From a virus (taxonomy: Duplodnaviria; Caudoviricetes): a DNA stretch of 64,000 bases. How positions within the stretch are numbered: the first letter of the stretch is position 1; every line of letters starts with the position of its first letter. Of this stretch, positions 1 through 64,000 are shown piece after piece. The translations under genes were made by a program, and so were the position numbers. Under the pieces are notes generated by a model. That model made no database searches, was not told the origin of the DNA, and saw only the letters and a list, made by a program, of their open reading frames with translations. The stretch lies in the IMG/VR virus record IMGVR_UViG_2863371048_000001. One strand, given 5' to 3'.

Positions 1-27
1 GACAGCGACGAGGACAAGCGGGCGGCC

Positions 28-369
28 GTGGCCGCGTACGCCGCTCTCCTCGGGGTTGAGCCGACGGAGCGGCAGCACGACCACCACGTGCGTCTCGCGG
101 TGACCGCGCCCTACCAGGGCGTGCGGGTGACCGTGTGGGCGCACGTCGCCAAGAACACCGAGATGCTGGCGGGCGACGTCTGGCGGGACGCCGCGGGCGA
201 CCGCTGGTGCGTTGTGGAGGTGCCGCAGCCCGGCGACGTGGCCCGCTTGTACCTGGCGACGGACCCGGGTGACACGCGGACGGTCTACACGATCGACGGT
301 GTCCGGGCGACGCGTGGGCCGTTGACGCTGGCGCACCGCCCCGAGGCCATCGCGGCGGTGGCCTCGTGA
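28..369 (+). CDS. phage hypothetical protein, possibly 5'-truncated by the window; C-terminal GD..D..G..W.V...GPLTL.HRP domain
   Basis: ORF track; GTGA overlap with next gene; resembles 63338..63556. Confidence 0.6.
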   Translation: MAAYAALLGVEPTERQHDHHVRLAVTAPYQGVRVTVWAHVAKNTEMLAGDVWRDAAGDRWCVVEVPQPGDVARLYLATDPGDTRTVYTIDGVRATRGPLTLAHRPEAIAAVAS

Positions 370-758
370 GCGCCATCGCAACCCGCCTCCTCGTTGAGGC
401 CCGCCCCACGGCCACCGAGGTCGCCATCCTGCACGTCCCGGCCGGAGCGGTGGCCCGCGTCCACCACCCCGCAGGCGTGCGCGAGTACACGCCGCTGCTG
501 CCCGAGGAATCGTGGTATGCGGTCGTGCCGGGCGACAAGGACTTGATCGGCTGGGGTGCGGTGCCGTGCTGGTACGGCTCCCTGGCCGGCATCAGGAACG
601 GCCGCCACCGGCTGGACCGGGACGCCTGGCACGCCGCTGCCCGTGAGCTGCGCTCCGGCGGCGTGACCTACGTGCAGTACGAGGTCCGCGACTACTACGG
701 CAACCCCCGGTGGACCGCTACAGGCGTCCGCGTCGACTCGGCGGGCGGTGCCCTGTGA
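366..758 (+). CDS. phage hypothetical protein
   Basis: ORF track; 4-nt overlaps on both sides. Confidence 0.6.
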   Translation: MSAIATRLLVEARPTATEVAILHVPAGAVARVHHPAGVREYTPLLPEESWYAVVPGDKDLIGWGAVPCWYGSLAGIRNGRHRLDRDAWHAAARELRSGGVTYVQYEVRDYYGNPRWTATGVRVDSAGGAL

Positions 759-934
759 GGCCCGAGGCCCGCGTGTGGCGGAAGGCCGCCCGCGCCGAGA
801 TCAAGGGCGTGCCGCGCGGGCGGCGCTCGACCCACCAGGCCAAGACCCAGCAGCCCCAGGCTCCCGCCGATGAGTCCGAGCAGACCACCGCCGCATCCCT
901 CACCCCCGCTGAGCAGATCGAGGTGCACGCATGA
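755..934 (+). CDS. small hypothetical protein
   Basis: GTG at 755 overlaps the upstream stop; ATGA overlap downstream. Confidence 0.5.
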   Translation: MRPEARVWRKAARAEIKGVPRGRRSTHQAKTQQPQAPADESEQTTAASLTPAEQIEVHA

Positions 935-1587
935 GCAGGACCGAGCGCGACATGGCCGAGCGGTTCGCCCGCGAAACTGCCGCCCACGAGATGACCGTCC
1001 TGCACGATGACGGCCTGTATCGCCACCTGCGATTCCAGCAGCCGGGCACCGGCATGTACTGGTTCGAGCTGGTCACCTGGCCAGGGAAGCTCGCCTTCGC
1101 CGGCGACGTGGACGGCTACGCATTCTCCTGCACCCCGGACATGCTCGGCTTCTTCCGGCAGTCCAGCTGGCAGGGCGGCATCAACCCCACGTACTGGGAC
1201 GAGAAGGTCATCGCGAGCCACGACAGCGTCATGACGTACTCGCAGGATCTGTTCAACAAGCAGGTCGCCGACGACCTCAAAGAGGCCGAGGAGCACTACC
1301 CCGGCGTCACCAAGGCGTGGAACGAGAAGGTCAACGGCGACCTCGCCGAGTACAACACCGAGCACGAACACGACGCGCGGGCGGCGCTGAACGACTTTGA
1401 GTACCTGCCCGAAGGGGCCAGCGGGGAGCCGTTCCGCTTCTACGACGCGTGGGAGTGGCAGCTCAAGGACTACAACTGGTCGTTCCTGTGGTGCTGCCAC
1501 GCGATCGTGTGGGGCATCGCCCAGTACGACAAGGCGAAGACCCTCGCTCCCGCTGAGTCCTCTCCCTCTCAGGGAGGCACGGCATGA
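931..1587 (+). CDS. conserved phage hypothetical protein (HDDGLYRHLRF...YWFELVTWPG family)
   Basis: 218 aa, strong GC3 bias, translational coupling. Confidence 0.75.
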   Translation: MSRTERDMAERFARETAAHEMTVLHDDGLYRHLRFQQPGTGMYWFELVTWPGKLAFAGDVDGYAFSCTPDMLGFFRQSSWQGGINPTYWDEKVIASHDSVMTYSQDLFNKQVADDLKEAEEHYPGVTKAWNEKVNGDLAEYNTEHEHDARAALNDFEYLPEGASGEPFRFYDAWEWQLKDYNWSFLWCCHAIVWGIAQYDKAKTLAPAESSPSQGGTA

Positions 1588-1892
1588 GCGACTACGACTA
1601 CGGCCCCCTCCAGACGTACGAGGTCACCTGGACCTCCGGTCACGTCGAGAGGGTCCACTGCCACCAGGTGTCCTACAGCGGCGACAGCGGCGGCCTCGAC
1701 GCCCTCGGCCTGATCGGCGTCAAGACCAAAAACGAGCGGCGCGTCCACCTGCACGGGCAGATCAACGGCCGGTGGCTGCTGGTCCTGTCGGCCCGCGAGA
1801 CGGACATCGCGGCCCTGCGGTTGGTGACGGTCGGCGAGGAGTTCGCCGGGCAGCGGTTCACCTTCGAGGAGCCAGGCGGTGAGAGCCGGTGA
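1584..1892 (+). CDS. phage hypothetical protein
   Basis: GGAGG RBS, overlaps. Confidence 0.65.
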   Translation: MSDYDYGPLQTYEVTWTSGHVERVHCHQVSYSGDSGGLDALGLIGVKTKNERRVHLHGQINGRWLLVLSARETDIAALRLVTVGEEFAGQRFTFEEPGGESR

Positions 1893-2251
1893 CCTGTGCC
1901 CGCTGGTTGACGTTCACCGCCGCCGCTGCCCGTCTCAACCTCCCGGTGGAGGAAGTGCAGCGCCTCGCGGACACCAAGGTTCTGCACGCCGAGTGGCTGC
2001 ACCACGACCACTGGGCGATCTCTGAGGAGTCGGTCACCGCCCTCAAGCCCGCGCCGGAGCTGGCTACCCCCACGGGTGACGTCCTGGCCGCCGCGGACGA
2101 CGAGGACGCCATGTCCGCCCACCTCGCCCACGCCGACGAGCCGTTCCCCGCCGTGACCTGGACCCCATGGAGTCCCGACGACTCCCCGGAGGACCGCGAA
2201 TACCGGAACGAGCAGGCCGACTACGAACCCCGAGAGGACGCACACCGCTGA
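1889..2251 (+). CDS. excisionase/MerR-like HTH protein with acidic tail
   Basis: WLTFTAAAARLNLPVEEVQRLADTKVL resembles an HTH_17 pattern. Confidence 0.5.
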   Translation: MTCARWLTFTAAAARLNLPVEEVQRLADTKVLHAEWLHHDHWAISEESVTALKPAPELATPTGDVLAAADDEDAMSAHLAHADEPFPAVTWTPWSPDDSPEDREYRNEQADYEPREDAHR

Positions 2252-3273
2252 TGGCAATCAAGACACGGCGCCCCACCGGCATCGTCCCGTGGCCGCTGAT
2301 CCTCCTCGAAGGCGGGGAGAAGAGCGGCAAGAGCTGGGCGTGCGCCGAGCTGTCCGCCTCCGAGAAGGTCGGCCAGACGTACTGGCTGGACCTGAACGAG
2401 GGCGCCGCCGACGAGTACGGCGCCATCCCCGGCGCCCGCTACCTCGTCATCGAGCACGACGGCACCTGGGCGGCGATCCTCAACCAGGTCTCCGAAGTCC
2501 GCGAGGAAGCCCGCCGCGCGGCCGACGCCGGCGAACCCCCTGTGGTGCTGGTCATCGACTCCATGACCGCCGAGTGGGACCTGCTGAAGGACTGGGCGGG
2601 TAACCGGGCCAAGGGGTCGACGTCCAACCAGAAGCGGCTTCGGGCGGACCCGAGCGCCGAGGTTCAGGTGTCGATGAACCTGTGGAACGACGCCACCGCC
2701 CGCCACCGGCGCCTGATGACGATGTTGATGACGTTCCCCGGCATCGTCGTCGTCACCGCCCGCGGCAAGGAAGTCGCGTCCCTTGACCAGTCCGGCCGCC
2801 CCGTCGAGGGGTCGAAGGACTACAAGGTCGAAGGCCACAAGAACCTCGCGTTCGACGCGTCCGTGTGGGTGCGCCTGTCCCGCGAGCACGCCCCGATCGT
2901 CGTTGGTGCCCGCTCCGTTCACGCCGGGATCCGGCCGGGCGTCGACAAGCCCGTCCCCGCCCCTCAGTTCACCCTGGAGTGGCTCGTCTTCGACGCGTTG
3001 AAGTGCAACCCGGTCGAGGCGCAGGTGCGGGCCCTGACCACCACCAAGGCGGGCGCTGAGTCGCCCGACGGTGAGGACCTGTCAGCGAAGGCGGGGGAAC
3101 TGCTGGCCCTGGCCGAGGACGCCTCCTCCGAGGTGGAGCTCCGCCGGGTGTGGGACCAGATCCGGCCCGCCCTGGACGGCCAGGAGATCAGCGCCGGTGA
3201 GGCGGACCGGGTCGCGGCCCGCATCAAGGCGTTGGGCGCGCAGCTCGCCGCCGGAACGGAGGCCGCAGCGTGA
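2251..3273 (+). CDS. AAA_24/Sak4-like phage recombination ATPase
   Basis: Walker A GGEKSGKS, Walker B VLVIDS; TGATG coupling at 2248-2253. Confidence 0.75.
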   Translation: MAIKTRRPTGIVPWPLILLEGGEKSGKSWACAELSASEKVGQTYWLDLNEGAADEYGAIPGARYLVIEHDGTWAAILNQVSEVREEARRAADAGEPPVVLVIDSMTAEWDLLKDWAGNRAKGSTSNQKRLRADPSAEVQVSMNLWNDATARHRRLMTMLMTFPGIVVVTARGKEVASLDQSGRPVEGSKDYKVEGHKNLAFDASVWVRLSREHAPIVVGARSVHAGIRPGVDKPVPAPQFTLEWLVFDALKCNPVEAQVRALTTTKAGAESPDGEDLSAKAGELLALAEDASSEVELRRVWDQIRPALDGQEISAGEADRVAARIKALGAQLAAGTEAAA

Positions 3274-3767
3274 TCTCCAACGAGTTGGCGCTGGTCGAGG
3301 TCGTCCTCAAGGCGATGACCGAGCGGCTGAAGGCCGCCAAGACCAACGCAGACGCTGAGATCCGTGCCACCGCCCTGCCCGGGGACCGCACCAACGCGGT
3401 CCTCCCGGACGGGACGGTCATCGGATCGGTCAGCCAGGCCAAGGGGCGCACGTCCGCGGCGGTCACTGACCGGGTCGCGTTCACCAAGTGGGCGCAGGCC
3501 GAGCACCCGACCGAGGTCGAGTTGGTCCCCACGGTCCGGCCGGCGTTCGAGCGGCGGGTCCTGGATGGGTGCAAGGCCAACGGCGTCAACGTGGACGCCA
3601 ACGGCCACGAGGTCCCCGGGGTGGAGGTCGGCCAGGGCAACCCCTACTCGATGACGAAGGTCACCGGGGGTGCTGAGGATGCGATCGCTGCGGCCTACCA
3701 GTCCGGGGAGCTCGCCGACGTCTTGGAGCGGTTCGCCCGCCCGGCCCTTGAGGCAGGTGCGGAGTGA
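3270..3767 (+). CDS. phage hypothetical protein next to the recombinase
   Basis: ORF track, GTGA overlaps. Confidence 0.7.
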   Translation: MISNELALVEVVLKAMTERLKAAKTNADAEIRATALPGDRTNAVLPDGTVIGSVSQAKGRTSAAVTDRVAFTKWAQAEHPTEVELVPTVRPAFERRVLDGCKANGVNVDANGHEVPGVEVGQGNPYSMTKVTGGAEDAIAAAYQSGELADVLERFARPALEAGAE

Positions 3768-4276
3768 AGCGCGGCAACGGTCTCCAGCGGACCACGCCCC
3801 TGATGGCGAAGAAGCCCATGGCGCGCGGCAAGGGGCTCAAGGCGGGTGCCGCGACCCCGACCCGTAAGGCCCCGGCGAAGAAGGCGCCTCGCAACACCGG
3901 CCCCACGCCCGCCGTACGGCAGGCCGTCCGGGACCGCGACCTGGACACGTGCATCGTGTGCGGTGTCGTCGTCTCCGGCCGGCCCGCGTCGATTCACCAC
4001 CGCCGCAACCGGGGCATGGGCGGGTCGTCGGACCCGCGCATCAACGACGTCACGAACCTGCTGGTCGTGTGCGGGGACGGGACGAGCGGCTGCCACGGCA
4101 TGTTGACCGACCGGCCGTGGGAGCTGGACGCCGAGAAGCACGGGTGGATCATCGGCCGCAACTCAATTGCTGACCCGGCCTTGGTGCCGGTGCTGGTGGC
4201 GTGGTTGGGCTGGGCCTACCCGCTGGCTGACGGCACGTGGCAGGTCATCGAGGACATCGCGGCGGTGACGTCATGA
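3764..4276 (+). CDS. HNH endonuclease
   Basis: CIVCG...IHHRRNRGMGG...NLLVVCG...CH. Confidence 0.8.
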   Translation: MKRGNGLQRTTPLMAKKPMARGKGLKAGAATPTRKAPAKKAPRNTGPTPAVRQAVRDRDLDTCIVCGVVVSGRPASIHHRRNRGMGGSSDPRINDVTNLLVVCGDGTSGCHGMLTDRPWELDAEKHGWIIGRNSIADPALVPVLVAWLGWAYPLADGTWQVIEDIAAVTS

Positions 4277-4689
4277 AGGCGCTGACCGTTCGCCAGCCGT
4301 GGGCCTGGGCCATCGGCTACGCAGGCAAGGACATCGAGAACCGGACGTGGGACACGACGCACCGGGGCCTGCTCGCCATCCACGCGGGCGCCCGGTGGGA
4401 CGGCGATGACGCGGCGGCCCGAGTCTTCGAGTTGGCTGGCGCTTACGTGCTGAAGACCACTGTGTCGGCGATCGTCGCGGTGGTCGAGCTCGTCGACGTC
4501 TGCGCCGTGGACGGCTTCACCGACTGCTGCAAGTGCGGGAAGTGGGCCTTCGGCTTCCAACGTCACTGGAGGCTCGCCAATCCCCGCCCGCTGGTCGAGC
4601 CGGTGTCGTGCAAGGGGCGGCTCGGCCTGTGGAACCTGCCTGAGGACGTCGAGGCTGCCGTGCTGCGGCAGATCGAGGTGACGTCATGA
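4273..4689 (+). CDS. ASCH domain protein
   Basis: MKALTVRQPWAWAI...GKDIENRTW...RGLLAIHAG; GxLGLW C-terminus. Confidence 0.85.
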   Translation: MKALTVRQPWAWAIGYAGKDIENRTWDTTHRGLLAIHAGARWDGDDAAARVFELAGAYVLKTTVSAIVAVVELVDVCAVDGFTDCCKCGKWAFGFQRHWRLANPRPLVEPVSCKGRLGLWNLPEDVEAAVLRQIEVTS

Positions 4690-4925
4690 CGGCTGGCCCG
4701 GTCGTCGCGTGGGAGCTGTGCTCCTGGTGCGACGTCATGGTCCCCGCGCCGCACGCCTGCCCGTACGTGGCGCCTACCTGCCCCACCACGGACCCCGCAG
4801 CAGCGGGGGAGCCGTGCGGCCGGTGTAAGCCCTGCCTCGACCTACAGGAGGCGTCCATCGCCGCCCAGGGCGACGGCCTTCCGCTCGCCACGGACGGGTC
4901 GCCGTCCGACCTCGATCACCCCTGA
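4686..4925 (+). CDS. small Cys-rich hypothetical protein
   Basis: CxxC motifs, ATGA overlap. Confidence 0.5.
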   Translation: MTAGPVVAWELCSWCDVMVPAPHACPYVAPTCPTTDPAAAGEPCGRCKPCLDLQEASIAAQGDGLPLATDGSPSDLDHP

Positions 4926-4934
4926 CCTGCCCCC

Positions 4935-4968
4935 TGCCTGTCTCCCTCGCAATGCGGGGAGACAGGCA
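4935..4968 (+). terminator. GC-rich hairpin upstream of the RNA ligase gene (terminator or processing site)
   Basis: TGCCTGTCTCCC / GGGAGACAGGCA 12-bp stem, no U tract. Confidence 0.4.
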
Positions 4969-4994
4969 CCCCGCCCCCAGACAGGAGGCCCACC

Positions 4995-6077
4995 GTGGCC
5001 GAGCTGCATATCTCTGAACTGCTAGATCTCGAATACCTGGAAGCCGCGGTCGAGGGCGGGTTCGTGCGGGTGCAGCAGCACCCCACCGAGCCGCTGTTCA
5101 TCTACAACTACACGGAGAAGACCCAGTACGAGGACGAGTGGAATGGAGCCACCCTCGCCTGCCGCGGCCTGATCACGGACGCGGGCGGGTGGGTCAAGGC
5201 CCGACCGTTCCGCAAGTTCTTCAACTACGGCGACCCGATGGTGGGCGAGCTGGACGCGTCGGCGAAGGCCGTCGTGGTCGACAAGATGGACGGCTCGCTC
5301 GGCATCCTGTACCCGGCCGCTGGCGGGTTCGTTATCGCCACCCGCGGCTCGTTCACGAGCGACCAGGCCCAACACGCCACCGACGTTCTCCAGCGGCGCT
5401 ACAACGACTTCCTGCCGCCCGAGGGGGTCACGGTCCTGTTCGAGATCGTCTACCCCGCTAACCGGATCGTGTGTGACTACGGAGGCGCGGACGACCTGTT
5501 TCTCCTCGGCGGGGTGGACATCGCGACCGGACAGGTTCTCGGGCCGGATGAGATCCGGGGATGGGCTGGGCCGGCGGCGAAGGTGTTCAACGTGCCGACG
5601 CTGGCGGATGCGTTGGCGATGCCGCCCCGTTCGGGCGCTGAGGGGCTGGTCGTCCGGCTGGTCGAGTCCGGGCAGATGGTGAAGCTGAAGCAGACGGATT
5701 ATGTCGCCCTCCACAAGATCATCACTGGGTTGAATGCCCGCGGCGTCTGGGAACTCCTCGGTGAAGGCAAGACCGTCGCTGACATCTGCGAGCCCCTCCC
5801 GGACGAGTTCCACGCATGGGTGAAGAACCTCGCCGGAGACCTGCAGCGGGAAGCCCACGAGTTGCTCTACGACACCGAGCGCTACCACGAGAAGATCCTC
5901 ACCCGCATGCCAGAGGGGTGGACGCGCAAGGACTACGCGCTCGAAGCCTCCACGTCTACGCTCCGCGGCTGGCTGTTCATGCTGCTGGACGAGCGGGACC
6001 CGCGCCCGCACATCTGGAAGGCACTCCGCCCGGCCGGCGACATGCGTCCCGTCCAGTTCTCGGAGGACGCCGCGTGA
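4995..6077 (+). CDS. T4 Rnl1-family RNA ligase
   Basis: IYNYT..TQY...W...CRGLI; KFFNYG; motif I KMDGSLG; LFEIVYP; EGLVV; KLK. Confidence 0.85.
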   Translation: MAELHISELLDLEYLEAAVEGGFVRVQQHPTEPLFIYNYTEKTQYEDEWNGATLACRGLITDAGGWVKARPFRKFFNYGDPMVGELDASAKAVVVDKMDGSLGILYPAAGGFVIATRGSFTSDQAQHATDVLQRRYNDFLPPEGVTVLFEIVYPANRIVCDYGGADDLFLLGGVDIATGQVLGPDEIRGWAGPAAKVFNVPTLADALAMPPRSGAEGLVVRLVESGQMVKLKQTDYVALHKIITGLNARGVWELLGEGKTVADICEPLPDEFHAWVKNLAGDLQREAHELLYDTERYHEKILTRMPEGWTRKDYALEASTSTLRGWLFMLLDERDPRPHIWKALRPAGDMRPVQFSEDAA

Positions 6078-6194
6078 GCGCGCTCATCGTCCCCGGCGCC
6101 TGACCTTCCCCTTCCCTCTGTCGTCTCCGCGCCCTCCATCGGGGGTGGGCGCGGAGGCGGCGGACTCCCATCAACTTCAAGGAGAACCACCGAA

Positions 6195-6641
6195 ATGCGC
6201 ACCAACAAGGCATCCGATCAGCTCGTCGCCCCCGTCCCGACCACCCCGGCATGGCCGAACGACGAGGTCCGGCAGACCGTCACCCAGAACAACCAGGCCG
6301 CCTACTACCGGCACTTCGAGCAGTACAAGCAGCGCGGGGCGGCAGCCCGGAAACTGACCGCCGACTGCGATCAGCTTTCCCGTGAGGTCGCCGACGCGAA
6401 GCGGGTCCTCGACGACGCCCAGCACCGGTACGACGAGAAGGTCCACGCGCAGCGCGTCGAAGCCCACTACGAGCAGGTCGAGTACGACACGGCGCAGGGG
6501 TACGCGGTGGCGTGCGCGTCGCTGGGGGCGCCGGTCCCTCCTCCGGACGGGGAACTTTCGCACGACGCCGACGGCAAGACGGCCCGGTGGAGCGCGGCTG
6601 TGGACGAGCAGAACGCCGCCGAAGGGGTGCGCGGGTTATGA
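6195..6641 (+). CDS. coiled-coil hypothetical protein
   Basis: AAGGAG RBS; ORF track. Confidence 0.65.
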   Translation: MRTNKASDQLVAPVPTTPAWPNDEVRQTVTQNNQAAYYRHFEQYKQRGAAARKLTADCDQLSREVADAKRVLDDAQHRYDEKVHAQRVEAHYEQVEYDTAQGYAVACASLGAPVPPPDGELSHDADGKTARWSAAVDEQNAAEGVRGL

Positions 6642-6811
6642 GAGCCCTGGAGCGGCTGTGCCGCCTGCTGATGCCGCAGAAGGGCCGCCGTGGTCGCCGC
6701 CGGCCTCGCCGTGTGGCCGCCACGACTCCGGTAGCGACGACCGCCACCATCCCGGCTGGCGTTGCCCCCATCTCCCTCACCAACCCGTACCCCTGGCAGG
6801 AGACCCGATGA
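6638..6811 (+). CDS. small basic hypothetical protein
   Basis: ATGA overlaps at both ends. Confidence 0.4.
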   Translation: MRALERLCRLLMPQKGRRGRRRPRRVAATTPVATTATIPAGVAPISLTNPYPWQETR

Positions 6812-7086
6812 GCACCGAGACCCCCGTCCCCGCCCCTGATCTGCTCGGCACGGTCCGCCGGAAGCCGAACGGGCGAGTCCTCGCGGTCCTATGGCCGTCC
6901 CCTCCGTCCAAGCACCGGTGGATGGTCACCGACTGCTGGGGGTCGTGCGGCTACGAAACGGACGAGGCGGTCGCGGACTGGCCGGTTGTCGGCGCGGTCC
7001 CGTACAGCCCCGCTGCCGGGTTCCCGATGCCCGCCCCCGCTTCCGCTGCCCAGGGAGAGGCGAAGACCGCCGGGGGTGCCTCGTGA
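6808..7086 (+). CDS. phage hypothetical protein
   Basis: AGGAGA RBS, ATG at 6808. Confidence 0.6.
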   Translation: MSTETPVPAPDLLGTVRRKPNGRVLAVLWPSPPSKHRWMVTDCWGSCGYETDEAVADWPVVGAVPYSPAAGFPMPAPASAAQGEAKTAGGAS

Positions 7087-7619
7087 GCGCCGAGACCACC
7101 CGACCTCTGCTGCTGATCGACGTGGACGGCGTCCTGAACCCGTTCCGCCGCCCTGGCCCGGAGTGGTTCAGGACGAAGTGCTCAGCGGACGGGCGCAGCT
7201 ACAACATGCTGCTCAACCCTGCCCATGGGCCGAAACTCCTCGACCTCGCCGCGACGGTCGGCTGTGACCTGGTGTGGGCGACCACGTGGGAGCACGACGC
7301 CAACACCGAGATCAGCCCGAAGATCGGCCTGCCCGAGCTGCCAGTGATCGAGGTGGACCGCGACAACCGGTGGCGTGACCGTGGCGTCGACGTCATGTTC
7401 AAGACGCCGCACGTCGCCGACTGGGTGAAGGGCCGCCCCTTCGTGTGGTTGGACGACGACCTCACCGACCTCGACGAGGCCTACCTCCGCGAGCACGAAG
7501 GCGTCGGCGACTTCCTGGTCATCCACGTCGATGGGCAGTTCGGCCTCACCGATGGCGACCTCGTCGAGGCCACCGTGTGGCTGATCGAGCACGGCTCACC
7601 CGCAGGGGAGCAGTCATGA
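7083..7619 (+). CDS. HAD-superfamily phosphatase (Swiss-Army-knife RNA-repair HAD-like)
   Basis: LLLIDVDGVLNP (DxDG), VWATTW, FVWLDDD, GLT. Confidence 0.8.
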   Translation: MSAETTRPLLLIDVDGVLNPFRRPGPEWFRTKCSADGRSYNMLLNPAHGPKLLDLAATVGCDLVWATTWEHDANTEISPKIGLPELPVIEVDRDNRWRDRGVDVMFKTPHVADWVKGRPFVWLDDDLTDLDEAYLREHEGVGDFLVIHVDGQFGLTDGDLVEATVWLIEHGSPAGEQS

Positions 7620-7933
7620 GACTCCCCGTCTTCGTGGTGGCTCTGGCGTCGGCGGTGACCGTGACGGCCACCGCCGGCGTCGTGGTGCTGCTGCTCATGG
7701 AGCCCGCGGATCTGGGCTGGTCGCCGTTCGTCTACGTCGCAGTCGCGAGCCTTGTGCTCGCGGCTGCGGCCGGCGCCGTCCATGTCGCCCAGGTCCGCCG
7801 CGCCCGCCGCTTCATCGGCCGCCTGCGCGACGTAGGCGCCGAGATGGCCGCGGAAGGCTACTTCGACGCCGACCGCGACCAGCGCCTTGTCGCTGACGTC
7901 TTCGACGCCCGGGAGACGCCATGGGAGCGCTGA
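7616..7933 (+). CDS. two-TM membrane protein
   Basis: two hydrophobic segments; ATGA overlap. Confidence 0.55.
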   Translation: MRLPVFVVALASAVTVTATAGVVVLLLMEPADLGWSPFVYVAVASLVLAAAAGAVHVAQVRRARRFIGRLRDVGAEMAAEGYFDADRDQRLVADVFDARETPWER

Positions 7934-8033
7934 TGCTCGCCCTGGCCGGCCTCACCGGTGCCGGGCTGATCTTCGCCGGGATGTGCCTGGCCGGCGACAC
8001 TCCTGACCTACACGACGTGTTCGAGGAGACCGA

Positions 8034-9080
8034 ATGAGCCCCCGCATCGGCAGTCTCTGCACCGGCTACGGCGGACTCGACCTGGCCGTGATGGACGTCC
8101 TCGGAGGGGCCATGGCCTGGCACTGCCAGTACGACCCCGACGACAAGCACCAGTACGCGGCACGGATCCTCGCCCACCACTGGCCGGACGTGCCGAATCG
8201 CGGAGACATCACCGCCGTCGACTGGTCCGCAGTTGAGCCGGTGGACATTCTGACCGCCGGGTTCCCGTGCCAGGACCTCAGCTATGCCGGCCGCGGCGCC
8301 GGGATCCAGGAAGGGAATCGCAGTGGACTTTGGTATGCCATCGAGAGCGCAGTGCGCGCTCTACGACCTGGACTCGTCGTCCTGGAGAACGTGGCCGCCA
8401 TCGTTGCTCGACGACCTGGACTTGACGTCGTTCTCGCCGGTCTTGCCGACCTCGGGTTCGATGCGGAATGGACGGGTGTTCGAGCATCCGACGTCGGTGC
8501 CACCCACCAGCGGAACCGGTGGTTCCTCCTCGCCTGGCCTGCCGGCACTGCTGCCTACGCCGCGGACCTCGGACACGAACGGGGCCGGCGCGCACGGGAC
8601 GGGCGGTCCGGACCTGCGGACCGTCGTCTCGCTCCTGCCGACGCCGACCTCGACGAACGCGCACGGGAATCAGCGCAACAACCGAGGCGAGTTGTTGTTG
8701 CCCGGAGTGGTGGCAGCGCTCCTGTCGACCCCGCGGGCGAGCGACACGGGAACCCCGGGCCGACGAGCGAGCGAGGGGTTCCGGCCGCCGCTCTCGCAGG
8801 TGATCCTGCCGATCGCGAATGGGGCGCCTACGGTCCCGCCATCGCCCGTTGGGAGCACGTCCTCGGACGACCTGCCCCTGGGCCAGTTGACGATCGAGGA
8901 CGCCTTGCGCCTGTCTTCGTCGAGTGGCTGATGGGCCTGCCCGCTGGCCACGTCACCGAAGTGCCTGGCCTGCCGCGCAACGCCCAGCTGAAGGCTCTCG
9001 GCAACGGCGTGGTCCCCAAGCAGGCGGTCTACGCGCTGCGTCTGCTGCTGGCCCGCCTCGACTTGGAGGTGGCCGCGTGA
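8034..9080 (+). CDS. DNA cytosine-5 methyltransferase
   Basis: motif I SLCTGYGGL, IV AGFPCQDLS, VI ENV, VIII QRNRWF, IX-like VEWLMGLP, X LGNGVVP. Confidence 0.9.
   Translation: MSPRIGSLCTGYGGLDLAVMDVLGGAMAWHCQYDPDDKHQYAARILAHHWPDVPNRGDITAVDWSAVEPVDILTAGFPCQDLSYAGRGAGIQEGNRSGLWYAIESAVRALRPGLVVLENVAAIVARRPGLDVVLAGLADLGFDAEWTGVRASDVGATHQRNRWFLLAWPAGTAAYAADLGHERGRRARDGRSGPADRRLAPADADLDERARESAQQPRRVVVARSGGSAPVDPAGERHGNPGPTSERGVPAAALAGDPADREWGAYGPAIARWEHVLGRPAPGPVDDRGRLAPVFVEWLMGLPAGHVTEVPGLPRNAQLKALGNGVVPKQAVYALRLLLARLDLEVAA
8323..8931 (+). CDS. overprinted alternative-frame ORF inside the methyltransferase (LLPTP-repeat protein; candidate second subunit)
   Basis: 648-nt open alternative frame from 8284; SD-like AGGAAGGGA 6 nt before GTG 8323; LLPTP, LLPTP and LLSTP repeats. 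Confidence 0.55.
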   Translation: MDFGMPSRAQCALYDLDSSSWRTWPPSLLDDLDLTSFSPVLPTSGSMRNGRVFEHPTSVPPTSGTGGSSSPGLPALLPTPRTSDTNGAGAHGTGGPDLRTVVSLLPTPTSTNAHGNQRNNRGELLLPGVVAALLSTPRASDTGTPGRRASEGFRPPLSQVILPIANGAPTVPPSPVGSTSSDDLPLGQLTIEDALRLSSSSG

Positions 9081-9406
9081 CCCTCCTGTACTGCTGCCCC
9101 TCCGCCGACGTCGAGGGCGAGGGAGCCGAGCACTCCGCGACCTGCCCCGAGCGGCGTGCGGCTGAGATCACCGCCGAGAGGGCATCCGTGACTGAGCCCG
9201 CCGTTCGCCGCGCCCAGGTGTGGGCCGGCCGAGCCGAGTCATACCGCCGGTTCCTCGTCACGACCGTCGCTGACGGCAAGGTCCGCGGCATGTCGTACCT
9301 GGAGAACGACAGCGCCACGTACACCAAAACGCACCGCCTGCCCGAGTTCCTCGCCGCGTACGTGCTGCTGGAGGACGTGCCCGCCCACTGGGAGGTGACC
9401 CAGTGA
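9077..9406 (+). CDS. phage hypothetical protein
   Basis: GTGA overlap, GGAGG RBS. Confidence 0.55.
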   Translation: MTLLYCCPSADVEGEGAEHSATCPERRAAEITAERASVTEPAVRRAQVWAGRAESYRRFLVTTVADGKVRGMSYLENDSATYTKTHRLPEFLAAYVLLEDVPAHWEVTQ

Positions 9407-9654
9407 GCGCCGAGACCATCGCCCCTCACGCCGACTGCGCCGAGGTTCGCCGCCTCGTCGCGGTCGAGTTCGCCGCCCACAAAGAGCAGCTCCTGCAGCG
9501 GTTCGCCCAGGACGTGGAACGGACTCTCATGGCGATGCGACCCACCGTCCACGACGGAGAGACATGGGTGGCCGCGGCCACATTCGAGGCGTCGGCTCGG
9601 GTCGCGCTGAGGCTGGCCGGCCTGCCCGCAGACCTCAAGGAGGCCAGCCAATGA
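9403..9654 (+). CDS. phage hypothetical protein
   Basis: coupling overlaps. Confidence 0.6.
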   Translation: MSAETIAPHADCAEVRRLVAVEFAAHKEQLLQRFAQDVERTLMAMRPTVHDGETWVAAATFEASARVALRLAGLPADLKEASQ

Positions 9655-10073
9655 ACGCCCCTTACCCGACGACGACCCTGCCCAAGCCGTGCGAGCAGGA
9701 CCCGGAGAGCTGGTACGCGCCCAACGTCACTCGGGAACGCGCGCGAGCCATGTGCAGCGGCTGCCCCGTCCTGGGGGCGTGCGCCGAGTACGGCATCGCC
9801 CGCGAACGGTACGGCGTATGGGGAGGCCTCACGGAGCGGGCCCGTGAGCGCGCCCGCGCCAACAAGGGACTGACGCTGCCGCTTCACCCCCGGCCACAAA
9901 ACCAGCCGAAAGACGCGCGCCTCGCCCGCGACCTGGAACTGCTGCACGACTCCGAGGAGCTGCTCGGCCGAGGGGTGGGGTTCGAAGCGGTGGCGCAACG
10001 GCTCGGCTGCAGCCGCCACGGCCTGACGTCGGCTCGGACCCGCGCCCGTAAGCACCTGGCGGAGGCGTCATGA
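9651..10073 (+). CDS. WhiB-family transcription factor with C-terminal HTH-like extension
   Basis: C-EQDPESW...C-x2-C-PV-x3-C...GVWGGLTERAR. Confidence 0.9.
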   Translation: MNAPYPTTTLPKPCEQDPESWYAPNVTRERARAMCSGCPVLGACAEYGIARERYGVWGGLTERARERARANKGLTLPLHPRPQNQPKDARLARDLELLHDSEELLGRGVGFEAVAQRLGCSRHGLTSARTRARKHLAEAS

Positions 10074-10495
10074 CGCACCTGATGAAGCGACTCGATGAGC
10101 ACCGCCGCTCTCAGGGGATCACGTTGGTCGTCGTCGCCGGCCAGCTCGGCACGTACAAGTCGACGTTGAGCAAGTGGTCATCAGGGTCGGACAGCCCGCT
10201 GTTCCACCGGGCGGTCGCTTACGCCAGCGCGGTCAACGCCCGCATCGTGCTCCCACATCAGGGCCGGGTCCTCGCTGAAGGACTGGACATCGTGGACGCA
10301 CTGCCGGACCTGCGCCGGTTCGTCGGTGCTCCTTACCGGCGCATGGCCGCCCGGGTCGGCCTGCACTACAAGACGCTGGAGACGTTCGAGGCCCGGACGG
10401 GGCCGCGGTACCTGTCGACGGTTGAGATGTACGCGGCTGGCCTGGGGTTGTCCCTCGGCATGCTGCCTGCGGTTGAGCTCGCGGTGGCGCCTTGA
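10070..10495 (+). CDS. tandem XRE-HTH protein
   Basis: two HTH-like repeats: GITLVVVAGQLGTYKSTLSKW and YRRMAARVGLHYKTLETFE. Confidence 0.65.
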   Translation: MTHLMKRLDEHRRSQGITLVVVAGQLGTYKSTLSKWSSGSDSPLFHRAVAYASAVNARIVLPHQGRVLAEGLDIVDALPDLRRFVGAPYRRMAARVGLHYKTLETFEARTGPRYLSTVEMYAAGLGLSLGMLPAVELAVAP

Positions 10496-10514
10496 TGACG
10501 CCGGGCACGCAAAA

Positions 10515-10546
10515 GCGCCACGACTCCCTGTTGGGGGTCGTGGCGC
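10515..10546 (-). terminator. intrinsic terminator of the minus-strand gene
   Basis: GCGCCACGACTCCC-TGTT-GGGGGTCGTGGCGC preceded by AAAA on the plus strand. Confidence 0.7.
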
Positions 10547-10581
10547 GTCTCGTGGGGTCGGTGGTCGGCGGAGGGGACGGA

Positions 10582-10848
10582 TCAGGACGCGGCCTTCTTG
10601 CGCGCGTCGACGACCTTGCGGCGCACCCATTCACGGGTGAAGCCGATCTCTCTCACGATCTCAACCTGCTGCTCCCCGTTGTCGAGCGCGGCCAAGACTT
10701 CGGCAACCAGCTCATCGTGAGCTGCTTCGGCGGCCTCGGTGCGCTTTTTGTAGGCGGCTGCGAGGCGACGAAGGCGCTGCTGGCGGTCCGTGTCCACAGA
10801 TTCATATTCGCACACGGGGCGAGGCATCAGGGCGTGGCTGTGCGTCAT
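10582..10848 (-). CDS. small HTH DNA-binding protein, probably leaderless
   Basis: GEQQVEIVREIGFTREWVRR HTH; TACGAT 6 nt before ATG 10848. Confidence 0.7.
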   Translation of the reverse strand: MTHSHALMPRPVCEYESVDTDRQQRLRRLAAAYKKRTEAAEAAHDELVAEVLAALDNGEQQVEIVREIGFTREWVRRKVVDARKKAAS

Positions 10849-10872
10849 GTGCCCATCGTAAGCCATGACGAT

Positions 10873-10906
10873 TGGCCATGGCCATATGCCATGGGTAATG
10901 GCATAT
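10873..10906. promoter_or_regulatory. palindromic operator-like sites
   Basis: TGGCCATGGCCA (10873-10884) and ATATGCCAT-N5-ATGGCATAT (10884-10906). Confidence 0.6.
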
Positions 10907-11020
10907 AGTGGAGTCGAGCACCCGAGCTATCCAGGGGATTGGCGAGGCGGCCCGTCGAAGACAGGCCCCGCTCTCGTCGTCCAAGTAAGAGCACCACCAG
11001 CATCGAGGGAGGCGCCACCG

Positions 11021-11827
11021 GTGGCGCGGATTCGCAGTATCAAGCCGGAGTTCTTCACGTCGCTGTCCATCGCCAGTCTGGATCTGCCCACGCGGCTGAC
11101 CTTCATCGGACTGTGGACGCATTGCGACGACGAGGGCCGGTGCGTCGACGAGGCGCGGCTCATCAAGGCCGCGTTGTGGCCGCTGGACGACCGGACCGCC
11201 GCCGACATTGAGAAAGATCTGGGAGCCCTCAGTGAGTCCTCACTGATAGCTCGTTACGAGGTCGGCGGACGTCGATATCTGGCCGTGTGCGGATGGGATG
11301 AGCACCAGCGAATCAACCGTCCGACCAAGAGCAAGCTTCCTGCCCCCGAAGAGGCTGACTCTGCCCCGGTGAAACTAGCCCTGGCCTGCACTGATGAGCG
11401 TTCAGAGGGCGTTCGCGTCCGACTCACTGAGGACTCACTGAGTGCTCACCGTGGGAAAGGAAAGGAACAGGGAACAGGGAACATGAGTAACCCCCCTACC
11501 CCCCCGAGGGGGAAGCGGGGCTTGCGCCCCGCAGATGATGACCCTGCCTTCGCTGCTTTCTGGGACGCCTACCCCCGCAAGGTCGACAAGGGCCACGCCC
11601 GCAACGCCTGGGCCAAGGCCATCGCTGCCGGTGTTGACTCCGCCCTGATCATCAAGGGTGTTGAGCAATACCGGGACGACCCGACGCGATCTCGCGACCC
11701 GAAGTTCATCCCGCACCCGACGACGTGGCTCAACGGCGAGCGCTGGGCCGACCAGCCCGCGGACCGTGAGACGCACATCCGCACCTGGGACAGCTACGAA
11801 GAGCGCACCCCGGGGGAGTTCAACTGA
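11021..11827 (+). CDS. phage replication initiator (replisome organizer)
   Basis: MARIRSIKPEFF...GLWTHCDDEGR N-terminus; FAAFWDAYPRKVDKG...FIPHPTTWLNGERW C-terminus. Confidence 0.85.
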   Translation: MARIRSIKPEFFTSLSIASLDLPTRLTFIGLWTHCDDEGRCVDEARLIKAALWPLDDRTAADIEKDLGALSESSLIARYEVGGRRYLAVCGWDEHQRINRPTKSKLPAPEEADSAPVKLALACTDERSEGVRVRLTEDSLSAHRGKGKEQGTGNMSNPPTPPRGKRGLRPADDDPAFAAFWDAYPRKVDKGHARNAWAKAIAAGVDSALIIKGVEQYRDDPTRSRDPKFIPHPTTWLNGERWADQPADRETHIRTWDSYEERTPGEFN

Positions 11828-13080
11828 TGAGCGACGAATTCCGGATGCTGCCCCACGACATCGATGCGGAGAAGTCCGCCCTCGGTGCCGCGATGCTCAC
11901 GCCCCACGCTGCGAATGTCCTGTTCACACAGCTCTCGGCAGATCACTTCTACCGGACCAAGCACCGGCCGACGTTCCGCGCGATCGTCGACCTGTACCGG
12001 AACGGCGAGATCCCCGACGTCGTCAGCGTCCGCGCCGAGCTGGACCGGACTGGGAAGCTCGACGAGGCCGGCGGCCTGATCTACATCAATGACCTGTCGT
12101 CGTTCGTGCCGACTGCGGCCAACGTCGGCTACTACGTCAACCGGGTCCGTGAGCTGGGAACCAAGCGCATCGCCATCGAGGTGCTGACGCGCATCGCAGA
12201 GCAGGGCTACAACGAGATCACCACCGCTGATGACCTGGTCACAGCCACTGAGGACGCCATCACCCAGTTCCGGGCGATGGCGTCCAACGAGGAAGCGATC
12301 GAGGGATTCTCCACGATGGGCTCGTTCATCGACGAGTCCGACGAGGACCACGACTGGCTGCTGCCGGGCGTGCTGGAGCGCATGGACCGCGTCATCGTCG
12401 TTGCGTCCGAGGGCGCCGGTAAGACCACGCTGGCCCGGCAGATGGCGGTCATGCTCGCTGCGGGCGTCCACCCGTTCAGCATCCACACGCGCATCCCGCC
12501 GGTTCGGACGCTGTACATCGACTTGGAGAACCCGCCGCCGCTGGTGCGTCGCAAGATCCGCCACCTCGTCGACCTGGGTCGTGAGTACTCCGGCTGGGAC
12601 GAGGACCGGGCGTGGCGGCTGACCCGGCCCGGCGGCATCGACCTGCGTAAGCCGAACGACCAGCACCTGATCGACCGGGTCATCACCGAGTCCCGCGCCG
12701 AACTGGTGTGCATGGGCCCGCTGTACAAGGCGTTCAACGAGTCCGGCGAGAAGGCCGAAACCATCAACGGGCAGGTCGCCCGCGTACTGGACGGCTACCG
12801 GGAGCGGCACGGCATCGCCCTGTGGCTGGAAACCCACGCCCCGATGGAGCAGCAGGGGCAGCGGTCCCTGCGCCCGATGGGTTCGGGCGTGTGGTCGCGC
12901 TGGCCGGAGTTCGGCCTGGCGATGCGCAAGTCGAAGGACAACCCGCACCGGGTCCACCTGGAGCGGTTCCGCGGTGACCGCGACGAACGAGCCTGGCCAC
13001 ACCACCTTGAGCGGTCCAGCCCGTGGCCGTGGGCCGCCCGCTGGGACGGCGGCTACCCCATCGAAGAAGCCACCGCATGA
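11827..13080 (+). CDS. DnaB-like helicase (DnaB N-terminal domain plus RecA/AAA_25 domain)
   Basis: LPHDIDAEKSALGA...HFY...H..F; Walker A ASEGAGKTT; DLEN. Confidence 0.85.
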   Translation: MSDEFRMLPHDIDAEKSALGAAMLTPHAANVLFTQLSADHFYRTKHRPTFRAIVDLYRNGEIPDVVSVRAELDRTGKLDEAGGLIYINDLSSFVPTAANVGYYVNRVRELGTKRIAIEVLTRIAEQGYNEITTADDLVTATEDAITQFRAMASNEEAIEGFSTMGSFIDESDEDHDWLLPGVLERMDRVIVVASEGAGKTTLARQMAVMLAAGVHPFSIHTRIPPVRTLYIDLENPPPLVRRKIRHLVDLGREYSGWDEDRAWRLTRPGGIDLRKPNDQHLIDRVITESRAELVCMGPLYKAFNESGEKAETINGQVARVLDGYRERHGIALWLETHAPMEQQGQRSLRPMGSGVWSRWPEFGLAMRKSKDNPHRVHLERFRGDRDERAWPHHLERSSPWPWAARWDGGYPIEEATA

Positions 13081-13277
13081 CCACCCCATCTTCCGAGAGG
13101 ACCGACATGACCCCGAACATCGGCGCTGTGCGCGCCGCCCGCGCGCTGAGGAGCGGCTGCCTGCAGGCCGTCGAGGAGCGCGACTTGGACGCACTGCTCG
13201 ACAACCTCGCCGGCTGGATGGGCACCGACTTCGACGTCAGGGCCGCCGTGCTGTCCGCCGAGAAGGACGCCGCATGA
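13077..13277 (+). CDS. hypothetical protein
   Basis: coupling overlaps. Confidence 0.5.
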   Translation: MTTPSSERTDMTPNIGAVRAARALRSGCLQAVEERDLDALLDNLAGWMGTDFDVRAAVLSAEKDAA

Positions 13278-13699
13278 ACGACCGGGAGAAGTACCACAAG
13301 GCGGTCATCCGGCAGCAGCACGAACGCGACCTCGCCACCGGCACGCCCGTGCCCTACCGGATCACCCAGGCGCTCGACTCTCGTGGCCTCGAAGGTCCCG
13401 AGGTCGATTGGGCGTGCGGTGTCGAGGAGCCGGCCGTCGATCAGTGGGAGACGGGGGAGCTGGTCCCCGCCCCTGAGCAGGTCAAGTTGCTCGCCAAGCT
13501 GACGGACTACCCGATCAGCTACTTCTACTGGCCGGTCACTGAGCAGGGCGGACCGGGATTTATGTGCACCGACGACGGCTGCGAGCCGATGTGGTTCGGC
13601 CCGCCGCCGGAGCCCGAGCCGCTCGCGGAGGTCATCGCCTGGCCTGGCCGCACCGCCGAGCCGGAGCCGATCGAACCCCGCCAGGACGCGCTGTGGTGA
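13274..13699 (+). CDS. XRE-like HTH protein
   Basis: RGLEGPEVDWACGVEEPAVDQWETGELVP...LAKLTDYPISYF. Confidence 0.6.
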   Translation: MNDREKYHKAVIRQQHERDLATGTPVPYRITQALDSRGLEGPEVDWACGVEEPAVDQWETGELVPAPEQVKLLAKLTDYPISYFYWPVTEQGGPGFMCTDDGCEPMWFGPPPEPEPLAEVIAWPGRTAEPEPIEPRQDALW

Positions 13700-13757
13700 C
13701 TCGCCCCTCCCTGATCACTGCCCGCCGCTACGACGCCCGCATCCGAAAGGCAGCCGC

Positions 13758-14396
13758 ATGAGCGCCGACCGCGCCAAGCGCCGAAAGATCACCTGCAAGG
13801 CATGCCGGCAGCTTGGCGAGAACCGCGGGCACGGCTGGTGCATCCCCTGCTACGGCCGCTGGGTCTACCACGGCCGCCCCGAGGGAGGTCCACCCCCGGC
13901 CACCGAGCCGGTGCCGCCGCCTTACAAGCCGCGGCCCATCCCGGCCGTGTGCCGCATGAAGCGTCACGAACTGGTCGGTGACAACCTCGTCCGCACTGCT
14001 GAGGGCGGTTGGCGCTGCCGGGCCTGCCACGAAGCGGGCCTGGCCACCGCCACCGAGCGGCAATCTGCCGCTCGTCGTGAGCAGTGGGACGAGATCCACG
14101 CCGGCCACGACGTCATCGTCAAGCGCGACAACCGCCGCCTCTGCCGGACCTGCGTTCGCGGTGACGCCGACATCGACGAGATCGCCATCGTGCGAGCCGA
14201 GCGCGGCGACCCCCCGTCCAGGCTGACCATCGCCGAGCGGGAAGCCGCGATCACCCACCTCCGCTCCTACAACCTCGCCTACCGCGTCATCGCTGAACGA
14301 GTCGGCTGCTCTCTGCGCACCGCGTGGATCGTGTGCAACCGGCTCGGTGTCACCGACCCCGCGAGCGCGCGAGCCCTGTTCCGCAAGGCGGCTTAG
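13758..14396 (+). CDS. Zn-finger plus C-terminal HTH protein
   Basis: CxxC motifs; YRVIAERVGCSLRTAW. Confidence 0.6.
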   Translation: MSADRAKRRKITCKACRQLGENRGHGWCIPCYGRWVYHGRPEGGPPPATEPVPPPYKPRPIPAVCRMKRHELVGDNLVRTAEGGWRCRACHEAGLATATERQSAARREQWDEIHAGHDVIVKRDNRRLCRTCVRGDADIDEIAIVRAERGDPPSRLTIAEREAAITHLRSYNLAYRVIAERVGCSLRTAWIVCNRLGVTDPASARALFRKAA

Positions 14397-14432
14397 CCCA
14401 CCCCCCCGCAAGACCATCCGAGGAGACCGACC

Positions 14433-14780
14433 ATGACTGACCTCGTCCCCGTTGAGCTGATGCGCACCGCCACCGACGCCCGCCGCGACCGCGAGGCTGC
14501 GCTGCACTTCGCGCGGATGGTCGAGCACCTTGGCCGCGCGCTGGTGGCGTTGGAGGCCGGGCGGTGGGACTCCGCCCGTGACCGCCTCTTCCTGGTGAGG
14601 GAAGCGTCCGCGATTTGCGACGTGGCCCTCAATTCCGGCCATCCCGACCCGAAGGCTTTCTTGGTCGCTGTTCGCGCACAGGTCCCGCAGGAGTGGGCGG
14701 CGGCCATCTGCGCGGCGTTCAGGTCTGACGCTCCTGTCCTGGCCACTCCCACGTTCGCTGACCTGGCCGTGACCCCGTGA
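14433..14780 (+). CDS. hypothetical protein
   Basis: GAGGAG RBS. Confidence 0.6.
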   Translation: MTDLVPVELMRTATDARRDREAALHFARMVEHLGRALVALEAGRWDSARDRLFLVREASAICDVALNSGHPDPKAFLVAVRAQVPQEWAAAICAAFRSDAPVLATPTFADLAVTP

Positions 14781-14829
14781 CCGCCCCCGCCCCCCGAGAC
14801 CCCCGCAAGACCAACGAAGGAGAAACCCG

Positions 14830-15213
14830 ATGAACGCCACCGAACTCCGCACCGCTGCCGCCAAGCTCCGCGAGATGGCCAAGCCCGCCACCCCTGGCCC
14901 GTGGTTCACCGCCGACTGCGAGCTGTACCCGCGCTGGGTCCTGTCCGCCACTGCCACCGAGGGTGAGTCGGGCTACGCCGCCTACGTGGCCAAGAGCTAC
15001 AGCGACGACGACGGCCTGGACGTGTCCGACGCCGACTGGCAGTGGATGGCGTTCGCCTCCCCGGCCCTGGCCGAGCCGCTGGCCGCCTGGCTGGAGCTGA
15101 CGGCCGACTACCCGCGCGGCATGGCGAACTCGGGTCGGGCCCTCGATGTCGCCCGCGTCGTCAACGGCACCGCCCCCGCCCCGTCCGCTCCTGTGCCCTC
15201 TGCGGGCCTCTAG
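14830..15213 (+). CDS. phage hypothetical protein (ATPGPW family)
   Basis: AAGGAG RBS; ATPGPW...A.P.LA..LAAWL pattern. Confidence 0.65.
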   Translation: MNATELRTAAAKLREMAKPATPGPWFTADCELYPRWVLSATATEGESGYAAYVAKSYSDDDGLDVSDADWQWMAFASPALAEPLAAWLELTADYPRGMANSGRALDVARVVNGTAPAPSAPVPSAGL

Positions 15214-15352
15214 CGTCCACGCAGTCGGCCTGAGAGCGCCGGATCGTCCGTGAGGTAGGGGAAAGATCATCCGGGCCTTCACGGCCTTCTGAGGCGAACT
15301 CCAGAACGATAAATCGATCATCAACCGAACTCCAGTCCGGAAAGGACACTCC

Positions 15353-16030
15353 ATGAGCACCATCACCATCACGAAGCCGTCCGCACTGCTCCACATCACC
15401 GGCCGAGACCTCAAGGCGCTGTTCGGCTCCGTCCTCCCGCACACCTCCGACGACCCCGATGGCCTCCCCGCCCTCCAGGAGGTCCACGTCGAGATCCACG
15501 ACGGAGACCTGCGGCTCGTCTGCACCGACCGGTTCACCATGGCGGTCGTCCGCCGCCCCATGACCTCCACCACGGAGGCCTTCAGCTGCCGGTTCGCGCT
15601 CCCGGTTCGCGACATCCGAGACCTCATCGAGCACCTGGACGACGTCGCCATCGCGTCGCTCGCCTTCGAGGAGAACCGGCTGTTCGTCACCACCGAAGAC
15701 AGCGCCCACAACATCCCCGGCAGCGCCTCAGTCCTCGGGTGGCGGGACCTCCTCAACAGGGTGTTGAAGCCCTCAGGTACTCCGGTCGGCCGCATCTTGA
15801 TCGACCCGACGTTCCTGGCCCGCCTGGAGCCTGCCAAGCGCCTCAACGAGGACGCGCCGCTCGTGATCCAGATGCAGGGCGAGCACGGCGCGGTCGTCGC
15901 CACCCTCGGAGCCAGCTTCCTCGCGCTCGTCATGCCGATGACCAGCCGCAGCATGCGCGAGGACCTGCTGCCCTCCCGTCCGCTCGACGGCTGGTTCGAC
16001 CTCCTCGACGAGACCGACGCCCCCGCCTGA
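15353..16030 (+). CDS. DNA polymerase III beta-clamp-like protein
   Basis: LPALQEVHVE...LRLVCTDRFTMAV; C-terminal F.ALVMP. Confidence 0.65.
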   Translation: MSTITITKPSALLHITGRDLKALFGSVLPHTSDDPDGLPALQEVHVEIHDGDLRLVCTDRFTMAVVRRPMTSTTEAFSCRFALPVRDIRDLIEHLDDVAIASLAFEENRLFVTTEDSAHNIPGSASVLGWRDLLNRVLKPSGTPVGRILIDPTFLARLEPAKRLNEDAPLVIQMQGEHGAVVATLGASFLALVMPMTSRSMREDLLPSRPLDGWFDLLDETDAPA

Positions 16031-16104
16031 CCTTCCCCCTGTCCCGTCCGGGAGACCGGACGGGACCCCGCAACCCCGACAAGCGCAACGACAGGAGACC
16101 CCGA

Positions 16105-16338
16105 ATGGCCGAGATCCCCGACGTCCGCCCCGGCCAGGTGTGGGCCGACAACGACAAGCGCGCCGCTGGCCGGAAGGTCCGCGTCGTCGAGATCGACGGC
16201 ACGCACGCCGTCGTCGTGCAGGTCGATGCCCGCGGCGTCGTCGACAGCCGCATGCGCGAGCGCCGGACCCGGATCCGCCTCGACCGGTTCAAGCCGACGA
16301 GCACCGGCTACCGGCTCGTCACTGACGTTCCCACCTGA
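16105..16338 (+). CDS. small actinophage protein (VRPGQVWADND family)
   Basis: AGGAGA RBS; SH3-like beta pattern. Confidence 0.7.
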   Translation: MAEIPDVRPGQVWADNDKRAAGRKVRVVEIDGTHAVVVQVDARGVVDSRMRERRTRIRLDRFKPTSTGYRLVTDVPT

Positions 16339-16370
16339 CCCCCGACAACCTCAACGACAGGAGACCCCGA

Positions 16371-16637
16371 ATGACTCTTGACCAGCTGATCGAGCAGCTC
16401 GAAGTCCTCCGCGACGGGCTCGGCGGAGACACCCTCGTGATCGTCTCCAAGGACGCCGAAGGCAACGGCTTCGGGCCGCTCGAAGAGGCCGAGATCGCCA
16501 TGTACGCCGCCGAGAACGACTACAGCGGCGAGAGGTACCCGACCGAGGAAGAGCGCCAGGCCGAGCCCAACCCGGACGACTACGACCCCGCCCCGGACGA
16601 CGCGGTCAGAGCGGTGTTCCTCTGGCCGACGAACTGA
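16371..16637 (+). CDS. acidic hypothetical protein
   Basis: AGGAGA RBS; DAEGNGF motif. Confidence 0.7.
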   Translation: MTLDQLIEQLEVLRDGLGGDTLVIVSKDAEGNGFGPLEEAEIAMYAAENDYSGERYPTEEERQAEPNPDDYDPAPDDAVRAVFLWPTN

Positions 16638-16705
16638 CGCCAGCCCACCCCGTCCCGTCCGGTCTGTCTCCGGACGGGACACCCCAACGAAAGGCAAGAT
16701 CACCG

Positions 16706-17023
16706 ATGAGCCACAAGCCGACGCTGCCCACTCGCATGCACGACCCGTTTCCCCGCATTGACATCGACGAGGCCGGCGCCTTCGCCGAAGTGCTGAGCCT
16801 CGCCATCGCCGCCGCCAACCGCTGGACGTTCGGCCCCGACGGCCCCTACCGGCAGCCTGGCCAGACCATGGCTGACATCGCCCGCGGCCAGATCCGCGAG
16901 GCGCTGCTGCATCTGCTGGAGCTCGGCTTCGTCGACGTCGACGAGGAGCGCATGAAGGCAGCGCCCGGCTGGCCGATGGACCGCATGTCGTCCCGCCCCA
17001 CCGACCTCCCTGAGGAGGCGTGA
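16706..17023 (+). CDS. hypothetical protein
   Basis: ORF track, GC3 bias. Confidence 0.6.
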   Translation: MSHKPTLPTRMHDPFPRIDIDEAGAFAEVLSLAIAAANRWTFGPDGPYRQPGQTMADIARGQIREALLHLLELGFVDVDEERMKAAPGWPMDRMSSRPTDLPEEA

Positions 17024-17361
17024 TGTTCACCGGAGGAGTGTTCACCGCCACCTGGGAGCGGATCATGCGGAGCGCCGCCCCCTGCCCGCCAGCCTCCCCG
17101 CCGGCCGAAGCGCCACCCCCGGCGCCATGGGCCCCGGCTGGCACGTACCTCGCCGCGAGCTGGCCGATCCTGGACACGGACCTGGCCGCCGAGCAGATGC
17201 GCGAGCTCGACGTCACCGAGCCCACGGCGTTCGAGGATGACGCTCAAGCCGCCGTCGAAGCGGAGGCCTGGGTGCTCGACCTCCTTGCCGTGGAGGTTGA
17301 CGCCCTTGGCGCTTCCCCGCTCCAGGCCGCGCAACGCCTGTTCGGAGGCCCGCATGTCTGA
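17020..17361 (+). CDS. hypothetical protein
   Basis: GAGGAGG RBS, overlap. Confidence 0.5.
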   Translation: MMFTGGVFTATWERIMRSAAPCPPASPPAEAPPPAPWAPAGTYLAASWPILDTDLAAEQMRELDVTEPTAFEDDAQAAVEAEAWVLDLLAVEVDALGASPLQAAQRLFGGPHV

Positions 17362-18271
17362 ACCTGTCGAGTACGCCATCCCCGTGCAGGCGATCGCCGC
17401 GGCGCTGCACGCCGACCATGAGCAGGCGTGGGGGCCCGGGTCGAGCAACATCTCCGCCCACCGCCGTACGGCAGAGCGGGCCGTCGAGGCGCTCGCCGCC
17501 GCCGGCCTGGTTGTCGTCTCCGCCGAGGACCTCGCCGAGACGATCCGCGACGCTGAGACATGCCACCACGACCGCGGCAGCGACGCGGAGTCCGACGCCC
17601 GCATGGACCGCCTCCGCGCTGCCCTCCCCAATGCCCCCGCACGGCCCCCAGTGCCCACTCAGAGCGTCGTAGACCTCGCGGGCGGGGAAGAGGCGACAGG
17701 GGAGGCGCAAGGGGCCACAGAGGCGCGTACGGCCTCGCGGGACGACCTGTCGAAACTCATCGACGCGATGAGCCCCGAGGAGAAGACCCTCGTCCTGGAA
17801 TTCTTCGCGGCCGATCGGGAGGAGTTCCTGTTTGCGGCGGGGGAGGCCAAGGCGCGGTACGAGCGGGTCAAGGGTTCCCGCGCCATCCGGCTCGCCGACG
17901 ACCTCCGTCACCGGTACGCCAACGCCATCCACTACGTGCTGTACGGCCCGGCGTCCGGGTCAACAACGCAGCGACTCGCGGCTACGGCTGCTCACGCCGT
18001 CCTGGCTGTGCGGGACACCGAACTGGAGCGCGCGAGCGGCTACGCCGAGCGCATGGCCGAGATGGTCATCGAGAAGGACCGCGAGGCCACACAGTGGGCC
18101 GAACGGCTGCATAAGGCCGAAGCCGCGCTTGTCCACGCGAAGGCGCTGCACTCCCGTGACGACAGCAACCCGCACGGCCCTTGGTGCGGCACCTGCACAA
18201 CGCACTGGCCTTGCCGCACATGGACCGCCTTGCTCTCAGCCGAGGAGCAGACCGGAGACGGCCGTGGCTGA
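17354..18271 (+). CDS. multidomain phage hypothetical protein, C-terminal CxxC..WPC motif
   Basis: GGAGG RBS before ATG 17354. Confidence 0.6.
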   Translation: MSEPVEYAIPVQAIAAALHADHEQAWGPGSSNISAHRRTAERAVEALAAAGLVVVSAEDLAETIRDAETCHHDRGSDAESDARMDRLRAALPNAPARPPVPTQSVVDLAGGEEATGEAQGATEARTASRDDLSKLIDAMSPEEKTLVLEFFAADREEFLFAAGEAKARYERVKGSRAIRLADDLRHRYANAIHYVLYGPASGSTTQRLAATAAHAVLAVRDTELERASGYAERMAEMVIEKDREATQWAERLHKAEAALVHAKALHSRDDSNPHGPWCGTCTTHWPCRTWTALLSAEEQTGDGRG

Positions 18272-18500
18272 CGACCTCCGCCCGATCCGCCGCCGGGAAG
18301 ACCTGCCCCCGCTGGAACGCGCCGTCTCCGACGCCCTCGACGAGCTCAACAGCAGCATGCACGGAATGCTCAGCTCCTGGTCGTACCCGGTCGAGTTCCT
18401 GGAGTTCCTCGCCGAGGAAGGCCACACCGTGGTCTCCACCGCCGAACTGGAGCAGCTCCGCGCCCGCATCGCCGAGTACGAGCACGCCACCAACGCCTGA
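18264..18500 (+). CDS. hypothetical protein
   Basis: GGAG RBS, overlap. Confidence 0.55.
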   Translation: MADDLRPIRRREDLPPLERAVSDALDELNSSMHGMLSSWSYPVEFLEFLAEEGHTVVSTAELEQLRARIAEYEHATNA

Positions 18501-18526
18501 CCTGCCGACCCCGAAAGGACGCACCG

Positions 18527-18721
18527 ATGAACCACCAGCCCGATCCCCTGCTCACCGCCGGAGAGGTCGCGCGCATGTTCCGCGTCGACCCCAAGACCGT
18601 CACCCGCTGGGCCGCCGCCGGCCGCATCGGCTCCATCCGCACCCCCGGCGGCCACCGGCGCTACAGCGAGACCGAGTGCCGCGCCCTCCTGGAGGGCAGC
18701 AGGACGGGGGGCCAGGCATGA
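18527..18721 (+). CDS. bldC: BldC-family MerR-like regulator
   Basis: PLLT..EVA.MFRVDPKTVTRWA.AG...SIRT.GGHRRY.E.E.RALL, matching Streptomyces BldC as I recall it. Confidence 0.9.
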   Translation: MNHQPDPLLTAGEVARMFRVDPKTVTRWAAAGRIGSIRTPGGHRRYSETECRALLEGSRTGGQA

Positions 18722-19134
18722 GCGACTCCCCGATCACCCTGCGCCTGCCGCTGGCCATGCTCGACCTACTCGTGCCGTCCGGCTCAACCCTGCCGCTGGC
18801 GTGGGTCGTCCTGGTGGGCCACCGCGAGCAGATCCAGACGACGCTGGACGGACGGCCGGTGTACGGCGACGTCACTTCCTGGTCCCCGGTCATGCCGGTG
18901 GCCGACCAGGGGGAGGCCCTCGCGACCGCCGAGCGGCTGGGCGAAGCCGCGATCGGTGGCATTTGCGCCGCCGAGTGGAACTGGTATCCGGTGACCGACG
19001 ACGGTGACCAGCCCATCACGAAGCTGTGGGGCGTGGTCGACGGCGACGAGGTGCGGCCCGAGGTGGCGATCGCGCCGCTGCTGGCGCTGCTGGCCGACCA
19101 GCCCAAGCAGGCCCCGGCGGCGTCACATGGCTGA
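18718..19134 (+). CDS. hypothetical protein
   Basis: ATGA overlap. Confidence 0.6.
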   Translation: MSDSPITLRLPLAMLDLLVPSGSTLPLAWVVLVGHREQIQTTLDGRPVYGDVTSWSPVMPVADQGEALATAERLGEAAIGGICAAEWNWYPVTDDGDQPITKLWGVVDGDEVRPEVAIAPLLALLADQPKQAPAASHG

Positions 19135-19227
19135 GATCAGCATCCCCACCGGCCCCATCGAGACCGAGCCGTACGACGTGATCCTGTCCTCCCTCCCACC
19201 CGTTCCTGCCGTACCCGAGGAGACCCG

Positions 19228-19572
19228 ATGACCAACCCTGACGGGGTCCTGGCCGCGATCGACGCCTGCCTCTCGGACTACTCGGTCAGCCCGGACGCCA
19301 TGCGTTGCGCACCGGACGTAGATGCGGAGCCCACTCGCCCACGGCCGAGCAACGGCACGGGCATCCTCTGGGACGGCACCCGCGTCTCCTGGGACGGGAC
19401 CGGCGAGATCCTCTCCTGGCCCCTGGCTACCCCGCATCCAGCCGAGTGGCAGTACACGACCGTCGGGACGGATCCCGCAGTCGTAGAGGTGCGACGCAAC
19501 GGCCAGCCGTGGGGCGCCTACCTTTACCAGCCCGAGTCGGCTCTCGAAGGGACGACACTGCCCCCGGAATGA
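19228..19572 (+). CDS. hypothetical protein
   Basis: GAGGAG RBS; D.SVSPDAMR motif. Confidence 0.55.
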   Translation: MTNPDGVLAAIDACLSDYSVSPDAMRCAPDVDAEPTRPRPSNGTGILWDGTRVSWDGTGEILSWPLATPHPAEWQYTTVGTDPAVVEVRRNGQPWGAYLYQPESALEGTTLPPE

Positions 19573-19702
19573 TCGCCACCGCTTGATCGCTGAACACGCG
19601 AAAGGCGGCCCCTCGCACCACCGAGGAGCCGCCCATTAACGCCACATCAGACGCACCCGTCCCGGCGGTCTGCCCGTAAGCGTACGAGATCGGGGAGACC
19701 AC

Positions 19703-20479
19703 ATGACCTACGACGACATCGACCGCTGGTGCCAGGGTCCGTGCATGCAGGGCGCCCGCCGCAGGGCTCGCGACTACGACGCCGCCATCACCGCCTACCG
19801 GGCCGCCTACGACCAGTGGCTGGCCGGCGCCCTCGACGAGATCCCGACCATGCCGGAAGCGCCTCGCCTCGGCATCGCCGTCCTCGGCGACCCGGTGTAC
19901 TGCCAGGCCTGCACGTACGGCGTGAAAGCCAAGCTGAGCCGTTTGGACGGCATGGCGTGCATCTACGCCCGGGAGGCCGACGGCATGCGCGGCGCGTCCT
20001 CCGAGGCCCGCGTGTCCGGCTCCTCCGAACGAGCCAGCCTCTCACCCACCGTGGAAGACCTCGACGAGCTCGACGGGTGGCTCCGCGACTGGCGGGCCGT
20101 CTACCTCGGCGCTGACTCCATCTCCCGGCAGGGTGGCCTTACCGACTCCCTCACCCTCGGCTGCGCGTGGTTGGTCGCCCGCCTCGAACGCATCATGGCC
20201 CGCCCCAGCATCGCCGCTGACTTCGGCCAGGAGGTCAACGCCTGGCACGCGCGGCTGGCCCGGTTCGACGCCGCTGACGTCGTCGTCCACCGCAAACCAC
20301 TGAGGTGCCCGTCGTGTGCCGGCCTCACCCTGGAATGGCGGGAAGGCGAAGACAAGGTCACCTGCCGCATGCGGGACTGCGGCCGAATCCTCCTCGTCAC
20401 CGAGTACGACGCGCTGGTGGAAGAGGCCGTCAAGCCGGTTCGCCGCCCTGCCCGATCTGAAACAATGATCACATTGTGA
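19703..20479 (+). CDS. Zn-ribbon protein, candidate late-transcription activator
   Basis: several CxxC motifs; last gene of the middle operon before the packaging genes. Confidence 0.6.
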   Translation: MTYDDIDRWCQGPCMQGARRRARDYDAAITAYRAAYDQWLAGALDEIPTMPEAPRLGIAVLGDPVYCQACTYGVKAKLSRLDGMACIYAREADGMRGASSEARVSGSSERASLSPTVEDLDELDGWLRDWRAVYLGADSISRQGGLTDSLTLGCAWLVARLERIMARPSIAADFGQEVNAWHARLARFDAADVVVHRKPLRCPSCAGLTLEWREGEDKVTCRMRDCGRILLVTEYDALVEEAVKPVRRPARSETMITL

Positions 20480-20586
20480 TCTCACCCCCGCCCTGCCCCA
20501 CCATCTCCGCGGATGTGACCCTGTGCGCTGATCGCAGCGCACGGGTCATCCCGTTCGTCCTCCCTCTGCATGTGCCTGAGGAGTCG

Positions 20587-20892
20587 ATGAACATGACCGT
20601 CCGCGACTGGCTCCGACTCGACGAGAGAGCCATGATGGTCGGGATGCTCGACCAGGCGGCCATCATCGCCCGGATCAGGGAACTCCGGCTCGCCCGCGGG
20701 CTGACAATCCAGTACCTCGCCGATCAGACGGGAATCCACCGTTCGATCATCGGCAAGTTGGAGCGCGGCAAGCGCAAAACGTTCAACCTCGATGAGGCCA
20801 GGGCCCTATGTGACGCTCTCAAGGTTGATCTGCGAATGGTGATCAGCGATGAACCAATGTCGATCGTCACGAAGGTTTACACGGTCTCGTAG
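20587..20892 (+). CDS. XRE-family transcriptional regulator
   Basis: RIRELRLARGLTIQYLADQTGIHRSIIGKLERG. Confidence 0.85.
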   Translation: MNMTVRDWLRLDERAMMVGMLDQAAIIARIRELRLARGLTIQYLADQTGIHRSIIGKLERGKRKTFNLDEARALCDALKVDLRMVISDEPMSIVTKVYTVS

Positions 20893-20967
20893 ACACCCAG
20901 TGCGCCGAAGTCAACCCTTGACTTGCGTAATTTGATCAGCTCTGCAACGCTAGATCCCACCACAGTT

Positions 20968-20997
20968 ATGCCCTCAGACCTCCCCGTCTGAGGGCAT
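20968..20997 (+). terminator. intrinsic terminator or attenuator hairpin
   Basis: ATGCCCTCAGAC / GTCTGAGGGCAT followed by TTCGTATTT. Confidence 0.6.
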
Positions 20998-21018
20998 TTC
21001 GTATTTCCGGGGGTGGCC

Positions 21019-21210
21019 ATGTCCTCCGACCCTCAACCGCATGACGTCGTCACACCGACGCAGGCAGCCCGCGAATGGGGTGTCCCGCCGGGCACGGTCC
21101 GCTCTTGGATCTCCCGCGCCGGGGTCGAGCCCCTCGGGCGTATCGGCCGCTACAACGTGTACGACTACCGCCGCTTGGCCGAGCTGGAACGCGACCACCG
21201 CGCCGCTTGA
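21019..21210 (+). CDS. small MerR-like HTH protein
   Basis: VTPTQAAREWGVPPGTVRSWISR. Confidence 0.75.
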   Translation: MSSDPQPHDVVTPTQAAREWGVPPGTVRSWISRAGVEPLGRIGRYNVYDYRRLAELERDHRAA

Positions 21211-21523
21211 GCCCCATAGACGCGCACTCCTGGCGGAGGTGCGCCCGCTTCGGAGGTTGGCCCCCCGGCCCTCCGGAGCATGCGACCCGGCCCCTCTGGG
21301 GGTGCGGGGTCGGGTCGCACCCCTTCGCACGCGCGGACGCCCACCAAACGAATGTGGTTGACATCACCATGAACGTTTTGCGATGGCACGCCCGCTAAGC
21401 CCGAGAAAATGGGCAATGACCTGGTAAAATCCAGGTATTCGGATTCTCAAATGAGAATGCCCCGGCAGTCGTTAGGACCGACCACCGAGGCGAGCCGATC
21501 AATCCTCTGTACAGGAGATCGAC

Positions 21524-22411
21524 ATGGACAACGGTAGCTTGTTTGGTCCGGACGACTCACAGCGGGGCTCCGCTGACGTGGAGGTCTTCACCTTCCCGGC
21601 GACCGGCCAGCAGATCCGGATCATCGGCACCGCCGAGAATCCCCTCTTCTGCCACGCCGACGTGTGCCGGGGGCTCGACCACTCGAACCCGTCTGTCGCG
21701 CTCGCGCTCGTGGATGACGACGACCGCGTCCAGGTGGACGCCCGCGAAACGGACATTCCTAACCTAAACAGGGACAAAATCATCAATCCGATGATGTGGT
21801 TCCTGACAGAGTCCGGCTTCTACGACCTCGCCCTCGCCAGCAAGGCCCCCGGCGCCAAGGCATTCAAGCGGTGGATCACCCACAACGTTCTGCCCACCCT
21901 CCGCAAGACGGGCAGCTACGGGCTCGTGCCCAAGCAGTTCGACCCCACCGACCTCGACCACGTCGTGCAGCTCGCGCAGATCGCCGCCGACCAGAAGCGC
22001 CAGATCGAGGCGCAGGGCGAGAAGATCGCCGAACTCACGCCCGGCTATGAACTTGCGGAGACGTACGCCGGGGCTGGCGGGACGATGACAATCCGCACGT
22101 TCGCGCGGACGGTCCAGCAGTGGGCACAGCCTCGCGACATCAAGGTGCTGCAGGAGCACGTGTTCGACTTCCTCGGCATGATCGGCATGGTGATCCGGTC
22201 GAACACGTCGGAGAAGGGGCAGGCGACCGCGACCGCTCTCAAGGCGGGCTGGTGCGAGAACAGCACCACCGACTACACGACGCACACGCGCGGCACGCTG
22301 CTCACCACGTACGCCCGGCTCACACCGAAGGGCGTCAACCACGCGTGGAAGCGCATCCACCAGGCGATCGGCGAGTTCGGCACCCTGGACCCCAAGGTGA
22401 TCAACCCGTGA
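21524..22411 (+). CDS. BRO-N / KilAC-type phage antirepressor
   Basis: P.FCHADVCRGL...LTESGFYDLALASKAPGAKAFKRWITHNVLPTLRKTGSY; C-terminal LTPKG. Confidence 0.9.
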   Translation: MDNGSLFGPDDSQRGSADVEVFTFPATGQQIRIIGTAENPLFCHADVCRGLDHSNPSVALALVDDDDRVQVDARETDIPNLNRDKIINPMMWFLTESGFYDLALASKAPGAKAFKRWITHNVLPTLRKTGSYGLVPKQFDPTDLDHVVQLAQIAADQKRQIEAQGEKIAELTPGYELAETYAGAGGTMTIRTFARTVQQWAQPRDIKVLQEHVFDFLGMIGMVIRSNTSEKGQATATALKAGWCENSTTDYTTHTRGTLLTTYARLTPKGVNHAWKRIHQAIGEFGTLDPKVINP

Positions 22412-22773
22412 CCACTCCCACCGAGACCGACATCCTGCGTTTCTGCGTCGCACTCTGCGCCGCCCGCGACGACGAAGACGAAGTGCGGCAGGTCATCGAG
22501 CAGCACCTCGCCAACATCGACCCGTACCTCCACACCACCTACCTCAAGGTCAGCTTGCGGGTCGTCGTCGCACAGTTCTTCGCCCCGCCCGCCCGTCGTC
22601 TCGACCACGAGCTCGGCGTGGACTTCGTAGACGCAGGCCTCCGCCTCCAGGCCATGGCCAACGAGGGTCTCGATGACCAGGCCGCTGACGACCCCGATAG
22701 AGGCCCGCACCTCAAACTCGTCGCCGACGATGAGTTCGACGTAGGCCTCCGGAAGCTCCTCAAAGGGTCCTGA
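22408..22773 (+). CDS. hypothetical protein
   Basis: GTGA overlap. Confidence 0.6.
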   Translation: MTTPTETDILRFCVALCAARDDEDEVRQVIEQHLANIDPYLHTTYLKVSLRVVVAQFFAPPARRLDHELGVDFVDAGLRLQAMANEGLDDQAADDPDRGPHLKLVADDEFDVGLRKLLKGS

Positions 22774-22893
22774 CCCCACCTTCTTCGGCCTGACTGCCCC
22801 GCGCGAGGTGGTCAGGCCGTTGCCATGCTCGGGCGGACGGCTGAGCGGTCCACGGATAGGCCGTCCGCCCGGATCCACTCCTGGGAGGCCAGC

Positions 22894-23076
22894 GTGCACG
22901 TACGACACCGCTGGACCCCGGTAGAGACCATCGGCCGCGTCGTCACCTCACGCTGCCGCATCTGTGGAAAGACCAAGACTCGCGTCACCTCGCTGCCATC
23001 TGGGGCACGTGACGCGCTGATCGCTCTCGGCTGGACCCCGCCAGCTAGTGATCAAGGGATGCCCAGGTCGCCGTGA
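22894..23076 (+). CDS. small Zn-ribbon protein
   Basis: GGAGG RBS; HRW...CRICGK. Confidence 0.45.
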   Translation: MHVRHRWTPVETIGRVVTSRCRICGKTKTRVTSLPSGARDALIALGWTPPASDQGMPRSP

Positions 23077-23119
23077 TGCGACCTGCGGGTTCTCAGCACA
23101 CATCGGATGCCACAGCACG

Positions 23120-23494
23120 TCAGCCAGCGGGTAGATCGACTTCGTACTCTGGGCACGACCAGGTCACCGCGATCCGGGCATACCTGCCGGCGTCACCGCC
23201 CGAGATCCCTGCGTCGAGCATCCCCTTAATGACGTGCGCCCACGTCCCGCCTGCGCGGAACACCTCACACACGCTCACGGCGAGCCGGTCGAGATTCCCA
23301 TCATCCCGACTCGCGAGCGAGGGAACGTTCTTGCGAACCAGCTCGTGATACTGCTCGGCCGTGAGGGCAGCGCCACTCTGGGCAGGTCCCGGATCCGGCT
23401 GTGCGCCTGGCGCGAGAACCATCGCCAGGGTGGCAATGGCCACCAGGGCGCAGCCCGCCAACGCGAGCACCGCCAGAAGCTTGATGCCACGCAT
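23120..23494 (-). CDS. DUF732-like secreted or membrane protein
   Basis: N-terminal TM; LAVSVC..F..G...A..AV...CPEY pattern; GGAGG RBS. Confidence 0.7.
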   Translation of the reverse strand: MRGIKLLAVLALAGCALVAIATLAMVLAPGAQPDPGPAQSGAALTAEQYHELVRKNVPSLASRDDGNLDRLAVSVCEVFRAGGTWAHVIKGMLDAGISGGDAGRYARIAVTWSCPEYEVDLPAG

Positions 23495-23757
23495 CGGACC
23501 TCCCGCTGAGAGCAGAGTGATGCGGGCATCGTCCACCGGTAAGCCGATCACCGCCACCCTGCCGTCATCACGATTCGGAACCGCCGATGCCTCGGGGCCT
23601 CAGTCGTAGACGGGGCAGTTCACATTGAGGGCGGGCCTCGTCATATGCCGGGGGAGTTCTAAGCCGGGGTGCCGAACAGGGCGCCCCACCATCCCCACCC
23701 GCAACCTGCCCCCTACCTCCGAGCAGACCGACGACATCATCACGTTTGGACTTCCTG

Positions 23758-24099
23758 ATGCCACGACGTGAATGCCTCAACCGCCGGTGCCGGGTACTCC
23801 ACTCGGGGCCTGGCCCCCGCTGCCCGACGTGCACCACCCAGCAAGAACAAGCGCGTGATGCTGCACGAGGAACGACCACTCAGCGTGGACTAGGTGCCGA
23901 CCACCAGGCAGCAGCACGACAGATCCTGGCCAATGCCGAACTGTGCGCTGTGTGTGGCCTGCCTCCTACCGCTGATGACCCGCTGGAAGCAGGACACATC
24001 AGACCTCGCGTTCACGGCGGAACGAACGACATCACCAACTACCGAGCTGAGCACCGCTCATGCAACCGTGGTCAAGGTGCCACCCTGCGCAAGCGCTGA
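23758..24099 (+). CDS. packaging-associated HNH endonuclease (HK97 gp74-like)
   Basis: MPRREC...C; CAVCG...GHI...HGG.ND..N....H..CN; directly upstream of the terminase. Confidence 0.85.
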   Translation: MPRRECLNRRCRVLHSGPGPRCPTCTTQQEQARDAARGTTTQRGLGADHQAAARQILANAELCAVCGLPPTADDPLEAGHIRPRVHGGTNDITNYRAEHRSCNRGQGATLRKR

Positions 24100-24146
24100 C
24101 CTCCACGCCTCCGTACAGAACGGGGCGGGACGTTTCCGGTGGCGCC

Positions 24147-24307
24147 CTGTGCACCCCGTGTGGCCACCCACCTGCCCGGCCGACCACCCCCTCATGGCAG
24201 CACACACCCTCGCTCGTCCTCATGGTGAACCGAACGACATCATGAGTCATCGAACCGAGAATCGATCATGTAACTACGGAAAACGCTCCGACCTGCACAA
24301 ACACTGA
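24147..24307 (+). pseudogene. frameshifted partial duplicate of the HNH C-terminus
   Basis: LCTPCGHPP then shifted ADHPLMAAH...HGEPNDI...NRSCN, aligning with the upstream HNH. Confidence 0.65.
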
Positions 24308-24319
24308 GTCGCCTCACTC

Positions 24320-24425
24320 TGTCCCTACCCCAGGGGGGTGGGACGTTTCCGCAGGTCAGAGCGTTGCCGCCTGACCCGTGCCCCCGCGTCTTTTTTCCGT
24401 GGTACCTCACGATGACCCCCCTTGG
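24320..24425. other. probable cos/packaging-initiation region
   Basis: noncoding G-run and T-run sequence between HNH and terS; positional inference only. Confidence 0.4.
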
Positions 24426-24439
24426 CAGGAGGCCCCCTG

Positions 24440-24955
24440 ATGCCTCGTACGAAGAAGCCAGCGGGTTCAACGGTGGACAAGCGCAACGGACGCAAGGCGG
24501 AGTTGGCCAACCTTCCCGGCGCCCGGTTCGACCCGCCCGGCGACTTGTGCGATCAGGCGCTCGGACAGTGGGATCGGTACTGGGATGACCCGGTCTCCCA
24601 GGTGCAGACGCCCGCTGACCATGACCTGCTGTGCCGGTGGATCGCCAACGTGGACCGCTACTGGCGGCTGATCCGTGAGGCCGACCTGGAGCCGATGACG
24701 ACGAACTCGCAGGGCCGGGTGGCCAACCCGCTGTACGCCATCGCGCTGAAGATCGAGACGTCAGTGAAGGCGGATGAGGCGCAGATCGGGATCGGCCCGA
24801 AGAACCGGGCGGCGCTGGGCATCGCGGTGGTCGCTGAACGTAGGTCGCTCGCGGACATGAACGCTCGGTATGGGGGTGGCGTGGATGGCAGCAACGACCG
24901 CGCCGAAGAGGAAGACCCGCGCCTCCGCGTCATCCAAGGGACGGCCGAAGGCTGA
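24440..24955 (+). CDS. terminase small subunit (P27-like)
   Basis: NSQGRVANPLY...IGIGPKNRAAL; AGGAGG RBS; position. Confidence 0.8.
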   Translation: MPRTKKPAGSTVDKRNGRKAELANLPGARFDPPGDLCDQALGQWDRYWDDPVSQVQTPADHDLLCRWIANVDRYWRLIREADLEPMTTNSQGRVANPLYAIALKIETSVKADEAQIGIGPKNRAALGIAVVAERRSLADMNARYGGGVDGSNDRAEEEDPRLRVIQGTAEG

Positions 24956-26522
24956 GCCGCCCTGTCAGGGCTGCGGTTGGCGGCCGGCGGCCGGCGAGCT
25001 GTGGCCCTCGCACGGGGCGATCGGGGTCCGCTGGATCGAAGACAATCTGATCTTCGCTGAAGGGGACTACTTCGGCCGGCCATTCCGGCTGCGTACCGAC
25101 CAGAGGATGTTTCTCTATCGGTGGTATGAGTTTTGTCCCTCCTGCTGGACGGACCGGGCCAGGCCGCCGCGGTGGCGCTACCGGCGGGCACTGCGCGGTG
25201 CAGCCAAGGGCGACGGCAAAACGGCGTTCATCGCGGCGATCGGCTGCCTGGAGTTCGCCGGCCCCCCGTGCATCGCGACGATCAGCCCGAACGTGCCCAT
25301 CATGGCTGCGTCGTTCGAGCAGGCCGACCTGTTGTTCTCGGCTGCGGCAACGATGCTGGGCGGCAAGGACAACCAGGTCACCGAGGCCCCACTCGTCGGG
25401 TTGTTCGAGGTGTACGACACTGAGATCAAGTTCGGGGACGGGCGGCCTGGACGGTTGTACCGGGTAGCTGCGGTGGGCGGTACCAACGACGGCTCGTTGC
25501 CGACGACGCTGATTGCCGACGAACTGCACGAGCTCGGCGAGGTCGGCTCCCGGAAAGCGCGAGCACATCTGGTCATCTCCAACGGTCTGCGTAAACGGCA
25601 GCACGGTAGGGAGATCAACCTCAGTACGGCGGGGTTCGACGTGGACGCCTCGCTGCTGGGCGAGATGTACAAGCACGGGCGCCGCGTCTTGCTGGATGCG
25701 TCGATCGACCCGGAGTTCCTGTTCGACTGGCAGGAAGCCCCGGACGGGTTGAACTACGACCTGCCCGCAGACCGGGAGATCGCCGTGCGGGCCGCCTCGC
25801 AGGCCGCTGGAGCGCTGTGGGACGTCGCTGATCGGGTGCGGCGGTACAACGAGCCGGGCGTGCTCAAGCACGAGTGGATCCGCTACTACGCCAACCGATG
25901 GGTCGAGGTCGCCGAAGACTCCTGGTTGAAGGACCACCCGCAGGCGTGGAACGTCTGCCAAGGCGACGCGACAATCCCGGACAAGGCTGAGGTCGTCGTG
26001 GCGGTCGACATGGCGCTCAAGCGCGACTCGGTGGCCGTGCTGACCGCATGGAAGAACCCCGAAGGGCGCATCGCCGTAAAGGTGAAGATCTGGCAACCCC
26101 ACGGCGGCCGGATCGACCACCTCCAGGTCGTCGACTACATCCGCCGTGACCTGGCCAACCAGTACACGATCAGCGAGATCACCTACGACCCACGATTCTT
26201 CGAGGTTCCCGCCCGACTGCTGGAGGACGAGGGTTTCAACCTCGTGGAGTTCCCGCAGAGCATCGAGCGAATGACGCCGGCCTGCGGTCAGGCACTGGAG
26301 GCGATCCTCGAAGGTCTGGTGGTCCACGACGGCGACCCGGACCTCGCGGCACATGTGACCAGTGCGGTCATGCGACCAAACGAACGCGGGTTCACGCTCA
26401 GCAAGGGCAAGTCCAAACGCAAGATCGACGCCTGTATCGCTCTGGTCATCGCTCTGTGGCGCATCCTCGCGCCTGACCCAGAAGAAGAACAATCCGCGGA
26501 GCCGTGGGCCGCCTGGGTCTGA
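24885..26522 (+). CDS. terminase large subunit
   Basis: AAKGDGKT Walker A, LIADELHE Walker B, VDMA..RD nuclease motif, KRKIDACIA. Confidence 0.92.
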   Translation: MAATTAPKRKTRASASSKGRPKAEPPCQGCGWRPAAGELWPSHGAIGVRWIEDNLIFAEGDYFGRPFRLRTDQRMFLYRWYEFCPSCWTDRARPPRWRYRRALRGAAKGDGKTAFIAAIGCLEFAGPPCIATISPNVPIMAASFEQADLLFSAAATMLGGKDNQVTEAPLVGLFEVYDTEIKFGDGRPGRLYRVAAVGGTNDGSLPTTLIADELHELGEVGSRKARAHLVISNGLRKRQHGREINLSTAGFDVDASLLGEMYKHGRRVLLDASIDPEFLFDWQEAPDGLNYDLPADREIAVRAASQAAGALWDVADRVRRYNEPGVLKHEWIRYYANRWVEVAEDSWLKDHPQAWNVCQGDATIPDKAEVVVAVDMALKRDSVAVLTAWKNPEGRIAVKVKIWQPHGGRIDHLQVVDYIRRDLANQYTISEITYDPRFFEVPARLLEDEGFNLVEFPQSIERMTPACGQALEAILEGLVVHDGDPDLAAHVTSAVMRPNERGFTLSKGKSKRKIDACIALVIALWRILAPDPEEEQSAEPWAAWV

Positions 26523-26533
26523 GAGGGAGACGA

Positions 26534-26767
26534 ATGGCGAACTTGATGATCCCGCTGGAGCGCATCAACGCTGAGGCGCGCACGCTCGACCCCGCCAAGA
26601 CCTTGGTGCTGCTGGCCAGACTGGTGGGCACCGTCCTGCTGGCCATCCCGTACGCCCTGGGGTGGACGCTGCGCAAGGCGTGGATGGGGGTAGCCCTGCT
26701 GTGGACTGCTGCGGTGGTCGGGTGGCAGGAGGCCGGGCGTTCACGGCAGGCGGTGCCTGATGAGTGA
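26534..26767 (+). CDS. small membrane protein between terL and portal
   Basis: hydrophobic segments; RBS. Confidence 0.6.
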   Translation: MANLMIPLERINAEARTLDPAKTLVLLARLVGTVLLAIPYALGWTLRKAWMGVALLWTAAVVGWQEAGRSRQAVPDE

Positions 26768-26996
26768 GCCTGAGGGCGCCCTGCCCGTCGAGGTGACTGA
26801 GGCGCTGATAGTGCGCCCGGGGGACACGCTAATCCTGCGCCTGGCCTCGAATACGACCCCTGAACAGTTCGCACGCAGCCGAGAGATGGTTGGGCCAGGC
26901 CTGAAGGAGCGGCTGCCCGGCGTTGAGGTCGTCTGGCTCGGCGGCATAGAGCAGATGGCCGTCTACCACCCGGATCAGCGGATAGAGGGTGACTGA
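26760..26996 (+). CDS. hypothetical protein
   Basis: ORF track, overlap. Confidence 0.55.
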   Translation: MSEPEGALPVEVTEALIVRPGDTLILRLASNTTPEQFARSREMVGPGLKERLPGVEVVWLGGIEQMAVYHPDQRIEGD

Positions 26997-26999
26997 GCC

Positions 27000-28373
27000 G
27001 TGGGTCTACTGGACAGGATCACGGCCGCGAGAACAACCGCGAACACGCCTGGACGTAAAGGGTGGTCGGAGTCGCCCTTCTGGGACCTGGACAGGCTGAA
27101 CTGGCCTTCCTTCGGCTCCTCGTCGCTGAACTCCGAACACGAGAAGATCGGCACCGACTTCGCCGGGTACGTCCAGGGCATCGCGAAAGCCAACGGCCCA
27201 GTTTTCGCGCTGATGGCAACCCGGATGATGGTGTTCTCCGAAGCGCGGTTCCAGTTCCGGGGCATGACCAACGGGCGCCCCGGCGACCTGTTCGGGACGC
27301 CGGACCTGGCCCTGCTGGAACACCCCTGGCCGGGTGGCACCACGGGCGACCTGCTGGCTCGGATGATTCAAGACGTCGACCTGGCCGGTAACGCGTTCGT
27401 CGCTAGGGTCGGCGACCGGTTGCGACGGCTCCGGCCGGACTGGGTAACGATCGTCTCGGGGTCCAAGACCGAACGGGAATTGTACGGAAACGCGCTGGAC
27501 TCCAAGGTCATCGGTTACTACTTCGAACCGCCGGGCGCTGGCAAGTCGTGGTTCCTCCTGCCGAATGAGGTGGCGCACTTCGCGCCGATCCCCGACCCGG
27601 AGTGCAACTGGCGCGGCATGTCGTGGCTGACCCCCGTTCTGCGGGAGATCTCCTCCGACCAGGCCGCGACCAGGCATAAGGGCAAGTTCTTCGAGAACGG
27701 TGCAACTCCGCAGGTCATCGTCTCCCTGGACGCGTCGGTGACACCGGAGATGTTCCAGCGCTTCAAGGCCACGATGAACGAGTCACACCAGGGCGTCGAC
27801 AACGCGTACAAAACCCTGTACCTGGGTGGCGGGGCGGACGTCACCGTCGCAGGTAAGGACCTGCAGCAACTGGACTTCAAAGCCACGCAAGGCGCAGGAG
27901 AAACGCGGATCGCCGCAGCAGCTGGCGTCCCCGCAGTCATCGTGGGGTTCTCCGAGGGGCTGTCTGGATCCTCCCTGAACGCGGGCAACTTCGGCCAGGC
28001 CAGGAGGCGATTCGCTGACGGCACACTGCGCCCACTGTGGCGCAACGCGGCCGGGTCGCTCGCCTCGATCATCACCGTGCCCTCCGACGCGGAGCTTTGG
28101 TACGACGACCGCGACATTTCCTTCCTGCGGGAAGACCGCAAGGACGCCGCGGAGATTCAGCAGATCAAATCCGCATCGATCCGGCAGCTCGTAGACGCCG
28201 GATACGAGCCGGAGACGGTTGTCTCCGCCATTGAGGCGGAGGACCTGCGGCTGTTGCGGCACTCAGGCCTGTACTCCGTGCAGCTCCAGCCGCCGGGCAC
28301 AACGGCCCAACCGACAGGGTCGGCGCCGCCGGCCACCGACCCTTCCGGACCCGATCCGGCAAAGGAGCAGTGA
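27000..28373 (+). CDS. HK97-family portal protein
   Basis: DLAGNAF...LRPDWVTI; HF...P...RGMSWL; FFENGATP; IAAAAGVPAVIVG. Confidence 0.92.
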   Translation: MGLLDRITAARTTANTPGRKGWSESPFWDLDRLNWPSFGSSSLNSEHEKIGTDFAGYVQGIAKANGPVFALMATRMMVFSEARFQFRGMTNGRPGDLFGTPDLALLEHPWPGGTTGDLLARMIQDVDLAGNAFVARVGDRLRRLRPDWVTIVSGSKTERELYGNALDSKVIGYYFEPPGAGKSWFLLPNEVAHFAPIPDPECNWRGMSWLTPVLREISSDQAATRHKGKFFENGATPQVIVSLDASVTPEMFQRFKATMNESHQGVDNAYKTLYLGGGADVTVAGKDLQQLDFKATQGAGETRIAAAAGVPAVIVGFSEGLSGSSLNAGNFGQARRRFADGTLRPLWRNAAGSLASIITVPSDAELWYDDRDISFLREDRKDAAEIQQIKSASIRQLVDAGYEPETVVSAIEAEDLRLLRHSGLYSVQLQPPGTTAQPTGSAPPATDPSGPDPAKEQ

Positions 28374-29467
28374 TGGACGCTAAAGGTCTCCATGTCGAGA
28401 TTAAGGACGAGGTGAAGGGGCAGGTCAAGGCCGTCTTCAGTACCTTCAATGTGATCGACTCCGACAAGGACGTGACCCCGCCGGGTGCGTTCGAAGACGG
28501 CGCCCCGGTGCTGATCTCCGCCTACGGCCACACCTCGTGGCAGGGCGAACTTCCAGTCGGCAAGGGCACGATCCGACAGACCAGCAAGGAAGCGATCTTC
28601 GAGGGTCAGTTCTTCATGAACACCGACCACGGCAAGAACGCCTTCCTCACGGTCAAGGAACTGAGCGACGCGGGCCTGCAGGAATGGTCCTTCGGCTACG
28701 ACCCGGTGGATTACTCCTTCGGCGAGTTCGACGGTCAGAAGGTCCGGTTCTTGAACAAGCTGAAGGTCCATGAGGTCTCCCCGGTGCTCTTGGGTGCAGG
28801 GGTGAACACGCGGACCCTGTCGGCGAAGTCGGCTGGCCCGGGGATCGCAGTGCGGCGTGGGCGAGTGCTCGCACCACACGACACTGAGGTGACCTCCCGG
28901 TCGTGGGACGGGTCGAAGACGGCTGCGGGCATCGCTGACGATGCCCGGCCGAGCGAGCTGCGCACCGCGTACGCCTGGGTGGACGCCGACGGTGACCCGG
29001 AGGTCAAGTCCTCCTACCGTTTCGCTCACCACCACGGCGTGGGTGGCCCGGCGAACGTGCGGGCGTGCCTGATGGGCATCGCCCGCTTGAACGACGCCAA
29101 GGGCGGCATCCCCGATGCTGACCGTAAGGGCGTGTACGAGCATCTCGCAGCGCATCTGCGGGACGCCGACGTCGAGGTGCCGGGCCTGAAGGACGCGCCT
29201 GGTGGCTCACTGAAGTACAGCGAAGAGGGGCACGCGGTCCTAGCCGCCGTGTCCGCCTTCGTCGATCGCACAGCGGAAGTCATGGCTCTCCGCGCACTCA
29301 AGGGCAAGGGCATGGCGCCCCGGTCTGCTGACCTCCTCGGATGGATCAGCGACGACCTGGGCCGCTTGAAGTCCCTGCTGTCTGCACCTTTGGGCGACGA
29401 CGAACCGACGGATGAGCAGATCGCATCGCTCATCGCGCGGTCCGTCGCCCAGCTCAACGGAATCTGA
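28373..29467 (+). CDS. HK97-family prohead protease with C-terminal extension
   Basis: FSTFNVIDSDKDV..PGAF; GH; WSFGY; EVSPV..GA. Confidence 0.88.
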   Translation: MDAKGLHVEIKDEVKGQVKAVFSTFNVIDSDKDVTPPGAFEDGAPVLISAYGHTSWQGELPVGKGTIRQTSKEAIFEGQFFMNTDHGKNAFLTVKELSDAGLQEWSFGYDPVDYSFGEFDGQKVRFLNKLKVHEVSPVLLGAGVNTRTLSAKSAGPGIAVRRGRVLAPHDTEVTSRSWDGSKTAAGIADDARPSELRTAYAWVDADGDPEVKSSYRFAHHHGVGGPANVRACLMGIARLNDAKGGIPDADRKGVYEHLAAHLRDADVEVPGLKDAPGGSLKYSEEGHAVLAAVSAFVDRTAEVMALRALKGKGMAPRSADLLGWISDDLGRLKSLLSAPLGDDEPTDEQIASLIARSVAQLNGI

Positions 29468-29478
29468 GAGGGAGAGCC

Positions 29479-30741
29479 ATGACGAACATGGACAATGACA
29501 GGATCGTCGAGTTCCCGGCGCTGAAGGATGCGCAGGGCAAGCTCGACGCCAAGCGAAAGAGCCTGGCTGGCATCTTCGCCGAGGCCGGCCCCGACTACGA
29601 CATGAGCAAGGTCAAGTCCGTTCAGGGCGACACCACGGCCAAGGTCGCGTTCATCGGCCAGCTCAACGCCGAGATCGACGAGTGCAAGGGCCGGGTTGAC
29701 GAGCTGCTCGTCGTGGCCCGCGCTGCTGGTGCTGCGAAGGCTGCCGAGCAGGTCGAGTCTGGCTCCAAGGACGTGCCTGACGAGCCGTACACGAAGAGCG
29801 GCCAGCGCAAGAGCCTTGGTGAGCTGTTCGTCGCCAGCCCGGCGTTCAAGGGCTACCGGACCGGCCTCGGCGTCGGACCTGCGGCGAGCCTGGACCTGGA
29901 GCTGAAGACCCTGTTCCAGACTGGCGCTGGCTGGGCTCCGGAGTCGACTCGGACCGGCCGTGTGGAGATGTTCCCGACGCGCCCGGCTCCGCATGTGGTG
30001 GAGTTCCTGCCGCAGACCACGACGTCGCAGGCGTCGGTGGTCTACATGGAGGAGACCACTTACACGAACGCCGCGATCGAGACCGCTGAGGGTGCTGCCT
30101 ACGCGGAGGCGACCCTGGCCCTGACCGAGCGGGCTCAGCAGGTCCGCAAGGTCGCGGTGTTCCTTCCGCTGACCGACGAGCAGCTTGAGGACGAGCCCCG
30201 TTCGCAGGCGTACGTCAACAACCGTCTGCCGTTCATGCTGCGCCAGAGGTTGGACAGCCAGGCCCTCGTGGGTGACGGTACAGGCGTGAATCTGCTGGGT
30301 ACCGCGAGTGTGGTCGGGATCCAGACGCAGGCGAAGGGCGCCGACCCGATCCCGGACGCGGCGTACAAGCTGTTCCGTAAGATCCGCGACGATGGGTTCG
30401 CCGAGCCCAGCGCGATCTTCATGCGTCCGGCGAACTGGGAGCAGGTCCGCCTGCTCAAGACGGCTGACGGTCAGTACATCTGGGGTCACCCGTCGGTGCC
30501 AGGCGTTCCCACTCTGTGGGGTGTCCCGGTCGTGGAGACCACGGCGGCCCCGGCTACGGCGGCCATCGCGGGCGACTACGTCAACTTCAGCGAACTCGCG
30601 ATCCGCCGCGGCATCGATGTGCAGGTGTCCAACTCCCACGGCACGTACTTCGTCGAGGGCAAGCTGGCCGTCCGAGCCGACCTACGGTGCGCGCTGATTC
30701 ACTATCGCCCCCGAGCATTTGGCCAGCTCACAGGTCTGTAA
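29479..30741 (+). CDS. HK97-fold major capsid protein with delta domain
   Basis: N-terminal coiled coil; GDGTG.NL.G; LKTADGQYIW; TLWGVPVV; RADLR. Confidence 0.92.
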   Translation: MTNMDNDRIVEFPALKDAQGKLDAKRKSLAGIFAEAGPDYDMSKVKSVQGDTTAKVAFIGQLNAEIDECKGRVDELLVVARAAGAAKAAEQVESGSKDVPDEPYTKSGQRKSLGELFVASPAFKGYRTGLGVGPAASLDLELKTLFQTGAGWAPESTRTGRVEMFPTRPAPHVVEFLPQTTTSQASVVYMEETTYTNAAIETAEGAAYAEATLALTERAQQVRKVAVFLPLTDEQLEDEPRSQAYVNNRLPFMLRQRLDSQALVGDGTGVNLLGTASVVGIQTQAKGADPIPDAAYKLFRKIRDDGFAEPSAIFMRPANWEQVRLLKTADGQYIWGHPSVPGVPTLWGVPVVETTAAPATAAIAGDYVNFSELAIRRGIDVQVSNSHGTYFVEGKLAVRADLRCALIHYRPRAFGQLTGL

Positions 30742-30783
30742 TGTAAATCTGCTACCATGTGGGTGGTGAAAGGAGCCCCCCAC

Positions 30784-31398
30784 ATGGCGCAGTGTTCGGT
30801 CGATGAGTGCGAAGGCAAAGCTAAAGCGAAAGGCTTCTGCGTGCGGCACTACACGCGGTGGCGCAGGTACGGAGATCCCAGTGTCGTCAAGCGGGGCCCT
30901 CTTGCTCCGGCGCTGCAGTTAGACGCGAAGCAGTGCAACGCGTGCGGCGAGACCAAACCGATCGAGCAGTTCGGGCCCGACAAGCGCAACAGGGACGGCA
31001 GGAAAGGCCGTTGCCATCCCTGCGAGCAGAAGCATCAGTATGAATGGCGCACAAGCCACCCGGATCGATGGCAGGAAATTCGGCAGGATGCCGCCAATCG
31101 TCGGGCCAAGGACCGGTGGAAGTACCGCATCAAGGAGACGTACAACATCACCTTCGAGGAGTACGAGCGACTTCTCGCAGCTCAAGGTGGCGTGTGCGCC
31201 ATCTGTGGCGGATCAAGAAATGGCCCCGGCCGACGGTTCCACATCGATCACGATCACACGTGTTGCCCGGGAGTCGGGTCGTGCGGTCGGTGCATCCGGG
31301 GGCTGCTTTGCGGCAGATGTAACACCATGGTTGGCCTGGCGAAGGATGATCCGGAGCGCCTTCTCGCGGCGGTTCGCTACCTCCGCAAAGAGAGATAG
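30784..31398 (+). CDS. free-standing endonuclease VII-family (His-Me) nuclease
   Basis: YNITFEEYERLLAAQGGVCAIC...IDHDH...IRGLLCGRCN..VG..KD. Confidence 0.88.
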   Translation: MAQCSVDECEGKAKAKGFCVRHYTRWRRYGDPSVVKRGPLAPALQLDAKQCNACGETKPIEQFGPDKRNRDGRKGRCHPCEQKHQYEWRTSHPDRWQEIRQDAANRRAKDRWKYRIKETYNITFEEYERLLAAQGGVCAICGGSRNGPGRRFHIDHDHTCCPGVGSCGRCIRGLLCGRCNTMVGLAKDDPERLLAAVRYLRKER

Positions 31399-31470
31399 CC
31401 GACCGGACTGAACGACCAAAGGGGAAGGCGCATCGCCTTCCCCTTTCGCGTGCGCGGGAGAGGGAGAGTC

Positions 31471-31887
31471 ATGCCAGTCATTGAAGGAACTCGGGGCCTC
31501 AAGGAGGCTCGCGGGGAGTACGACTTCGCTGTGGACGGCGGCGCTGTGGGCACGATCGTGCTTCGGTCCGCACCCGGCGATTCCAACGGCAACGACATTC
31601 CGGCCGGGAGCATCATCACGGGCGGCTACATCGAGGTCGACACGCTGGTCACGTCGGCGTCCGGCAATACCGGGACGATTGCGGTCAACAGCGAGGGCGC
31701 TGGGGACCTGCTGACCGCTGCGGTCACTTCGGGCGCTCCGTGGTCGGCGACTGGCCGTAAGGCGATCACCCCGGTGGGCACGGTCGCCACGTCGGTCAAG
31801 ACGACCGTTCGGAGAAATCTGGCGATCACCGTGGCGGTTGCTGCGGTGACCGCGGGCAAGTTCCGCGTCGTCGTCACCTACAGGTAG
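31471..31887 (+). CDS. probable capsid decoration protein
   Basis: beta-rich 138 aa just after the capsid gene; RBS. Confidence 0.55.
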   Translation: MPVIEGTRGLKEARGEYDFAVDGGAVGTIVLRSAPGDSNGNDIPAGSIITGGYIEVDTLVTSASGNTGTIAVNSEGAGDLLTAAVTSGAPWSATGRKAITPVGTVATSVKTTVRRNLAITVAVAAVTAGKFRVVVTYR

Positions 31888-31897
31888 GTGAGCTGAG

Positions 31898-32158
31898 ATG
31901 GGTTTGCAGTTTGTGACCGAGCCGGATCAGAGCGGCCACGTGATCGCCACGGCTCGACTGTGTCTCACGGAGGACCGCAGCAGGCTCGTGCCGGATACGG
32001 ACCCGGATGCCCGGTGGCTGTTCTGCACGCCGGGTGCGCCGATCTCGCGTGCGAATGCCGAGCGGTACGGCCTGCTCGCCGAGGCCGAATCTGAGGCCGA
32101 GGCGAAGCAGGCGCAGCAGCCAGCGAACAAGGCGCGCGGCCGAACCGCCAACAAGTGA
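31898..32158 (+). CDS. head-region small protein
   Basis: ends with ANKARGRTANK, a pattern typical of head-adjacent small proteins. Confidence 0.6.
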   Translation: MGLQFVTEPDQSGHVIATARLCLTEDRSRLVPDTDPDARWLFCTPGAPISRANAERYGLLAEAESEAEAKQAQQPANKARGRTANK

Positions 32159-32234
32159 TCGCCAGCGGGCTGTCCCGGCGCGGGGCAGCCCCTCGGCAAA
32201 ACCCGCATCTGTGTCACCTAGCCCTGGAGCCCGC

Positions 32235-32519
32235 ATGCCCGACCCCAAGCCGTACCTCACCTACGGCGTCCGCGACGACGTCGACCTGCAGCAGAGCCCG
32301 CCCTACCAGGCGTTCATGGCCTGGTGTGCGGACAATGACATTCCCGAGGAGACCGGCAAGCTCGTCACCGTGTGGAACGAGGATCCGATCCGCGCAGTCC
32401 TCGACGTGTATGTGCTGGACGAGCTCGGCGGGAGGACCGTCGATGAGAACGGCGACTACATCACGACGCCTGTCACCTACACCGCATCCACATTGCCGCC
32501 GATCCAGAACGGCAGCTAA
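32235..32519 (+). CDS. hypothetical protein
   Basis: GGAG RBS before ATG 32235. Confidence 0.55.
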   Translation: MPDPKPYLTYGVRDDVDLQQSPPYQAFMAWCADNDIPEETGKLVTVWNEDPIRAVLDVYVLDELGGRTVDENGDYITTPVTYTASTLPPIQNGS

Positions 32520-32577
32520 CTCCTGACCTTCGCCCACCTGGGCGTCCACCACTTTCACGCCCAGGGAGGGCCCCGTC

Positions 32578-33228
32578 ATGGCCGTAACTGCCTTCGTTTA
32601 CGGACAGCTCAACAAGTCACTGATGTCCGGGTTGATCAACTTCACCACGGACACGATCAAGGCCATGCTGCTGTCGACCTACACCGTCGGCACCACGCTG
32701 GACGGCGCCCAGTTCCTCAACACGGTGACCGCCGCCGGCACCGAGGCGACCGGCTCCGGCTACACCGCCGGCGGCGCCACCCTCGCGAGCAAGACCGTCA
32801 CGTACACCGCAGCGAACTCCTGGTCGGTACAGCGCGCCAACAGCACGGCCTACACGGTGGGCGACGTTGTTCGTCCTGCTACTGGAAACGGCCTGGTGTA
32901 CCGGTGCGTCGTCGCCGGCACGACCGGTGGCAGCGTCCCCACGTACACCACGGTTGTGGGTGACGACTTCACCGATGGCGGCGTGACCTGGGTGGCCGAA
33001 GGATCCGGCGTCCTCGTTGTGGACGCCGCTGACCCGTCGTGGACCACCAGCAACCCGGGCACCCTCGCCGGGGCGTACATTGTGTTCTACAAGGACACCG
33101 GCACGGCCTCGACCAGTCCCGTGATCCTCTACTGGGACCTGGGCGGAACCCAGACCGCATCCAACGGCGGTGCATTCACCGCCACCCTGGACAGCACCGA
33201 GGGCCTCCTGACCATGTTCACCAGCTAA
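32578..33228 (+). CDS. virion structural protein with an inserted CBM5/12-like module
   Basis: DTIKAML...GYTAGG...DAADPSW frame interrupted by W...TAYTVGDVV...NGLVYRC. Confidence 0.6.
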   Translation: MAVTAFVYGQLNKSLMSGLINFTTDTIKAMLLSTYTVGTTLDGAQFLNTVTAAGTEATGSGYTAGGATLASKTVTYTAANSWSVQRANSTAYTVGDVVRPATGNGLVYRCVVAGTTGGSVPTYTTVVGDDFTDGGVTWVAEGSGVLVVDAADPSWTTSNPGTLAGAYIVFYKDTGTASTSPVILYWDLGGTQTASNGGAFTATLDSTEGLLTMFTS

Positions 33229-33269
33229 GAACCTCTCAGGGTCCGGTACGGCTGCGCTGAGGGGGTGTC

Positions 33270-34877
33270 GTGGCGACGCGTCGTAACGTCTGCGCCAACC
33301 CCGCCTGCGGCAACAACGTCACCGGCTGGGGCGGTGCCTCGACACCCACCAGAACCTCGGTTACGGGCTTCATCCGATCGTGGGGCGCCCGATGGACAAC
33401 CGGAACGTTCTTCCTCACTGAGAAGGGCGCAGCAACCGCCGGCCAGCAGTACACCGGCTCCATCTACCTGCGGACCACCTCGTTCAACGTCGGCTCGGGC
33501 CTGGTGTACCTGGAGTGGCTCAACTCCGGCGGCGGCAGCATCGGCTTCAACCAGGCGGCTTTCACCCTGACCGCTGGTGTGGTCACCAGGGTCAGTGCCA
33601 CCGCCGTCGCACCGACCAACACCGCGAGCGCCCGCGTGGTGTTCGACGGCATCAATGCGTCCGTCAACGTTGTTGATGCGACCGCGGTGCTCATTGAGCA
33701 GACCGCGGTCCTCGACACGTACTTCGACGGCGACACCTCCGGCGCGACCTGGGACGGTACGGCTGGCAACAGTGCCTCAACGCTGACCGACTCGGCCACC
33801 GTCACCGTCTCCGGAGCCGCGGGGGCTGTCCGTGTCCGCGCCGCCTCCGGTCTCCTCGCCGCCGTCCGCGCCGCACCTCAGGCCGGGACCGCTGGGGCGA
33901 TCCGCGCGAGGGCGGGATCCGGTCGGGTCCAAGCCGTCGCCGCAGCCCCGCAGTCCGGTGCCGCCGGCAGCATCAGGATCCGGGCGGCCGCTGGAACGGT
34001 CACCGCGGTCCGCCACGCTCCACTCACCGGGACCGCGGGGGCTGTACGGCTCCGCGCCGGATCAGGAATCACCACGGCGACTCAAGTCGTGACCGTAGCC
34101 GGTAGGCCAGGCGCACTGCGCATCCGCGCTGGGGTCGGAGCGGTCACCGCCGTCCAGACTGCGACCGTCACCGGGGCCGCAGGCCGTGTCCGTGTCCGTG
34201 CCGGGGCAGGGGCTCTTACCTCCGGTGCCAGCGTCACCGTCTCCGGAGCGGCTGGCGTCGTGCGGGTCCGCGGGAGCGCAGCACAGACCACCACTGTTCA
34301 GCACGCGCCCCTGCCAGGCGGCCCGGGTCGGGTCGTCATCCGGGCGGGCTCCGGCCAGGTGTCCACCGTCTCCGGGGGCGTGTCCGTCACGCTCACCGGG
34401 ACTGCGGGCAGCATCCGCGTCCGGGCCGCCCAGCCGGTCGTGACCACGGTCCAGCAGCAGACCCTGACCGGTGCTGCCGCAACGATCCGCGTCCGCCCAA
34501 GCACCGGCCAGGTCGTTGTCGCCCAGCATGCAACGCTCCCCGGCAGACCTGGAACCGTACGGGTCCGCGTGGCCGCGGACACCGTCACTGCGGTCGATCT
34601 CGGCGATGGCGTTCTCCTGGTTGGCCGCGCAGCCGCTGTACGCCTCCGTGCCGCCTCAGGGCTGATCGCCGCTACGCAGCGGCCCATCCTCATCGGGGTG
34701 GCTGGCACGATCCGAGTCCTGGCTCGCGCCGGAACCCTGACGATGGGCGCCGTGATACCTACCCGAGGGCAGATGTCTACCGGCGGCCGTGTAGGGCCTG
34801 AGATGACGACCGGCAACCGCGCTGGATCAGAGATGAGTCCGCGACGGCGCGCTGGCGCCACGATGGGAGGCGGCTGA
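33270..34877 (+). CDS. fibre-like virion protein: carbohydrate-binding-like N-domain plus 13 repeats of about 24 aa
   Basis: G.AG..R.RA..G repeats; FDGD...W.GT...S.S motif. Confidence 0.6.
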   Translation: MATRRNVCANPACGNNVTGWGGASTPTRTSVTGFIRSWGARWTTGTFFLTEKGAATAGQQYTGSIYLRTTSFNVGSGLVYLEWLNSGGGSIGFNQAAFTLTAGVVTRVSATAVAPTNTASARVVFDGINASVNVVDATAVLIEQTAVLDTYFDGDTSGATWDGTAGNSASTLTDSATVTVSGAAGAVRVRAASGLLAAVRAAPQAGTAGAIRARAGSGRVQAVAAAPQSGAAGSIRIRAAAGTVTAVRHAPLTGTAGAVRLRAGSGITTATQVVTVAGRPGALRIRAGVGAVTAVQTATVTGAAGRVRVRAGAGALTSGASVTVSGAAGVVRVRGSAAQTTTVQHAPLPGGPGRVVIRAGSGQVSTVSGGVSVTLTGTAGSIRVRAAQPVVTTVQQQTLTGAAATIRVRPSTGQVVVAQHATLPGRPGTVRVRVAADTVTAVDLGDGVLLVGRAAAVRLRAASGLIAATQRPILIGVAGTIRVLARAGTLTMGAVIPTRGQMSTGGRVGPEMTTGNRAGSEMSPRRRAGATMGGG

Positions 34878-35716
34878 TGTCACACGACTTGGGCGACCTG
34901 GTGCCGTTGTCGGTGACGGTAGCCGACAGCGACGGCAATCCAGCCAACGCCGGACAGGTGAACCTCACCATCACCCTGCCAGACGGCACGACCTCGGCCG
35001 TGGGGCCGATCACGCCGACTACGACTGGCGTTTACGACCACGACTATCTGACTGTGCAGGCCGGGCGGCACCATGTTCGCTGGGTCGCTACCGGGGCCAA
35101 CGCGTCCGCGTTCACCGATGCGTTCGACGTGCAGTCCGCGGACGACGGGGACTTCATCTCCCTGGCCGACGCCAAGGACCACCTGCAAAAGAGCGGCACA
35201 GGCGACGATGGGCAGCTGCGGTTCTTCATCTCCGCCGCCTGCCAGATGATCGCCGACCGAATGGGGCAGGTGTCACCGGCCGCCGCCACCCACGACGTCA
35301 CCCAGCGCGGTGACACGATCGTGTTGCCGAGACGGCCGGTCATCGCTGTCACCTCCGTGCAGCGGCTCCCAAGCGCCGACCTGATCCCCCCGGCCGATGG
35401 GAGTGCTGGGGTGGCGGGTTGGTACCTGGACGGCTCTGAGGGCGTGCTGAGATTCACCTCCCGTTTCGCCGGCCGGGTCCGCGTCACTTACCGGGCTGGC
35501 CGCAACCCGCTGCCGTCCAACTTCCGGTTGGCCGCGCTGGAGTTGGTCGCGCATCTGTGGCGGGGCTCGCAGCACAACCAGGCGGGCGGCCGCCCGGCGC
35601 TGGGAGAGACGGACGCGGTGTCTGCGAGCGTCCACGCGTTTTCGATGCCGTACCGGGTGATGGAGTTGCTCGGGTTGAAAAAGGACCAGGAACGCGACGA
35701 GCCGCTGGTCGGATGA
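34877..35716 (+). CDS. head-tail connector (gp6/gp15-like) with N-terminal extension
   Basis: ISLADAKDHL...L..FISAA..MI; VTYRAGR..LP...LAAL.LVAHLW. Confidence 0.8.
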   Translation: MSHDLGDLVPLSVTVADSDGNPANAGQVNLTITLPDGTTSAVGPITPTTTGVYDHDYLTVQAGRHHVRWVATGANASAFTDAFDVQSADDGDFISLADAKDHLQKSGTGDDGQLRFFISAACQMIADRMGQVSPAAATHDVTQRGDTIVLPRRPVIAVTSVQRLPSADLIPPADGSAGVAGWYLDGSEGVLRFTSRFAGRVRVTYRAGRNPLPSNFRLAALELVAHLWRGSQHNQAGGRPALGETDAVSASVHAFSMPYRVMELLGLKKDQERDEPLVG

Positions 35717-35739
35717 CCCCCGTTCCCCTGGAGGCTTGA

Positions 35740-36201
35740 ATGTCCACGATCCCCGCAGCGCTCGATGCGCTGGTGGCGGCTGCCGAGCGGGCCTGGCCGG
35801 ATGTGCAGGTCCTCGACGGCGGGCCAACGACAGAGGTCAGCGACGATGTGATCGCGATCGGCTACAGCGGGAACGCGGCCGAGTCGGACGTCCGTAACAC
35901 GCTGACGTCTGAGCAACTGGACTTGCAGCCGGACCTGGAGCGCTACGACGTCCTGTGTATGGCCTCGGCGTGGCGGGGTGATGCGCGCCGTGACGGTAAG
36001 CCGGACGCGCGCACGACCCGGCTGCGGGCGTTTGAGCTGCTGGCCGGGATTCGTCGCGAGCTGGCGGAGGATTCACGGCTGGGCGGGGTCGTGATGATGG
36101 CCCGCCTGTCCACCCTTGACATGGTCGCCGACCAGACCAACGCCGGCCCGGTGTGCACCATCCGGTTCGTGGTGCACGTCGACGCGTTCACGGAGGCGTA
36201 G
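35740..36201 (+). CDS. tail terminator/completion protein
   Basis: position and size. Confidence 0.65.
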   Translation: MSTIPAALDALVAAAERAWPDVQVLDGGPTTEVSDDVIAIGYSGNAAESDVRNTLTSEQLDLQPDLERYDVLCMASAWRGDARRDGKPDARTTRLRAFELLAGIRRELAEDSRLGGVVMMARLSTLDMVADQTNAGPVCTIRFVVHVDAFTEA

Positions 36202-36633
36202 ATGGCGACGGGGGATCCGGCCGAGGAGATCCGCAAGCTGATCAACGACCTGGGGAAGATCCCGCCCGAGCTTCGCAAGGCACTGCGGCCGGCGCTGAAG
36301 GGGGCGGCCGAGCCGATCGTCGCCGACGCCCGGGGACGGGCGTCGTGGTCGGGGCGCATCCCCGGCGCGATCACCCTGTCGGTGCGGCTGAGTAAACGCA
36401 ATCCGGGCGTGTCCATCCGGGTGCGGCAAACAAAGGCGCCGCACGGGCGGCCGTGGGAGGGCATCACCGGCGCGACCTCCTTCAAGCACCCGGTATTCGG
36501 CCACCGCGACCGGTGGGTGACCCAGGCGACCCAGCCGTATCTCGCGCCAGCTGCGGCGGCCGGCACCGATGACGTGCTCGATGCGGCGGCACAGACCGTG
36601 GACCAGGTGGCACGAGAAGCAGGCTTCCGATGA
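36202..36633 (+). CDS. HK97 gp10-like neck protein
   Basis: HPVFG...WV.Q...PYL.PA motif. Confidence 0.75.
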   Translation: MATGDPAEEIRKLINDLGKIPPELRKALRPALKGAAEPIVADARGRASWSGRIPGAITLSVRLSKRNPGVSIRVRQTKAPHGRPWEGITGATSFKHPVFGHRDRWVTQATQPYLAPAAAAGTDDVLDAAAQTVDQVAREAGFR

Positions 36634-36648
36634 TCGAAGGGATGAGTA

Positions 36649-37152
36649 ATGGCTTTCAGGCTGCAGTCGTTTTTCGAGCTTGAGGCGGAGGTGACCTCGC
36701 CTCTGGACCTGAGCACGCCGACGAACCTGATCAGCATCGCCCGGCAATTGAACCTGGCGCAGGGCTCCGGCGCCGGCCAGGCCGACATGGTGTGGTCGGA
36801 CCAGCGGACGGTCGCCGCGTCGGCCACCGACGCGCTGGACCTGGCCGGTTCACTGAGCGGACCGTTCGGCGGCACGCTGACGTTCGCCCGAATCAAGATG
36901 GTCGTCGTGCTCGCGGCCCCGGGCAACACCAACAACGTCAACGTGACGATGCCGGGCAGCAACGGCGTGCCGTTGTTCCTGGCGGCCGGCGACGGCATCG
37001 CGGTCAAGCCCGGTGGTGCGTTCGTCTGGTTCGATCCGTCCGCGGCTGGGGTGGCCGTCACGGCCGCCACCGGCGACCTGCTCAACATCGTCAACTCGGG
37101 TGCCGGCACGTCGGTCACCTACGACATCCACATCGTCGGCGCGAGCTCGTAG
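36649..37152 (+). CDS. virion structural protein of unknown function
   Basis: beta-rich protein within the tail operon. Confidence 0.6.
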   Translation: MAFRLQSFFELEAEVTSPLDLSTPTNLISIARQLNLAQGSGAGQADMVWSDQRTVAASATDALDLAGSLSGPFGGTLTFARIKMVVVLAAPGNTNNVNVTMPGSNGVPLFLAAGDGIAVKPGGAFVWFDPSAAGVAVTAATGDLLNIVNSGAGTSVTYDIHIVGASS

Positions 37153-37161
37153 GAGGCACGC

Positions 37162-37416
37162 ATGGAGACCGTGTGGATCTCACACCCCCATCTCGACGGC
37201 AAGGTCGAGGTGCCCGCCTCCGCGCTGGCGCAGCACCAGCGCGCCGGCTGGGAGCAGACCGAAGCGCCGCCCCCGCCGCCGCTCCCGGAGCCGGACCCCG
37301 GCCCGGACGACAACACGACTGATCAGACCTCAGAAGCCCCGGCAGACGCCGGGGCTTCTGCTTTGCAGGACGCCTCGCCGAGCCGTCGGCGCACCACCAC
37401 CAGAGGGGATGAGTAA
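37162..37416 (+). CDS. hypothetical protein
   Basis: GGAGG RBS. Confidence 0.6.
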   Translation: METVWISHPHLDGKVEVPASALAQHQRAGWEQTEAPPPPPLPEPDPGPDDNTTDQTSEAPADAGASALQDASPSRRRTTTRGDE

Positions 37417-37898
37417 TGGCCGCCACGCCGATCACTCCGGCAAGCAGGTTCTTTAGGCCCGGTACGACCAAGGCGTACTGGGTCGTGTCCATCAGCAACA
37501 AGACCGCCCCGACCCGGCTGGAGCTGAACGCCGGCGCGGACCTGTCCAAGGACATCGCCGACATCGCCGGTTGGATGGTCTCCGGGCAGAAGATCGACAC
37601 CCCGGACTTGAACAGCAGATTCGTGAGCAACATCCCCGGTCTCACCAACGCGGGCGAGTCGGGCATCACGTTCTACGCGTCTGACAACGGCCTGGACGTG
37701 CGCAGCCTGATGCCGCGCGACACCGCCGGTTTCATCGTCTGGATGGACGGTGGCGACGTCGCCGGCCGGAAGATGGATGTGTTCCCGGTGCGCGTGCTCA
37801 GCGTCGGCAAGCAGCGCAGCATGGGCGCGGAGGCGGCGCGACTGGCGGTCCAGTACGCCGTGACGTCCGAGCCGGCCGAGGATGTGACGATTCCGTGA
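37416..37898 (+). CDS. major tail (tube) protein
   Basis: APT..EL..G.DL...I.GW......TPD...F...IPG motif of actinophage tube proteins. Confidence 0.85.
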   Translation: MAATPITPASRFFRPGTTKAYWVVSISNKTAPTRLELNAGADLSKDIADIAGWMVSGQKIDTPDLNSRFVSNIPGLTNAGESGITFYASDNGLDVRSLMPRDTAGFIVWMDGGDVAGRKMDVFPVRVLSVGKQRSMGAEAARLAVQYAVTSEPAEDVTIP

Positions 37899-38395
37899 GC
37901 CTGCGCGACCGCCTGCTCCACCGGCCGCGACCGGCGGACACCTACCCGCTGCGGATCGATGACGACACCGAGATCCGTAAAGAGCTGGAGCGGGTCCGGA
38001 TGCTGGGTCGGCTGCTGCAGCTTCAGGGCGAGGCAGCCGATGAGTCGGCGGTGCGCGCGGCCAAGGCGGACCTCGCGGCGGCCGAGACCGCGATGGCGGC
38101 CTGCTACGAACCGGTCGTCTTGCGGGCGATGCCGCCGGACGCGTTCGAGGCGCTGATCGGTGAGCACAAGCCGCGCCCCGACAGCGAGGACAAGGTGTGG
38201 AACCTGGACACCTTCCCGCGGGCGGTCTTGTGGGAGTGCATCGAGTCCGACCTGACGGAGGCCGAGTGGGACCAGGTCTGGCGGGAGGTCTTGTCCAACG
38301 GTGAGCGGGTCGAGCTGTGCAATGCGGCGATCCGGGTGAATGTGCGGGTGCCGGACTCGACGCTCCCAAAAGGCTGGACGCAGACTCCGGCCTGA
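37895..38395 (+). CDS. tail assembly chaperone (gpG-like)
   Basis: between tube and tape measure genes; slippery site near its 3' end. Confidence 0.8.
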   Translation: MSLRDRLLHRPRPADTYPLRIDDDTEIRKELERVRMLGRLLQLQGEAADESAVRAAKADLAAAETAMAACYEPVVLRAMPPDAFEALIGEHKPRPDSEDKVWNLDTFPRAVLWECIESDLTEAEWDQVWREVLSNGERVELCNAAIRVNVRVPDSTLPKGWTQTPA

Positions 38396-38709
38396 CGGTC
38401 GAGCTGGCGGTCTGCCACCACTACCGTATCCGCCACTCCGAGTTCCTGGCCTGGTCGGATGAGGATCGGGACAAGGCGATCTGGCAGCACATCCGGGTGA
38501 GGCAGGCGTGCGGGTCGTGCGGGACCCGCCCGCAGGAGTGGGACGAAACACGCGGCGGCGACCGCAACGCCTACGTTGCCGAGCCCGAGCGGTGCCGGGG
38601 ATGTGAGCTGAAAGAAGCAGCCCAGGACAGCCTGACCGGCGATGAGGGCCGCGGTGTCCGCATCGTTCTCACTCGACCCCTGAAGGAGGTGACCCATGGC
38701 CATCCGTGA
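38365..38709 (+). CDS. tail assembly chaperone -1 frameshift extension (gpT-like)
   Basis: C CCA AAA at 38365-38371 opens the -1 frame, which runs to 38709. Confidence 0.75.
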   Translation, partial: PKRLDADSGLTVELAVCHHYRIRHSEFLAWSDEDRDKAIWQHIRVRQACGSCGTRPQEWDETRGGDRNAYVAEPERCRGCELKEAAQDSLTGDEGRGVRIVLTRPLKEVTHGHP

Positions 38710-41700
38710 CCTGATCATCGACATCAAGAGCCGGTTCGACGAGCGGGGCTCCAAGGCCGCCGAGGAGGGGCTGAAGAAGACCGAGGAGGCCGCCAAGCGC
38801 TCCCAGCGTGAGCTGGAGCGGATGGAGCGGGCCGCGGCCAAGGCCCGGGATGCGATGGAGAGCTCAGGTCAGGCGCTGGCCACCTTCGGCGCGGTCGCGG
38901 TGGCCGGGATCGGCGTGGCCGTCAAAGCGGCCGTCGAGTGGGAGTCGGCGTGGACCGGGGTGACCAAGACCGTTGAGGGCACCCCGGCCCAGATGGCCGC
39001 CCTGGAAGGAGCGTTGCGCGGTCTGGCCAGGGAACTGCCCGCTACCCATAAGGAGATCGCCGGGGTCGCCGAAGCGGCCGGGCAGTTGGGTATCAAGCGC
39101 GAGTCCATCGTGTCGTTCACGACGACCATGGTCGCGCTTGGTGAGACGACGAACCTGTCGGCCGAGCAGGCCGCCACCGCCATGGCCCGGTTGTCCAACA
39201 TCATGGGCACCCCGCAGCAGGAGATCGGCAAGCTGGGCGCGTCCCTGGTGGCGCTCGGCAACGCCGGCGCGTCGACCGAGGCCGAGATCGTGGAAATGGC
39301 GCTGCGCATCGCCGGCGCGGGCAAGGTGATCGGCCTGTCAGAGGGGCAGGTCCTCGGTTTCGCGAACGCCCTGTCGAGTGTCGGCATCAACGCGGAGGCG
39401 GGCGGTTCGTCGATCTCCCGTGTGATGATCACTATCGCGCAGGCCGTCGACACTGGCGGCGCGTCGGTGGAGAAGTTTGCCAAGGTCGCGGGCATGTCGG
39501 CCGCTGAGTTCTCCACCGCTTTCAAGGACGACGCGGGCGGCGCTCTGGCCGCGTTCATCGAGGGGCTGGGCCGGGTCGAGGCCTCCGGCGGGAGCCTGTT
39601 TTCGACGCTGCAGCAGCTCGGGTTCAGCGAGATCGAGGTCCGGGACGCGCTGCTGCGTACCGCGAACGCCGGGTCGCTGCTGACCGACAGTCTGCGCCTC
39701 GGCGAACAGGCCTGGGCGGATAACTCGGCGCTGGTCGAGGAAGCGGCTAAACGTTACGAGACGACCGCGTCGAAAATGCAGGTCGCCGAGAACAACATCA
39801 CCGACCTGGGCATCACGATCGGTGAGACGTTCTTGCCTGTGCTCGGCGCTGCCGCCGAGCACACCTCGGGCTGGATCACGATGCTGCAGGATCTGCCCGC
39901 ACCGGTGAAGACCGCCGGTGGTGTGGTGGGCGCCATGGCGGGGACCGTGGCACTGGCAGGCGGCGCGGCGATGATCGCCGTGCCGAAGATGGTCGAGTTC
40001 ACCAAGACGTTGGCGGACATGGGCCCCCGCGGCGCGGCAATGGCGTCTCGGCTGTCCAGCCTCGGCGCATTCCTGACCGGGCCGTGGGGTGTTGCTCTGG
40101 CGGCCGCCGCGGCGGTGACGGTGCTGTTCGCCGACGCCCAAGCGCAGACCGCCGGCCGGGTGCAAGACCTCACCGACGCGATCATCGCCGACCACGGCGC
40201 CATCGCAGAACTGACGAAGGAGAAAATCGCTCACCTGCTGGTCGATGACGGTCTGATCGAGTCGGCCAAAACCCTCGGGTTGAACCTGGACACGGTGACA
40301 GCGGCTTTCTCCGGCAACAAGGACCAGGCCGCGCTGCTGAACAAGCAGCTGGACGAGATGCTCAAAAAGCGGATGGATCAGGCCCCGGCGTTCGCGATGC
40401 CCTGGGACGAAGAGGGCAGGAAGATCAAGAATGAGACGGACGCGATCGCCCGCCTGCAGTACGCCCTGGGCGAGTACGGCCGCCAACTGGATGATGCCAA
40501 GGCCAAGGTCCAAGACCAGGCCGACGTCACCGGAAAGGCCGAGGTCAAGGTCACCGACCTGGAGTCGGCGATGAAGGGCATGTCTGCGACTGCGACTGGT
40601 CAGGGCAACGTGGTGGGCGACCTGACCGGGATCATGCAGGGCCTGGCCAACACCTACGGGCTGGTCGGCGATGACGCGGTCAAGGCCGCCCAGAAGATGA
40701 TCGACTCCTGGAGTCAGGCGTTCAGCTCATTCGGCAACATGACAGGGGCGCTCTCGGAGATCGAGTCGTCTCTGAGCGGGTCGAGCACCTCGGGTGCTGA
40801 CCGGCAGGCGGCCGCCGTTGAGCGGCTGGCCGAGGTGCAGCGCACCAGCGCCGAGAAGATCAAGCGGGCGCAGCGTGATCTGGCCGACGCCCACGAACAA
40901 GCCGCTGACCAGGCGGTGCAGTCGCAAGAGCGGATCAAGGCCGCCCAAGAGTCGCTGGCATCAGCGGTTGAGGAGGCGGCTCAGCGTGAGGCGGACGCCG
41001 TCCAAGGGGTGGCCGACGCCCGGCAGCGGGTAGCCGATAGCCAGGACGCGCTCGCCACCGTGGTGGAGAGGGCGGCTCAGCGTGAGGCGGACGCCACGCA
41101 GAAGGTGGCGGACGCACGGCAGCGGGCTGCCGACGTGGCCGAGGACTCCGGGCGCAAGATCGAGTCCGCTGTTCAGCGGGTGAGTGACGCCCAGGTCGAC
41201 GCGGCTCAGCGTGAGCTCGACGCCGAGCAGCGACTGCAGGACAGCCACGCCCGCACCGCCCAGGCGGTTGAGGACCTGACCGCCGCCCGTGAGCGCGCGG
41301 CGGAGCGGCTGGAGGACCTCGCTCGCTCATCGGCGTCCGGCGCGCTGGATGAGGAAGGCGCGCAGATCGCGATCGAGCGGGCCCGCCAACGCCTCGATGA
41401 GGTCAACGCCGACCCGGCGTCATCGGCCCTGGATCGGCAGGAAGCGGACCTGGCGTTTCGTCGCGCGGTGCAGCGGCTGGAGGAGATCCGGCGGCGTAAC
41501 ACCGACCTGCAGCAGGAGATCGACGACGCGAACCGGGCCGGGATCGAAGGCAGCACCGAGGTTGTCGCGGCCAAGGAGCGCATCGCCGCGGCGCAGCAGG
41601 CCGAGCAAGAGGCCGAGGCTGCCCTGGCCAAGGCTCGTGAAGAAGCAGCGCGTTCTGTCGCCGCGGCCGAGCAGGCGTTGGCCGATGCCCGCCGGGATGC

Positions 41701-42919
41701 GTCCCGCGAGCAGGAGGACGCGGCGGCGGCCGTCGCCAAGGCCGAGGCGGACGCCAACCAGGCGCGCATCGACAGCGCCAAGGACGTCGCGAAGGCGCAA
41801 CGCGACATCACGGACGCGCAGAAGGATGCGGCCCAGGCCGAGGCCGAGCTGGACCAAACCCGCATCGACAGCGCCAAGGATGTGCTGAAGGCCAAGAAAG
41901 ACGTCGCCGATGCTGAGAAGGACGCGGCCAAGGCGACGAAGGACGCGGCCCGGGACGTCGCCGACGCCGAGGAGGCCGTACGGAAGGCCCGCCAGGAATC
42001 GGCGCGTGACCAGAAGAAAGCCAACGCCGACGTGCGCGACTCCTGGGTGGAGCTGGGCGGCACGGTGGCCGTCACCACCGAGCAGTACCTCAAAGAGCTG
42101 GAAAAGCAGGTCAAGGACCAGGAGAAATGGGCCGACAACCTGATCAGCCTGGCCGGGCGGGTTCCGGACGAGATGCTCAAAGAGCTGGCCGAGCTCGGGC
42201 CGGGCGGGGCGAAGGTCGTCGCGTTGGCCTCTGAGATGTCGGATGCGGAGCTCAAGAAATTCATCGCCTTGCACGGCCGATCCGGCAAGGAAGCCGGCGA
42301 CGTGTTCGCCGAGAACCTCGCGGCCGCGGGGCCGGTGCTGCGGGAGATCGCCCGCACCCGCGGTCAGGATGTGGCCGACAAGGTCCGCGAGGGCATGGAC
42401 GGCGGCCGGACCAGTGTGTTCGAGGCGGCCCGGCGACTGGGCGTGGAAATCGACAGCGGCCTGGAGGTGGACCGCCCGCGCGTCCTGACGCTGACGCTGG
42501 TGTACAACACCGAGAACGCGCCGCCCCGTACCGCCCGGGAGAGCGGCGGTATCGACCGGTACGCCGCCGGCGGGATACGCCCCGTAGGCCCGATGATCGC
42601 CAACCGGCCGACGGTCCTGTTCGGGGAGGGCCGCGACGATGAGGCGTTCATCCCCTACGACCAGGCCTACCGTCCCCGGGCGGAATCGCTGCTGTCACAG
42701 GTGGCCGGTGACTTCGGCGGAGTGTTCCTCAAACCGCTCGGCGCAGCGACCCCGGGGACAGGCGGTGGGTCCGCGATGGCGGTCGGGCAGGGCAGCAACA
42801 CTTACAACATCACGCTGCAGGTGCCGCCGAACGCGAACATGGCGCAGTTGGGGGCGGTGACAGTGGATGCGATCCAGGAGTTCGAGCGGCGCTCCGGCGC
42901 GGGGTGGCGGCGCACATGA
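38696..42919 (+). CDS. TP901-family tape measure protein
   Basis: 1407 aa; WESAWTGVTKT, A.AAGQLGI; long helical repeats; C-terminal FGE..DEAFIP. Confidence 0.92.
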   Translation: MAIRDLIIDIKSRFDERGSKAAEEGLKKTEEAAKRSQRELERMERAAAKARDAMESSGQALATFGAVAVAGIGVAVKAAVEWESAWTGVTKTVEGTPAQMAALEGALRGLARELPATHKEIAGVAEAAGQLGIKRESIVSFTTTMVALGETTNLSAEQAATAMARLSNIMGTPQQEIGKLGASLVALGNAGASTEAEIVEMALRIAGAGKVIGLSEGQVLGFANALSSVGINAEAGGSSISRVMITIAQAVDTGGASVEKFAKVAGMSAAEFSTAFKDDAGGALAAFIEGLGRVEASGGSLFSTLQQLGFSEIEVRDALLRTANAGSLLTDSLRLGEQAWADNSALVEEAAKRYETTASKMQVAENNITDLGITIGETFLPVLGAAAEHTSGWITMLQDLPAPVKTAGGVVGAMAGTVALAGGAAMIAVPKMVEFTKTLADMGPRGAAMASRLSSLGAFLTGPWGVALAAAAAVTVLFADAQAQTAGRVQDLTDAIIADHGAIAELTKEKIAHLLVDDGLIESAKTLGLNLDTVTAAFSGNKDQAALLNKQLDEMLKKRMDQAPAFAMPWDEEGRKIKNETDAIARLQYALGEYGRQLDDAKAKVQDQADVTGKAEVKVTDLESAMKGMSATATGQGNVVGDLTGIMQGLANTYGLVGDDAVKAAQKMIDSWSQAFSSFGNMTGALSEIESSLSGSSTSGADRQAAAVERLAEVQRTSAEKIKRAQRDLADAHEQAADQAVQSQERIKAAQESLASAVEEAAQREADAVQGVADARQRVADSQDALATVVERAAQREADATQKVADARQRAADVAEDSGRKIESAVQRVSDAQVDAAQRELDAEQRLQDSHARTAQAVEDLTAARERAAERLEDLARSSASGALDEEGAQIAIERARQRLDEVNADPASSALDRQEADLAFRRAVQRLEEIRRRNTDLQQEIDDANRAGIEGSTEVVAAKERIAAAQQAEQEAEAALAKAREEAARSVAAAEQALADARRDASREQEDAAAAVAKAEADANQARIDSAKDVAKAQRDITDAQKDAAQAEAELDQTRIDSAKDVLKAKKDVADAEKDAAKATKDAARDVADAEEAVRKARQESARDQKKANADVRDSWVELGGTVAVTTEQYLKELEKQVKDQEKWADNLISLAGRVPDEMLKELAELGPGGAKVVALASEMSDAELKKFIALHGRSGKEAGDVFAENLAAAGPVLREIARTRGQDVADKVREGMDGGRTSVFEAARRLGVEIDSGLEVDRPRVLTLTLVYNTENAPPRTARESGGIDRYAAGGIRPVGPMIANRPTVLFGEGRDDEAFIPYDQAYRPRAESLLSQVAGDFGGVFLKPLGAATPGTGGGSAMAVGQGSNTYNITLQVPPNANMAQLGAVTVDAIQEFERRSGAGWRRT

Positions 42920-44109
42920 CCATGCCGACCCGTAGCGCCGAGGTGCAGTTCACCGCCGGGGTGTGGACGGATGTGTCGCCCTACCTGACGGTCCCGCTGT
43001 CGACGTCCCGCGGGTCCAACCGGGTGCAGTCGCCGATCGTCCGCTACCAGGCGGGCACGGCGACGGTCCGGCTGAAGAACGGCGACCGCCGCTTCGACCC
43101 GACGAACCTGGCCGGGCCGTACGTGTCGGCCGGCCGGTCGCAGGTGATGCCGATGCGGCCGGTGAGGATCCGCGCCACCTGGAACTCGGTCACCTACGAC
43201 GTGTTCAGTGGGTTCGCCGACATGTGGGACGTCGCCTGGTATGACCCCTTCTACTCGGTGACCACGGTGCAGCTCACCGACGGGTTCAAGGTGCTGGCCA
43301 ACAAGAAACGCCCCGCCGTCACCGCAGTCGGCGCCGGGGAGAACACCGGGGCACGGATCACCCGGATCCTGGACTCGGCCGGCTGGTCGGCCACCAACCG
43401 GGTGATCGCCACCGGCAACAGCACCCTGCAGGCCACCACCTTGGAAGGGGATGCGCTCAGCGAACTGCAGGCCGCCGCCGAATCAGAGATCGGCGAGCTG
43501 TACGTGGACGGCGCCGGCCGGGTGGTGTTCCGCAACCGGCACGCCCTGCTGTTGGACGCGCGCAGCAACACCGTGCAGGCCACGTTCGGCGACCCACCCA
43601 CGGCTGTCGCTCCCTTCACCGCGCGGATCAACACCGACGACGCCACCTTGTGGAACGAGATCCGAGTGCAGCGCACCGGCGGCGTCGAGCAACTGGTGGG
43701 CGATACGGCCAGCCAGGACGAGTTCCTGACCCGCACCTACCAGGCATCCAACCTGTTGCTGGAAGACGACAGCATCGTGGGCAACTACGCGGGCTGGATC
43801 CTGTACGTGTCCAAGGACCCCGAGGTGCGTTTCGACGCCATTGAGATCCACGCTCACGCCGACCCCGCCACCATGTTCCCGCACGTGCTGGGGCGGGAGA
43901 TCGGCGACCGCATCAAGATCGTTCGCCGGCCTCCCGGCGGCGGGGCGCCGATCATCCGTGAGGTGTTCATCCGCGGCATCTCCCACGAGGTGACCCAAGC
44001 CACCTGGATCACGACATGGGCGTTGCAGTCCGCGACCAAATACGGCTCGTTCCTGGTGCTGGATCATCCGGTGCTCGGCATGCTCGACCAGAACGCGCTC
44101 GCGTATTAA
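42916..44109 (+). CDS. minor tail/baseplate hub protein
   Basis: WTDVS.Y...RG...AGTA.V.L.N.D.RFDP; LY.DG.G...FR.R. Confidence 0.75.
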   Translation: MTMPTRSAEVQFTAGVWTDVSPYLTVPLSTSRGSNRVQSPIVRYQAGTATVRLKNGDRRFDPTNLAGPYVSAGRSQVMPMRPVRIRATWNSVTYDVFSGFADMWDVAWYDPFYSVTTVQLTDGFKVLANKKRPAVTAVGAGENTGARITRILDSAGWSATNRVIATGNSTLQATTLEGDALSELQAAAESEIGELYVDGAGRVVFRNRHALLLDARSNTVQATFGDPPTAVAPFTARINTDDATLWNEIRVQRTGGVEQLVGDTASQDEFLTRTYQASNLLLEDDSIVGNYAGWILYVSKDPEVRFDAIEIHAHADPATMFPHVLGREIGDRIKIVRRPPGGGAPIIREVFIRGISHEVTQATWITTWALQSATKYGSFLVLDHPVLGMLDQNALAY

Positions 44110-44118
44110 GGAGGCGAA

Positions 44119-44754
44119 GTGCCGTTCAAGGACTTCACCACGGAGATCCTGACGTCAGCCGACGTCGACCTGTACCTGATGAGTCAGGTCATTATCCGCT
44201 GCACATCTTCCACTCGGCCTACTTTGCCCGCTCAGGGATGGCATATATACGAGACGGACACTAATCAGTTCCTCGTGTATAACGGTTCCACGTGGGTGCA
44301 GGAGGGAGTTGAGACTCTATTCAAGCGAAAGACCGCCGATGAATCCGTTGTCAATAGCACCACCGTGCAAGATGATAACGACCTGACGGTTACCGTAGGG
44401 GCAAACAGGGTTTACGACGTCCTGCTACGGCTGAAGCTCGAAGGCGGCTCCAATGGAGACTTCAGCTACAACTGGACATTGCCCAGTGGTGCAAGCATAG
44501 ATCTTGCGGTAACCAGCATGAGTACGGTGGTTTCGGGTAATGAGGCGTCGATATACAACCATTCATTCCCGGGAGGAGACAGGCTCCTCGGAATGAATAC
44601 AACCCCGGCAACAGCATCCATCGTTATGCAGGGATTGCTTATTGTGGGTGGAACGTCGGGAGCCGTTACGTTCCGTTGGGCGCAGGCAACATCATCGACG
44701 ACCACTCTTTTCGTCAAAGCAACGTCATACATGATCTTGCGGAGACTGGCGTAA
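44119..44754 (+). CDS. tail-tip/receptor-binding protein, AT-richer than its flanks
   Basis: G..IYETDT..F.VYNGSTW; beta-sandwich C-terminus; two sampled 60-nt lines were 48% and 50% GC. Confidence 0.7.
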   Translation: MPFKDFTTEILTSADVDLYLMSQVIIRCTSSTRPTLPAQGWHIYETDTNQFLVYNGSTWVQEGVETLFKRKTADESVVNSTTVQDDNDLTVTVGANRVYDVLLRLKLEGGSNGDFSYNWTLPSGASIDLAVTSMSTVVSGNEASIYNHSFPGGDRLLGMNTTPATASIVMQGLLIVGGTSGAVTFRWAQATSSTTTLFVKATSYMILRRLA

Positions 44755-44876
44755 GCATTGTGACCATGGGATTGCGCCCATTCTTTCCAGCTCGGGTCCA
44801 GAGTTTCAGATATTCGGCACATATCTGACGGCTGCAAGCTGAGAAACGCCCGTCAGGACAGGGCTCCAGCGCGACG

Positions 44877-45062
44877 TCACTTGTGCCGGGTCGCCGTGGT
44901 CTTGGAGCGCCGACGCACCCAGGTGATCGGGTAGGCCATGCCGCACGTGCACACCATGAGCGCGATCTCCCCGCACGTCCACACCGGTTTGGTCACGGAC
45001 ATGCCGACCTGCTGAACCTGCACTGGTTGCTGCGGCTGGCCGGGGTTGGGCGGGTAGCTCAC
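44877..45062 (-). CDS. small Pro/Gln-rich peptide with a hydrophobic segment (moron)
   Basis: GGAGGA RBS before GTG 45062. Confidence 0.6.
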   Translation of the reverse strand: MSYPPNPGQPQQPVQVQQVGMSVTKPVWTCGEIALMVCTCGMAYPITWVRRRSKTTATRHK

Positions 45063-45226
45063 GATTCCTCCGTTTTTCTGGGTGTGTGTGAGGCACCTGT
45101 GATGCCCACCCGGGTTACCTGTGGCCGGATCCGGCCACCCCTGATCGTGCCGTCTGCTCCCTCCCTGTGGCAGACGGCACCCCAAACCACCACGGCGCGA
45201 GCCGTACCAACCCTGAAAGGCGGCTG

Positions 45227-45547
45227 ATGGAGTTCGCTGCGATCCCCTGGGTGCAGGGCTCCCTCGTCACGCTCGCGCTGGCGGTAATCGCCTCGGCCTG
45301 CTGGCTGGTGTTCAAGGGCCTTCTCGTCCCGCAGCGGACACACGACTCGTTCGTGGCGGTGCTGGAGCTACGCATCACCGAGAAAGCCGTCGAGGTCGAG
45401 AACTACAAGGTCGCCTGGCAGGCGGCCGAGGCCGCGCGACGCGAGCAGGACGGGCAGCTCTCGGAGCTGCTGGAGTACGCCCGCACCACCGACCAGGTCA
45501 TCCGAGCGCTAGGACGCCGAGGGAGCCGCGATGCGCTGGCGCCGTAG
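45227..45547 (+). CDS. lysis-region membrane protein (TM plus coiled coil)
   Basis: TM followed by G.LVP motif. Confidence 0.65.
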   Translation: MEFAAIPWVQGSLVTLALAVIASACWLVFKGLLVPQRTHDSFVAVLELRITEKAVEVENYKVAWQAAEAARREQDGQLSELLEYARTTDQVIRALGRRGSRDALAP

Positions 45548-45758
45548 ACGACCCCCGACACCCGCCCCGTCGCCAGAAGCGCAGGACGCGCTCGCTGAGG
45601 CCCGCGAGGCGCGCGAGACATCCGAGCAAGGGCTGCAAGAGGTATGCGAACGCTGGCCAGAGGTGCGGGAGGTCACGTCGTCGCTGCGCGCGCACCGGGA
45701 ACGCAACGGGTTCCGCGCCATGTTCGAGCGTGCCCTGCTGAAGGAAGGAGAGGCGTGA
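45531..45758 (+). CDS. lysis-region hypothetical protein
   Basis: L..HRERNGF motif; overlaps. Confidence 0.6.
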   Translation: MRWRRRRPPTPAPSPEAQDALAEAREARETSEQGLQEVCERWPEVREVTSSLRAHRERNGFRAMFERALLKEGEA

Positions 45759-46093
45759 TCCTGATCGGCCTCATTGGTGGCGTGCTCGTCATCGTGTCAG
45801 CGGTGTTCGGCGTCACGTCGGCACTGCTGTACGGCACGCGCTTCCCCTGGTGGGAGCACTCAGACGGCCGTCACCTGTTCGCCTACATGGCGGTCATCGG
45901 CAGCGTCCTCGGCCTGTGGGCCGGGCGGCTGATCGTCACCGGCCAACTCACCGACTCCGGCGCCGGCGGCTGGCCATGGATCCGCCTTGTCGCGTTCGGG
46001 GCGGTCACGTGGGTCCTCGGCTGGCGGCTTCTCATCATCACCCAGGCCTGGCGCGACATGCGCCGCAAGCGGACCAAGGAGGACCCCCGATGA
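45755..46093 (+). CDS. three-TM membrane protein (holin-like)
   Basis: three hydrophobic segments; AAGGAG RBS. Confidence 0.65.
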   Translation: MILIGLIGGVLVIVSAVFGVTSALLYGTRFPWWEHSDGRHLFAYMAVIGSVLGLWAGRLIVTGQLTDSGAGGWPWIRLVAFGAVTWVLGWRLLIITQAWRDMRRKRTKEDPR

Positions 46094-46218
46094 CTGAACC
46101 TCTTCCGCCGTACCCGTTCAACCGGGCTGGCGTCACCCCCGAGGACGGCGAGCAGAACGTCTCCCAGGACCCCGGGGCGGCATACGAGAGCGAGGTGGAT
46201 GATGACGGCGATGCGTGA
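46090..46218 (+). CDS. small acidic peptide upstream of the endolysin
   Basis: AAGGAGG RBS; overlaps the lysin start. Confidence 0.5.
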   Translation: MTEPLPPYPFNRAGVTPEDGEQNVSQDPGAAYESEVDDDGDA

Positions 46219-46909
46219 CCGGGTCCTGTCGGTCGCACGCTCCCAGCTCGGCACCCGCGAGTACTCGGACGGGTCGTCTAAGTACGGCTCCTGGTATGAG
46301 CGGATGAAGCCTGCCCCGGGGTTCGCCACCGGTGCCTGGTGTCAGATGTTCACGGGCTGGTGTGCCAACGAAGCGGGCCTGTCGGAGGAGGCGTTCCCGC
46401 GATTGGCATACACGCCGTACGCGGTGCAGTGGTTCAAGGACCGCGGCCGGTGGGGGACCAAGCCCCGCGTGGGCGCGCTGGTCTACTACAACTTCCCCGG
46501 CGGCGACTTCGTCGACCACGTCGAGATCGTCGAAGCGGTCCGCGCGGACGGTTCCATCGTCACGATCGGCGGCAACGTCGGCAACGCCGTCAAGCGCCTG
46601 GTGCGCCGCTCGAACATCGCGGGCTACGGCTACCCCGACTACGCCGCTGCCAAGGACTGGATGGAGGAGATCGTGGACAAGCTGCCGCTGCTGAAGAAGG
46701 GCGCCGAGAAGAAGGCCGCCAACAAGCCGCACATCAAGACCCTGTTCAAGCTGCTGGACGCGCGAGGCTTCCCGCTTCCGTCCAACGTGGACGACATGAC
46801 GTTCGGCGACCCGATGGACAAGAAGGTCCGCGAGTTCCAGAAGGCGAAGAAGCTCCTCGTGGACGGCGAGGTCGGCGAGAAGTCCTGGGCCGCCCTGGTC
46901 CTGCCGTAG
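46211..46909 (+). CDS. endolysin: CHAP domain plus PG_binding_1 domain
   Basis: AWCQMF..W (Cys), DHVEIVE (His), IGGN; VREFQKAKKL.VDGEVG.KSWAAL. Confidence 0.9.
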   Translation: MRDRVLSVARSQLGTREYSDGSSKYGSWYERMKPAPGFATGAWCQMFTGWCANEAGLSEEAFPRLAYTPYAVQWFKDRGRWGTKPRVGALVYYNFPGGDFVDHVEIVEAVRADGSIVTIGGNVGNAVKRLVRRSNIAGYGYPDYAAAKDWMEEIVDKLPLLKKGAEKKAANKPHIKTLFKLLDARGFPLPSNVDDMTFGDPMDKKVREFQKAKKLLVDGEVGEKSWAALVLP

Positions 46910-47113
46910 CCGTGGAGCCCATCGACTCCTGGCCGCTGCTGCTGTCGCGCCTGGCGTGCCTGCGGCCGGCGGACGACGAGCCCGAGGACGAGTCTCGTCT
47001 CCCTGGGCTCATCGATGAGAGCAACTGACCGAAGTGGCGCACACCTCCATGTCGTGCGCTGCTCACCCATTCCCCCCGCCGCCCCTGGCGGGCCTGTCCC
47101 CAAGGAGGGGCTC

Positions 47114-47302
47114 GTGAACGTAGGCAAGTACGCCAAGACCATCGTGGCCGCGCTGTTCGCTGCGGTTGTCGTCGCCAAGTCGGCGGTCACCGATGGCGTG
47201 TACAACCCGGCCGAGGTGATCGACACCGTTCTGGCGGTGCTGACCGCCCTGGGCGTCTGGGTGGTCCCGAACGCCAAGCAGTCGGACCTGTCCCAGCGAT
47301 AG
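47114..47302 (+). CDS. holin
   Basis: KYAKTIVAAL...LAVLTALGVWVVPN two-TM pattern; AAGGAGG RBS. Confidence 0.8.
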   Translation: MNVGKYAKTIVAALFAAVVVAKSAVTDGVYNPAEVIDTVLAVLTALGVWVVPNAKQSDLSQR

Positions 47303-47358
47303 GCTGAACGCAGGCCCCGGGCGTGCGGACACATGCTCGGGCATCGCCTGCAACAGTT

Positions 47359-47390
47359 GCGGCCCCGTCCTCTTCGGAGGGCGGGGCCGC
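47359..47390. terminator. bidirectional terminator, copy 1
   Basis: GCGGCCCCGTCCTC-TTCG-GAGGGCGGGGCCGC. Confidence 0.75.
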
Positions 47391-47406
47391 TTCTGCATGT
47401 CCGGGG

Positions 47407-48093
47407 TCAGGCGCGGGTGTAGCCGTCGGCCTCCAGGTCGATGCCCCGGCTGCGGATGTGCTCGGCGGCCTCGTCGTCGCCACTGAACCCGCTGGTATCG
47501 GTGCTGTCGATGCCGTCCACGTGGGCCTGTTCGGACACCTCGTTGTCGCGCTGGATCATAGTGATGACGTCGTCGCCCCAGCCGTCAGGGTCCTCGTCGC
47601 GGCTGCGGGTGTAGGTAGTGACCGTGGCGGACTTCGGGGGGTCGTACGGGCTGGGCTGGACGGGGTGCTGCGCAGGGTCGTAGGCGCCGGGCTCGATGCC
47701 GAGGATCTTGCCGTCGCCCTCCTCCACCAGGCCGGGCCGGTCGATCCGGAGGGTGAAGCGCTCGCCCGCCACGATCTGGTCCCCAACCCACTCGTTCTTA
47801 GCAAGGACCGCGAGCACGTCGCCGGTGTCGTAGACGGCCAGGATGGTGAAGCCGTATCCCTGCTCGGCAGCGGCCTCGATCCAGTCCTCGACGGCCTGGT
47901 CGCGCCAGTTGCCCTGGTCGATGGCTTCGACGGTGATGTCGCGGAGGGCGATGTGCAGAGGAACCGGGGTGATCATCGCAGCGGGCCTTCCGTAGCGGGT
48001 GACGATGGTGGTCTTGCCATGGGTCTGGGCGGCAATGACGAGGTCGCCGAACTTCTTGCGCCCGTCTTCGATGCCCACTTCCTTGCTGCTCAT
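47407..48093 (-). CDS. Phd/YefM-like DNA-binding N-domain fused to an acidic domain
   Basis: VGIEDGRKKFGDLVIAA...TIVTRYGRPAAMITP. Confidence 0.75.
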   Translation of the reverse strand: MSSKEVGIEDGRKKFGDLVIAAQTHGKTTIVTRYGRPAAMITPVPLHIALRDITVEAIDQGNWRDQAVEDWIEAAAEQGYGFTILAVYDTGDVLAVLAKNEWVGDQIVAGERFTLRIDRPGLVEEGDGKILGIEPGAYDPAQHPVQPSPYDPPKSATVTTYTRSRDEDPDGWGDDVITMIQRDNEVSEQAHVDGIDSTDTSGFSGDDEAAEHIRSRGIDLEADGYTRA

Positions 48094-48097
48094 GAAT

Positions 48098-48128
48098 AGA
48101 ACCTTAAGGTCCTTAAGGTTCTCTGTCT
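48098..48128 (-). promoter_or_regulatory. leaderless promoter overlapped by a double palindromic operator
   Basis: minus strand TAGACA-17-TAAGGT-7-ATG; AGAACCTTAAGG-T-CCTTAAGGTTCT. Confidence 0.7.
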
Positions 48129-48233
48129 AGGGTTCTTGGAAAAGGGTTGGCGCTCCAGCCATGGCGGGGCGTCTCCAAGATCGATTCCCGCCCCTCATAG
48201 GATCGCCCGGGTATCGCACCACCCGGGGGAGAC

Positions 48234-48512
48234 ATGGCCGAGTACGAATTTCCGCCTGACCTGCTGGACGCCCAGCGCGCCTACGTCGCCGCTCATGCCC
48301 GCGTCCAGGAGGTGACAGATGCGCTGCCGTCATCGATGGCGACCCTGGCCGGAGAGGCAGAGGTGAGCGAGGAGCAGCGGGAGGAGCTCGCCGCGGCCCG
48401 TGCGGAACGGCTCCGCTGGGTCTCCGTCCTGTATGCCGACCACCCGTGGTGGGCGACCGTGGACAACCCGGCCAAGGCGCGGGCCGCGCTGCAGGAGACG
48501 GTCAAGGCCTGA
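48234..48512 (+). CDS. hypothetical helical protein
   Basis: GGGGAG RBS; FPPDL..AQ...HPWW pattern. Confidence 0.65.
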   Translation: MAEYEFPPDLLDAQRAYVAAHARVQEVTDALPSSMATLAGEAEVSEEQREELAAARAERLRWVSVLYADHPWWATVDNPAKARAALQETVKA

Positions 48513-48571
48513 CGGCTGTAGCCAGATCATCGCCTGCGGGTGCACCATGAACGTCCGTCGCCCATGACAGA

Positions 48572-48603
48572 GCGGCCCCGCCCTCTTCGGAGGGCGGGGC
48601 CGT
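48572..48603. terminator. bidirectional terminator, copy 2
   Basis: GCGGCCCCGCCCTC-TTCG-GAGGGCGGGGCCGT. Confidence 0.75.
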
Positions 48604-48619
48604 TTCTGTGCGTTCGAGG

Positions 48620-50002
48620 TCAGGCAAGGACGCCGCTGCGAGCGGCGAGACCGCGCAGTTCGGGCGCAGTGCGTCCGGACACCAGCAGACCGGAGATGAG
48701 GGACTTCACCGCCGGGCGTGCATGAGTTTCCTCGGGGGCATGGTGCTCGGCCGTCAGGAGCGCACGTACGCATTCCTCACGGCGGCCCAGCTGCCCGAAG
48801 GCCGCGGCGATGTCGGTGTAGTAGCGGGATCGGCGCTCCACGCTGGGTAGGCTCTGCGGCGCGATCGCACGGGCGGCGCTCAAGGCAGCGGCGGGATCTC
48901 CGGCGGAGTTCTCCGCCGAGATGAGATGCAGTTGGACGGTGATCGGGCTGAAACCGCCGCCGTGGTCGCGCAGCATGGTGCTACCGCCGAGTTCGGTGGC
49001 GATGGCGGCTGCCTCGTCGGTGAGTTGTCGCATTCCTTTACGGTCACCGCTGCGGGCAGCGGTGTAGGCCGCGGACTGGATCAGCAGGCCGCGTTCAGCG
49101 GCACCGGCCCGTCCAGCGCTGCGCAGACCGGGGTCGTCAGCGGCGGCCAGCGCGATCGACATCGCCTGGTCGTTCCAGCCGGCCTTTCGGGCCAGCACAG
49201 CGAGGTTCCGCGCGGCCTCCGCCACCGTGAGCGCATCGTCGCCGGCCTCGGCCAGTTGGCGTGCCCGGTCGGCAGCCATCCAACCGAGCTGCTGCTCATC
49301 GAGCTTGACGAGCATCCGGGTCGCCAGAACGTAGCTTTGCGCGAGAAACGCGTGATCCCTCCCGCCGTTGAGCGCATGTCCTGTGCGGATCAGCCGGGGC
49401 AGGCGCACGGCGAGGCTGCCGTAGCGGCAGGTGTGGAAGTCGGTGAGCGCGCGGGAGAGTTCCGCGGGCAGTTGCTCGGGCGGCAGGTCACCGAGGTTGC
49501 TGCCCAAACCGAGCATCGCATCCCGGAGGCCGGCGACGAGCACCTCACCGAGTAGAGCCTCGTCCGCCTGTGCGGCGCCGCCTCCAAGAAATCGGGAGCT
49601 TGCGGCTGCGGCGGCCGTGACCGCCAGGTTCGCCAGCAAATTCCTTCGCCGCACCGGATCTTCACCGTCCTCCCGTTGAGTCCTGTCCACTTTACGAGCG
49701 GGCAGGCTGGGATATGCGGTAGTTGGTACCGTCGGTTGACCGTGTCGGACCTTCGGCCGGGGCGAGGCAAGGCCGAAAGCCTGAGGCGGAATGCCGAGGG
49801 CCTCGGCGAAGCACCGCAGCACGGCGACGTCGGTCATCGAGGAGATGCCCCGCTCGTAGCGGGAGACCTGGGCCGCGGAGTATCCGGTCAGCTTGCCGAG
49901 CTGGGTCAGCGTCAGCCGTTGTGCCTGCCGTATCTGACGTATGAGCTTCCCGGGAGCCGGGATTGCCTCGGGAGTTGTGCCTGCCCTGCCGATCGCATCC
50001 AT
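48620..50002 (-). CDS. XRE-family regulator with a large helical (TPR-like) C-domain
   Basis: LIRQIRQAQRLTLTQLGKLTGYSAAQVSRYERG; VRRRNLL linker. Confidence 0.85.
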   Translation of the reverse strand: MDAIGRAGTTPEAIPAPGKLIRQIRQAQRLTLTQLGKLTGYSAAQVSRYERGISSMTDVAVLRCFAEALGIPPQAFGLASPRPKVRHGQPTVPTTAYPSLPARKVDRTQREDGEDPVRRRNLLANLAVTAAAAASSRFLGGGAAQADEALLGEVLVAGLRDAMLGLGSNLGDLPPEQLPAELSRALTDFHTCRYGSLAVRLPRLIRTGHALNGGRDHAFLAQSYVLATRMLVKLDEQQLGWMAADRARQLAEAGDDALTVAEAARNLAVLARKAGWNDQAMSIALAAADDPGLRSAGRAGAAERGLLIQSAAYTAARSGDRKGMRQLTDEAAAIATELGGSTMLRDHGGGFSPITVQLHLISAENSAGDPAAALSAARAIAPQSLPSVERRSRYYTDIAAAFGQLGRREECVRALLTAEHHAPEETHARPAVKSLISGLLVSGRTAPELRGLAARSGVLA

Positions 50003-50208
50003 ACCCTGTCCCTGCTCGTAGCTGAGACTGCGCCGCCCTCACCGTAGCCGCATCCCGGCGCCCTGGACAGGGACTTTGCATCAGGCGCAAACACCTTTGC
50101 AGCCCAAGACAGCGCCCCTCCCGCCGCCGGGCCGGATGCGCTGACCTTAAGGGCGAACGGCCCGCACTCGGCAGGCCGCCATCTGGTCCCACCACTCAGG
50201 AGGTCCTG

Positions 50209-50940
50209 ATGCAGCCCTCGGTCCTCGGCCCGTCCACGGCACATGCTGTAGACGCCCGCCTCGCTCCCGACTACTACTTCCATCCCGACGGCCTCGACTC
50301 CTACATCACGCAGGTGCTGAGGAACTGCCGGACGGTCTTCGACATCAAGCCCGCCATGACCGCAGACCTCGACGACCCTGCCGCCGCAGGCCTTTACGAC
50401 GCGCCCCGCGGCGTCGTAGAGGACGGCGCTCTGCTTCGGGGCGAGGTCATCGTCCAGGCCGGTGCCCGCATCGAGGCAGGCGCCCAGGTCATCGGGCCGG
50501 TGCTGATCTGCGCCGGCGCGATCGTAGCCGCCGGCGCCCTGGTCCGCGACCACAGCGTGATCGGCCCCGGCTGTCGGATCGGCTTCGGCGCGGAGATCAC
50601 CCGTAGCCTGCTGGCCGGGCATGTCTTCGTGAAACACCCTTGCTTCATCGGCGACTCGGTGATCGGGCGGCGCGTCAACATCGGCTCCTTCTGCTCCACG
50701 ACCGGGCTCCGATGCGACCGCGGGCCGGTTGCCGAACCGGCGATCGAGGAAATCACCGTCAACCTCGACGGGCAGCGGATCGGCACGGGACAAACGAAGT
50801 TCGGCGCCGTCATCGGCGATGAGGTGGCTCTGCCGGCCGGGACCGTGCTGTCGCCGGGCACGCTGATCGGCCCCGGCACGGTGGTCTACCCGCGCGACCA
50901 CATCGGCGGCTTCCTGCCCGCCGGCTCCCGGGTGCGGTGA
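50209..50940 (+). CDS. left-handed beta-helix acetyltransferase (GlmU C-terminal-like)
   Basis: hexapeptide repeats; TG..KFGAVIGD; no nucleotidyltransferase domain. Confidence 0.8.
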   Translation: MQPSVLGPSTAHAVDARLAPDYYFHPDGLDSYITQVLRNCRTVFDIKPAMTADLDDPAAAGLYDAPRGVVEDGALLRGEVIVQAGARIEAGAQVIGPVLICAGAIVAAGALVRDHSVIGPGCRIGFGAEITRSLLAGHVFVKHPCFIGDSVIGRRVNIGSFCSTTGLRCDRGPVAEPAIEEITVNLDGQRIGTGQTKFGAVIGDEVALPAGTVLSPGTLIGPGTVVYPRDHIGGFLPAGSRVR

Positions 50941-52256
50941 CGGCCATGACCATCACCCCCGCCCGGGCCGCTTTCGAGGCCACCGTCGTGAGGGTCGCCG
51001 GTGGGCGGCCTCTGAGCGGCCGCATCCCAGTGCAGGGCAGCAAGAACATCGCCCTGCACCTGTATGCGGCCACGCTCCTGGCAGATGCCCCGGTCGTCCT
51101 TGCCGCGGCTCCGGACATCATCGACACCGGAGTATGCGCGCAGATCCTGACCTACACCGGGGCCCACGTCGCCGTCGACGGCGGCCGGTTCGCTGTGACC
51201 CCAGCCGCGGCCCCCTGCCCCGTCATCCATCCGGAACTCGGCCGTCGAGTACGTACGACCGTCGTCCTGGCCGCCGCGGTGCTGGCCCGCACCGGGCAAG
51301 TCACCTTCCCTTACCCCGGTGGCGACGCCTTCTGTCCCCGCCTGATCGACCGGCACCTCGCGGCGATGCAGGCGGCCGGCGCCGAAGTCCTCGCCGACGC
51401 CACCACCATCAGCGCGCGGTGCGGACCGCACGGTGTGCGGGCATTCACCGTGGACGTGGACACCCCGTACGGGCCGAGCCTGGGGGCGACGGTGACCGCC
51501 ATGCTGCTGGCCGCCCGCGCCCCGGGCACCAGCCTGATCACGCACCCGTCGATCGAGCCGGAGGTCACCGAGACCGCCCGATTCCTGACCGAGCGCGGCG
51601 CCCTGATCCACTTCACAGGGCAAGGGCTGCACGTCAGCGGAAGCGACTGGATCACCGGCGGTGACTTCACGGTAGCCGGGGATCGGATCGAGGCAGCCAC
51701 CATGATCATGGCCGCCGCCTCCACCGGCGGCAGCATCCACCTCGATGGAATCACCGCCTCTGCCTTCCCCAACGGCCTCACCGAGGCCCTGTCCGCGGCA
51801 GGCATCAGTCTCACCGACGACGCCAGCGGTGGCGTGCGCGCGCAGCTGAACGGCCCCCTGCAGGCCATTGACGCGGCCACCGGTCCGCACCCGGCTCTGC
51901 CCACCGACACCGCACCGCAGCTGGCCGCGATGCTCACCCAGGCCCATGGATCCTCACTCATTACCGAGCGCGTGTATCCCAGCCGTAACACCCATATCGC
52001 GGGCCTGCGAGCCTTCGGCGCCGACATTTCCTCCACCGGCCCGGTCATTGGCCTGCGCGGGCCCATCCGGCTACGCCCCGCCACGGCGGCGGCCGAAGAC
52101 ATCCGCGCGGTGACCGCTTTGCTAATCGCCGCTCTGGCCGCCGAAGGCACCTCTACGATCCGGGGGGTGTACCACCTCCGGCGCGGCTATGGCCACCTGC
52201 TTGCCAACCTTGCCGCGCTGGGAGCCGACATCACCACCACCTCGGAGGCCTCCTGA
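50937..52256 (+). CDS. murA: UDP-GlcNAc enolpyruvyl transferase, MurA-like with Cys115-to-Asp
   Basis: GSKN, PGGD...R.ID.H, GDRIEA.T, PHP..PTD, DIRA, HL.RGY. Confidence 0.88.
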   Translation: MTAMTITPARAAFEATVVRVAGGRPLSGRIPVQGSKNIALHLYAATLLADAPVVLAAAPDIIDTGVCAQILTYTGAHVAVDGGRFAVTPAAAPCPVIHPELGRRVRTTVVLAAAVLARTGQVTFPYPGGDAFCPRLIDRHLAAMQAAGAEVLADATTISARCGPHGVRAFTVDVDTPYGPSLGATVTAMLLAARAPGTSLITHPSIEPEVTETARFLTERGALIHFTGQGLHVSGSDWITGGDFTVAGDRIEAATMIMAAASTGGSIHLDGITASAFPNGLTEALSAAGISLTDDASGGVRAQLNGPLQAIDAATGPHPALPTDTAPQLAAMLTQAHGSSLITERVYPSRNTHIAGLRAFGADISSTGPVIGLRGPIRLRPATAAAEDIRAVTALLIAALAAEGTSTIRGVYHLRRGYGHLLANLAALGADITTTSEAS

Positions 52257-53314
52257 TGCCCGCACCGTTCACCGCCAATGACGTCGCCCGGCTCCAGGAG
52301 ACTCTTGATGAGGTGGTCGCCGACGGCGCCGCCCCCGGCGGGGTCGTCGTCTGCGGCACCATCGACGGGCAAAAGCACGTCCTGGCCGCCGGCACCGTCG
52401 CGCCCGAACTCGGCGAGCTCACCCCCACCGAGCACACCATCTACGACATCGCCTCGCTGACCAAGGTCGTCGCCACTTGGCCTCTCATCGGCCAGGCCCT
52501 TGCCACTGGGCTGGTCGATCTCGACGCACCCACGCGCGATGTCCTGCCCGCCATGACCGGTGAGGCACCCAGCGGTGAGGCGACGCTCCGCCAGCTCCTC
52601 GCCCACGCCTCCGGGCTGCGCGCCTCAACGCGCCTGGACCACTACCGTGGGGCTGACGCGCCGCTGCACGAGCTCCTATGCCGCGAACCGCTGGAGGACA
52701 CTCCTGGCCGGCACCGCTACATCAACCGCGGCTACATCCTCCTCGGCCTGGCCCTCGCACACGTCAACGGCGTCCCCTTGGATCACCTCGCCGACCAGCT
52801 CTGGCAGCGCATCGGGATGACCTCCACCGTCTACGGGCCCATTGCCCGCGGTCACCACGTCGCGCCGACCGAACAGCGCATTCCCGGCGCCCCGAGGACC
52901 TGGGGCGCCGTGCACGACGACAACGCCGCCCTTCTGGGCGGCATCGCCGGGCACGCGGGCGTCTTCTCCACACCCCGTGACCTCGCCACCTACGCCACCT
53001 GGCTGCTCGACGCATACGCCTACGGCGACGCTGTCCTGGGTGAGTGGCTGCGGGCGAGCCTCGTCCCGCAGGCCGTGATCGAACCGGGTTTGGACCGCGG
53101 TCTGTCGTGGATTCTCGCCGCCGGTGGACGCGTCGCGTACCACCACGGTTTCACCGGCACCAGCCTCTACCTGGCCCCAGACGCTGGCCGTTACCTGGTG
53201 ATCTGCACCAACGCCGTCTACTACGGCAATGCCCGCACCCGGATCGCGCCGCTGCGGACCCTCGCGCTCAAGACGATCTCTGCCACCTGGCATCCGGAGG
53301 CGCTTGATGAGTGA
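52256..53314 (+). CDS. beta-lactamase-fold serine hydrolase (AmiE/NamA-like amidase candidate)
   Basis: DIASLTK (SxxK), YIN, VHDDNA..LGG.AGHAG.FS, HHGFTGT. Confidence 0.8.
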   Translation: MPAPFTANDVARLQETLDEVVADGAAPGGVVVCGTIDGQKHVLAAGTVAPELGELTPTEHTIYDIASLTKVVATWPLIGQALATGLVDLDAPTRDVLPAMTGEAPSGEATLRQLLAHASGLRASTRLDHYRGADAPLHELLCREPLEDTPGRHRYINRGYILLGLALAHVNGVPLDHLADQLWQRIGMTSTVYGPIARGHHVAPTEQRIPGAPRTWGAVHDDNAALLGGIAGHAGVFSTPRDLATYATWLLDAYAYGDAVLGEWLRASLVPQAVIEPGLDRGLSWILAAGGRVAYHHGFTGTSLYLAPDAGRYLVICTNAVYYGNARTRIAPLRTLALKTISATWHPEALDE

Positions 53315-54398
53315 CCTGCTGGCCGATCACACCACACTGCGCCTCGGCGGACCCGCCGATCGGCTGCTCACCCACACCGACCCCGCCGCCTGGACTGATC
53401 TCACCCAAACCGTCATCGGCCAACCCGTAGCACCGTTCGTTCTCGGCGGCGGCAGCAACACCCTCGCCGCCGACGCCGGATACCCCGGGCCGGTTATCCA
53501 CATGACAACCCGGGGTATCACCGTCCGCCCACTCGGCGATGGCACCACGGAAGTCACCGTTCAAGCGGGCGAACCGCTATCCGCCCTCGTCGGCTTCGCC
53601 GTCAGCGAGGGCCTGTCCGGCATCGAATACCTCGCCGGCATCCCCGGCACCACCGGCGCCGCCCCCGTGCAGAACACCGGCGCCTACGGTCAGCAGATAT
53701 CCGACGCCCTCACCCACCTCACTGTCTACGACTGGAACCGCCGACAATCCGCCCGACTCCGCCCCGAGGAATGCGGCTTCGGCTACCGCACCAGCATCTT
53801 CAAGACCCACCTGGGCCGGTGGACGATCCTTGAGGTCGCCCTGCGCCTCACCCCCAGCACGTACGCCGCCCCGGTCACCTACCAGTACCTCGCCCACGCA
53901 CTCGACATCCCCCTCGGCACCCGGCCCCCGCTCGCCGAAGCGGCCCAAGGCGTCCTGGCCGACCGCTGTCAGCGCGGCTTGGCCCTACCGGAGAACGGCC
54001 CGGACGCTCGCCAGGCGGGATCGGTCTTCCTCAACCCGCCCATCACCACGGCTCAAGCCGACGCGGTCCGCGCCGCTGGTGGCGTGGCCTACCGCGATGA
54101 CCACAGCGTCCTGCGAGCCAGCGCCGGATGGCTGCTCCAGCTGGCCGGACACCACCCCGGCAACCAGCTCGCACCAGGGGTGTTCTGCTCGACCCGCCGA
54201 GCTCTTACCCTCACCGCCCACGACGGCGCCACCGCGGCTTCCTTCAACATGGTCCTGCAGAAGCTGGCCCGTGACGTCTACGAAGTGATTGGCATCCGGC
54301 TGCACCCAGAGCCCGTACGACCTGTCGCAGCGTGGATGGCCGCTGAGAAAGAGGACCCCGGAGTTCTGGCCATCGGGGTTGAGCGGGTCGAGCAGTAG
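53307..54398 (+). CDS. murB: UDP-N-acetylenolpyruvoylglucosamine reductase
   Basis: LGGGSN, GIPGT.GAAPVQN.GAYG, CGFGYR.S.FK, AGS.F.NP, SAGWL, PEP. Confidence 0.9.
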   Translation: MSDLLADHTTLRLGGPADRLLTHTDPAAWTDLTQTVIGQPVAPFVLGGGSNTLAADAGYPGPVIHMTTRGITVRPLGDGTTEVTVQAGEPLSALVGFAVSEGLSGIEYLAGIPGTTGAAPVQNTGAYGQQISDALTHLTVYDWNRRQSARLRPEECGFGYRTSIFKTHLGRWTILEVALRLTPSTYAAPVTYQYLAHALDIPLGTRPPLAEAAQGVLADRCQRGLALPENGPDARQAGSVFLNPPITTAQADAVRAAGGVAYRDDHSVLRASAGWLLQLAGHHPGNQLAPGVFCSTRRALTLTAHDGATAASFNMVLQKLARDVYEVIGIRLHPEPVRPVAAWMAAEKEDPGVLAIGVERVEQ

Positions 54399-54406
54399 GC
54401 GCTGTG

Positions 54407-54437
54407 GGCCCCGGTCCCCCTCGCCGGGACCGGGGCC
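54407..54437 (+). terminator. hairpin after murB
   Basis: GGCCCCGGTCCC / GGGACCGGGGCC. Confidence 0.6.
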
Positions 54438-54623
54438 GGCTCAACGGTCGGCTGGGGCGGCCAGCCGTTCCGCCTCTTCGTGCAGGGCCTCGATGAGGAG
54501 CAACGCCAACCGCAGCTCCTCACCAACGAGGTCATCGAGGACGTCCATCAGGCCTCCCTAGACACAAGACGCCCCATGGGCCACAAGGGTTGACAACCGC
54601 GCCGCAAACGGACTCGGATATGA

Positions 54624-54657
54624 AGAAGCTCCGCCTTCCAGGGAAAGCGGAGCTTCT
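54624..54657 (-). terminator. terminator after the toxin gene
   Basis: AGAAGCTCCGC / GCGGAGCTTCT. Confidence 0.65.
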
Positions 54658-54668
54658 GTCGCGCTAGA

Positions 54669-55040
54669 TCAGTCCACGAGTCCCATGTAGGCGAAAAGGT
54701 TCTCATGGAGAATCCCCTGCATGTCCGCAGGGAGATGGCCGATGAGATCTTGGATCTCATCCTTAGCGAGTGGCTGAACAGCCACTATGCGGGCCCATCC
54801 TTTTTTAGGGAGGTTGGCCACTGCGGCGCCAATCTGTAGGCAGTATGCCGTCTTATGGGATGGCGCCGTGGAGATCGGCACGACTAAGGCAATCGGCCAA
54901 TCGGGATTCTCATTGGTTTCATCGCCGCTGACCACGATTACTGGACGACGGGGCTTGACGTTGCGCTCGTCATTGGGGGGCAGAGTGAGATCAGAGTCGT
55001 CGACCCAGTACACGCCACCCTTGCGGATGGGTGCCTTCAC
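54669..55040 (-). CDS. mazF: PemK/MazF-family endoribonuclease toxin
   Basis: IRKGGVYWV...K.RRPVIVVS...VVPIST...QPL.K..I...IG.L. Confidence 0.85.
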   Translation of the reverse strand: MKAPIRKGGVYWVDDSDLTLPPNDERNVKPRRPVIVVSGDETNENPDWPIALVVPISTAPSHKTAYCLQIGAAVANLPKKGWARIVAVQPLAKDEIQDLIGHLPADMQGILHENLFAYMGLVD

Positions 55041-55687
55041 TGGTCGCCTAGCACCTTCCCGTTCGCTCGGCGAATGGAATCAGTGCTAGTCATGAGCTCA
55101 ACCAACAGCTCAGCACCCACACCTGGGTCGTTCTCCTGGAGCGGACGATGTGGACGCCGTGCCTTTGCCCGAGCGAGTAGGGCCTTGACCTGATTGCGAC
55201 GGCGAACACGGCTCAAGTCCAGAAGAACGCCACGCTCAGCGCCGGCCTGCGCCTCTACCATCGGAGGCGTCTTATACGAAAGATCCCTTAGCGCAGTTGA
55301 ACTCTTGCTGCCGTGGCGGCGGACAGTATCTCGGACGATCTGCATGCTTTCGCCAGGGAGAGGGTCCTCGATGTCGACAACCAGAGTGAGCACACAGGCG
55401 CCGAAGCTGTCGTCGGACAGGCGGCTGTCGTTTCGATCGATCAGCTCGCTGTCGGCGAGTTCGTACTCAGTGTGAGCGAGCGCGGCGTCGTAGGGGCCGT
55501 AGTTGTCCCACCGCCAAGTCGCACCGGTGAACTGAACACTGCCGATCTCGACGGCTCGGAGGTCGGCCATGTAGAGGAGCTTGGCGAGCTTCGTCTTGGT
55601 GATCTCAAAGCCCTGCTCACGTGCGGCCTTGAGCACCGCCAGGGCGGCTGAAACTAGGGGGCTGGAGGGTTGGGAAGGAAGATCCAC
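55037..55687 (-). CDS. Panacea (DUF4065/SocA-like) antitoxin
   Basis: TKTKLAKLLYMAD...W..YGPY...L..LSY.TPP; 4-nt overlap with the toxin. Confidence 0.8.
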   Translation of the reverse strand: MDLPSQPSSPLVSAALAVLKAAREQGFEITKTKLAKLLYMADLRAVEIGSVQFTGATWRWDNYGPYDAALAHTEYELADSELIDRNDSRLSDDSFGACVLTLVVDIEDPLPGESMQIVRDTVRRHGSKSSTALRDLSYKTPPMVEAQAGAERGVLLDLSRVRRRNQVKALLARAKARRPHRPLQENDPGVGAELLVELMTSTDSIRRANGKVLGDQ

Positions 55688-55988
55688 GACCCCTCCTCGC
55701 ATTCTCTCTCTCGACATCAAGCTACCTTCTAGGGCTGGATGTGGCCACTGTCGCCCCCGATAGATCCTTCTTCGTTCCCGCTGTTTTACCTGTTCGGGTA
55801 GGACATGGCGGGCTGGTGAACTATTTCACGTGGGCCCAGTCCAAGTCTTGGGAATGGCCTGCGCGAGCATTGCATCCCCGATGCTGGACGTCCCAGGGCT
55901 TGTCCCGGTTGTCATGAAGTCCAGACTTCAACGACAGCTTGGCGTCGGATCCCGTACGGCAGGCCCGGCTCGACTGTCAGCTCCAGCC

Positions 55989-56129
55989 TTACTGTTCCTC
56001 GCTCTCCTCGTAATCCTTATCGGCGGCCTCCTGGCGGAGCTGTTCCAGGTGCGGCGCGAGGGCGGTCATGATGCGGGCGTGGAGCCACTCCGGCGGTTCG
56101 TCGGGGAGGTCTGTGGTCATGCCGCCCAT
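55989..56129 (-). CDS. small acidic peptide
   Basis: hand-translated MGGMTTDLPDEPPEWLHARIM...; below the ORF-track cutoff. Confidence 0.4.
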   Translation of the reverse strand: MGGMTTDLPDEPPEWLHARIMTALAPHLEQLRQEAADKDYEESEEQ

Positions 56130-56170
56130 GCTCACCCCACCCGGTGATCGTCCGCAGGCAGACATGACGA

Positions 56171-64000: not shown

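What the first reader, a model, noticed from the sequence alone, without database searches (positions are those of the whole stretch)
8284..8931. Second gene overprinted inside the C5 methyltransferase
Seen: an alternative frame stays open for 648 nt entirely within the MTase, has an SD-like AGGAAGGGA 6 nt before GTG 8323, and encodes three LL(P/S)TP..SD/T units. Over the same interval the MTase frame, between motifs VIII and IX, reads as Arg/Ala-rich filler. Known: M.EcoHK31I needs a beta polypeptide encoded in an alternative frame inside its alpha gene. The SSWRT...F...LPTSGSMRNG segment resembles my recollection of that class. Inference: a two-subunit MTase whose repeat-based target-recognition module is encoded by the nested gene, or a frameshift-switchable specificity region.
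Basis: partly seen in the sequence, partly recalled or inferred. Interest (0 to 1): 0.7.

Follow-up and report, generated by a model that had tools for sequence, protein, structure and literature searches.

The report
Nested recognition-subunit gene inside a methyltransferase
A prophage cytosine-methyltransferase gene carries a second, really selected gene in its +1 reading frame that encodes the enzyme's repeat-built middle part, a layout shared by thousands of actinobacterial and phage genes that are currently annotated as one enzyme with a junk middle.

Summary
The 348-aa C5 methyltransferase ORF (8034-9080) has motifs I-VIII and IX-X in frame 0. Its middle (about 8541-8810) is out-of-frame filler.

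The +1 ORF (8284-8931) encodes a conserved N-terminal domain ("aN") and three LLPTP modules.

Across 154 homologous loci:
- 104 share this 0/+1/0 layout.
- Purifying selection acts on the +1 frame in the middle (dN/dS 0.23, against 2.4 in frame 0).
- Frame 0 has no stop there (0 observed, 148 expected).
- Frame-0 synonymous sites in residues 110-151 are fixed on rare codons that spell aN residues.

In 40-58% GC phage relatives the same +1 gene overlaps the catalytic half by about 300 nt. There it has stop-bounded starts, one at the position of GTG 8323.

Best model (0.68): two polypeptides. Alpha is the catalytic half, a junk linker and motifs IX-X. Beta is aN plus recognition modules, working in trans. 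The genetic layout matches M.EcoHK31I, but the split differs.

Translation, binding and activity are not shown. First-stage notes of this scan flagged the same pattern in three other genomes.

The parts
8034..9080 (+). Alpha ORF (348 aa): C5 cytosine methyltransferase read in frame 0 from start to stop.
   Evidence: ORF. PF00145, E 2.5e-28, residues 5-168; phrog_363 and phrog_116 'DNA methyltransferase', E about 1e-58.
8034..8540 (+). Catalytic half of alpha, motifs I-VIII (GYGGLD, GFPCQDLS, ENV, QRNRWF...AWP).
   Evidence: Frame-0 dN/dS is 0.34-0.36.
8541..8819 (+). Frame-0 filler of alpha: the out-of-frame reading of the module array. Its residues are unconstrained, but stops are excluded.
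   Evidence: Frame-0 dN/dS is 2.42. No stops in 13,170 codons of 104 loci, against 147.8 expected.
8820..9077 (+). C-terminal half of alpha: WGAYGPAIARWE, motif IX (FVEWLMGLPAGH) and motif X (GNGVVP).
   Evidence: phrog_1008 positions 202-321. Frame-0 dN/dS is 0.22-0.28.
8284..8931 (+). Beta ORF in the +1 frame (longest form 215 aa; 202 aa from GTG 8323).
   Evidence: phrog_1008 positions 71-214, E 4.5e-15. 643 homologues.
8308..8325 (+). Probable beta translation start: AGGAAGGGA, a 6-nt spacer, then GTG 8323.
   Evidence: duplex -10.0 kcal/mol. 12 of 79 mid-GC relatives have GTG at the same column; in the listed ones a +1 stop lies 15 nt upstream in most. 27 of 104 class-C loci have GTG there, 24 of them with a good SD.
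8359..8486 (+). Dual-coding stretch: the beta N-terminal domain 'aN' (LYDLDSSSWRTW...FSPVLPTSGSMRNGRVF) overlaps alpha motifs VI-VII.
   Evidence: Rare frame-0 codons are fixed at residues 110, 111, 129, 133, 141, 144 and 149. Frame-0 pS is lowered 2-3 fold. The profile finds 15,138 clusters. The homologous domain in a relative folds at pLDDT 79-94.
8535..8546 (+). Junction GCC TGG CCT GCC, where the selected frame changes from 0 to +1. The rare Pro codon CCT supplies the CTG (Leu) of the first LP motif.
   Evidence: The single-frame relatives L002 and L102 use CCG here.
8548..8811 (+). Three LLPTP-type modules of beta (8548-8631, 8632-8718, 8719-8811), the presumed target-recognition array.
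   Evidence: +1 dN/dS is 0.23. The module types recur in shuffled order in homologues.
8812..8931 (+). Beta tail and TGA stop: the +1 shadow of the alpha C-terminal half. It is not under selection of its own.
   Evidence: +1 dN/dS is 1.52. The stop position varies from -131 to +154 nt around the start of the C half. The stop comes from the CTG ATG of EWLMG.

Best explanation
The locus encodes a two-polypeptide C5 DNA methyltransferase of a prophage.

- Alpha (8034-9080, frame 0) is the catalytic half (motifs I-VIII), joined by about 90 residues of meaningless linker to the C-terminal half (WGxY..RWE, motifs IX and X).
- Beta is translated from the +1 frame inside alpha, most likely from GTG 8323. 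It consists of a small folded N-terminal domain (aN), a short linker and three LLPTP modules. These modules occupy the place of the target-recognition domain in single-chain relatives.
- Beta is inferred to dock on alpha in trans, with aN as the docking part, to complete the DNA-recognition lobe.
- Frame 0 must stay free of stops across the modules because the C-terminal half has no start of its own. It is reached only by reading through.

Shown by comparison: both frames are under selection, and where each is selected.

Inferred: separate initiation, binding of the two chains, and the role of the modules in recognition.
For: 1. Layout. Of 154 non-identical homologous loci, 104 are 0/+1/0 like the window and 24 have the modules and the C half together in +1. 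Only L002, L102 and L129 are truly single-frame. Most of the 17 'other' loci also carry +1-coded modules of other types.

2. Selection by frame. The modules give +1 dN/dS 0.23 against 2.42 in frame 0. The flanks give frame-0 values of 0.22-0.36. The change is sharp at the W codon of AWP.

3. Stop avoidance. Class C has 0 frame-0 stops against 147.8 expected. For 30 representatives below 70% identity the figures are 0 against 41.9, with summed log10 P of -19.7. In class B, where frame 0 is not needed, 70 stops are observed against 76.8 expected.

4. Real dual coding upstream. Frame-0 codons are fixed on rare synonyms that spell aN residues: GGG 81 of 84, CTA/GTA/GTT at residue 149, and CTA-CGA at residues 110-111. 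This holds only for residues 110-151.

5. aN is a large family with a fixed N-terminus. The profile finds 15,138 clusters, and in most top hits the match begins at residue 2-4. The homologous domain in L248 is predicted to fold as a beta-sheet at pLDDT 79-94.

6. Relatives of 40-58% GC. aN lies in +1 over the catalytic half in every locus that could be scored. Frame 0 stops 1-55 nt after motif VIII. The C half is in +1 in most loci. The beta starts are bounded by stops. One is GTG after GAAGGA, at the column of window GTG 8323.

7. Precedent. M.AquI and M.EcoHK31I work as two chains, and split fragments of monomeric C5 enzymes reassemble (PMC3404938, PMC2836561).
Against: - No direct evidence of translation, of a beta protein, of binding, or of methylation.
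- No conserved single start in high-GC loci. Start codons with SD-like sequences are as common in the few control loci as in class C.
- The module array is predicted disordered (pLDDT 30-45). It has no detectable likeness to known recognition domains.
- The dN/dS values pool non-independent pairs taken from ungapped BLAST segments.
- The window gene alone is not statistically distinguishable from chance.
Confidence: 0.68

Rival explanations
1. Recoding. Ribosomes shift +1 at the AWP/LPTP junction and -1 before WGAY, giving one canonical chain of catalytic half, modules and C half.
For: - The selected frame changes sharply at both junctions.
- Single-chain relatives with that order exist (P0072, L102, L129).
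- In relative L196 an A AAA AAC heptamer sits in the module frame, 13 codons before WGKY.
Against: - No slippery sequence was seen at either junction in the window or in the class-C loci printed.
- It does not explain why frame 0 is kept stop-free.
- It does not explain why the aN domain, which lies upstream of the supposed shift site, is selected and folded.
- Low-GC relatives have separate, stop-bounded beta starts.
Confidence: 0.07
2. Beta is translated, but it is not a subunit of the methyltransferase. It would be, for example, a regulator or another phage function overprinted on the variable region.
For: - The modules are predicted disordered and match no known recognition domain.
- aN has no structural relative among the solved structures searched.
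Against: - In the single-frame relatives the same modules lie covalently between motif VIII and motif IX.
- In class B, and in most mid-GC relatives, aN, modules and motifs IX-X form one ORF.
Confidence: 0.13
3. The window copy is a decaying prophage gene. The layout is inherited, but this copy no longer works.
For: - It lies in a prophage.
- Orphan phage methylases are often dispensable (PMC11855218).
- Window-level statistics are weak.
Against: - All catalytic motifs are present and both ORFs are intact.
- The rare-codon signature and the SD-GTG start are retained.
Confidence: 0.08
4. The +1 ORF is a chance open frame of GC-rich DNA, and its motifs are only the shadow of conserved frame-0 residues.
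For: - Long +1 open runs occur in control genes, up to 212 codons.
- Part of aN does mirror conserved frame-0 residues: ENV gives RT(W/S), and LGFDAEW gives SGSMRNG.
Against: - +1 dN/dS is 0.23 in the modules.
- Frame-0 synonymous sites are fixed on rare codons.
- The same overlap is kept in 40-58% GC genomes.
- AF2 predicts a confident fold for aN.
Confidence: 0.03

Closest known systems
M.EcoHK31I (E. coli; alpha and beta chains)
   Same: The beta gene lies entirely inside the alpha gene in another reading frame. Alpha holds motifs I-VIII and X (PMC2836561, PMC3404938).
   Different: There beta carries motif IX and alpha keeps the recognition domain. Here alpha keeps motif IX, and beta carries the recognition-type modules plus an extra N-terminal domain. 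Likeness of sequence was not testable. Requirement of both chains is shown for EcoHK31I and not shown here.
M.AquI (alpha with motifs I-VIII; beta with the distal variable region and motifs IX-X)
   Same: The split falls after motif VIII. The class-B relatives (24 loci of the first set, and most of the mid-GC set) have this division, with beta overlapping alpha (PMC3404938).
   Different: In the window the C half has moved into alpha's frame, so beta is nested and lacks motifs IX-X. The 250-300 nt dual-coding overlap with a folded aN domain is not described for M.AquI in the papers read.
Hidden out-of-frame HNH endonucleases in actinophage methylase genes (ShiLan domain, PMC11855218)
   Same: A second ORF in another frame lies inside an actinophage methylase gene. 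The host frame stays free of stops and is read as a harmless loop. How the inner ORF is translated is an open question there too.
   Different: Those are selfish homing insertions with patchy distribution. Here the inner gene encodes part of the enzyme itself and is near-universal in the subfamily.
Multispecific Bacillus-phage C5 methyltransferases with tandem recognition modules (from my own knowledge, not checked here)
   Same: Short recognition modules stand in tandem between motifs VIII and IX, and differ in number and order among relatives.
   Different: Those modules are in frame in one chain. No likeness of sequence was shown here.

Membership tests
C5 cytosine DNA methyltransferase (PF00145) | Motifs I, IV (PCQ), VI (ENV) and VIII (QxRxR) in one chain. 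| tested here: met
   PF00145, E 2.5e-28, residues 5-168. The motifs can be read.
C5 cytosine DNA methyltransferase (PF00145) | Motifs IX and X downstream, in the same chain. | tested here: met
   FVEWLMGLPAGH and GNGVVP are in frame 0. phrog_1008 positions 202-321 and phrog_363. Pfam itself does not reach this part.
C5 cytosine DNA methyltransferase (PF00145) | An in-frame target-recognition domain between motifs VIII and IX. | tested here: not met
   The frame-0 middle is unconstrained filler (dN/dS 2.42). The selected reading is +1.
Nested two-polypeptide methyltransferase of the M.EcoHK31I kind | The beta ORF lies wholly inside the alpha ORF in another frame. | tested here: met
   8284-8931 lies inside 8034-9080, in the +1 frame. 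The same holds in 104 loci.
Nested two-polypeptide methyltransferase of the M.EcoHK31I kind | Beta carries motif IX. | tested here: not met
   Motif IX is in frame 0, in alpha. Beta ends in an unselected tail.
Nested two-polypeptide methyltransferase of the M.EcoHK31I kind | Both chains are needed for methylation, and they associate. | not testable with these tools
No assay was possible.
Nested two-polypeptide methyltransferase of the M.EcoHK31I kind | Likeness of sequence to M.EcoHK31I alpha or beta. | not tested
   No EcoHK31I sequence was at hand, and the original papers are not held.
M.AquI-type split (alpha I-VIII; beta with variable region and IX-X) | Motifs IX-X lie on the second chain. 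| tested here: not met
   In the window the C half is in alpha's frame. The feature is met in class-B relatives.
Programmed ribosomal frameshift | A slippery site at the place where the frame changes. | tested here: not met
   By eye, none at GCC TGG CCT GCC or before WGAY in the window. One A AAA AAC was seen only in relative L196.
Beta family (aN domain plus LPTP modules; phrog_1008 in part) | An N-terminal aN motif set (YD.S.SW[KR]T or IATWN; WPTSG.MR.G..Y/F) followed by LPTP modules. | tested here: met
   phrog_1008, E 4.5e-15. Best homologue P0002 at E 4.5e-56. Profile A4.

The most novel reading that the evidence does not exclude
A very large family of actinobacterial and actinophage C5 methyltransferases is built from two overlapping genes. 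The profile of aN plus the first module finds thousands of 50%-identity clusters.

- The recognition subunit starts inside the catalytic gene in the +1 frame.
- It shares about 40 truly dual-coded codons with motifs VI-VII.
- In high-GC hosts it has become fully nested, so that the enzyme's own middle is a selected-open but meaningless linker.

This would be one of the most widespread long same-strand overlapping gene pairs in prokaryotes. It would also be a modular, exchangeable specificity subunit for cytosine methylation.
Probability: 0.6. Interest if true: 0.85.

Novelty: new variant of a known kind. Interest (0 to 1): 0.78.

Why it matters
Only two natural two-chain C5 methyltransferases are named in the paper read (M.AquI and M.EcoHK31I; PMC3404938). 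If this reading holds:

- The split, overlapping design is not a curiosity but the normal form of a large phage-borne subfamily.
- Thousands of database entries are wrong in the same way. Alpha is annotated as a single enzyme with a junk middle (for example Streptomyces phage Darolandstone gp38). Beta is annotated as a 'hypothetical protein'.
- It gives a clean natural case for studying dual coding, with three kinds of stretch side by side: both frames constrained; one frame constrained and the other only kept open; and ordinary single coding.
- It points to a detachable, modular specificity subunit that could explain rapid change of methylation targets in phage-host conflicts.

Tried and rejected
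- AF2 of the single-chain relative P0072 with a composite alignment: the catalytic and C halves are confident, but the module array has pLDDT 30-45, so it says nothing about how the modules sit.
- Foldseek and VIA-align searches with the L248 beta model: no match of weight (best Foldseek E 1.3; best Z 3.0, on the helical C part). aN alone was not searched.
- A profile of beta against PDB sequences, Pfam on the modules, and NCBIfam on several betas: nothing found.
- The GC3 dip of frame 0 and GAT at Asp143 at first looked like class-specific evidence. They occur in all my classes, because almost all 'control' loci also carry +1-coded parts.
- The absence of +1 stops after residue 123 is likewise uninformative.
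- A conserved start with SD in high-GC loci: several positions (residues 97, 119, 125, 128, 143) and no single one. The SD strength is no better than in the few controls.
- Sequencing runs: no RNA holder is listed. The only full holder may be the source of this DNA, so no reads were laid.
- Literature: full-text searches for LLPTP and for split or overlapping actinophage methylases found no description of this arrangement. The original AquI and EcoHK31I papers are not held.

Full report
**1. What is in the window**

The ORF 8034-9080 (348 aa) is a C5 cytosine methyltransferase.
- Pfam PF00145 matches residues 5-168 only (E 2.5e-28).
- PHROG methyltransferase families cover both ends.
- Frame 0 shows GYGGLD, GFPCQDLS, ENV and QRNRWF...AWP. 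About 90 R/A/G/D-rich residues follow, then WGAYGPAIARWE, FVEWLMGLPAGH and GNGVVP.

The +1 frame is open from 8254 to 8931, and the listed ORF is 8284-8931 (215 aa).
- It reads ...LYDLDSSSWRTW...FSPVLPTSGSMRNGRVF..., followed by three LLPTP-type units.
- It matches phrog_1008 'DNA methyltransferase' at profile positions 71-214 (E 4.5e-15).
- Frame-0 residues 233-342 match positions 202-321 of the same profile. In members of that family the two parts therefore lie in one frame.

The neighbours show that the gene sits in a prophage: an RNA-ligase-like gene, WhiB, a replication initiator, a DnaB-like helicase, terminase, portal and major head protein. The host genome has 9.0 Mb and holds one copy.

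**2. Relatives and their frame layout**

The +1 protein has 643 homologues of similar length, almost all without a Pfam domain. They include three kinds:
- a full single-chain enzyme with LLPTP units in frame between motifs VIII and IX (P0072);
- proteins with the units and motifs IX-X in one frame (P0034, P0047);
- proteins like the window's +1 ORF throughout (P0002, P0005).

Streptomyces phage Darolandstone gp38 is annotated as a 565-aa methylase. It has the same long filler in frame 0 and the units in +1. So do two contigs that carry P0002 and P0060.

I fetched 160 loci with the frame-0 protein: 80 genomes of many actinobacterial genera and 80 viral contigs. I placed the catalytic half, the units and the C half by tblastn. 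Of 154 non-identical loci:
- 104 are 0/+1/0 like the window (class C);
- 24 have the units and the C half in +1 (class B);
- only L002, L102 and L129 are truly single-frame;
- a few are mixed;
- most of the 17 'other' loci also have a +1-coded middle of other unit types, such as FRTPLASD...RGTIALSHQ.

**3. Which frames are selected**

I pooled Nei-Gojobori counts over ungapped BLAST segments between class-C loci.

| Region | Frame 0 dN/dS | +1 dN/dS |
|---|---|---|
| Early catalytic half | 0.34 | 1.21 |
| Last 140 nt of the catalytic half | 0.36 | 1.00 |
| Middle (module array) | 2.42 | 0.23 |
| Early C half | 0.28 | 1.52 |
| Late C half | 0.22 | 1.52 |

At 30-nt resolution the change is sharp at the W codon of AWP (window 8535). 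The pairs are not independent, but the contrast is large and consistent.

**4. Frame 0 is kept open**

- Class C: 0 frame-0 stops in 13,170 codons of the middle. Shuffling the +1 codons gives 147.8 expected.
- 30 representatives below 70% identity: 0 observed against 41.9 expected, with summed log10 P of -19.7.
- Class B, where frame 0 is not needed after motif VIII: 70 observed against 76.8 expected.

So reading through in frame 0 is under selection, although the residues read are not.

**5. The upstream overlap is truly dual-coded**

My first indications were a frame-0 GC3 dip and GAT at Asp143, which gives a +1 ATG. Both occur in all my classes. That is now explained, because nearly all of those 'controls' also carry +1 parts.

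A per-column test was more telling. It used 84 representatives below 80% identity and compared codon choice with the background taken from residues 1-90.
- Strong deviations occur only in frame-0 residues 110-151:
  - L110 CTA and R111 CGA, which give +1 Y-D;
  - A129 GCA;
  - V133 GTT/GTA;
  - G141 GGG in 81 of 84, which gives the +1 G of TSG;
  - A144 GCG;
  - residue 149 CTA/GTA/GTT, which gives +1 Y or F.
- There is no such deviation in residues 60-109 or 152-167.
- Frame-0 synonymous divergence is 2-3 fold lower in that stretch.

A profile of this +1 domain ('aN') plus the first unit was searched against 1.8 billion representatives.
- It finds 15,138 clusters at E <= 0.001 and 8,088 at E <= 1e-10.
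- In most top hits the match starts at residue 2-4 of the protein, so the N-terminus is conserved.
- AF2 of a short class-B beta (L248, 202 aa) predicts aN as a small beta-sheet domain at pLDDT 79-94.

**6. Relatives of lower GC settle the gene structure**

In contig L196 (53% GC):
- the catalytic ORF stops 6 codons after motif VIII;
- the +1 ORF overlaps it by about 300 nt;
- frame 0 has 13 stops before the C half.

In 79 further viral loci of 40-58% GC:
- aN is in +1 in every locus that could be scored;
- frame 0 ends 1-55 nt after motif VIII;
- the C half is in +1 in most, which is class B.

Stops bound the beta starts there.
- In 12 loci a GTG sits at the frame-0 codons RS|G (aGTGga), preceded by GAAGGA. 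In most of those listed a +1 stop lies 15 nt upstream. This is the column of window GTG 8323.
- In many others beta begins V/M-x-K-x-I-A-x-W-N.
- In high-GC class C, 67 of 104 loci have ATG or GTG at the corresponding column (window residue 128). 27 have GTG at residue 97.

**7. Model**

The ancestral form is a two-gene enzyme.
- Alpha holds motifs I-VIII.
- Beta holds aN, the modules and motifs IX-X, and starts inside alpha in +1. This is the same division as in M.AquI.
- In high-GC lineages the C half came to lie in alpha's frame. Beta became fully nested, the genetic layout of M.EcoHK31I.
- The C half, lacking its own start, is made only by reading frame 0 through the module DNA. That accounts for the strict avoidance of stops.
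- Single-chain forms lack a functional need for aN. L129 has lost its signature, which fits a docking role for aN.

Literature read here:
- M.AquI and M.EcoHK31I are named as the exceptions among characterized C5 enzymes, most of which work as monomers (PMC3404938).
- EcoHK31I beta is nested in another frame and carries motif IX, and its N-terminus is needed for association (PMC2836561).
- Out-of-frame HNH genes hidden in actinophage methylase genes are a related case (PMC11855218).
- I found no description of the present arrangement.
- Three first-stage notes of this scan saw the same pattern in other genomes.

**8. Limits**

- Nothing here shows translation, binding or activity.
- The modules are predicted disordered and match no known recognition domain.
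- The start in the window is inferred.
- Recoding by two frameshifts is unlikely. It is not excluded for odd loci such as L196, which has an A AAA AAC heptamer at the right place.

Noticed in passing
L196:3394-3400: A classical -1 slippery heptamer, A AAA AAC, lies in the module (+1) frame. It is 13 codons before the WGKY start of the C half, in a 53% GC phage contig that has the rare 0/+1/0 layout with frame-0 stops. It could be a frameshift site, a slippage tract, or a recent indel in an A run.
   Followed up: partly
P0251, P0220 (hits); phage records H35-H37: Homing endonucleases are associated with this methyltransferase family. P0251 has a LAGLIDADG-like N-terminal part fused to aN. P0220 has an HNH-like insertion in the catalytic half. 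The annotated Gordonia phages have an HNH or LAGLIDADG gene next to the methylase. Compare the hidden HNH of PMC11855218.
   Followed up: no
L162; P0233: In these, motifs I-IV or I-VI are in frame with aN and the modules, while motifs VII-VIII and the C half lie in another frame. This is a further frame variant, or a broken copy.
   Followed up: no
L054/L108, L131, L055, L161, L072, L079: Mixed loci: the first module after motif VIII is in +1 and soon ends in a stop, while later modules are in frame 0 with the C half. Homologous modules sit in different frames in L055 and L161.
   Followed up: partly
L001:1408-3102 (Streptomyces phage Darolandstone gene 38): The gene is annotated as a 565-aa DNA methylase. 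More than 150 residues of that translation are out-of-frame filler over five +1 modules. There is also an extra insertion between motif IV and motif VI.
   Followed up: partly
G000:C1:2242682-2244871 (own genome, outside the window): Two full-length PF00145 matches stand head to tail within one 750-aa open frame. This may be a fused double C5 methyltransferase.
   Followed up: no
window 4995-6077: An ORF matches phrog_562 'RNA ligase and tail fiber protein attachment catalyst' (E 6.9e-73). It lies upstream of the methyltransferase in the prophage early region.
   Followed up: no
window 9564-10073: A WhiB-like regulator ORF lies just downstream of the methyltransferase. It overlaps the end of ORF 9403-9654 in another frame.
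   Followed up: no

Follow-up and report, generated by a model that had tools for sequence, protein, structure and literature searches.

A mobile, separately regulated cassette of divergent MurA and MurB paralogs with two partner enzymes in soil actinomycetes

MurA, an antibiotic target, catalyses the committed step of peptidoglycan synthesis, which is also a regulated one. Firmicutes and actinomycetes are known to carry extra MurA copies that serve differential regulation. The enzymes closest to those described here are the housekeeping MurA and MurB, including the MurA/MurZ duplicates of Gram-positive bacteria. In gene organisation, vanHAX-type cassettes provide an analogy only: they are likewise mobile, self-regulated and patchily distributed in actinomycetes, and combine precursor-synthesis paralogs with a cytoplasmic D-peptidase-type hydrolase. 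The present study describes a cassette that duplicates the MurA step together with two invariant partner enzymes. It differs from vanHAX in concerning the sugar-nucleotide steps rather than the D-Ala-D-Ala end of the precursor, in having an HTH/TPR regulator instead of a two-component system, and in lacking a linked antibiotic. A literature search found no description of such a cassette, and a preprint on mycobacterial MurNAc recycling mentions no related enzymes (PMC13041923).

The cassette occupies positions 48620-54437 of the window, which is the whole 64,000-nucleotide stretch of DNA that was analysed. It consists of a regulator gene (REG) divergent from four translationally coupled genes, encoding a left-handed beta-helix protein (LbH), a MurA paralog, a serine hydrolase (S12) and a MurB paralog (Table 1). 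Reading of the junctions revealed a GTGA overlap at 50937-50940 between LbH and MurA, a TGATG overlap at 52254-52258 between MurA and S12, and an 8-nt overlap between S12 and MurB, where the ATG at 53307 precedes the TGA at 53312-53314. A ribosome-binding site, AGGAGG, lies 5' of the LbH start codon (ATG 50209), and a GGAGG site upstream of that of MurB. Directly after the MurB stop codon (TAG, 54396-54398), RNAfold predicts a hairpin with a 12-bp core stem (54407-54418/54426-54437) and a 7-nt loop; the value of -48.6 kcal/mol over 75 nt belongs jointly to this hairpin and a second one. Translational coupling and the terminator indicate that the four genes form one operon, and the layout described in the earlier note, four tightly coupled genes ending in a hairpin with a divergent regulator, was confirmed. 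An Rfam search over 47000-56500 returned nothing meaningful, and no sigma-70-like promoter was found. The sole match in a search of sequencing runs was a DNA run, perhaps of the source sample itself, with no RNA run among the matches.

Table 1. Positions of the cassette features and of the adjacent lysis genes in the window.
Feature	Position	Strand	Description
Holin	45644..46093		Phage holin, upstream neighbour
Lysin	46199..46909		CHAP/PG_binding lysin, upstream neighbour
REG	48620..50002	-	HTH_31/HTH_3 regulator, 460 aa
Candidate operator	50075..50101		TTTGC-N7-GCAAA inverted repeat then third half-site TTTGCA, REG/LbH intergenic
LbH	50209..50940	+	Hexapep/GlmU-like acyltransferase, 243 aa
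Cassette MurA	50937..52256	+	Divergent MurA paralog; alternative start ATG 50946
S12	52256..53314	+	PF00144 beta-lactamase-fold serine hydrolase or acyltransferase, 352 aa
Cassette MurB	53307..54398	+	Divergent UDP-N-acetylenolpyruvoylglucosamine reductase, 363 aa
Terminator-like hairpin	54404..54440	+	G+C hairpin directly 3' of MurB; RNAfold

The cassette MurA and MurB share their folds and catalytic residues with the housekeeping enzymes. The cassette MurA, predicted from its sequence to be a UDP-GlcNAc enolpyruvyl transferase, matched the EPSP-synthase-fold model PF00275 (152 bits) and passed the cut-off of NF006873 (322.5 bits against 297), while falling below that of the TIGR01072 equivalog (307.5 bits against 392.7). 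The equivalents of K22, R91, R120, D305, R331, R371 and R397 are all conserved relative to B. anthracis MurA1 (3sg1), and most catalytic and substrate residues are invariant across 32 family members. The cassette MurB passed NF010478 (271.9 bits; cut-off 231), contains FAD_binding_4 and MurB_C domains, and retains the Arg/Ser/Glu triad in 'FGYRTS', 'GSVFLNP' and a C-terminal 'PEP', as compared with the M. tuberculosis and P. aeruginosa enzymes (5jzx, 7osq). The earlier claim that both enzymes keep their catalytic motifs was confirmed, but the Cys115 position of MurA, where the cysteine serves as proton donor and is targeted by fosfomycin, is Asp in all 32 members ('PGGDAF' loop). This Asp-for-Cys variant is known from mycobacteria. 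Asp-type MurA enzymes elsewhere escape alkylation by fosfomycin-like, Cys-directed inhibitors, and the same is expected of the cassette MurA. Fosfomycin resistance was considered as the sole purpose of the cassette and found insufficient: the second MurA copy of the host is also Asp-type, so that insensitivity alone would add nothing.

The host genome contains two MurA, one MurB and one GlmU elsewhere, all of them housekeeping, and the cassette genes are therefore extra copies. The cassette MurA is 31-32% identical to the two host MurA proteins and forms a monophyletic clade on a long stem of the phylogenetic tree, while the cassette MurB is 39% identical to host MurB; the pair, at 31-39% identity to the host, is separated from the housekeeping copies as a deep clade. 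Unlike housekeeping MurA, the cassette enzyme is always joined to LbH and S12 under a dedicated regulator, and is a mobile accessory enzyme, not a core one. The cluster lacks dcw genes, in agreement with the view that this is not the housekeeping cluster.

Colinear order of LbH, MurA and S12 was observed in about 50 loci, which represent at least nine actinomycete genera and include all intact loci across two clades, with 55-88% identity. The MurA clade was detected in 40 of the 401 sampled Streptomycetaceae species, in 32 of 121 Kitasatospora species and, within the family to which the window belongs, in 2 of 200 genomes. Flanking genes are unrelated between loci, Streptosporangiaceae copies nest among those of Streptomyces in the tree, and the locations include a plasmid (pFRL4) and prophage ends, with frequent decay. 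These comparisons show that the cassette moves horizontally between soil actinomycetes. The possibilities raised earlier, that MurA and MurB are the host's only or vertically inherited copies, or that the four genes do not occur together elsewhere, are both contradicted by these data. The unit is conserved with a qualification concerning MurB: about half of the loci carry an intact copy, whereas the others have a truncated or decayed one or none at all (e.g. L065, L066), with the LbH-MurA-S12 triad still intact. The simplest reading is that host MurB accepts the product of the cassette MurA, which would then be EP-UDP-GlcNAc or a compound near it. No Mur ligase, glycosyltransferase or transporter was found in the cassette at the annotated loci, so that its product has to feed into host pathways. 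A read assembly contained a 669-aa 'MurA + beta-lactamase fusion' (P0017), which was rejected as a frameshift artefact, since only its residues 478-606 match S12 in frame; it offers no Rosetta-stone evidence for a MurA-S12 association.

In the window the cassette lies between the holin and lysin genes on one side and genes for MazF, a Panacea antitoxin, a tyrosine integrase and an FtsK/TraB-type protein on the other, so the placement between phage lysis genes and a toxin-antitoxin/TraB module was borne out by annotation. In the host genome it is carried as cargo by a prophage, at the end with the lysis genes. A phage context was found in two of the about 50 loci only, the window and a S. laurentii locus (L008), and both carry the marks of a moron, a piece of lysogenic-conversion cargo: their own regulator/promoter and terminator, at the lysis-gene end of a prophage. 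The two captures are independent, having opposite orientation and unrelated holins and lysins. No att-type direct repeat flanking the region was found within the window. The cassette is absent from 50,697 phage records (INPHARED), where all matches were below 60% identity and represented ordinary MurA genes; searches of IMG/VR with two patterns yielded no copy either, and the 126 flank proteins of 21 loci include no recurrent phage family. The link to phages was therefore overstated at first: rather than being the home of the cassette, the prophage is one vehicle among several.

LbH is a stand-alone left-handed beta-helix protein resembling the C-terminal domain of archaeal-type GlmU (Pfam Hexapep and Hexapep_GlmU), with no second copy in the genome. 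Its best PDB match is ST0452 (2ggo; E 1.6e-19), with which it shares the fold and the conserved catalytic His308 (H143 in LbH); in the 26 sequences compared, K142-H143 and about 60 other positions do not vary. In contrast to GlmU, LbH lacks the uridylyltransferase domain, as does the cassette as a whole, has an 8-residue insertion, and is far under curated cut-offs, scoring 119 bits against TIGR03992 (cut-off 292) over profile positions 234-390 only. The proposal that it acetylates GlcN-1-P agrees with the retained histidine but not with four acceptor-contact positions of ST0452, of which Y311 is replaced by F, N331 by G, and K337 and K340 are not kept. The substrate of LbH may thus not be GlcN-1-P.

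S12 shares its fold and the SxxK, YxN and HxG motifs with S12/PBP-like hydrolases (R61 DD-peptidase, D-aminopeptidase/DaaA, PBP4B/AmiE, EstB, ClbP, SurE). All 29 sequences compared share S67-x-x-K70, Y155 and H296-x-G298, and the N157 position carries Asn in every cassette copy but Asp in the four distant homologs. Since the domain starts at residue 17 and reading of the N-terminus revealed no evident signal peptide, a feature that also sets it apart from the known members, S12 is probably cytoplasmic. It is 18-24% identical to each solved member and can be assigned to no subfamily. Foldseek with the AF2 model (pLDDT 89) returned the generic PBP/S12/family VIII/esterase fold, with probability 1.0 to many members, and did not separate subfamilies; the fold neighbours include biosynthetic acyltransferases and peptidases, namely SurE, macrolactin acyltransferase, LovD and ClbP. 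By sequence, S12 comes closest to a D-amino acid amidase and an S12 peptidase (E about 1e-9). The closest curated NCBIfam model, PBP4B (NF002968; E 1.1e-17), is matched with 64.1 bits against a cut-off of 385, over residues 58-261 only. The assignment to AmiE/NamA-type MurNAc-L-Ala amidases made in the earlier note is not specifically supported by these results. Other genera of the family to which the window belongs have S12 homologs (43-50% identity) as stand-alone genes, whose neighbours, among them cysS and genes for a SpoU methylase and a trehalose phosphatase, offer no hint to function.

REG comprises an XRE-type HTH domain (about residues 17-76), a disordered linker and an all-helical TPR-like solenoid (about 148-455), with Pfam matches to HTH_31/HTH_3 and a weak one to the NsdA family. 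Foldseek with its AF2 model (pLDDT 77) weakly indicated the TPR peptide-binding proteins LGN, phage Rap and PlcR (E about 1e-3, TM 0.35-0.45). An N-terminal XRE HTH followed by a TPR-like solenoid is typical of RNPP-type receptors (PlcR, phage Rap, AimR), but in REG the HTH is separated from the putative TPR-like part by a long disordered linker, its sequence relatives are actinomycete regulators whose ligands are not known, and the 206-bp REG/LbH intergenic region leaves little room for a cognate peptide gene. In an alignment of eight such intergenic regions, where most other sequence has diverged, the longest fully conserved blocks are the motifs of the candidate operator, to which REG probably binds. 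In most loci the operon is paired with a divergent REG of 57-88% identity, decreasing to 29-39% in Microtetraspora and a sister clade. Several loci without MurB have instead an upstream divergent gene of about 440 aa, which the REG profile failed to detect and which BLASTP aligned at only about 28% identity over the HTH region, suggesting that the regulator is replaceable or evolves fast.

We tentatively favour a reading in which the cassette would provide an auxiliary, inducible path to UDP-MurNAc, trim precursors and help under cell-wall stress. REG would sit on the operator-like site and release the operon upon some signal. LbH would acylate an amino-sugar phosphate or nucleotide sugar upstream of the MurA step, the cassette MurA would move enolpyruvate from PEP onto UDP-GlcNAc, and the cassette MurB, or host MurB where it is lost, would reduce the product to UDP-MurNAc. 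S12 may hydrolyse or transfer an acyl, D-aminoacyl or peptide group on the precursor in the cytoplasm. The net outcome would be a conditional supply of UDP-MurNAc-type precursors with some trimming, independent of host control of GlmU and MurA, which could benefit the carrier under wall-directed stress, for example when antibiotics or lytic enzymes attack or growth is arrested. PknB controls the GlmU C-terminus in M. tuberculosis, and phospho-CwlM raises the activity of MurA about 30-fold (PMC6736417); these are two of the steps that the cassette duplicates, which supports a route bypassing such control, although this argument stems from mycobacteria and not from Streptosporangium or Streptomyces. 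The conserved operator-like site and the TPR-like sensor domain also count in favour, and the patchy spread, unrelated flanks, plasmid and prophage-end sites and frequent decay are typical of conditionally useful accessory cassettes. Counted against the auxiliary route are the lost acceptor contacts of LbH and the lack of a uridylyltransferase; a pure 'more flux' model also leaves invariant LbH and S12 beside a dispensable MurB unexplained.

Invariance of LbH is better accounted for if the cassette changes wall chemistry, which is nevertheless unlikely. LbH would add an unusual N- or O-acyl group, the cassette MurA and MurB would accept the modified substrate and S12 would edit it, the modified muramic acid guarding against muramidases, endolysins or phage adsorption (lysogenic conversion or superinfection exclusion if phage-borne). 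The altered LbH acceptor residues, the two very divergent Mur enzymes and the independent captures at prophage lysis-gene ends are consistent with this scheme. However, the UDP-sugar and PEP contact residues of the cassette MurA are canonical, host MurB must cope with the product wherever the cassette MurB is lost, and most copies are located outside prophages.

The fold neighbours of S12 also suggest a mini biosynthetic cluster for a nucleotide-sugar-derived signal, inhibitor or antimetabolite, with S12 as a PBP-type acyltransferase or releasing enzyme like SurE, LovD or ClbP. A compact unit with its own regulator would suit this, and nucleoside antibiotic pathways use enolpyruvyl transferases (NikO/PolA). 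It is decidedly unlikely, however, as no exporter, tailoring enzyme or resistance gene co-travels with the cassette in the annotated loci and flank proteins, and its MurA and MurB look canonical. Muropeptide salvage, in which S12 would act as an AmiE/PBP4B-like MurNAc-peptide amidase and the other three enzymes would rebuild UDP-MurNAc for reuse of released peptides and sugars, draws on the PBP4B match and on the location of PBP4B/yfeW and B. subtilis amiE in MurNAc-utilisation operons. This is quite improbable: the PBP4B score is far below its cut-off, PDB sequence matches favour D-amino-acid amidases, and at the annotated loci no murQ, murP or nagZ, nor a kinase, transporter or mpl gene, was found beside the cassette.

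An anti-phage or abortive defence, draining or corrupting murein precursors once the TPR sensor detects infection, would fit the patchy, mobile distribution and neighbours such as MazF/Panacea in the window, TIR-TPR genes (L066), a restriction endonuclease (pFRL4) and DEAD/ResIII helicases (4/126 and 2/126 flank proteins). It is very improbable given that defence genes are not consistent neighbours, the enzymes are biosynthetic rather than degradative, and PADLOC models match none of LbH, MurA, S12 and MurB, with only generic HTH matches for REG. Auxiliary metabolic genes serving lytic growth can be nearly dismissed, for although the cassette adjoins holin and lysin genes in two prophages, the phage records and the two-pattern searches of IMG/VR yielded no copy, the majority of copies have surroundings unrelated to phages, and the unit has its own regulator and terminator.

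Conservation and horizontal mobility of the cassette, present in about a tenth of the sampled Streptomycetaceae species, point to a wall-related function not described before; the cassette may confer resistance or tolerance, switch the wall chemistry, or yield a new nucleotide-sugar product. It is possible, though doubtful, that it acts as a transferable switch at the gate of wall synthesis, in which a ligand-sensing REG would control kinase- and feedback-independent GlmU-acetyltransferase, MurA and MurB activities together with a cytoplasmic D-peptidase-type enzyme, forcing precursors in arrested hyphae or rewriting precursor chemistry. If so, it would be the sugar-nucleotide-level counterpart of van-type remodelling, and would provide mobile-element-borne tolerance to wall-directed antibiotics, lysins or phages.

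The 64-kb window comes from contig 2 of a 9.0-Mb actinomycete genome with about 70% G+C, and the nearest relatives of the cassette proteins are found in Streptosporangium. A siphovirus-type prophage occupies the first three quarters of the window, followed by the divergent regulator REG and by genes encoding LbH (a left-handed beta-helix acyltransferase resembling the GlmU C-terminus), MurA*, S12 (a beta-lactamase-fold serine hydrolase, PF00144) and MurB*.

Features of the prophage, cassette and downstream region
Feature	Position	Strand	Remark
Prophage genes	1 to ~48000	+	DnaB-like helicase, RusA, anti-repressor, large terminase, portal protein
1407-aa ORF	within prophage	+	candidate tape measure, from length and position
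Holin	45644-46093	+	phage lysis gene
CHAP/PG-binding lysin	46199-46909	+	phage lysis gene
REG	48620-50002	-	XRE-type HTH regulator
LbH	50209-50940	+	first gene of operon
MurA*	50937-52256	+	cassette operon gene
S12	52256-53314	+	cassette operon gene
MurB*	53307-54398	+	cassette operon gene
MazF	54669-55040	-	downstream of cassette
Panacea-domain antitoxin	55037-55720	-	downstream of cassette
Tyrosine integrase	56471-57643	-	downstream of cassette
FtsK/TraB-type gene	57720-59957	-	downstream of cassette

The four genes facing REG form one regulated operon with intact enzymes. The gene content, overlaps and hairpin described in the earlier note were all confirmed: the GTGA overlap of LbH and MurA* lies exactly at 50937-50940, the TGATG overlap of MurA* and S12 at 52254-52258, and the 8-nt overlap of S12 and MurB* between ATG 53307 and TGA 53312-53314, while a 12-bp G+C hairpin (54407-54437) directly 3' of the MurB* stop codon ends the operon. 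An AGGAGG precedes the LbH start codon (ATG 50209).

A terminator-like 54-nt hairpin sequence is present in two copies with 87% identity (47359-47412 and 48572-48625), flanking a gene at 47407-48093 (minus strand) and a small ORF at 48234-48512 (plus strand). The second copy ends at the REG stop codon, and the repeat could delimit modules at the prophage's cargo end. The MazF/Panacea segment (54000-56000) has a G+C fraction of 0.625, clearly below the ~0.69-0.70 of its surroundings, which suggests a separate acquisition.

The cassette is selected as a unit and horizontally transferred. About 50 loci were collected from Streptomyces, Streptosporangium, Microtetraspora, Actinacidiphila, Streptacidiphilus, Embleya, Kitasatospora and Peterkaempfera, together with decayed copies from Sphaerisporangium. 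LbH, MurA* and S12 adjoin in fixed order throughout, and these three genes are intact also where MurB* is not. MurB* itself is complete in roughly half of the loci; about eight have a truncated copy and about eight others lack it. A sister clade, mainly in Kitasatospora, Streptacidiphilus and Peterkaempfera (loci L074-L081; genomes G483, G338, G477, G519, G497, G365, G239 and G321), has the same five-gene layout, with all four enzymes 55-63% identical, the regulator about 33% identical and the flanks always unrelated.

A quick tree recovered the cassette MurA* sequences as one monophyletic clade with a long stem (length 1.69, SH-aLRT 99), with the Streptosporangium and Microtetraspora copies nested within those of Streptomyces. 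The distribution is patchy: a cassette-type S12 is carried by 2 of 200 further genomes from the window's family and by none of four congeners, and MurA* by 40 of 401 Streptomycetaceae species and by 32 of the 121 sampled Kitasatospora species, the last figure being that of the sister clade. Many copies are decayed, and flanks are unrelated even among close relatives. Among the 126 proteins encoded by the three closest genes to either side of 21 loci, 134 Pfam families were counted; none occurs in more than four of these proteins, and none is a phage hallmark. Locations vary: some copies are carried by large linear plasmids, pFRL4 among them, others sit in chromosome arms with TIR-TPR genes and a transposase next to them, Embleya has the cassette in its chromosome core, and further copies are at prophage ends. 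No syntenic host backbone for 44-64 kb of the window was detected in the four congeners.

Several further observations concern these genomes. The TraB region (58375-60353) is 74-75% identical to two loci in congener G097. Each of the four congeners has a 74-79% identical counterpart of a 500-bp piece (61400-61924) of the 500-aa gene at 60576-62078, so that conjugative elements of related type circulate within the genus. Two cassette MurA* copies on different contigs or positions occur in Streptomyces sp. 4F14 (L024 and L026), G268, G493 and G533. Orphan MurA*-like genes with 52-54% identity and no adjoining LbH, S12 or MurB* were found at L011, on S. althioticus plasmid CP109208.1 among hypothetical genes, a GH15 glycoside hydrolase and a type I-E CRISPR locus, and at L082 (G557), beside a REG-like fragment. 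Directly upstream of REG, the pFRL4-type context (L010 on pFRL4, L016, L017, L021, L049) has genes for a PIG-L family deacetylase, a carbon-nitrogen hydrolase, a peptide deformylase and a sugar-nucleotide-binding protein; some recur in 4-7 loci, and they could be auxiliary partners within this sublineage.

The association with phage lysis genes, emphasised in the earlier note, holds for the window and S. laurentii only among the collected loci. Neither the r1t-type holin nor the Amidase_2 lysin of S. laurentii is related to its counterpart in the window, and the cassette there is oppositely oriented relative to the late genes, indicating independent captures. A set of 50,697 phage records contained no cassette-type MurA (all hits were ordinary MurA below 60% identity), and two conserved family patterns retrieved none from IMG/VR. 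Prophages are one vehicle among several.

Nearly every cassette locus includes a divergent regulator, about 450 aa long. Its identity to the window's REG falls from 88% to about 30%, and in some loci the HTH region alone is recognisable; judged from these comparisons, the regulator evolves fast. REG comprises an HTH, a disordered linker and an all-helical solenoid, whose predicted model matches TPR peptide-binding proteins weakly, phage Rap and PlcR among them; when proteins are compared by features in a protein atlas, REG has actinomycete regulators and TPR proteins as neighbours. Across eight intergenic regions, where most else has diverged, the longest fully conserved blocks are TTTGC-N7-GCAAA and a third half-site, TTTGCA (50075-50101 in the window), which plausibly constitute the operator.

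MurA* scores 322.5 bits with the NCBIfam subfamily model NF006873, above its cut-off of 297, but falls short of the equivalog TIGR01072 (307.5 against 392.7). Alignment to solved MurA structures showed that it retains the equivalents of K22, N23, R91, R120, D123, H125, D305, R331, D369, R371 and R397. Its catalytic loop is PGGDAF, so the Cys115 position is Asp, invariantly so in 32 family members; the host's housekeeping pair comprises one Cys type and one Asp type. MurB* clears NF010478 (271.9 against 231) with an intact Arg/Ser/Glu triad. Apart from the Asp in MurA*, the catalytic motifs are kept, as had been read from the sequence. The view that this is not the housekeeping cluster also holds, since the host has two MurA genes (C1:3187584 and C2:971208), MurB (C1:3590521) and GlmU (C1:2042500) elsewhere; MurA* is 31-32% identical to the host copies and MurB* 39%.

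LbH has no paralog in the host genome. The proposed GlmU acetyltransferase identity stands for the fold, as LbH aligns with the C-terminal half alone of archaeal-type GlmU profiles, and for the invariant equivalent of catalytic His308 in Sulfolobus ST0452, its closest solved relative, but not for the acceptor residues: Y311 is replaced by Phe and N331 by Gly, K337 and K340 are lost, and eight residues are inserted. LbH is therefore an intact acyltransferase, and GlcN-1-P is not necessarily its acceptor.

S12 has the invariant motifs S67-x-x-K70, Y155 and H296-x-G298, Asn at N157 in every cassette copy, and an N-terminus that on reading lacks an evident signal peptide. Of proteins with structures, a D-amino acid amidase and a Streptomyces S12 peptidase match its sequence best (E ~1e-9). 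No single S12 subfamily, and so not the earlier AmiE-type amidase assignment either, has specific support: the top curated family, PBP4B, scores 64 bits against a cut-off of 385, and the confident predicted model (pLDDT 89) matches FmtA-like, Pab87, EstG, SurE, R61 DD-peptidase, EstB, ClbP and LovD near-equally (18-24% identity, TM ~0.7). Stand-alone homologs, 43-50% identical, occur in other genera of the window's family (L068-L073), and may be the stock from which the cassette S12 descends; neighbours were scanned in three of these loci and include cysS, a SpoU-type methylase and/or a trehalose phosphatase.

The favoured, still tentative, reading is an inducible auxiliary precursor route with remodelling. 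MurA* with MurB* or the host MurB would make UDP-MurNAc or a close analogue, since the MurA* substrate contacts are canonical and MurB* is dispensable. The cassette contains no downstream ligase, glycosyltransferase or exporter, so the product would have to be used by host pathways. Mycobacterial GlmU is under PknB control at its C-terminus and mycobacterial MurA needs phospho-CwlM to be fully active, and E. coli MurA binds UDP-MurNAc tightly (PMC6736417); by duplicating the acetyltransferase and MurA steps, the cassette could open the pathway without host control. For the HxG-type S12, whose nearest sequence relatives are D-stereospecific amidases, a possible task is the removal of D-aminoacyl or peptide portions from cytoplasmic precursors; VanX/VanY offer a loose parallel.

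The main weakness of this auxiliary route is that it leaves unexplained why LbH and S12, rather than MurB*, are invariant. A cell wall switch through modified muramic acid is rather unlikely, a small-molecule pathway is improbable, and muropeptide salvage is quite improbable. Defence by draining precursors is very improbable, and no PADLOC model matched the four enzymes; an auxiliary function in the lytic cycle is extremely improbable.

A full-text literature search found no description of this composition, in agreement with the earlier statement that no such characterised operon was known. Each of the four enzyme families is well known by itself; the novelty lies in their fixed combination, the dedicated regulator and the mobility of the whole.
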